DNA of 63,515 nt, the filler included, from Octopus bimaculoides (Eukaryota): NCBI RefSeq assembly GCF_001194135.2. It is 5 parts of 5 records of this genome, joined end to end, with 100 filler letters (N's around TTAATTAATTAA, not from the genome) between each part and the next. Parts side by side here need not be neighbours in the genome. Positions count along the whole stretch, not along the records: positions 38,064 to 47,853 come from NW_026398593.1; 4 more parts are not named here. One strand, given 5' to 3'. The translations under genes were made by a program, and so were the position numbers. The notes beneath the pieces were generated by a model. That model was not told the DNA's origin and searched no databases. It saw only the letters and a list, made by a program, of their open reading frames with translations. Numbering within the stretch: position 1 is the first letter of the stretch; every line of letters begins with the position of its first letter. Below, in pieces: positions 1-63,515 of the stretch.

Positions 1-85
<85 letters not shown>

Positions 86-199
86 TCTGGGAGGCAATAC
101 ATTTATATACTGGGAATATTAGTGATATATCTGAGGTACGGCCATCGATAAAAATTCTGTACCAAAGCAGTTGAAGTTTGCTTATTTATCTTTCCAGTG

Positions 200-700
200 T
201 AAAGGATGAGTTAGTTGCAGAAGGTCAAAAATGTGGAAAGAATAGGTAGGATTCCAACAGAAGTGCTAAAAGTTAGGATGACATTCTTATTAGAGGTTTG
301 ACTGTTTGTAGGAGACGATTTCCGAAAGGGTTGGTGGTGTAGGACTAACACCATATTCAAGAAGAAGGATAAGAAAGAATGCAAGATATACCCAGAGAAA
401 TCGTCCTTTACGTTGTACTGCCCGGAAAATACTCGTAAGCATGTAACTTGTAAGAGTGTAAGATAAATCACATGCGCTAATCTCAGTAGTTGTGCCTGTA
501 ACTCAATACAGATTTAGAGAGAAAAGGAACAGTGTGTATAGGGTGTTGCATCTCCGCCAGATCAAACAGAAATCTATCGAAGAGGGCACTTTGTTTCTAT
601 CTTTGTCTAAATGAAGTCGTTGGACACATTGAAACACTTGAGACTGGTGACAGATACTCAGATGACCGATAGAGTAAACCTGTTTATATACCGAACGGTA
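200..700 (+). mobile_element. Decayed RTE-like LINE reverse-transcriptase fragment
   Basis: Broken frames give GRIPTEVLK..TIFKKKDKKECK..TARKILVS..VPVTQYRFREKR..LRQIKQKS, matching the RTE RT order IPAEVLK / IFKKGDR.EC / GKILA / PESQCGFR / LRQ.QEK. Many stops. Confidence 0.55.
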
Positions 701-2399
701 ACAATGATGTTTTATTCTTGTCAATTTCTGGTATTAGTCACCATTAAACTCTGTGGCGACAGCTAGCAGAAACATATTGACATTAATTTCTTTGAATTAT
801 ATTAATCTTGGTTCACAACGTTTAAACTGAAAACACGGTAAAATCATGCTTCCATTTTATCACGGTGAAGCGTCACACTTATTAAATATGAAGGCAAACG
901 ATATCAATGCTTAATGCTTGTAGCGGGAAGTAGTAAATCATTTTTGTCCGATATCGGGAAAATTTGCTTCAGATACTTGATAAAACCTTTGATATTCATA
1001 ATGGAATGAGAGTGAGAACGTTGTAGTGGGATGGGAACAAATTGATTAAAATCATGCCTAAGATATTCCTTCGTCTTTCGTGTGTTGCATTTCAGAATAA
1101 TTCTGTATGGTCAATTGTATGCCAGCAATTGTAATTCGGACTCTTAGCCACCCACATACTATTAATTCTAAGGCAAGTGTTGGTTAAATTTGACGCTTTT
1201 AAATTGCACCATTTGTCTTTATTCTAAGAATTATTTTGCAATACGTATATATAAATACACATATTTCTACACAGATGATTCGATCTTCTATTCGTCTAAA
1301 ATTATCTGTAAGTAGAAACAATTTACAGTTTATATAAACGTGTCTCTCCTTCACTCAAAAACAATCATTGCCTTAAGCAAATAGAAACATCTTCAAAGTC
1401 AATTTTTCACACCTTTTAAACAACGTCTACTCAAACCTTAATATTTGATACCAATTCATAACATCCGTATTGAGTTTTCAATTTTACACTCAATCAATGA
1501 CAACAAAACTGAAACACCCCAAAATCAAAACCTTCGTTCAAAGACACAGAACCCATGAGCACTGCTAAGTTACTAACTTGCTAACCTGTAAGAAAGACTT
1601 GCTCGCAAAAAAAGCAAGGCTCATAAACCGAGATCTGTTGCTATGTTTTAAATTACACCTAAAACAACAAGTACAACATAACGACTATTCTCAGATGTAG
1701 TGTAGAAACCTTTTCTGCTGCCGCTAAAAACAATAGCTAAATTAACATTTCCTGGCTAAATATTCAGCTGTGTAACTTTACCTACATCACGCTTTCCACA
1801 GATGTTGAAACTGAACAACAATAATATCTAAATCCACCAATTGGATGGTATGTAAAATGTCATTTGTACGAAACTCAGTTCTTTGCTGAACTGCATTGAT
1901 ATGTTAAAAGCACAAGTTAACACAGTAAATGAATTTTGTAACAAATGCACGTGGCAATATATCCAGTATATAAAATAATTTATTCCATACCTTGCTGTAT
2001 TAGTACATATATTATTACATCTCAGCTAGCAAATGTGTAGCGTTACGTGAATTTATTTATCCTATAACCATTTCGTTCAGGTTTTTCTTTCGAATTTATA
2101 TTCTTCCTAATTTGGCGATTGAATTATGAGGTAACTGACCTTGAGAAAAGTGAAGCTATCCTATTCTCACATTTGAGATACTGCTGTATATCAAAATGTT
2201 ATATTACGAGAGCAGAATTAAACATATGTTTATTTAACCTATCATATATGATACTCATATATGTATGAATATTCCTTTCCCCTTTAAGTTATTGGAAATC
2301 TTCCTGTAAGAGAGGAGCTGGTTTCTAACTAATATACAACACTCTATCGTTGGAATTCACATTCTAAACTTGAGAAAATCCCTGCATATTTTTACTATT

Positions 2400-3330
2400 A
2401 TCTTTAGAGATACTGTTTCTAATGTACGAGTTAGCTGGCTGATGAATGTTTCCAGATTGTCACTTAGGTATACAAATAATCAATGTTATAAATGTGAATG
2501 AATAACCTGGCCGTAGGAGCTGAAAGTTTCGAAGCAGTTATCCGTACTTTTATTCTTTCTGTTTGGTTTTCGAAGAGATATTCATATAAGAACGGCAATT
2601 GATCTCTATGACATTGCATAAATGTTCTTGTCACTAACAACGATACCAGGCTTTTCATGTTTGCACTCCGTAGAAATTTTAGTGGTATGTTCCACCTGTA
2701 TACTTCGTATTGATGTTCATGAATGTATTCAATAACTGGGGTTTTTTTCTATATAAATCCCATGAGTGTGGGACACTGGATATTGTTTTAGCGACAAGAT
2801 AAGTGGCATTTGGAGGTTCTATCTAAATTCATGATATCTTTCATAGAACTGTGACATTTTGGTCACATTTAAGGGCTGTAAGGGCTTCACAGCCTCTTGT
2901 TTGTTAGATAATTTGCAGGAAACTGCTGCTTTTTGATCGCAAACGCAGAGCTTTTGAAGTTCAATATAGCTGCCTCGTGTCCATGAAAAAGTTAATATTA
3001 CTATTATATTCACGTTTTTGGAAAACAAACTCATTTTCTCTTTTTTTTTCTTTTTTTCTTTCTTTTGCACGCAGAGCGTTTCACATCAAACTCCTTGAAT
3101 TTTGTTAGTCCAGCTATTTTGGTGGGTATTATAAGATGTCATCAGGAAAAGAGAGCCCCGTGAAAATCTCGCTGCCAACATTTGCGTTGTAGGTGCTGTC
3201 TGAGAAGACCTGTACAACATTCGAAATTGATCTGAAGCCTCTACCTTCTTCATTTCTTCTAAGAGGCAATCAATATCATTGTCTTTGAGGACTTGTCTAG
3301 ATTACATCAGCATCAAGTGTGTTTTAATGC
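2400..3330 (-). mobile_element. Old RLE-type (R4/Dong-like) LINE relic, 3' half
   Basis: Minus-strand frames contain EGRGFRSI (cf. GGRGL), WNIP and CKHEKPGIVV (cf. KPDIVV of the restriction-like endonuclease). Heavily degraded. Confidence 0.55.
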
Positions 3331-4229
3331 CTATGGAGTTACACATAAATTTAGTATCCCAATATTGAATTGTAGGATTCTGTCTTGTAAGAAGAGAGTT
3401 CCATATGGCATATATTTCTAAATATGATGTGATATTCTCGGGTCACTCTGCTATATTTATATCTCTTTCGCATGAAATGTTTCCAGCAATGTCTTGCTTC
3501 TTGTGGCATTCTTAAATATATATATATATATGCATTTGTATTAAGGGCATTACTATACATAAATGCCTCACGCTAGGAGGGACTCTAAAAAGTCAAACTA
3601 ACATAATAGACACATTTTTACCGAACACGAGGGAATGCAACTCTCGAAGCGAGCCTCCTAAAACCAGACTAAATCATGATTTCGTAATCAGTGCAGTAAT
3701 ATGCACTCTTTACTCTTCAGTACACGTATAGTCAAGACACATAAAAATAAACAAAAATCAGCATACTAGACGAACACTCAATGTATTCAGAATAGTACAT
3801 AGAAATTGTTTATCCCTATACATTTATGTAAGAGGCGGACTTTTCGAATTGCATCTCGGTACACGTGTTTTTCAGAATAAAATTCAGCACTGGTATATTC
3901 TGGTTTAATTTACAATTTAAATATAGGATAAAGTCTTTATTCTTATATAGGATAAAATCTTTATTCTTATCAAGTAGTTAGCGTGAAAAAATTTCATAAG
4001 GGAAAAATCCATTAATTATTCCCAAATTATTAGCGGGATGTCATTGAAACTCATGTAGATAAGAAAATACCTATTTAATTCCTTGAAGTACATACTGAAA
4101 TGAACACATAGTCATAAAGATGGAAGATATAGAAATAAACAAATAAACAGCGTTCAGAAATGACTGGTGAGCTAGTTAGTAAAGGATATATGAAACTTTG
4201 TTTGAAATAAGTTGGAAAAGGCACTGGTC

Positions 4230-5114
4230 CATGGAACATGCTAATTTACCACGAGGTACATGCCCTATTGCCTATCACATTTCATCGTTGCTCCTAAGCT
4301 TTAGAATAATCCATAAGTTTTCTATTTAGCCACAGAATCTTAATTGTTGCAGATACTCTATAGTTTTCTTCGCTGAGTGCGAGAGCGCATTATTTTGCAT
4401 GAATATTATAGTTGTCTTGAAGGTGATCCTTTGCTTTTTTAACCAAGGTTCAATGTGCTCTTCCAGAAAGGCTATGTAAGCATCTGCACTCATTTTAACA
4501 CCGTCAGGCACTTTCCAACGACCAACCATAATGCCTCCAATAATGATGCCTCCACACCCTTGTTGGCGTCTCCAACGTTGATAACGATCTCGTCCATTTA
4601 CAACCTATCCTATACTCCCACCATCAAGTCCATCAAGAGTAGCACGAGTTTCATCCGTTAACGGTACTTTGAAAAATCGAACTTCATGTTATTTTCTGCT
4701 CATTCCAGACGACTTCGTGCGTGTATTTTGTTTAAAGAGGTCTTTCAACAGATTTCCTAATTTCGCACATGTATTTTGCTTAAAGGTGGTCTTTTAACAA
4801 ACCTGTTTCAGAAGACGACATCTGGTAGTTCTGGATATAGTTGTTTCGCCAATGTGCTTGGAAAGTTCTCCACTTGTAGGACATCACTACTTTACCACTT
4901 CACACTTAATTCATGCTAGAGACCATTGAAATACAGCCGTCGACTGACCCTAGACGGCTCTCTTACGTATCTTCGTAGTAACTGTAACAATTTCCTTCTC
5001 CGTTTGGTGATATCTTCCAATTATTTTAGATATTTATAATGTTGATTCCCCTTTTGAAATTTGGGAAGTAATAACAGATTTTTTCGAAGCAGTTAAGTCA
5101 TATTTACAGCCCAT
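4230..5114 (-). pseudogene. Tc1-family transposase, inactivated
   Basis: Candidate ATG at 5114. Motifs TDETRATLDG, RRQQGCGG, MVGRWKVPDGVKM and IIFMQNNALSHSAK (second catalytic D appears as N). Stops and frameshifts; TIRs not confidently located. Confidence 0.85.
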
Positions 5115-5612
5115 AATTACACGATTATCACACCACACATTAATAATTTAGAACACCAAAAGTTCGTGGAAATCTTGCAAATGGCTGCGGTTTGTTTCCA
5201 CCTGCGAAAAATCTCACTTGTTTTACACACTACGCGCTTATAACATGCCATCATTTTGCTGAATTACAACGAGCAGTTTTTAAATAAAATAAAAATAAAT
5301 GTTACGTTGTTAATAATTTGAAGCGCAAACACGCACAACTGGATCATTCTTAAGTTTATTACAATTCGTTTAACACTGATTAATTATTGTTGTTGAAATA
5401 AACTCAATCTTAAGTTTTCTTTTCTACTCTCCTTTCCAATTTCTTTTATTCCTCAATTTGGCATCAATAGAGAAAGTTATTGTTCCTTAATGACAGTCTA
5501 CGCTGTTGTTTGAGCCTCATATAATTTAGAATCTCGGTGGCATTCCACTTTACCTAACAAAGAATTCAAACGTGCACACATATTTATACATACATATATT
5601 ATGTGTGTGTGT

Positions 5613-5987
5613 GGAGACGCAATGGCCCAGTGGTTAGGGCAGTGGACTAATGGAATCGCGGTTTCGATTCCCAGACCGGGCGTTGTGGGTGTTTATTGAG
5701 CGGAAAAGCTCCACGTGGCTCCTGCTGGGGAGGGGGATCATGGCGAACTTTGTTGTACACTTTCACCACAACATTCTCTCACACTTTCTTCCTGTTTCTG
5801 TTGTACCTGTATTTCAAAGAACCAGCCTTGTCACACTCTGTGTCACGCTGAATATCTCTGAGAATTATATAAAGAGTACAAGTGTCTGTGGGATGCTCAG
5901 CCACTTGCACGTTAATTTCATGAGAACGCTGTTCCGTGGATCGGATCATCTGGGACCGTCATTGTTGCAACCGACGAAGTGCCGCGA
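5613..5987 (+). mobile_element. tRNA-derived SINE (family A)
   Basis: A-box TGGCCCAGTGG and B-box GGTTTCGATTCC. Colinear with the copy at 43536-43905. Confidence 0.85.
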
Positions 5988-6684
5988 TGTGTGGTGTGTG
6001 TGAGTATGTGTATTGTATATCAACAAGAATAGGTGCATACACAAAGTGTACCTGCAACACATACAAACACACATCACACACGCAGACACACACGCACATT
6101 TAGACACTTACACATACACAGACACACACGTATATGTATGTGTAACTCTGGCCCCCTTCGAATAGATCTTCTTCGGTATTCAGCATCGTATATATCTGAA
6201 TTTTTACTGATGATAGATTCCATGTAAGGAAAGATTTATACGAAGTCAAGTAAGACAATATGTTGCACGTCAATATTTATGCATAAGGTGGAACACATGT
6301 TTCACTTGTGACTCTGAAATTTCCTTATAAAAAGCTATGTTACATTCAAGAACTGACTGGGATAATATGATTAATGTAGCATAAGGAATAGTAAGTCTAA
6401 TTTATAGTGTTCAACGAATGGACAGTTCTACAATTAAAATAATGCGAGTTTGAATGGGGATTATGAGTTAAAATATTATTTAAGAATATCTATTCATGCA
6501 TACACTGATATTTTTTTCCGCCAATCCCATTAGTTCTATCTCGTCCTAATTTCCTTTGAAACCTGCTCTGAAGCTTCCGTCAATGGGAGCCAATATAAAT
6601 CCACCGAAGAACTACAAATCGTGGTTTAAACTGGCAAATTATACATGACTAAGCAGTGTAAACTTTCATATTTCAACAAATGAA

Positions 6685-7015
6685 ATAATGAAGATGATGG
6701 TGAGGGGGCGATATTGATTACGATGTCGATAATGATGAAATTAATGACGATGAAGACGTTAGTGATGATGAGAATGTTGGTGATTCGGAAGGTGATTCTA
6801 ATGATGATAAGAACGAGAACGTGGACGGTAACATTGATGTTGATGACGATAAAGGTGCCGTTGCTCTTGGTGGTGGTGTGATGATAACCATGATGGTGGT
6901 GGTGGTTGTGATGACGATGATGGTGGTGACGATGACGATAATAATGGTGTTGGTGACTATTATGGTTCGAGTGCTTCTACTCCTACTGGTGATGATGGTT
7001 CTTCTTGTGTTATCT
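6685..7015. repeat. Degenerate (GAT/GGT)n low-complexity tract
   Basis: Visible GAT/GAC/GGT triplet periodicity; accounts for ORF 6821-7039. Confidence 0.7.
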
Positions 7016-8152
7016 GACCTGAAACCACAAGAACGTTAGTTTTGATAAAAATAAGAAGGTATAAATCTATACAAACCAAATCCACAGGAATTAATACAGA
7101 TACACATCATACAGAAATTATTCCAGTATTATGCAATTCGAGTTGTAAGATAGAATACATTTAATAAAATGCAGCAATCCGAATTGCAATCTAAATAATA
7201 CTCAATCTAAGTAATACTAATCTAAATAATACTCATACCCAAGCATTATTATGTATATCATCCTGTTATGTACCTCCGTATATATAACTGGTTTATGTAC
7301 ATTGCATTAATATCACAATACAAAATAGAAGCAGGTGTACTGAGGAGCTTGACAAGATATATAAAATCGCGAAATAAAAAGTATTCTAATCAGAAAAGTT
7401 ACCGAACACAATCCATTCAAATGTTATATTTCAAAATACAGAAAAGCTCATATATGTTTGGTAGAAATAGGTTTTGGAGCCACAGATTAGAAACCGATTA
7501 TTTAGCATATAACACGTGGAGAGGCAGATATAACGAAGTAAGTTGAAAAATTTAATTTTCTGGAAGAGTGTTTGAAGATTATCTTGCGAGGCATTATAAC
7601 GGCAGGTCTGATATCGGCCATAAGAATACAAGTAATCACAGACAAATAGACGAGAAGGATACATTGGAAGTATGTCGATTACTTGGAAGAGACAGACTAT
7701 AACTCGCATGATATCAGACTATAATTAACTGGACGGTAAAATAGTATGTGTGTGTGAACCCATTTGAACATGAACATACATTATAGAACAGAATAGCTAC
7801 TGATCATACACTATAGAACAGCCGGTAAATCCGTAGAGAAATAGACAAGAAACGACAGCTAAAATCTTATATGAAATTCCGACGTCAAACTGAAACGTTG
7901 ATGACTAGGTAGTGCGACAGTGGAGACATGTATATAGAACTTGAAACATAGCCAGCATCAGCAACAACAATAATCATTTATACTACAGACACAAGATTTG
8001 AAATTTTGAGGGGTGAATATTATTCGATTACATTGAGTCAATGATCGACTGGTAGTTATTTCATCGATCCCAAATGAATGAAATGCAAATTTGATAGTGG
8101 TGGATTTTGAGCGCAGAATGTGAATGGATACGAAATGATAGCTTGCCGCCTT

Positions 8153-8160
8153 AATAATGC

Positions 8161-8208
<48 letters not shown>

Positions 8209-8220
8209 TAATAATAATAA
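8153..8220. repeat. (AAT)n microsatellite
   Basis: Direct reading; abuts the 5'-truncated LINE at 8221. Confidence 0.95.
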
Positions 8221-9110
8221 AATTCACTACTGATCTCTTAGATACCTACCAAATTTATCAAGTTGAAGGAAATGCGCCAACTGCTGCTGCAAAGAAAATA
8301 CAATTAATTGCAAAGACAAAAGCACATGAAAAATTAGCTAGCAGATGGGAACAGAAACCTCTGCATGGCAAGTATGTGGCTCGAATCAAACAAGCTGATG
8401 TCGACTAGAAACACACGCATCAGTGGTTACGAAGTTCAGGGCTAATAACAGAGTGTGAAGGTTCATATTAGCTGCTCAAGACCAAAGCTTATTAACCCGG
8501 AGTTACAAAGCCAATGTGATAAAAATGGAGCTGACTCAAAATGCCGATCCTGTAACGCTGAGATTAAAACTATAGACCACCTAATCTCAGGGTGTAGAGT
8601 CTCAGCACCTGTAGAATATAAAGCAAGACATGACAAAGTTGGCCAGTATTTACACTGGACAATTTGTCGGCATTATAAAATCAAAACCCCTGACAAATGG
8701 TATAAACATCATCCTGAAGCTGTGACTGAGGGAGAAAATATGTCGATTCTCTAGGACTTCCCCGTACATACCGACAAAACTATAAAAGCTAATAAACCGG
8801 ATATTATTATAAAAGATCAGACAAAAAAGTTGTGTTTATTATTTGACATGAGTATTCCTTACGATCACAATAGAGCGGCGAAAGAATTTGACAAGATCAG
8901 TAAATAAAACGACTTGCTAATAGAAATTGAAAAAATGTGGCATCTCAATGCGACTACCGTACCAGTGATTGTAGGATATCCAGGAATGATAAACAAAACG
9001 TACTGAAAATCTATTTGAAAATGATACCAGGCTCACTGTCCCTACAAGAAGTGCAAAAAATCGTGCTAACTGAAACGACTCATGTACTGAGAAGAGCATT
9101 ATCGCTGTGA
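8221..9110 (+). mobile_element. 5'-truncated R4/Dong-like RLE LINE (Zn-knuckle plus RLE)
   Basis: WEQKPLHGKY, QWLRSSGL, AAQDQSL, CRSC..TIDHLISGC..YKARHDKVG, ANKPDIIIKD, IEIEKMWHL..TVPVIVG. Several stops. Confidence 0.9.
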
Positions 9111-9128
9111 AAACATCCATTCATGAAT

Positions 9129-9159
<31 letters not shown>

Positions 9160-9289
9160 TGTTAAATACATATTTTACATGTGAATTTGCGTGTGCAAAC
9201 TGGGAATGCATACAATGAGCTTCTCTGCCCTAGGTGTACGGAAAACACTCGGCGAGAAATGGAAGAAAATTTGAAGAAAGAAGAAAAAA

Positions 9290-9625
<336 letters not shown>

Positions 9626-9779
9626 TAAAATTTAAAAAAGCATAAATGGATACGTGAGTAATATATTTCAATCCTACACGCTTATTTTACAGCTGTGCTC
9701 TACCCACAGAACGAAAATACAACATATAAAATAATCTGGTAGGAAAAAAGATTTGCAGGAAAATAGATTTGGATGTAGG

Positions 9780-12700
9780 AATGAAACCTAATAAACTAGC
9801 TAACATACGGAGATATATTCTCAAAACAAAAAAAAAGTGTCAGAAATAGAAGGAAAAATACATCACGAAAACATAGTGACCACACAATGCCAAATATTAT
9901 CATAAGCACTGGGACTGTAAAATACAGAAACAAATGAAACCTGTCCAACAAAAACGAAGGAAACAACGAAAGACAACAAACCCAAACCGTAGGAATGCAT
10001 AATGATGAACAAAATGCACCAAACCAGAACACCACAGACAAAAATATGAACGGGAGGGAATACGAAATAAAACTAAAATCTAGAAACAGTGAAGGCGAAA
10101 TTAATGATTATGATACTCTGAAAATGAGTATTGTCAAAGAATTGAAAGCCACAGATCTCAGTATGGACCATCGATTTTACCTCCGCCAGATTAACATTGA
10201 TAATAAAATAATATCAATAATAAATAACAGAACTAATAGCCACAGAAACAAAAGTCAATAAGATCAGGTTAAATGATATAATATATCCAGCAACCTCTCT
10301 GTCATCAAAAGAAACTGGATACTCCCACAAACCCATCGAAACAGGAGTATCACCACCCAAGCAAACTCTGTGGACAAAATATATCCACAAAAAAAAAAAA
10401 AAAAAAATTAAAGAAAAGCTATGTCAGTCCTTAATGAAACTAGTAGGTAATCAACACTACTAAGCAACAAGAAGAGAAGAAAACTACCTCGTAAATATAC
10501 AGAATAAAGTATACTAGAGGGAAAAGAATAGCTGAATCGAGATATCCTCGGCTAAGCACAAATTATCCGCTGGTATACAAGCACCAACGTTTCTTTGAAC
10601 AAAACAAACAGTTCAATTCCAACCCCACAGCAAATACTAAATAACTGGCACGACAAAGCCCCAACTGCTGGTTAAAATATCTAACACATAAAACGCTGGC
10701 TGAGAAATTTTACGAAATAGTTGCACAGCCAGAGACAATTGCCTGAACGGCTCACTGAATGAAAACTATCGTAATTCTCAAATCCACGAAATGGCAAACC
10801 CACAAAATTACAGAGCGATAACATGTCTCGTTACAATTTACAAAACCTTTACTAAAGTCATATCGCAGGGAATGGGCAAACATCTGGAAGAAAACAATCC
10901 GTTTCCAGGATAACAGAATGGATTCTGAAGGGCTCATACGGATGTAAAGACCAGCTATTGTTCAATAAATCCACAACTGAAGACACCCATAGGAAAAAGA
11001 AGCGTAGCTTAGATCGATTATAGAAAGGCTTTTGATAGTATTCCCCACACGTGGATCCTAGAAACATTAGCCATGAACAAGGTCGCGCCCACAGTCATAA
11101 AATCAATAAAACATTCCATGAATCAGTGGCAGACAGTGCTATAGCTCCAGACAAAAGAGAGACCCATAAAAAAACAAAGCCATCACCATTATTAGAAGAA
11201 TATTCCAAGGAGATACGCTCTCTCCACTCCTTTTCTGCTTGGCACTGACACATTTATCCGACATGCTAAACAGAACTGGATGTGGATACGACTATTACGG
11301 CAAAGAATCAACCATCTTTTGTATATAGATGATTGAAAACTATGTGCTGCAAATGATAAACAGCTGGAAATATTATTACAGACAGTACGTCGAATTACCA
11401 AAGAAAAACGTACCTAGAAAAATGTGCGAAAGCAATATTGAAGAGACGAAAACTAGCTAAGAGTAACAGAATCACACTAGATAAAGCAAATGAAATAAAA
11501 GAGTTTGACCAAAGTCTGACACACAAACACTTAAGAATCAATGACCTAGATACGATACAATACACACACAAATGAAAGAGAATGTAAGAAAGGACGTGTT
11601 AGATTAATACTGAAAACAGAGCTGAATCCGAATATCAAGATAATAGTTATCAACAATCTTGCCGTCCCTGTTATAACTTACAGCTACAATATTCTTAACT
11701 GGAGTCTAAATGTACTTTTCAGCTTCCAGAATAGACAGGAAAACAAGAAGTGCTGGATTTAGGATGCACCACCAAAACTCTGACATATAAAGGTTATATA
11801 TATACAACGTATCAAAGGTGGTAGGGGACTTATTCAGCCAAAGACCAATAAAATAACCACCATGTAATTATAGAGAACAACAAAATAACCACCATAGCAT
11901 TACAGAAACACCTACTTCAGGAACAGATGAAAAATACAAAAAAGAAGTCATAGTTCCTAACAGCTATGAAGAAAAAGAAGCAACATGGGCTGTAAAGCAA
12001 CTGAAATCCAAACTAAAACTGCAACAACAAGGTATCATGAAAAGACAATGGCAAGAAATGCTTCTACATGACAAATATTGGATTGAGCTAAGCGCAATAG
12101 AAATAGCTGAAGCAAAATCACAAGAACGACTGAGAGGCTCTGAACTCAAAGTAGTGACTGAAGGACTTTTAATTGATCAAAGCCTTCCCACCAGAAATCA
12201 CCAAATACAGATTATGAGAAAAATACAACTAACTGCAATATGAGGTGATGGAGAAGAAACAATAAATGAGATTGTCTCTGGCTACCCAGTCATGGCTAAG
12301 AAGAAACATATTCACAGACACAACAGAGTTAGGGTTAGGGTTAGAGTTAGGGTTAGGGTTAGGGTTATGGTTAGGGTCCTTTATACACTGGAAATATGCC
12401 AGCACTATGGAATAACAACTAAAAAAAGATGGTATAGGTACACCCCCAGACAGGTCAGAGAAAATGAGAAAGCAACCATTATCTGGGATATGGTAATACA
12501 CACATATAGAGAAGTCAAGGCTAATATGTTGGATATAGTTGTCAGAAATGATCAAGAAAAAATTGCCTTCTAATCGATGTATCAATACCAATACATGACA
12601 ACGTTTCTCTAAAAGAAACTTTCAAAATACAAGGATCTGGAAATAATGAGGCAACTCGAATGTGGAGCCTAAAAACAAGGAATTCCTATTATAGTGGGTG

Positions 12701-12958
12701 CATTAATCATAATAAAAACTTCAAAACAAATAAATAACAAAACTACCAGGACTTGCATATATATACAATGTGTGTATGTATATATATATACTATATATAA
12801 CATACAGAAAATAGAACTAAAGGCACCACACACATCTTACGTAAAACACTTTCAAAACAGTAACTATAAAAGTACCAGAACAAACTACAGCACACACCCA
12901 ATGCACAAAGAGCTGCGTTTGGTAGTACAGTGGAAACTAGTTATCAAAATAAGACTGG

Positions 12959-12960
<2 letters not shown>
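9780..12960 (+). mobile_element. Long decayed R4/Dong-like non-LTR retrotransposon (RT, Zn-knuckle, RLE, 3'UTR)
   Basis: GSYGCKDQLL, IDYRKAFDSIPHTWIL, RIFQGDTLSPLLFCLAL, INHLLYIDD, GGRGLIQ, HRHNRV..IHW, KATIIWDMVIHT..KANMLDIVV. The 3' end matches 19438-19560 and runs into (AAT)n. Confidence 0.9.
12329..12376 (+). repeat. Interstitial telomere-type repeat (TTAGGG)x8
   Basis: Six perfect TTAGGG plus one TTAGAG and one TTATGG, inside LINE coding sequence. Confidence 0.9.
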
Positions 12961-13025
<65 letters not shown>

Positions 13026-13170
13026 GAGGAAGAAGAAGAAGAAGAAGAAGAAGAAGAAGAAGAAGAAGAAGAAGAAGAAGAAGAAGAAGAAGATGAAGAA
13101 GAAGAAGAAGAAGAAGAAGAAGAAGAAGAAGAAGAAGAAGAAGAAGAAGAAGAAGAACAAAAATAATAAA
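12961..13170. repeat. (AAT)n(AAG)n compound microsatellite
   Basis: Direct reading. Confidence 0.95.
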
Positions 13171-13184
13171 AAAATATACTGAAG

Positions 13185-14254
13185 TGATAGCAGGTACTGG
13201 CTCTCATGGCTTGTGATCTTAACTGACTGGAAGTGTTATCATGTACATGTTATGTCTTGGTGTAAAAGATGGACTACAATAAATATTCTGTCGAATACCA
13301 CACGTTTGCTTGTCAATTGTTCGACCTTAACCAGTTGAGCATATCTCATGCTGGTTGCCGATATGTGTATCTCTGATCACGCGCAGAAGTAGTGACGGAA
13401 TATCGTAATCATGTGTTGAGAGGAATTCATTGGAGTTTGAATAATTCATCTCTGGAAACATGGGTGTTTCGTTTAAAACACTTAAACAACCTTTATTCAA
13501 AGAACTTCTGAGGGGATGTGCAACTCAATGAAGAAAATTCTAACTGGACCCCACACGCAAATATATGCGCTGTTTATCTTGATATGAGATCACCATGTCG
13601 GGCACATATGGTTGTGATGCATGTGCCTGGTGTATCTGTCTCAGACGGGTAGTCATGATAGGTATATTAGGGTTGGAAAATTTGTACCCCAGTGCCACTT
13701 TGGTAGCAAGCAGTAGCAGGCAGTGGCTCTCATGGTTTCTGATCTTAACTGATTGGAAGTGTTACTATGTACATGATTTGTCTTGGTGTAAAGGACGAGC
13801 TACGGCAAATATTCTGCTCAATATCACAGATTCGCTTGTCATTTATTCGACCTTAACATTTCAAGTATGTCCTTTAGTAGCTGACGATATGTGCATCTCT
13901 GATCACGAACAGAAGTAGCGGAGGAGAATCATAGCCCCGTGTTGAGGAGAATCCTCTGGAGTTAGAATTATTCACCCCTGGAAATATGGGTGTTCTATTC
14001 AACATCTATAAAGAAACCTTATTCAGGGACCGTTTGAGCCAGATGGGCTATTCAACCTGAAAAAAAAAAAGAAACATCTAACTGAGACCCATCTGCAAAT
14101 TCATGCGCTGTTTATCGTGATAAAGATCACCATGCCGCGCACATATGGTTGTGAAGCATGTGCTGGTGTACCCTTATCAGAGAGCGTGTCATAATGGGTA
14201 TATTCGGTTTCCAATATTTGTGTCTCAGTACAAATATTCGCTGATTTCTCACTC

Positions 14255-14255
<1 letters not shown>
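13185..14255. mobile_element. Head-to-tail dimer of a ~500-bp non-coding interspersed element
   Basis: 13185-13700 and 13712-14210 are colinear (shared blocks GGCTCTCATGG, GATCTTAACTGA, TCTCTGATCACG, GCACATATGGTTGTGA). Bounded by (AAT/AAG)n and (AAT)n. Confidence 0.75.
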
Positions 14256-14327
<72 letters not shown>

Positions 14328-14344
14328 TTTCCTTTATTAATTAA

Positions 14345-40683: not shown

Positions 40684-41430
40684 NNNNNNNNNNNNNNNNN
40701 NNNNNNNNNNNNNNNNNNNNNNNNNNNNNNNNNNNNNNNNNNNNNNNNNNNNNNNNNNNNNNNNNNNNNNNNNNNNNNNNNNNNNNNNNNNNNNNNNNNN
40801 NNNNNNNNNNNNNNNNNNNNNNNNNNNNNNNNNNNNNNNNNNNNNNNNNNNNNNNNNNNNNNNNNNNNNNNNNNNNNNNNNNNNNNNNNNNNNNNNNNNN
40901 NNNNNNNNNNNNNNNNNNNNNNNNNNNNNNNNNNNNNNNNNNNNNNNNNNNNNNNNNNNNNNNNNNNNNNNNNNNNNNNNNNNNNNNNNNNNNNNNNNNN
41001 NNNNNNNNNNNNNNNNNNNNNNNNNNNNNNNNNNNNNNNNNNNNNNNNNNNNNNNNNNNNNNNNNNNNNNNNNNNNNNNNNNNNNNNNNNNNNNNNNNNN
41101 NNNNNNNNNNNNNNNNNNNNNNNNNNNNNNNNNNNNNNNNNNNNNNNNNNNNNNNNNNNNNNNNNNNNNNNNNNNNNNNNNNNNNNNNNNNNNNNNNNNN
41201 NNNNNNNNNNNNNNNNNNNNNNNNNNNNNNNNNNNNNNNNNNNNNNNNNNNNNNNNNNNNNNNNNNNNNNNNNNNNNNNNNNNNNNNNNNNNNNNNNNNN
41301 NNNNNNNNNNNNNNNNNNNNNNNNNNNNNNNNNNNNNNNNNNNNNNNNNNNNNNNNNNNNNNNNNNNNNNNNNNNNNNNNNNNGACAATTAAGTATACAA
41401 CAACAGCAAATGGACATTTCAAAGCTTATC

Positions 41431-41436
41431 TTTATT
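41431..41436 (-). terminator. Polyadenylation signal AATAAA of the MIB2-like gene
   Basis: TTTATT on the plus strand, about 207 nt beyond the TGA at 41643-41645. Confidence 0.55.
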
Positions 41437-41642
41437 TCAAAAGTTAATTTCTAACAAAGGATCTAAACCAGTGAAAGCGTTTCAATATGGTAAATAGATC
41501 TGCTAGAATTAGTAGCCAAATCCAGTGCACTGCGCCCCTTATCACAGTAAAGAAGGACACATTGGTCAATGTAGTCCTGGGTTTGCTATACTTTGGTCAG
41601 CATTCACCTGGGAGTAAACAACAGCAACATTTACACAGAACT

Positions 41643-41848
41643 TCACCGTTCGTTTAATGAAAGACATTCAAGTGCAGCAAAGCACTCCGCTTCTTTAAAA
41701 GCTTTTCTCAGGGTCTCAACTGTACGTTCCTCTGGTTCGCAATTGATAAACCACTCGCACAGCATTTGGTAACTCTGTTTTACTGTGTCACGAGGGAAAT
41801 CATTCTTGATAATGTCCTGGTCGATTGCTGCAATTCCTAAAAAAACAC
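41643..41848 (-). CDS. MIB2-like gene, terminal exon: Death-domain-like C-terminus
   Basis: Acceptor TCTTTTGCAG|GT (phase 1). GVFLGIAAIDQDIIKNDFPRDTVKQSYQMLCEWFINCEPEERTVETLRKAFKEAECFAALECLSLNER*, fitting the death-fold pattern LG+..I..I..D.P....Q.YQML..W....T+..L..A. Confidence 0.75.
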
Positions 41849-41894
41849 CTGCAAAAGATACAATGAGAAATAACAGCAACGGTAATACTCTTTC

Positions 41895-42090
41895 ACTTGT
41901 TTCAGTCATTTGGCTGCGGCCATGCTGGAGCACCGCCCTTTTAGTCGAGCAAGTCAACCCCAGCACTTATTCTTTGTAAGCCTAGTACTTATTCTATCAG
42001 TCTCTTTTTGCCGAACCGCTAAGTTACGGGGACGTAAACACACCAGCATCGGTTGTCAAGCGATGTTGTGGGGGGACAAACACAAACACA
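41895..42090 (+). mobile_element. SINE family C
   Basis: TTTCAGTCATTTGGCTGCGGCCATGCTGGAGCACCGCC..TTTTGCCGAACCGCTAAGTTACGGGGACGTAAAC; related pieces at 59860-60000, 38110 and 39470. Confidence 0.8.
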
Positions 42091-43469
42091 CATACATATA
42101 TATATATATATATATGGGAGAATTTACGAAAAAAACAACAGACGAAGACAGGTGGTGTAAACAACAAATGGATGTATTAATTTAACGCTCGGGAATAGAG
42201 AAAGTCTTTAATATTTTGAGCCTACGCTCTTCAACTGAAAGGAACACAGAAAGAAATAAGGAGAGAAAAAAAATATATATACATATANNNNNNNNNNNNN
42301 NNNNNNNNNNNNNNNNNNNNNNNNNNNNNNNNNNNNNNNNNNNNNNNNNNNNNNNNNNNNNNNNNNNNNNNNNNNNNNNNNNNNNNNNNNNNNNNNNNNN
42401 NNNNNNNNNNNNNNNNNNNNNNNNNNNNNNNNNNNNNNNNNNNNNNNNNNNNNNNNNNNNNNNNNNNNNNNNNNNNNNNNNNNNNNNNNNNNNNNNNNNN
42501 NNNNNNNNNNNNNNNNNNNNNNNNNNNNNNNNNNNNNNNNNNNNNNNNNNNNNNNNNNNNNNNNNNNNNNNNNNNNNNNNNNNNNNNNNNNNNNNNNNNN
42601 NNNNNNNNNNNNNNNNNNNNNNNNNNNNNNNNNNNNNNNNNNNNNNNNNNNNNNNNNNNNNNNNNNNNNNNNNNNNNNNNNNNNNNNNNNNNNNNNNNNN
42701 NNNNNNNNNNNNNNNNNNNNNNNNNNNNNNNNNNNNNNNNNNNNNNNNNNNNNNNNNNNNNNNNNNNNNNNNNNNNNNNNNNNNNNNNNNNNNNNNNNNN
42801 NNNNNNNNNNNNNNNNNNNNNNNNNNNNNNNNNNNNNNNNNNNNNNNNNNNNNNNNNNNNNNNNNNNNNNNNNNNNNNNNNNNNNNNNNNNNNNNNNNNN
42901 NNNNNNNNNNNNNNNNNNNNNNNNNNNNNNNNNNNNNNNNNNNNNNNNNNNNNNNNNNNNNNNNNNNNNNNNNNNNNNNNNNNNNNNNNNNNNNNNNNNN
43001 NNNNNNNNNNNNNNNNNNNNNNNNNNNNNNNNNNNNNNNNNNNNNNNNNNNNNNNNNNAATGGTTTGTGTATTATCATTATTATTATTACACCTGTAGAA
43101 AAAAGGTAATGTAAAAGGAGAAAGGGCTCTCTACCCCTTTTTATTTACTGACCAGGCTCCCGTGGCTTTTATGGGTTTTTCCACGTGTAACCTTTTAAGC
43201 GCCTCCCCCTATTGGGAGTTTTATTTGTTATATCATTCGCTGTTGTATATTTGTTTACACGAATGTTTTCTTCTTTTCGGACAAAACCCTTTGTACCCTT
43301 CGTCTGTCTTTGCGTTCTGAGTTCAAATTCCACAGAGGTTGATTTTTGCCTTTCATCCTTTCAGGGTCGATAAATTAAGTACCAGTTGTATACCGGGGTC
43401 AAACAAGTTATTCATCAAAGATCTAGCAACAAACATGTCACAACCACTTCAAGATGGATAAGCATATAC

Positions 43470-43520
43470 CTAATTCTTTTGTTAAACGTTGTTGCTGATA
43501 ATCTTTAATTTTAACTGTGT
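43470..43520 (-). CDS. MIB2-like gene, candidate 51-nt linker exon
   Basis: TGTATAG|AC...TTAG|GTATAT, phase 1-1 and in frame: (D)TVKIKDYQQQRLTKEL(G). Weak splice sites and no homology support. Confidence 0.35.
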
Positions 43521-43535
43521 CTATACAACAACAGT

Positions 43536-43905
43536 GGAGGCGCAATGGCCCAGTGGTTAGGGCAGCGGACTCGCGGTCATAGGATCGCGGTTTCGATTCC
43601 CAGACCGGGCGTTGTGAGTGTTTATTGAGCGAAAACACCTAAAGCTCCACGAGGCTCTGGCAGGGGATGGTGGCGAACCATGCTGTACTCTTTCACCACA
43701 ACTTTCTCTCACTCTTACTTCCTGTTTCTGTTGTACCTGTAATTCAAAGGGTCAGCCTTGTCACACTCTGTGTCACGCTGAATATCCCCGAGAACTACGT
43801 TAAGGGTACACGTGTCTGTGGAGTGCTCAGCCACTTGCACGTTGTTCCGTTGATCGGATCAACTGGAACCCTCGTCGTCGTAAGCGACGGAGTGCCAACA
43901 ACAAC
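43536..43905 (+). mobile_element. tRNA-derived SINE (family A), apparently full length
   Basis: GGAGGCGCAATGGCCCAGTGGTTAGGG..GGTTTCGATTCCCAGACCGGGCG, ending in (CAA)n. Confidence 0.9.
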
Positions 43906-43983
43906 ATAAAGTACATTACTCTACACAATAAAGTCAATGAGACAGGCAGGACAAACAGACAGATCAACAAAGAGTATTCTTAC

Positions 43984-44123
43984 CAACTTGACCTCTACTT
44001 GTTACAGGTTTTAAACACCTCAGACATCGTTTAAATGGAGTGTTTGAACATTCTTCACATGTCACAAGGTGTCCACATGGGTGGACTTTTGTTGTGGCCT
44101 TTCTATGTCCGCACCAAAAACAT
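43984..44123 (-). CDS. MIB2-like gene, RING (C3HC4, MIB/IAP type) exon
   Basis: TTTTGTCCACAG| (phase 2) and G|GTAAGA (phase 1). CFWCGHRKATTKVHPCGHLVTCEECSNTPFKRCLRCLKPV = C-x2-C..PCGH-x3-C-x2-C..C-x2-C. Confidence 0.9.
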
Positions 44124-44199
44124 CTGTGGACAAAACAGAGACATATCCAATCAACAACATTCATTTATAACAAATATTACATTGTGTACGGGTTTAGAG

Positions 44200-44345
44200 A
44201 AGAGAATATTATGAGACACGAAACTCAGCCAAATCAGATTGGAGCCTGGTGTTGCCATCCGGTTTCACCAGTCCTCAGTCAAATCGTCCAACCCATGCTA
44301 GCATGGAAAGCGGACGTTAAACGATGATGATGATGATAATGATGA
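44200..44345 (+). mobile_element. SINE family D 3' half with (GAT)n tail
   Basis: CAGATTGGAGCCTGG..CAGTCCTCAGTCAAATCGTCCAACCCATGCTAGCATGGAAAGCGGACGTTAAACGATGATG. Confidence 0.8.
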
Positions 44346-44619
44346 CTTCAATGACAAACAAGAGCACATCAGAAGTTCTCCTTTAAACCATTACATATTG
44401 GCAGAGCTGTGCGTAGCTAAATGGTGCACACACACACACACACACAAATTTCTAAACGCTTGTCTTCTCTCTCTGATACATCACAAAAATCGGTTACACA
44501 CTTTTCTATAAATATATTGCTTTTTGGGCTGCCTCTGATGAAAACACTAGCAACAGTATAATTTTTTGTTAGAATTAAAACTAAACACGCATATAAACAT
44601 AATTATGTGACATTTGTGC

Positions 44620-44812
44620 GGGTGACACGTAAAAGCACCCACTACACTCTCGGAGTGGCTGGCGTTAAGAAGGGCATCCAGCTGTAGAAACTCTGCCAAA
44701 TCAGATTGGAGCCTGGTGTAGCCATCTGGCTTACCAGTCCTCAGTCAAATCGTCCAACCCATGCTAGCATGGAAAGCGGACGTTAAACGATGATGATGAT
44801 GATGATGATGAT
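44620..44812 (+). mobile_element. SINE family D copy
   Basis: CACGTAAAAGCACCCACTACACTCTCGGAGTGG..GGACGTTAAAC(GAT)n. Confidence 0.85.
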
Positions 44813-44865
44813 ATACAAAATAGAAAATGTACTGGTTTATTTTTTCATTGCCAGGAAATACTTAC

Positions 44866-45041
44866 TGTGGTGGTAAAATTGTTTGTAATTTTGTTTTCAG
44901 CTTTGCGTTTCTAACGAGGTCCAATGGTGCGTTATTTTTGTCATTTTTATGGTAAAAATCGGCTCCCTGTTTGGCTAAATATCTGGTAACCACAATGCCA
45001 GAGAGCCTTTCGTCCTTTCTCAAGCTGAGCTCAGTGCAGCA
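44866..45041 (-). CDS. MIB2-like gene, ankyrin-to-RING exon
   Basis: CATTTGTAG| (phase 0) and CA|GTAAGT (phase 2), 176 nt: CCTELSLRKDERLSGIVVTRYLAKQGADFYHKNDKNNAPLDLVRNAKLKTKLQTILPP(Q). Phases match both neighbours. Confidence 0.9.
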
Positions 45042-45344
45042 CTACAAATGATGAAATGTAAAATGATAAAAATATTACACAAATATTCGTAACAGTTGCC
45101 CCTAATTACAGAACAGATCATATAAATCTAATTATAGCTTGTTTGTTACATAATATAACTCAGGTCATAAGGGGAGACTGGATCAGGAAATGGTAACAGA
45201 GGATGGGGTTGAGGGGTGGGAATTGATACATGACAAGCAAAGTTTGTCACTTTCTCACACACACACACACACACACAGATATGTCATCACAAATGCATCC
45301 TCGTTACAGGAGAAAAGCCATTGCCAAGAAGACTTACTGAAATG

Positions 45345-45905
45345 ATTCACGATTGTTGCCATGTGATGCCCTTATGTAACTTTTAAATCCAGCCAAGCTT
45401 TTACACATTTTTTATTACATACTGGACAACTGTGCTGGCTGGCAGGAGAAACAGGTGCCACCACATGCACTCTCTTAGCATGTCTTTTTAGACCTCCAAC
45501 TGAGAGGCAAACCCTTCCACATTTTACACACGTTCTGTCATGAATTCTAATAGCAACATCATTGTTTATCCCGGGTCGATTTCTGTGAGAATTTTTATGG
45601 CTCACCAGGCCTGCACGACTCAAACACGTCTGCCCACAAACCACACACATAAAAAAGCAACACTCTCTCACTTTCCACAGCTTCCCCCCTTCTAAGTCCC
45701 CTCCTAATTCTCTCCCTCCCTCTCAAACCATCTTCCTCCATCCATCATGGTCTTGTGCCTCCCTCTCCCAATCACCAGCTGCAATTCCTGTCTGTATTAG
45801 AACATTTTTAAGGCAATCCTTAAACCTTAGTATAAGGCTTATGTTCTAGTCTTTCAGCTCACCATACAACAGCTGCTTGGGCAGATGCTCATCACGCATC
45901 CTTAA
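45345..45905 (-). mobile_element. Intronic RTE LINE 3' end encoding three C2H2 fingers
   Basis: LPKQLLYGEL..RFKDCLK, then CVVC-x12-HKNSH, CVKC-x12-HAKRVH and a frameshifted third finger CPVCNKKC/KSLAGFKSYIRASH. Confidence 0.85.
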
Positions 45906-46031
45906 CAAATGCCCCCCCCATACTCCTACTGCCACTCCTCTCAAGCACCTCCACATTACTAATGGCCATTTTCCAGTTTATCCCCCCCAATTTTTCTCAT
46001 ACATACATTCACAAACAATCTTAAAACTTAC

Positions 46032-46244
46032 CTCATCTAAAATATCCAGGGGTGCACCCTCGGAATTAAACGCATCTCTTTCCATAGCAAGGTGCAAACA
46101 GTTATTCCCTTCACCGTCAACAGCATTTATGTTTGCACCCAGGGCTATTAACCGGTGCGTTATTCCGAGGTGACCCCGGGAGACAGCTTCAAGCAATGGT
46201 GTCATTTCGATATGGTTCTTCATGTCCAGTTTCAGTGAAACCGT
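46032..46244 (-). CDS. MIB2-like gene, ankyrin-repeat exon
   Basis: TTAATTCCACAG| (phase 0) and GAG|GTAAGT (phase 0), 213 nt: TVSLKLDMKNHIEMTPLLEAVSRGHLGITHRLIALGANINAVDGEGNNCLHLA... Confidence 0.92.
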
Positions 46245-46384
46245 CTGTGGAATTAAAAACAGAAAATGAAAATTGACATGAAAATCAGGGTGGATATCAG
46301 GGTGGATATCAAGGTGTCATTATTGTCTTCCATTGCATACTTGGTCAAACTGATCAGATACATTTGCTGTTTGTTTGTAAAGTT

Positions 46385-47080
46385 AACCTTCATGACATCA
46401 TCATCATCATCATTGTTTAACGTCCACTTTCCATGCTGGCATGGGTTGGACGGTTTGACTGAGGACTGGCAAGCCAGAAGGCTGCTCAAGGCCGCGAGCT
46501 GGCAGAAACGTTTGCGCGCCGGGCGAAATGCTTACCAGTATTTCGTCTGCTGTTACGTTCTGAGTTCAAATTCCGCCGAGGTCAACTTTGCCTTTCATCC
46601 TTTTGGAGTCGATTAAATAAGTACCAGTGACGCACTGGGGTCGATATAATCGACTTAATCCGTTTGCCTGTCCTTGTTTGTCCCTTCTATTTTTGGCCCC
46701 TTGTGGGCAATAAAGAAATAAGAAGGCTGCCCAAGGCTCACTCTGATCTGGCCAAGTTTGTACAACTGGATGCCCTTCCTAATGCCAACCACTCCGAGAG
46801 TGTAGTTGGTGCTTTTACGTGCCAGTCACACGGTACTGGCAACGGCCACGCTCAAAAAGGTGTTTTTTTATGTGCCACCTGCACGGGAGCCAGTCCAGTG
46901 GTACTGGCAACGACCTTGCTCGAATGATTTTCTAACGTGCCCCCAGCACAAGTGCTAGAAGACAACGCTGGTAACGATCACGCTCAAATGGTGCTATTTA
47001 CAGGCCACTAGCACGGAAGCCAGGCAGCTGCTCTGGCAATGAACACGCTCGGACAGTGCTGTTAGTGCTCCACTGGCACG
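46385..47080 (-). mobile_element. SINE family D, split by a younger insertion
   Basis: 46385-46492 and 46721-46830 are the reverse complement of contiguous parts of 44620-44812. Confidence 0.8.
46493..46720 (+). mobile_element. SINE family B nested in family D with a 17-bp TSD
   Basis: CGAGCTGGCAGAAACGTT..GAGTTCAAATTCCGCCGAGGTC. Flanks AGAAGGCTGCTCAAGGC (46476-46492) and AGAAGGCTGCCCAAGGC (46721-46737). Confidence 0.9.
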
Positions 47081-47146
47081 GATATTAATATTAAACAAAG
47101 CAATAAAATAGTAGAGAGTGTATATAATATGTATTTGTGAACTAAC

Positions 47147-47183
47147 CTGGGACAGCATCAAAGTCACCACATCAGAGCATTGG
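47147..47183 (-). CDS. MIB2-like gene, 37-nt ankyrin micro-exon
   Basis: Long pyrimidine tract TTTCTTTCCTCTTTCCATAACTTTCAG| (phase 2) and CAG|GTTAGT (phase 0): xQCSDVVTLMLSQ, in frame with the next exon. Most 5' exon found. Confidence 0.7.
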
Positions 47184-48149
47184 CTGAAAGTTATGGAAAG
47201 AGGAAAGAAAAACATGAAAAATACAAACATTACAGAGATTAAGATAATTAATAGTTATTAGGTCATTAGAGAAAACAAATGTAATTAGGTCATCACAACC
47301 TAATTACAGCAATTATTACACACACACACATATTTATTCACTACACACTCTACTCAGGTGTGTATATATCATTTTTGTACTGTGTAAACACAAATGTATA
47401 TATGGTACAATGAACAACTGTTATATAAACATGAAATTTAGGTGGGAAAGAAGGGCTACAGTTAATTATATGGACACCAGTACATGACTGGTATTGTAAG
47501 AATGGAAGGACAAGTTGACCTTGGCAGGATTTGAACTCAGAACATAAAGAGTCGTAAATAAATACCACAAGGTAGTTTGTCCAACAGTAATAAGACAAGG
47601 ATCAGAGAGGAGAGGGAGAACAGTTTATGAAATAAACCCCTGGATATTACTGGTACAGATTATGTTGACCCCAGAGTGGTAACAGATACTCTGGCAAGAT
47701 TTGAACATGGAACATAAAGAGACAAATGTAAATACTGTAAGGGGATGATTCTGTATTTAGCCCAGGGTCAGAGGAAAGATGGAAACAAAAAGAGAGAGAG
47801 AAAGAGAATGCAGTTCTGCATGGGATGAAAGGAAGAAAAGGGAGGATTTGAACNNNNNNNNNNNNNNNNNNNNNNNNNNNNNNNNNNNNNNNNNNNNTTA
47901 ATTAATTAANNNNNNNNNNNNNNNNNNNNNNNNNNNNNNNNNNNNNNNNNNNNATCGAGATCACCATGTGTAGAACTTTTATACTGGATGAGTATGCAAC
48001 ATGTGTTAAATATTTGATGGCTAAAACACGGAACTAACTATATTTATATTAAAATCAATAATATACCATCTGTAACACAGATGTTTCACGAATACTGCTA
48101 CGAGATATTTTAGAATTTGAAAAATTTTCTTATAATATGAAGTCTTTTA

Positions 48150-49175
48150 AACTAGTTTCTCAGATGCTAAAATTTTTGCGCTTGGATTGTTGGGTCTCTA
48201 AATCAATTGAACTAGTTTAACATATGTCTAAATCTGTGAAATGGAGCCAACAGATGTTTAAGACGTATATTTAAATACCTGAGGTTGCTCGAGCTGATGT
48301 CTAAATGGTTGATATTGATCTAACAGATGTTAAATATTTGTGATTGACCGAACACATGTTTCTGATTGATCTAAAAGATTTTTGAGATTAATATAACATA
48401 CGAAATTGCCTAAAATTTATCCATTAGCCATCAAAATGAGATTCGTCTATGAAACGCCTAATGTCTAAGTTTAGTCTGACAGATGTATAATATCTAAAGT
48501 TATTCAAACATGTTTAATATCTGAGGTTAGTCGAATACATATTAAACTGTCTGAAATTAGTTTAACAGATGCCTAAACGTCTAAGTTTGTCATAACAGTT
48601 GTCTGAACAGATGTCTGGTAGACTAAATTGGTCTTTAGTTACCTGAATGTCTGAAACGTCTCTATGTTCCAAATGGGTGATCTAATTAAAGTCTAAATAG
48701 CTGATATTGCTCAAACAGATATATAAATACCTAAGGTAGGCTTAACATAGATATAAATGTTAGAGAATAGTCTTTTGGGATATTGAATGCCTGAAATTAT
48801 TCTAACTATTACCTAACGCTTTAAGATTGATCTAACAGATGTCTAAATGTCTAAGATTAGTCTAACAGATGTATAAATGGCTATGACCTGCCTAACAGAT
48901 GTCCAAATCTTTGAGATTCACTTGACAGATATCTAGATGCCTTGAGACTGTCTATTAAGCGTCTAAATATATAAGATTGCTCAAGAAGATTAATAAATCT
49001 GAAGAGATTCTTGACAGAAGATGAATTGTGTGAGAATAATCTTTTGGGCGTATAAATGCTTGAAATAAATCAAATGTCAAAATCTCCAAGTTTAGTCTAA
49101 CAGATGTCTAAATATCTGAGATTCATCTACGACGTGTCAGCTATCTAAGATGATTCTAACAGATGTCTTAATTTT
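48150..49175. repeat. Highly diverged 30-bp minisatellite
   Basis: Consensus about TCTAACAGATGTCTAAATRTCTRAGATTRR; register visible at 48681, 48711, 48741, 48801, 48831, 48861, 48891 and 48921. Confidence 0.85.
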
Positions 49176-49499
49176 CTGTTGTGGGTCTGTTAGAAGATGC
49201 GTGAGTGAAATTACTTACTTTTATTCCAATTTTTACGACTCATTATTTAATTCAGATTTAGAGAATATTGTTTATGCCATTGTCTGTCCAAAGCATTTTC
49301 TTAAGCTTGCCCTAAACGTTTATGGTTCTTTTCAGAACTTTAAATTAACCCTTGCTTCATTCGTCCTGAGTAATATAAAACTGTCTTTGTATAAGTCTCA
49401 AGTCACTCTGGTGGTTGAAAAACATTGAGATTGTGCATCGTTTATGATGCAGGAACGCCAGGAAAAATACGTCGAAGTATGTCCTATTTATCGCTTGTC

Positions 49500-49860
49500 A
49501 TATAGAGGATAGGAGGGGTGGGGTGGGTCAATAAAATAAGTACCAGTTGGATACTGGGGTCGATGTAATCGACTTCCTCCCCTCCCCGAAATTGCAGGTC
49601 TTGTGCTAAAATTTCTAACGAGTATTAGTTGTCTGTTTGAATGCGGTGAGCTGGCAGAATCGTTACCGCACAGGAAAAAGTGCTGAGCGGCATTTACGCC
49701 GTCCTTACGTTCTGAGTTCAAATTCCGTCGAGGTCGATTTTGCCCTTTCACCTCTTCGGAGTCGACAAAATAAATACCAGCTGAGCACTGGGGGGGGGTC
49801 GATGTAATCGATTATGTCCCTTTCCCGACATTACTGGCCTCGTGCCAAAATTTGAAGCCA
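49500..49860 (+). mobile_element. Two adjacent SINE family B pieces
   Basis: AAATAAGTACCAG..CTGGGGTCGATGTAATCGACT and GGTGAGCTGGCAGAATCGTT..GAGTTCAAATTCCGTCGAGGTCG. Confidence 0.8.
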
Positions 49861-50847
49861 TTTTTAAAATGTACGTTATGTTTGGTCACTGTAGATAAAA
49901 ATAAACAGATAAATGAGGCCAAGAAATGAAAACATAACATTTGAAACGTCTATTACATCATGTTAACGAACAAAGGTGCAGGTCTGTATGAATGCATACG
50001 CAGGTGTGTGTATATATGAGCCTATTGAAAAGTGTGCCGTGATGATAGAATTCAAACACGATTCAAACGCGTGTGTATATGATTGCAAATCAATGACAGT
50101 GTGCGTATGACTATATACAAACTTATGTATGCATAAGAGTGTATTCAAACGGGTGTGTACATAAGTGGATTTAGAGATGAATATATTTAAAGGAAATTGT
50201 ATATAGAATTATAAATGTATATAGAATGTATAGATACATACAAAAATAGTGCTAATTATAAGCGTTGTGTGTTGCGATCAAAAGGAATTTCTATCAAATA
50301 TTCATACACAAAACTGTATAGTCAACATGTTGATAATGCTTTGTGAGTGTTTGTGTGTGTGTATGTATGTAAGTGAGTGTATATGTGAGTGTATGTATAT
50401 ATTTCTATATACGTACATGTTTATCTACAAAATAGTTTGTTAAATAACGCATAAATGCAAAAGAATATATATACAAAATTTTGAATATTCACACACAGGA
50501 GCAAATACATGTCTATGCCTGTGCATATATNNNNNNNNNNNNNNNNNNNNNNNNNNNNNNNNNNNNNNNNNNNNNNNNNNNNNNNNNNNNNNNNNNNNNN
50601 NNNNNNNNNNNNNNNNNNNNNNNNNNNNNNGAACGTGTACCTGCATATGTGTCACCTTCTGATTGAAGTCTGAGAACTTATTTCTGCCACCTGTTCACTG
50701 GCAAAAGTATGAAGTCTTACCTGTTCCCTTTGTCACCCTCTGTGTAATCAGTCACCCTTCAAATTTTAAGGGCTTGCATCACATTATTATTATTATTATT
50801 ATTGTTATTATTATTATTATTATTATTAATAATAATAATAATAATAA

Positions 50848-50878
<31 letters not shown>

Positions 50879-50893
50879 AACAACAACAACAAC

Positions 50894-50984
50894 AGGGCGG
50901 CAAGCTGGCAGAAGCGTTAGCACGGTGGACGAAATGCTTAGCGGTATTTCGCCGGTGACTATGTTCTGAGTTCAAGTTCGGCCT
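50894..50984 (+). mobile_element. SINE family B head after a compound microsatellite
   Basis: GGCGGCAAGCTGGCAGAAGCGTTAGCACGG; preceded by (ATT)(AAT)(AAG)(AAC) runs at 50783-50893. Confidence 0.75.
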
Positions 50985-51933
50985 NNNNNNNNNNNNNNNN
51001 NNNNNNNNNNNNNNNNNNNNNNNNNNNNNNNNNNNNNNNNNNNNNNNNNNNNNNNNNNNNNNNNNNNNNNNNNNNNNNNNNNNNNNNNNNNNNNNNNNNN
51101 NNNNNNNNNNNNNNNNNNNNNNNNNNNNNNNNNNNNNNNNNNNNNNNNNNNNNNNNNNNNNNNNNNNNNNNNNNNNNNNNNNNNNNNNNNNNNNNNNNNN
51201 NNNNNNNNNNNNNNNNNNNNNNNNNNNNNNNNNNNNNNNNNNNNNNNNNNNNNNNNNNNNNNNNNNNNNNNNNNNNNNNNNNNNNNNNNNNNNNNNNNNN
51301 NNNNNNNNNNNNNNNNNNNNNNNNNNNNNNNNNNNNNNNNNNNNNNNNNNNNNNNNNNNNNNNNNNNNNNNNNNNNNNNNNNNNNNNNNNNNNNNNNNNN
51401 NNNNNNNNNNNNNNNNNNNNNNNNNNNNNNNNNNNNNNNNNNNNNNNNNNNNNNNNNNNNNNNNNNNNNNNNNNNNNNNNNNNNNNNNNNNNNNNNNNNN
51501 NNNNNNNNNNNNNNNNNNNNNNNNNNNNNNNNNNNNNNNNNNNNNNNNNNNNNNNNNNNNNNNNNNNNNNNNNNNNNNNNNNNNNNNNNNNNNNNNNNNN
51601 NNNNNNNNNNNNNNNNNNNNNNNNNNNNNNNNNNNNNNNNNNNNNNNNNNNNNNNNNNNNNNNNNNNNNNNNNNNNNNNNNNNNNNNNNNNNNNNNNNNN
51701 NNNNNNNNNNNNNNNNNNNNNNNNNNNNNNNNNNNNNNNNNNNNNNNNNNNNNNNNNNNNNNNNNNNNNNNNNNNNNNNNNNNNNNNNNNNNNNNNNNNN
51801 NNNNNNNNNNNNNNNNNNNNNNNNNNNNNNNNNNNNNNNNNNNNNNNNNNNNNNNNNNNNNNNNNNNNNNNNNNNNNNNNNNNNNNNNNNNNNNNNNNNN
51901 NNNNNNNNNNNNNNNNNNNNNNNNNNNNNNNNN

Positions 51934-51984
<51 letters not shown>

Positions 51985-52543
51985 GTATACATAAGCCTAA
52001 ATATTTTGTCCTCTCATATTTAAACGAAGAATTTTCCTCCGTGCAACATACAAGATATTAATATACTGTTCTAAGTATTGATTTTGTTGTTTTTGTCTTT
52101 GCTGTTTATCCTGTAACGTTATTTCTAAATTTTAATGTAAGAAGGTTCCACGTTTATTGAGTAGAGCAAGGAAACAGGATGCTACAGCAAAGAGGTAGTT
52201 CTTTATTAACTTACCAAATATGCTCCCCTGGACAGGCAATGAACCGGAAAACCGTATCAATATGTATGAGTGTGTCCATTTTGTTTTTCTTCGCATGGAT
52301 ACGTCAGTTAATGAGGAAGGAAGTGGCTAGGACCCAAATAGGGTTTAGTCAAGGGTGAAGGGCTGTGCCCTAACTTAACGTAATTTACATTGCAACCGTT
52401 TTAGGTGTCCATATAATTAATTTAAAAGACTTAAATTCTTATATACACGAATGTATACATGCATACAGAGACATAATGCACACACACCTTCGTGAGCATA
52501 TACATGGACTAACAAGCACATACACGCACACACACACACAAAC

Positions 52544-52581
<38 letters not shown>

Positions 52582-53327
52582 ACACACAAAACACTGGTCT
52601 TGGGGTTAAACTTTCAAAAGAATAGGGTTAGGACACTTAGAATAAAGAACTTCCGTTTTACACTTTCTTTTCTTTCCATCCTTACATNNNNNNNNNNNNN
52701 NNNNNNNNNNNNNNNNNNNNNNNNNNNNNNNNNNNNNNNNNNNNNNNNNNNNNNNNNNNNNNNNNNNNNNNNNNNNNNNNNNNNNNNNNNNNNNNNNNNN
52801 NNNNNNNNNNNNNNNNNNNNNNNNNNNNNNNNNNNNNNNNNNNNNNNNNNNNNNNNNNNNNNNNNNNNNNNNNNNNNNNNNNNNNNNNNNNNNNNNNNNN
52901 NNNNNNNNNNNNNNNNNNNNNNNNNNNNNNNNNNNNNNNNNNNNNNNNNNNNNNNNNNNNNNNNNNNNNNNNNNNNNNNNNNNNNNNNNNNNNNNNNNNN
53001 NNNNNNNNNNNNNNNNNNNNNNNNNNNNNNNNNNNNNNNNNNNNNNNNNNNNNNNNNNNNNNNNNNNNNNNNNNNNNNNNNNNNNNNNNNNNNNNNNNNN
53101 NNNNNNNNNNNNNNNNNNNNNNNNNNNNNNNNNNNNNNNNNNNNNNNNNNNNNNNNNNNNNNNNNNNNNNNNNNNNNNNNNNNNNNNNNNNNNNNNNNNN
53201 NNNNNNNNNNNNNNNNNNNNNNNNNNNNNNNNNNNNNNNNNNNNNNNNNNNNNNNNNNNNNNNNNNNNNNNNNNNNNNNNNNNNNNNNNNNNNNNNNNNN
53301 NNNNNNNNNNNNNNNNNNNNNNNNNNN

Positions 53328-53396
<69 letters not shown>

Positions 53397-53510
53397 CAGG
53401 CAGATAGATAGATAGATAGAAACAGACAGGTATGTATAAAAAATATAGATATAAAAGCAATTACGTGCACACAAACTCACTCACACATCCCAAAACACAC
53501 ACACACTCAC

Positions 53511-53545
<35 letters not shown>

Positions 53546-53586
53546 AAGAGAGACAGAGAGACAGAGAGAGAAAGAGAGAGAGAGAA

Positions 53587-53617
<31 letters not shown>

Positions 53618-53688
53618 AAGATAGAGAGAGAAAGAGAGAGANNNNNNNNNNNNNNNNNNNNNNNNNNNNNNNNNNNNNNNNNNNNNNN

Positions 53689-53744
<56 letters not shown>

Positions 53745-54521
53745 GCATTCAAACACAGACAAACGCATAAAGCAGGTTTTAATTACGTTCTGTTTTCATT
53801 TCGCCGATTAAACTGTTAAAGAATTTTAGTTGATATCTTGAGCAGCTAATTATCTTTAATGACTGCAATAATGACTACGGGGTCGGGAAGCTATTATCGT
53901 GTTAACACCGAGAGTTAAAGCTAGAAATGTTATTTGGTTTGTGGATGAGACTGGGAACATCTTATCAATCAGTTAATGATGGATTCAATATACATCGTCT
54001 ATTGATCTCATTGAAAGGTAGTAGTATTACCTGGCTCCATTCAATGTTATTGAATAAAGACAGGTGACGTGTAAGGAGTGGAGGCTTGTGTTATTTAATT
54101 CTTTGTGGGGGGGGGGCGACGTGAACATGGTACTTTACTAGCGGCAATGACGGGCGTCCATAAAGATATATGTAATGTTTGAATTACTTGTTATACTTAA
54201 GTTGTTCTTGTTATTGTGATTGCTGTCTTTCTTTTTAGTCCAAACGTCATTATGTTGCTTTGTAAGAACATCTTTACTAATGTCCTCACGAAATTAGATG
54301 TAGTACTTTTGCTTGACCATCTTACAAAGGAATTCATGTATATTTCTTTTCTACTTATCGTGGTCAACGTTGGGGTAAACTGAAGAATCATATGTCGTTA
54401 CTAAAAGATTCTTTTCGAAACTATTTCGGCGCTTAGAGAAATGTTAATTTTGGAAACAAAATCTAAAGTATCCCGAAAATTGGAGCTCGATGTTTTTGCT
54501 GCGTGAAATAGAAGAAAGTTT

Positions 54522-54633
54522 TTCGGCAACTCCGAAATTTTAGCCAACTTTCCCGCATCCCCGAAATTTTAGCCAGCCTTCCGGCGTCTCCGAAATTTTA
54601 GCCAGCTTTCCAGCATCTCCAAAATTTTAGCCG
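54522..54633. repeat. 29-bp tandem repeat, 4 copies
   Basis: CCGAAATTTTAGCCA core at 54532, 54561 and 54590, with a variant at 54619. Confidence 0.9.
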
Positions 54634-55559
54634 TGCAACATTCATACCTGTTGTAAACTGGGCGCAATGGTAGAAATTTTTCAAACTATGGCTTTAAGTC
54701 CAACATAAAATTCTCGTCGAGATTTTCAAAAGTTAGCGTCATATTTTTACCACTGAAGTTAAATTTTCAAGTCTCATCGAGACAACGTTAATTTTCAACC
54801 GACGCCATTCCACATTAATCTTCAAAACCGCTTCGTATATCTATGCATTACAATTAAGTTATTTCCAAAGTCAAGATTTAAAAAAATTAAACGGATTTCT
54901 ACTGACGTAGATCATTGAAAACGTGCAAATGGCCTTCAGCGCCTTGACGTTAAAATACGGTTATAGTGAATTGCAAATAAGAAACGACAGCAAAATTTAA
55001 CAAATGTCTAACTTCTATATCTAACTATAACAATCAAAGTAGAATTTATGATAGAGTTCCTTTAGTGATTAACTGGCACTGAAATTTTCCTAGCATTTCA
55101 AAAGTGTTGCATGACAGTTGCCAATATATTACACAAAATAGCCTCGTTTTAAAGAAATATTTCCCCATCCGCATATAGTAGCCTTTTTTCGTAACAAAAT
55201 ATTATGACAATTATTAGCCAGTATCTCTAATGATAATCAAAATCCAAATAGAGGTTCTGGACTCTGTACCCCTAAAAAAAGTCGCAAGAGATGTAAGCCC
55301 GGTCTATTATGTAGCAACATGAGTCAACTCCATAACAGGTTATGAATAAGAGAAATGTTACCATTTGGTGGACGCAGCTAAATGCACCAAACACAGCTTG
55401 ATTTATGTTGGTTGCACAAACGAAATATTAAACAAAAACCTTTAATGAATACCGATATGAGACCCAAGCTCAATATCATTGCTTCGACGGAACTTGCCGC
55501 GTATTTTACATTGATTGTAAGTTTAACGAACCTCGGAAAGTATACATTTTTGGAAAAAA

Positions 55560-56010
55560 ACGAGGTGGTATCAAAAATTTTCCGGACTACTTCGGTAGCG
55601 CGCCAACAGATGGTAGCACACGATTGTGTGTGCAGTGAGAGCAAGCAGTGACCTTCATGAGGCAGTGGGCCGAGTGACATTGCTGTGTTTGCTTCGCAAG
55701 TGGTGAAATTTGTGTTTTTGTAATCAAAAAAGTCTGCAAGTTTTTGCTATAATCTGCGATTTTGTCACGGATAGGAACTAAGAGCCAACGTGAAATTTTG
55801 CGGTAAACTCTAGAAGTTTTCCACAGAAACATTGAGCATGCTTCGGCAAGCTTTCGAGGACGAAGCAATGGGCCGTACGCAATGTTTCGAGTGGCACAGG
55901 CGTTTCAGAAACGGAAGAACGTCCCTGAAAGACGATAACCTATCTGGAAGACCTTGCACGAGCGTCACACGGGGAAATGTGGTATTGTGCATCGAGAATT
56001 CGTGGCAATC
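55560..56010 (+). mobile_element. mariner transposon 5' fragment (probable TIR plus HTH region)
   Basis: ACGAGGTGGTATCAAAAATTTTCCGGACT terminus. ANVKFCGKL*..TETLSMLRQAFEDEAMGRTQCFEWHRRFRNGRTSLKDDNLSGRP. Confidence 0.85.
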
Positions 56011-56152
56011 AGCCCCTTTTGCTATCATTCCTAGGACACCTACAACAACAGGTATTGTTTTAGTCTTCAGGTTCCACATTTTGCCAATTTCTATTTCAAG
56101 ACATTTATACTTGCTCAGCTTTTGGTAGGTCTTGACAGATACGTTGATATCG
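56005..56152 (-). mobile_element. R4/Dong-like RLE fragment
   Basis: KTYQKLSKYKCLEIEIGKMWNLKTKTIPVVVGVLGMIAKGAD; begins right after (AAT)n on the minus strand. Confidence 0.85.
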
Positions 56153-56208
<56 letters not shown>

Positions 56209-56231
56209 CATCATCATCATCATCATTATCA

Positions 56232-56301
<70 letters not shown>

Positions 56302-56773
56302 CATTATTGCGATGATCATTAATTANNNNNNNNNNNNNNNNNNNNNNNNNNNNNNNNNNNNNNNNNNNNNNNNNNNNNNNNNNNNNNNNNNNNNNNNNNN
56401 NNNNNNNNNNNNNNNNNNNNNNNNNNNNNNNNNNNNNNNNNNNNNNNNNNNNNNNNNNNNNNNNNNNNNNNNNNNNNNNNNNNNNNNNNNNNNNNNNNNN
56501 NNNNNNNNNNNNNNNNNNNNNNNNNNNNNNNNNNNNNNNNNNNNNNNNNNNNNNNNNNNNNNNNNNNNNNNNNNNNNNNNNNNNNNNNNNNNNNNNNNNN
56601 NNNNNNNNNNNNNNNNNNNNNNNNNNNNNNNNNNNNNNNNNNNNNNNNNNNNNNNNNNNNNNNNNNNNNNNNNNNNNNNNNNNNNNNNNNNNNNNNNNNN
56701 NNNNNNNNNNNNNNNNNNNNNNNNNNNNNNNNNNNNNNNNNNNNNNNNNNNNNNNNNNNNNNNNNNNNNNNNN

Positions 56774-56813
<40 letters not shown>

Positions 56814-57751
56814 ATATATATTTAATACATATGTAGTAAATATGACGTAGAGAGGTAAAACGAACCAAAAAAAATGAAACACATACACACACACATACAC
56901 GCACACACACACACGCACAAAGACATACACACATATATATAATATATATATATAGATAGATAGATACACACACATATACATATATGTATATGTGTTCATA
57001 TGTGTATATATACATACATGTATATAATATTTATATTCATAAATATTTTATGTGATAACATAGTGACTGTTTTATGTTTCGGTGTCAGAAATAAAACAAC
57101 TTAGTTATATTTCCTTCCACTAAACTTTATAATGTTTACTTTATGACTACCAACCCAAACAAGCCCACCACTACCGCCAGCCACTTCACTTACTACTTAC
57201 CATTAACCTTACTACATCACCTCTAAGCACCAGACGCTAGGCCTATGCATATATACATGCTCAAATAGCCATAGGTGTATGTANNNNNNNNNNATATGTG
57301 TGTATGTGTGTGTATAACTGTGCCTATGCTTGCGTGAGCGTGTTTGTAAAATGTTTGTCTGTAAAATATCTTTATATAGAATATTTTTATTAGTTTGTCT
57401 ATGTGTATCTATAACTGAACACATATTTGAAGGGTAGGTATGTGTTGTGCGTGTGTTTATATCTACGTATATGTGTATAACAAATGCAAACTTATTGAAG
57501 CCCTTTTGGCATTTTAATACAGTTTAATTTAGTTGTAAACAAAATGTACCGAACAATATTCTATATATTTTCTGAATGAACAGCTTATTTTATTTAGTAA
57601 CCGTGTCTAATACATAACCATTTACTTAATTGTTGAACTTGAATCCGTGTTCATTCTTCACTAACCTGGCTTGATAAGGAAGAAATACCCAAAAGATTAA
57701 GTTCAGTAAAGAAGGACTCGGTTTTCTCGGTGAACAAAAGATCGGTATAAC

Positions 57752-57995
57752 CAGTGGGTCTCAGTCATTTTTTTTACTCTGAGGACACCTTTGATTCCTA
57801 ATTTACTCCCGTGGGCACTCGTAACCATTTGATGTTTAAAAAATTCTTTTGTAATTTCATAATTAAATATTATTCGGAATTGTATAAGAAATGATTGTCA
57901 GAATATCTTATGTGTTGTAGACGTACAACCACTTTATTGCACATAAATTTTAATAACAAAACCTTACATGGTCCTCAAAGTGTTGAGAACCACTG
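57752..57995. mobile_element. hAT-type MITE (244 bp)
   Basis: Imperfect TIRs CAGTGGGTCTCAG...TTGAGAACCACTG. Right flank CTCTAAAT fits the Charlie-type target; the left 8-mer does not match. Confidence 0.6.
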
Positions 57996-58213
57996 CTCTA
58001 AATTATCAACGTCTGGCGATGGTTATTGAAGAATTATTGTTTACTGAGATCCTTGTGTGGGGCAGCATGGTTTGGCTGGAGAACTGCTTGAAAATATCAT
58101 TCTTTCAAATATTTGGTACTAAAACCTTTTTAAGGAATTCCGAGAAGGTACCCTTTGTTAGAGCGATTTAAAAGAAATAAAATAAAATACAAAATAAAAT
58201 GAAATACAAAATA

Positions 58214-58380
58214 GGTCCACGTGTGGCTGTGTAGTAAGTAGCTTGCTTACCAACCACATGGTTCCGGGTTCAGTCCCAGTGCATGGCAACCTGGGCAAGT
58301 GTCTTTTAGTGTAGATTCAGGCAGACCAAGCCTTGTGAGTGGATTTGGCAGACGGAAACTGAAAGAAACCCGATGTATAT
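58214..58380 (+). mobile_element. tRNA-derived SINE (further family)
   Basis: TGGCTGTGTAGTAAG..GGTTCAGTCCCAGTGC..TGGGCAAGTGTCTT..GGAAACTGAAAGAAACCCG. Confidence 0.7.
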
Positions 58381-58488
58381 ATATATATNNNNNNNNNNNN
58401 NNNNNNNNNNNNNNNNNNNNNNNNNNNNNNNNTTAATTAATTAANNNNNNNNNNNNNNNNNNNNNNNNNNNNNNNNNNNNNNNNNNNN

Positions 58489-58526
<38 letters not shown>

Positions 58527-59244
58527 ACACATACATGTGTGTGTGAATTCTCTATCCATCTATCTACTTTGTTGGCTTTCTTCCTTTTTCCTTTCCCACC
58601 TCTGTAATATATGTATCACGTGACTTCGTGACTGTTACCAAAAAAGAGAGATAGCAAAAAAGTATGTTAATAACATCGTTTACCATTAAATTGGGTATGA
58701 GGAAATGAATGTAGTATTAAAGTTGATAGTGGATGGTATATATGTGGTAGCGTTAGTGGTAGTAATGTTCTTTTTGTGTAACCTTCGAAATGTGATGCAA
58801 CGATCACGAGTCCTAAAGATGCCAATTATGGCTCCATTCTCACGTTTTCGGGTAACATATGAATTCATAAGCTTATATTTGTTCGTAGATTGTTTCTCGC
58901 TTAGTCCAGAGTTCCAAGGAAGATTTTAGAAACTTTTGAAGTGTTTAGTTGGTTTATTAGATTCTGCTGTTTTGTTTTGTGAGACACTAAGAGAACCTTT
59001 ACGTGGCTACTCTATCTGCAGAAATTTCAGTCAAATCACCTTCAAATAATCTTTTATCTTTCATAGTCTCTTTTTAACAGCTTAAATCTCAGTAAAAATA
59101 TATGGCACTAAAATACTTTCTGGATTAACCTTAGACTTCTTCGAACGTCTGTTGATACCGCTGTTACTGAAGAATATTCTGGGTTTTCTTGACAATGGAG
59201 CCGATTTCCATTATATTCGAGTCAATTATCTCAAATATGGGTTT

Positions 59245-59450
59245 CAAATTTTGGTACAAGGCCAGCGACTTCAAGGAAGGAGGCTTGTCGATTACACTGA
59301 CCCCAGTGTTTAACTGGCACTTATTTTATCGAGCCCGAAAGGATGAAAGGCAAAGTCAACTGCGGCGGTATTTAAACTCAGAACATAAAGACGGAAGAAA
59401 CGTTGGTAAGCATTTTGCCCGGTGTGCTTAACGATTCTGTCGTAATTATT
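59245..59450 (-). mobile_element. SINE family B
   Basis: Reverse complement of CAGAATCGTTAAGCAC..TTTGCCTTTCATCCTTTCGGGCTCGATAAAATAAG. Confidence 0.75.
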
Positions 59451-59859
59451 TCAAATATTGGTATTTATACTAATATTGCAAATACATTATGGGATATTAA
59501 TTGTCTTTGTGTCAGAGAGAAGTTTCAGCAGCCATATTTCAAAATCTGGTCTCTCTGACATTTCCATCTTTGTTCACAGCTCCTCTGTACGAAATATTTT
59601 CATCACTATCAATGCATTGCGTTGAATGTGGGGTTAATAGACAGAGACCATTGACGGAATATTTTTGGTTTGGTAAGCAATTTCCCCTCAGTTCGATGTC
59701 AATTATAAATGTTTTGGCCCAGTTCCAGCCTTATATCAGCCGTCATTGTTGTCACAGAATTTGGCTGCTTTTTTAATATTTTAGATTTTTGCGTTGAAGG
59801 TCATTAGATCATTAAGAATGAGATAATTTATTGCGTTATTGTTTCTTATTGTTTCTTAA

Positions 59860-60000
59860 CCAGTGCATATAACTCCTCTACTTATTCTTCAAAGACTAAT
59901 ACTTATTCTATCGGTCTCTTTTGCTGAACCAGTAAGTTATGGAGATGTAAAAACACCAACATTGGTTGCCAAACGGTGGTGGGACCATCACAGACACACA
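59860..60000 (+). mobile_element. SINE family C 3' half
   Basis: TACTTATTCTATCGGTCTCTTTTGCTGAACC..AAGTTATGGAGATGTAAAAACACC, similar to 41985-42075. Confidence 0.7.
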
Positions 60001-60103
60001 CACACACACACACACATAGATACACATATATTCATATATACATATATACAACGGGCTTCTTTCAGTTTCACACACGCACACACACATAGATACACACATA
60101 TAC

Positions 60104-60154
<51 letters not shown>

Positions 60155-62561
60155 NNNNNNNNNNNNNNNNNNNNNNNNNNNNNNNNNNNNNNNNNNNNNN
60201 NNNNNNNNNNNNNNNNNNNNNNNNNNNNNNNNNNNNNNNNNNNNNNNNNNNNNNNNNNNNNNNNNNNNNNNNNNNNNNNNNNNNNNNNNNNNNNNNNNNN
60301 NNNNCAAGGTGTAGTCACAGTCTGTGTTTTAAACAGTGGTAGATCGTAGATAAAATTAGTGTGGGGTGCTGCTTCAGAAAATGTTTAGCCGTTGTTTTAA
60401 TATTGTGTAAAAGAAAACAAACATATAAAAGGAATATTCATACATAAACTTGGTCGGTTCGCGTTTTAGTCACTGCCGAGTAGTGTGTTTAATTTGTTCG
60501 CTGGACACCGCCGCGAATTGCCCCTTATTTTTCAAAAATCCCACCTAAATCACAAAATAAGAGAGGAAAATCTGCCACTGAAGCTGGAAGCAGGATAATA
60601 ATCTAATTCTACACTTTATCACATTCAAGAATATAAACACGTTTTTAGGCACAACACGCGGAGTCAAAAAGGAACACTACCTTTCACCCAGCACTGCGTG
60701 AACGACAGTGCTCTCTCTCCCTAGCGTACAGCTTCCTATCTCGGACAGGTGAGCATGAGCACAACAACCAAACAACGCGTCACTGGAACTGTGAAGCGCA
60801 CAGTTCTATACAAGGATTTTTGTATTTTTTCATAAACTAGGAGATGGCTACTGACATTAAGCTTAAGGATCATATAATGTACAAGTATAAAGAAAAAATT
60901 AAAGAAGAAAGAACTCATTATATTGAATGTTATCGATAATATTGAGTGGAAATAGGGAGTACTGCAGTTCCGCAGTGCTTATATATGAGCTGCCACTGGT
61001 TTTAAATAATAAAAAAAACAACGTAAGCTAATTTTGTATGAGCGATTGTTCGGTGTATCTGCCTCTCCACTCCGTTCCCTTCTTTCCACTTGCTTATCCA
61101 TCAATTATTACGTTGCTGTACCATAGTCTTAGAGTTAATCTGTTGCAACAGCTTGTGTAAAGCTTATGCTCAATGATTAAAACAAACATAATGTTAAACA
61201 AGTCAACCGTGGAGCCTCCACATGGCCATTCAATGTGCTAGAAACAGAAACCAAATCTTCCTCAAACCAAACCCTATCGTCTTTAAAATTCCACATTGAA
61301 CAGTGTAGTTCAGGTTAGAATTTGCCTGAAAAAAATATTGGGTGGTCTTGATTGAAACGCCTTCGATTATCACTCTGTTTTATCAGAACCGTCTTGGGAC
61401 AATACAACAATCAATAGGCACATTGATTGGTCACGTTGCGGCTCCACCGTCGTCTTGTTTAAACATCATAAGCTTCGCCCAAACTGTTTCAAGCCATTAA
61501 TACAAAACTAATGAGAATACAGCAACGTGGTAATTGATGGACAAGCAGACGGACAGAAGGAATTTGTTGAGATACGCTGAACAATTGCTAATAAATAAAC
61601 TTAATTATTTATTTTATTTTTTAATTAAAACAACGGTTGCCAGTTTGTTGTTTTTAGTGTTTACTTGTGCTATGATTAATTAGCTTGGTATGTTAATCTT
61701 GCTTTCTGTGGTTCAATTAAACATATCCAATTGTCTTCTATAGAACATCAACATGGTAAATGTATCCATGTAATATCTGCCTATTACATGGATATATATT
61801 ACTAAATGTCTTCATGATTGGTATGTATGTATGTATGTGTATATATATATATANNNNNNNNNNNNNNNNNNNNNNNNNNNNNNNNNNNNNNNNNNNNNNN
61901 NNNNNNNNNNNNNNNNNNNNNNNNNNNNNNNNNNNNNNNNNNNNNNNNNNNNNNNNNNNNNNNNNNNNNNNNNNNNNNNNNNNNNNNNNNNNNNNNNNNN
62001 NNNNNNNNNNNNNNNNNNNNNNNNNNNNNNNNNNNNNNNNNNNNNNNNNNNNNNNNNNNNNNNNNNNNNNNNNNNNNNNNNNNNNNNNNNNNNNNNNNNN
62101 NNNNNNNNNNNNNNNNNNNNNNNNNNNNNNNNNNNNNNNNNNNNNNNNNNNNNNNNNNNNNNNNNNNNNNNNNNNNNNNNNNNNNNNNNNNNNNNNNNNN
62201 NNNNNNNNNNNNNNNNNNNNNNNNNNNNNNNNNNNNNNNNNNNNNNNNNNNNNNNNNNNNNNNNNNNNNNNNNNNNNNNNNNNNATATATATATATATAC
62301 AACATACGTGTGCATACGTGCATATATATGTATGTATACGTTCGTATATGTAAATATATCGTATGATACACACCATAGAAAGATAGAATGGGGTAAACAG
62401 AAAAGGAGATACGTGGGATGGAGAGTCGCTGGAATGGTCGCAAGCGTGTGACGAAAGCTTTCTAGAGAATGGACATAAAATAAGAACAATAATAAACAAG
62501 TGATGAACGAATATGTGGTGCATGTGTTTATTTGGCAAAAAACAGCCACTTAAATACAACA

Positions 62562-62609
<48 letters not shown>

Positions 62610-63461
62610 GCGCGTGCGTATGTATACATATATATTTCCGTTACTGGCCTTACTGTTTCGTTTTATGTGTTTTCCCATAGACCTCATAGCTCGTCCTTTT
62701 TGCTGTTCGGTCTAGAGAGCTGTTTTTTTTTTCTTGTTTTTTTTTTACCTTATTCTGTCCTTCATTTTACCTCAATTATGCCCCAGTAGCTTTTTATTTT
62801 TAACGCCACTAAATTGAACAATATTATTCATAAAGTTTCGAAATTGTGACACGTTGCCGTTGATGTTAAAACACATCTATACATTTCGATGTTCAGTCAA
62901 GATGAATTACAATCAAACTCTTTCTTTTTAATTCCAAATCCTAGACCCAGTTCATCCTTCTGAGAATGGGACACTTTTCAACAGAGATGTAGAAAAGCAC
63001 CCCATTCTTCTGATTACAGCTTGTGAATCAAAAGCAAGTCTGCGAGTCATGCTGATTCGTTCTCATAATGACTCGATTCTTGTTACACAGCTCTTTATTC
63101 GATGACAAAAACAGTTTGTGTTTTAGAATTATAAATCTGCATTCAAATGTTTCAAGTGTGGTATCAGCGTATATTATAATTACAAAAAAATCTTCATGAA
63201 ATGCAGTTAGTGTTCGGTGAATTTATTATTGATCTTATATGAGTAAGGTCGGCATAATTGTAGAGGAAAAGTTTCAAACACACGTTTTTAACAATCCCTA
63301 ACGCCCTCCATGTCTGTAGTTTATGGCGCCATGTAAATATGTCTGTATGCATATATGCATGTATGTATGCCTATATGAATGCATGTCTAAGCATACATGT
63401 ATGTGTATATGTATGTAAGCATGTATGTATATATGTATGTGTATGTATGTACGCATGCATG

Positions 63462-63515
<54 letters not shown>

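What the first reader, a model, noticed from the sequence alone, without database searches (positions are those of the whole stretch)
41643..47183. Mind-bomb-like ligase with Ankyrin-RING-Death architecture
Seen: four exons (47147-44123 span) join with canonical GT-AG sites and matching phases (2-0, 0-0, 0-2, 2-1) into ankyrin repeats plus one MIB/IAP-type RING. A phase-1 terminal exon then encodes a death-fold-like helical domain, stop and AATAAA. Established: bilaterian MIB1/MIB2 end in RING fingers with no Death domain, and mammalian MIB2 ubiquitylates RIPK1 and cFLIP in death-receptor signalling. Inference: a lineage-specific, possibly multi-copy, MIB-derived E3 ligase recruited directly through DD-DD contacts in cephalopod immune or cell-death signalling. 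This is the best candidate for an undescribed system here. I cannot confirm that this architecture is unpublished.
Basis: partly seen in the sequence, partly recalled or inferred. Interest (0 to 1): 0.78.

Follow-up and report, generated by a model that had tools for sequence, protein, structure and literature searches.

The report
Octopus ankyrin-RING gene with partial death domain
This is the readable part of an Octopus bimaculoides gene from an Octopus-only family of Mind-bomb-derived ankyrin-RING proteins that gained a RIPK1-like death domain. In this copy only the last two thirds of that domain can be seen, and its RING is of a type with no detectable ligase activity in human MIB1.

Summary
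The piece is O. bimaculoides scaffold LGKD02103728.1. RefSeq models this gene (XP_014783436) as ankyrin plus RING only.

Ankyrin repeats and a C3HC4_3 RING pass Pfam thresholds. The terminal exon is death-domain (DD) homologous but covers only Pfam positions 33-80 of 86, and scores 20.6 bits against a cut-off of 22.6.

Complete paralogues encode DD helices 1-2 on a separate 75-nt phase-1 exon, often preceded by cassette linker exons. No such exon is in the readable intron. It is also absent from the gapless O. vulgaris orthologue, which is itself decayed. The gap at 42288-43058 could still hide it.

Ank-RING-DD is real and multi-copy: 63 sequences, all that could be traced being Octopus. These proteins are already in RefSeq/UniProt but I found no paper describing them.

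The RING matches MIB RING1/2, not the catalytic RING3, and lacks the usual E2-contact residues. Ligase activity is therefore unproven.

The DD profile is closest to the RIPK1 DD. The terminal exon is under purifying selection (dN/dS 0.13).

Verdict: a real, moderately interesting lineage-specific domain shuffle. This locus is incomplete or DD-truncated.

The parts
47147..47183 (-). Exon A, a 37-nt mini-exon encoding (x)QCSDVVTLMLSQ, the end of an ankyrin repeat. Upstream exons are lost in a 3-kb assembly gap.
   Evidence: AG/GT flanks and frame. It matches '..QHYDVVTLMLSQ' in paralogues. It is conserved in the O. vulgaris orthologue L003 at 9878-9914.
46032..46244 (-). Exon B, 71 codons, ankyrin repeats (TPLLEAVSRGHLGITHRLIALGANINAVDGEGNNCLHLA...).
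   Evidence: Pfam Ank_4/Ank. tblastn 73-76% identity to paralogues.
44866..45041 (-). Exon C, a degenerate terminal ankyrin repeat plus spacer (CCTELSLRKDERLSGIVVTRYLAKQGADFYHKNDKNNAPLDL...PPQ).
   Evidence: It aligns to the MIB1 ANK structure 8v0e.
43984..44123 (-). Exon D, a single C3HC4 RING of the MIB RING1/2 type (CFWCGHRKATTKVHPCGHLVTCEECSNTPFKRCLRCLKPV). It ends in phase 1.
   Evidence: Pfam zf-C3HC4_3 33 bits. BLOSUM scores are 85-106 against MIB RING1/2 and 36-54 against RING3.
41849..43983 (-). Intron between the RING exon and the terminal exon. It contains the assembly gap 42288-43058 and a 390-bp SINE-like insertion (43514-43903). No DD helix-1/2 exon or linker exon is detectable in the readable parts.
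   Evidence: The helix-1 exon HMM gives a best E of 7 here, against 8e-14 for the positive control. Collinearity with L003.
41643..41848 (-). Terminal coding exon (phase 1) encoding the end of DD helix 2 plus helices 3-6, with stop TGA at 41645-41643.
   Evidence: Pfam Death positions 33-80/86, 20.6 bits. 87% identical to the O. sinensis DD protein P0055. dN/dS 0.13, p=1e-5, against the O. vulgaris orthologue.
41384..41642 (-). 3' UTR with AATAAA at 41436-41431. It is cut by the next gap at 41383.
   Evidence: Read directly. The UTR is conserved at 82-83% with L001 and L003.

Best explanation
The window holds the 3' part of an Octopus bimaculoides gene (RefSeq XP_014783436, 'MIB2-like'). It belongs to an Octopus-restricted multigene family. 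The family kept the ankyrin-repeat plus first-RING portion of a Mind-bomb-like ancestor. It replaced the catalytic C-terminal RING3 with a flexible repeat linker and a RIPK1-like death domain (DD), all carried on phase-1 cassette exons.

In this copy the readable sequence encodes ankyrin repeats, one RING1/2-type RING and DD helices 3-6 only. The most likely product is the direct RING-to-terminal-exon splice, which the Gnomon model for the O. vulgaris orthologue and three paralogue models also use.

Likely mechanism for the family (inferred): the DD docks the protein onto DD oligomers, the ankyrin repeats hold a client, and the RING recruits an E2 in members that keep the CPxCR motif.

For this copy (inferred, about 35-40%): with helices 1-2 missing and a CLRCLK RING, it is more likely a non-catalytic, DD-impaired modulator or a decaying variant than an active DD-recruited ligase.

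Shown: exons, domains, family, gene structure, selection on the terminal exon. Inferred: splicing across the gap, binding partners, any ubiquitin-ligase or signalling role.

The confidence given (0.55) is for the whole statement. Identity and family membership alone are about 0.9. The locus-level reading (direct splice, truncated DD) is about 0.4.
For: Exon structure and frame. Domains.

Identity of the locus: 100% match to XP_014783436 and to scaffold LGKD02103728.1.

Family:
- 56 and 44 Octopus-only hits, many with precomputed Ank + zf-C3HC4_3 + Death.
- A full HMMER scan of 1.84 billion representatives gave 63 RING+DD sequences among everything retrieved. Every one whose source could be traced is Octopus.
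- Complete paralogues pass Pfam Death at 38-43 bits.

DD type: the family DD profile hits the RIPK1 DD at 4e-11, then ankyrin-3, PIDD, Fas and FADD. The AF2 model of paralogue P0037 has a six-helix DD superposing on ankyrin-G, RAIDD and FADD DDs (TM 0.78-0.85).

Gene structure: the phase-1 intron inside the DD is conserved in L001 and L004, with a separate 75-nt helix-1/2 exon.

Direct RING-to-terminal-exon models exist: P0013 for the orthologue, and P0018, P0019 and P0048 for paralogues. In all, 12 of 63 have a DD starting at HMM position 14 or later.

The gapless O. vulgaris orthologue has no helix-1 exon.

MIB origin: RING1/2-type similarity, and paralogue P0044 retains Ank-RING-RING3.

The terminal exon is under purifying selection (dN/dS 0.13, p 1e-5).
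Against: No transcript evidence for any junction was available. No transcript-derived protein containing this terminal exon turned up.

The gap (length only estimated) could hide the helix-1/2 exon and linker exons. The O. vulgaris orthologue is a poor guide because it is itself decayed: TGT>TGA at the first RING cysteine, 35-bp and 2-bp deletions, and a lost donor in exon B.

The closest DD relative, O. sinensis L001, does have four linker exons and the helix-1 exon.

A four-helix DD remnant may not fold, yet AF2 gives it pLDDT 85-92. This may merely reflect the alignment used.

The ankyrin and RING exons show relaxed constraint (dN/dS 0.65, not significant).

Lack of RING1/2 activity is known only for human MIB1 with UbcH5B.
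Confidence: 0.55

Rival explanations
1. The locus encodes a complete Ank-RING-DD protein, because the 75-nt helix-1/2 exon (and perhaps linker exons) lies in the unread gap. The protein would be an active E3 recruited by DD-DD contacts.
For: 50 of 63 family sequences have a full DD. The closest DD relative, L001, has the extra exons. All visible exons are intact with canonical splice sites. The terminal exon is strongly constrained. About 1.3 kb of the O. vulgaris intron has no counterpart in the readable window, so it presumably corresponds to the gap.
Against: The gapless orthologous intron in O. vulgaris has no such exon. The window intron is about 2.1 kb, whereas the RING-to-terminal-exon distance is 4.7 kb in L004, and the helix-1 exon lies 2.35 kb upstream of the terminal exon in L001. 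The RING lacks the CPxCR E2-contact motif and is of the RING1/2 type, which shows no activity in human MIB1 constructs lacking RING3.
Confidence: 0.3
2. The locus is a decaying or already non-functional family copy (a pseudogene in the making), and the open exons are remnants.
For: The O. vulgaris orthologue carries a premature stop in the RING, frameshifting deletions and a lost donor. Ankyrin plus RING exons give dN/dS 0.65, not different from neutral. The N-terminal exons were not found in the readable 10 kb upstream. The helix-1/2 exon was not found. The scaffold is unplaced.
Against: All five O. bimaculoides exons are open, free of indels and keep GT-AG sites. The terminal exon gives dN/dS 0.13. 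The missing parts coincide with assembly gaps rather than with visible lesions.
Confidence: 0.2
3. The terminal exon is not part of the ankyrin-RING transcript. It belongs to a separate short DD-only transcription unit.
For: RefSeq does not join it to the RING exon and reads into the intron instead (GKNTLC*). Many short DD-only models exist in Octopus, for example P0067-P0073, P0077 and P0112.
Against: The strand, order and phase all fit. The O. vulgaris Gnomon model P0013 joins the two exons. The exon starts at an acceptor in phase 1 with no upstream ATG-initiated DD sequence. The short DD-only models look like fragments.
Confidence: 0.1

Closest known systems
Mind bomb E3 ligases MIB1/MIB2
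   Same: The ankyrin-repeat block is followed directly by a C3HC4_3 RING with the RING1/2 signature (..PCGH..tC..C....kkCL.C). The ankyrin region aligns to the MIB1 ANK crystal structure 8v0e. Paralogue P0044 still has the MIB RING3-type C-terminal RING.
   Different: No MIB/HERC2-ZZ-REP substrate-binding N-terminus appears in any full-length family member. There is only one RING. The catalytic coiled-coil-RING3 is replaced by a repeat linker and a death domain.
cIAP1/cIAP2 (BIRC2/3) and oyster BIR-DD-RING IAPs (BIRC11 type, PMC8917759)
   Same: A death-fold domain and a C3HC4_3-type RING sit in one polypeptide. In mammals these act in RIPK1-containing receptor complexes (established knowledge).
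   Different: There are no BIR or UBA domains. The order is reversed, with the RING before the death fold. The death fold is a true DD rather than a CARD. The RING is internal, not the C-terminal dimerising type.
RIPK1 death domain, and the octopus DD-only 'RIPK1-like' protein (P0123, Argonauta P0126)
   Same: RIPK1 DD is the best solved-structure match of the family DD profile (4e-11). The cephalopod DD-only proteins P0123 and P0126 are among the highest-scoring DD proteins without a RING in the HMMER scan (91.5 and 88.8 bits).
   Different: There is no kinase domain or RHIM. In the window copy, helices 1-2 are not encoded in the readable sequence.
Ankyrin-repeat plus DD proteins (ankyrin-1/2/3, ANKDD1A, NF-kB p100/p105)
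   Same: They have N-terminal ankyrin repeats and a C-terminal DD. The ankyrin-G DD is a top structural match (TM 0.78, rmsd 1.4 A) for the paralogue model.
   Different: There are no ZU5-UPA or Rel-homology modules, and those proteins have no RING between the repeats and the DD.

Membership tests
Mind bomb (MIB1/MIB2) | N-terminal MIB/HERC2-ZZ-MIB/HERC2 and REP substrate-recognition modules | tested here: not met
   The window N-terminus is cut by a gap. Full-length paralogues (P0012, P0044, P0037) show only Ank, zf-C3HC4_3 and Death in Pfam, and nothing was found 10 kb upstream.
Mind bomb (MIB1/MIB2) | Ankyrin-repeat block followed by RING1/RING2-type fingers | tested here: met
   MIB1 ANK structure hit at 5.5e-12. 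The RING scores 85-106 against MIB RING1/2. The RING-only hits among the 150 best of the profile scan are canonical MIB-like proteins with two or three RINGs.
Mind bomb (MIB1/MIB2) | C-terminal coiled-coil RING3, the catalytic and dimerising RING | tested here: not met
   The window RING scores only 36-54 against RING3. The C-terminus is DD-derived. RING3 is required for activity in human MIB1.
Death domain (Pfam PF00531, DD subfamily of the death fold) | Score above the Pfam gathering threshold over the whole six-helix domain | tested here: not met
   Window terminal exon: 20.6 bits against 22.6, positions 33-80/86. Paralogues with the extra exon score 36-43 bits over positions 2-82. The family meets the feature, but this locus as readable does not.
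Death domain (Pfam PF00531, DD subfamily of the death fold) | Six-helix bundle fold | tested here: inconclusive
   The AF2 model of the window product has four helices plus a stub, with no DD among the top 50 Foldseek hits. The paralogue P0037 model has all six helices and DD hits at TM 0.76-0.85.
RING-HC E3 ligases (zf-C3HC4_3) | Eight zinc ligands with C3HC4 spacing | tested here: met
   CFWC...C.H...C..C...C..C, Pfam 33 bits against a cut-off of 27.
RING-HC E3 ligases (zf-C3HC4_3) | E2-contact residues (hydrophobic after C1, Pro-Ile after C7, linchpin Arg after C8) and demonstrable ubiquitin transfer | tested here: inconclusive
   The window has CFWC and CLRCLK, so Pro and the linchpin Arg are absent. 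18 of 57 family RINGs keep CPxCR (CPICRQ, CPMCRQ, CPECRQ) and one more has CLKCRQ. Activity cannot be tested with these tools.
IAP (BIR-containing) death-fold-RING proteins | At least one BIR domain | tested here: not met
   No BIR hit in the window peptide or in paralogues.

The most novel reading that the evidence does not exclude
Octopus evolved its own family, roughly 10-15 genes per species, in which a RIPK1-type death domain was exon-shuffled onto a MIB-derived ankyrin-RING scaffold. Every added piece (26-aa or 17-aa linker repeats and DD helices 1-2) is a symmetrical phase-1 cassette exon. Alternative splicing could therefore tune linker length and switch DD competence on or off. This would give DD-competent and DD-incompetent (possibly dominant-negative) isoforms of a putative receptor-complex ubiquitin ligase or adaptor. 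The window locus would be a fixed 'off' form, or a member whose cassette exons sit in the gap.
Probability: 0.3. Interest if true: 0.6.

Novelty: new variant of a known kind. Interest (0 to 1): 0.4.

Why it matters
Death-fold adaptors and RING ligases are the core wiring of animal innate-immune and cell-death complexes. Lineage-specific reshuffling of them is well known in oysters, amphioxus, cnidarians and echinoderms. Cephalopods, by contrast, have been noted to have very few or no TRADD-N domains, a related adaptor class (PMC8195603).

An Octopus-restricted Ank-RING-DD expansion would be a cephalopod-specific addition to that repertoire. It would also be a clean example of domain gain through symmetrical phase-1 exons.

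It further raises a testable question: can MIB RING1/2-type fingers, which show no detectable activity in human MIB1, be active ligase modules when placed in a new context?

For this particular locus the value is limited. It is incomplete, possibly DD-truncated, and its orthologue in O. vulgaris is already broken.

Tried and rejected
1. Candidate 51-nt mini-exon at 43518-43468 (DTVKIKDYQQQRLTKEL, tag|..|gtatat, phase 1-1), suggested by a weak tblastn hit (E 4.4). Rejected for four reasons. The acceptor is created by a lineage-specific SINE border and is not conserved in O. vulgaris. Conservation is uniform into the supposed intron. Most differences are non-synonymous. The helix-1 HMM does not score it.

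2. Search for N-terminal ankyrin exons in 10 kb upstream (L002). None were found in readable sequence, where a 3-kb gap abuts the piece. The O. vulgaris orthologue does have an upstream ankyrin exon at L003 8265-8426.

3. Treating O. sinensis L001 as the orthologue. Only the terminal exon and 3' UTR match L003 (92%), so its status as orthologue or paralogue is unresolved.

4. Relic of a linker exon in the O. vulgaris intron. Intron segments resemble sequences upstream of the L001 linker exons (70-75%), but the similarity stops about 30 nt before where the exon would be. They may simply be dispersed repeats.

5. Similarity between the gap flanks and the introns around the helix-1 exon of L001 and L004. 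Only repeats and exon-adjacent stubs matched.

6. Foldseek on the window model returned only ankyrin hits in the top 50.

7. ARAGORN on the SINE-like insertion found no tRNA.

8. Look-up of the RefSeq v1 protein (P0001) in the contig index found nothing on record. The v2 protein P0057 worked.

Full report
**What is in the sequence**

On the minus strand, five exons are bounded by canonical AG...GT sites:
- A, 47183-47147
- B, 46244-46032
- C, 45041-44866
- D, 44123-43984
- terminal exon, 41848-41643

It ends at TGA (41645-41643), with AATAAA at 41436-41431.

Pfam finds ankyrin repeats (Ank_4 3.5e-9) and a zf-C3HC4_3 RING (33 bits against a cut-off of 27) above threshold. It finds a Death-domain match below threshold. 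The terminal exon alone scores 20.6 bits against 22.6, E 4.9e-4, and covers only profile positions 33-80 of 86. The terminal exon is therefore DD-derived, but it is the end of helix 2 plus helices 3-6, not a whole domain.

**Origin and existing annotation**

The peptide is 100% identical over exons A-D to O. bimaculoides XP_014783436 ('E3 ubiquitin-protein ligase MIB2[-like]'). The piece is a 100% match to the unplaced scaffold LGKD02103728.1 of assembly GCA_001194135.2.

The RefSeq model starts at an ATG in the intron before exon A and reads through the RING-exon donor (GKNTLC*). It therefore contains no DD exon. The piece is bounded by assembly gaps: 3 kb upstream and 2.8 kb downstream. No upstream ankyrin exons are readable within 10 kb.

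**The gap**

The gap at 42288-43058 lies inside the intron between the RING exon and the terminal exon, and neither flank is coding.

The O. vulgaris locus L003 comes from a gapless chromosome-level assembly. It is collinear with the window across exons and introns at 82-90% nucleotide identity. It has the RING exon (13868-14007) and the terminal exon (15541-15746) in the same order and orientation, 1.53 kb apart. So both sides of the gap belong to one locus.

About 1.3 kb of the O. vulgaris intron has no counterpart in the readable window and presumably corresponds to the gap. A 390-bp block at 43903-43514 is an insertion relative to O. vulgaris. A 90% identical copy lies in the intron of a paralogue, so it is a dispersed repeat.

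**The family**

Two word-indexed searches returned 56 and 44 homologues. All are from O. bimaculoides, O. sinensis or O. vulgaris. Most are named MIB1/MIB2-like, and many carry precomputed Ank + zf-C3HC4_3 + Death hits.

A full HMMER scan of 1.84 billion representative proteins used a RING+DD profile and gave 1672 hits at E<1e-3. I inspected the best 150 with local RING and DD HMMs.
Of these, 50 have a full DD and 12 have a DD starting at the terminal exon.
- They form 42, 36 and 29 clusters at 90%, 80% and 70% identity.
- Every one whose source I could trace is Octopus.
- The other hits among the 150 have DDs only (multi-DD proteins) or RINGs only (MIB-like proteins with two or three RINGs). 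Their source species were not looked up.
- Argonauta hians appears only with a DD-only protein.

Clustering at 50% identity and the 150-hit display limit mean that close non-Octopus octopods cannot be excluded.

Complete members pass Pfam for all three domains (P0012, P0037). Family genes lie in tandem: a second ankyrin gene sits 2.6 kb downstream of P0037.

**Gene structure of complete members**

In O. sinensis L001 the DD is split by a phase-1 intron.
- A 75-nt exon encodes helices 1-2 (ESLKLNGEYLQRAAKKLGGNWQQAG).
- It lies 2.35 kb upstream of the terminal exon.
- It is preceded by four 78-nt phase-1 linker exons (26-aa repeats).

In O. bimaculoides L004 (P0037) the same layout holds. The RING exon is followed after 2.7 kb by the helix-1/2 exon, and after a further 1.9 kb by the terminal exon.

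The RING exon also ends in phase 1, so any subset of these cassette exons can be skipped in frame. This explains two things. Second, RefSeq lists many isoforms that differ in linker length, including DD-truncated ones. Examples are P0218, P0109 and P0217 from one gene, and P0013, P0018, P0019 and P0048.

**Is the missing exon present here?**

I built an HMM from 41 helix-1/2 exon peptides.
- It finds the positive control in L001 at 8e-14.
- It finds nothing in the readable window intron (best E 7).
- It finds nothing in the gapless O. vulgaris intron (best E 1.3).

A weak 51-nt candidate was examined and rejected.

The O. vulgaris copy is a poor proxy, because it is decayed. The first RING cysteine is TGA. 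Exon B has 35-bp and 2-bp deletions and a destroyed donor.

I therefore put the chance that the gap hides the exon at about 30%. The direct-splice, DD-truncated product is the most likely reading, and pseudogenisation is a serious alternative.

**Selection**

Between the window and its O. vulgaris orthologue, exons C, D and E align without indels. Overall dN/dS is 0.32 (p 1.6e-4).
- Terminal exon alone: 0.13 (p 1e-5).
- Ankyrin plus RING exons: 0.65 (not significant).

The terminal exon's frame has clearly been read as protein. The difference in dS between the two parts (0.55 against 0.16) is unexplained and might reflect gene conversion.

**Which death domain, which RING**

The family DD profile hits the RIPK1 DD best among solved structures (4e-11). 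Ankyrin-3, PIDD, Fas, FADD, CRADD and TRADD follow. It is a true DD, not a CARD, DED or PYD.

AF2 models:
- Paralogue P0037 has pLDDT 87.4. Its six-helix DD superposes on ankyrin-G, RAIDD, FADD and RIPK1 DDs at TM 0.76-0.85. Its ankyrin part superposes on the MIB1 ANK structure.
- The window product has pLDDT 85.2, with four helices and a stub at the C-terminus. There are no DD hits in its top 50.

The window RING scores 85-106 (BLOSUM62) against RING1/RING2 of five canonical MIB-like proteins (70-77 against a sixth, fragmentary one), and 36-54 against their RING3. Paralogue P0044 keeps Ank-RING-RING3, and its second RING scores 109-141 against RING3. This supports descent from the C-terminal half of a MIB-like gene, with RING3 replaced by linker and DD exons.

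In human MIB1, ANK-RING1-2 without ccRING3 has no detectable ligase activity with UbcH5B, and RING1/2 are dispensable (bioRxiv 10.1101/2024.03.01.582834). The window RING also has CLRCLK where E2-binding RINGs have CP(I/M)CR. 18 of 57 family RINGs keep CPxCR, and one more has CLKCRQ. Ligase activity of this copy is therefore doubtful, though some paralogues may have it.

**Comparison with known systems**

Death fold plus C3HC4_3 RING in one protein is established in cIAP1/2 (CARD-RING, my knowledge) and described for oyster BIR-DD-RING IAPs (PMC8917759). Ankyrin repeats plus DD occur in ankyrins and NF-kB precursors (my knowledge).

The specific order Ank, MIB-type RING, linker, DD was seen only in Octopus. 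Literature searches found no description of it.

The proteins are, however, already deposited and auto-annotated. UniProt calls some of them 'Death domain-containing protein'.

I therefore class it as a new variant of a known kind: a lineage-specific domain shuffle. Interest is moderate, and lower still for this incomplete locus.

Noticed in passing
window 45372-45671 (-), within the block 45283-45999: A 99-aa ORF with C2H2 zinc fingers (Pfam zf-C2H2_4, 1.4e-6) lies inside the intron between exons B and C. The roughly 700-bp block has no counterpart in the O. vulgaris orthologue, so it is a lineage-specific insertion, probably a transposon fragment.
   Followed up: partly
window 43514-43903; partial inverted copy at 39585-39713: A 390-bp insertion relative to O. 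vulgaris. A 90% identical copy lies in the intron of paralogue L004. It is SINE-like with a tRNA-like end, but ARAGORN calls no tRNA.
   Followed up: partly
window 44687-44811 and 44220-44345; inverted at about 46396-46492: Repeated element beginning (CAT)n-GTTTAACGTCCGCTTTCCATGCTAGCATGGGTTGGACG. It is present several times in the introns and also in the introns of L001 and L003. It is a common Octopus dispersed repeat.
   Followed up: no
window 38217-38390 (-): First coding exon of the next gene downstream. It has a signal peptide (MKNLVVFLFVFVVGLWLTEG...) ending at a GTAAGT donor. The scaffold annotation shows a gene with calcium-binding EGF domains starting here.
   Followed up: partly
L003 (O. 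vulgaris orthologue) 10465-10700 and 13868-13872: The orthologue is broken. Exon B has 35-bp and 2-bp deletions and its donor is destroyed, and the first RING cysteine codon is TGA. Gnomon still models a 170-aa 'isoform X3' (P0013) around these lesions.
   Followed up: yes
P0114 / P0221 (O. bimaculoides GPR126-like adhesion GPCR): An LRR-GPS-7TM adhesion GPCR carries a DD of the same family type at its cytoplasmic C-terminus (Pfam Death 27.6 bits). It is a possible membrane docking partner for the Ank-RING-DD proteins.
   Followed up: partly
P0044 (O. bimaculoides, same 10-Mb contig as P0028 and P0036): This paralogue has ankyrin repeats, a RING1/2-type RING and a MIB RING3-type C-terminal RING, and no DD. 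It is a likely intermediate between MIB and the Ank-RING-DD family.
   Followed up: partly
window exons C and D versus the terminal exon, compared with L003: Synonymous divergence differs threefold between the ankyrin/RING exons (dS 0.16) and the terminal exon (dS 0.55). The O. vulgaris and O. sinensis (L001) terminal exons are nearly identical (dS 0.05) although their upstream regions do not match. This may reflect exon-level gene conversion or recombination among paralogues.
   Followed up: no
L001 283-7195 (O. sinensis): Four near-identical 78-nt linker exons (APKFEDRCVQTEA[T/I]CQELGAASQAIG) sit in tandem units of about 2.1-2.6 kb. Other subfamilies use 17-aa (51-nt) VCPKxEEKAVQTVAES repeats. 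The number of cysteine-containing repeats varies between predicted isoforms.
   Followed up: partly
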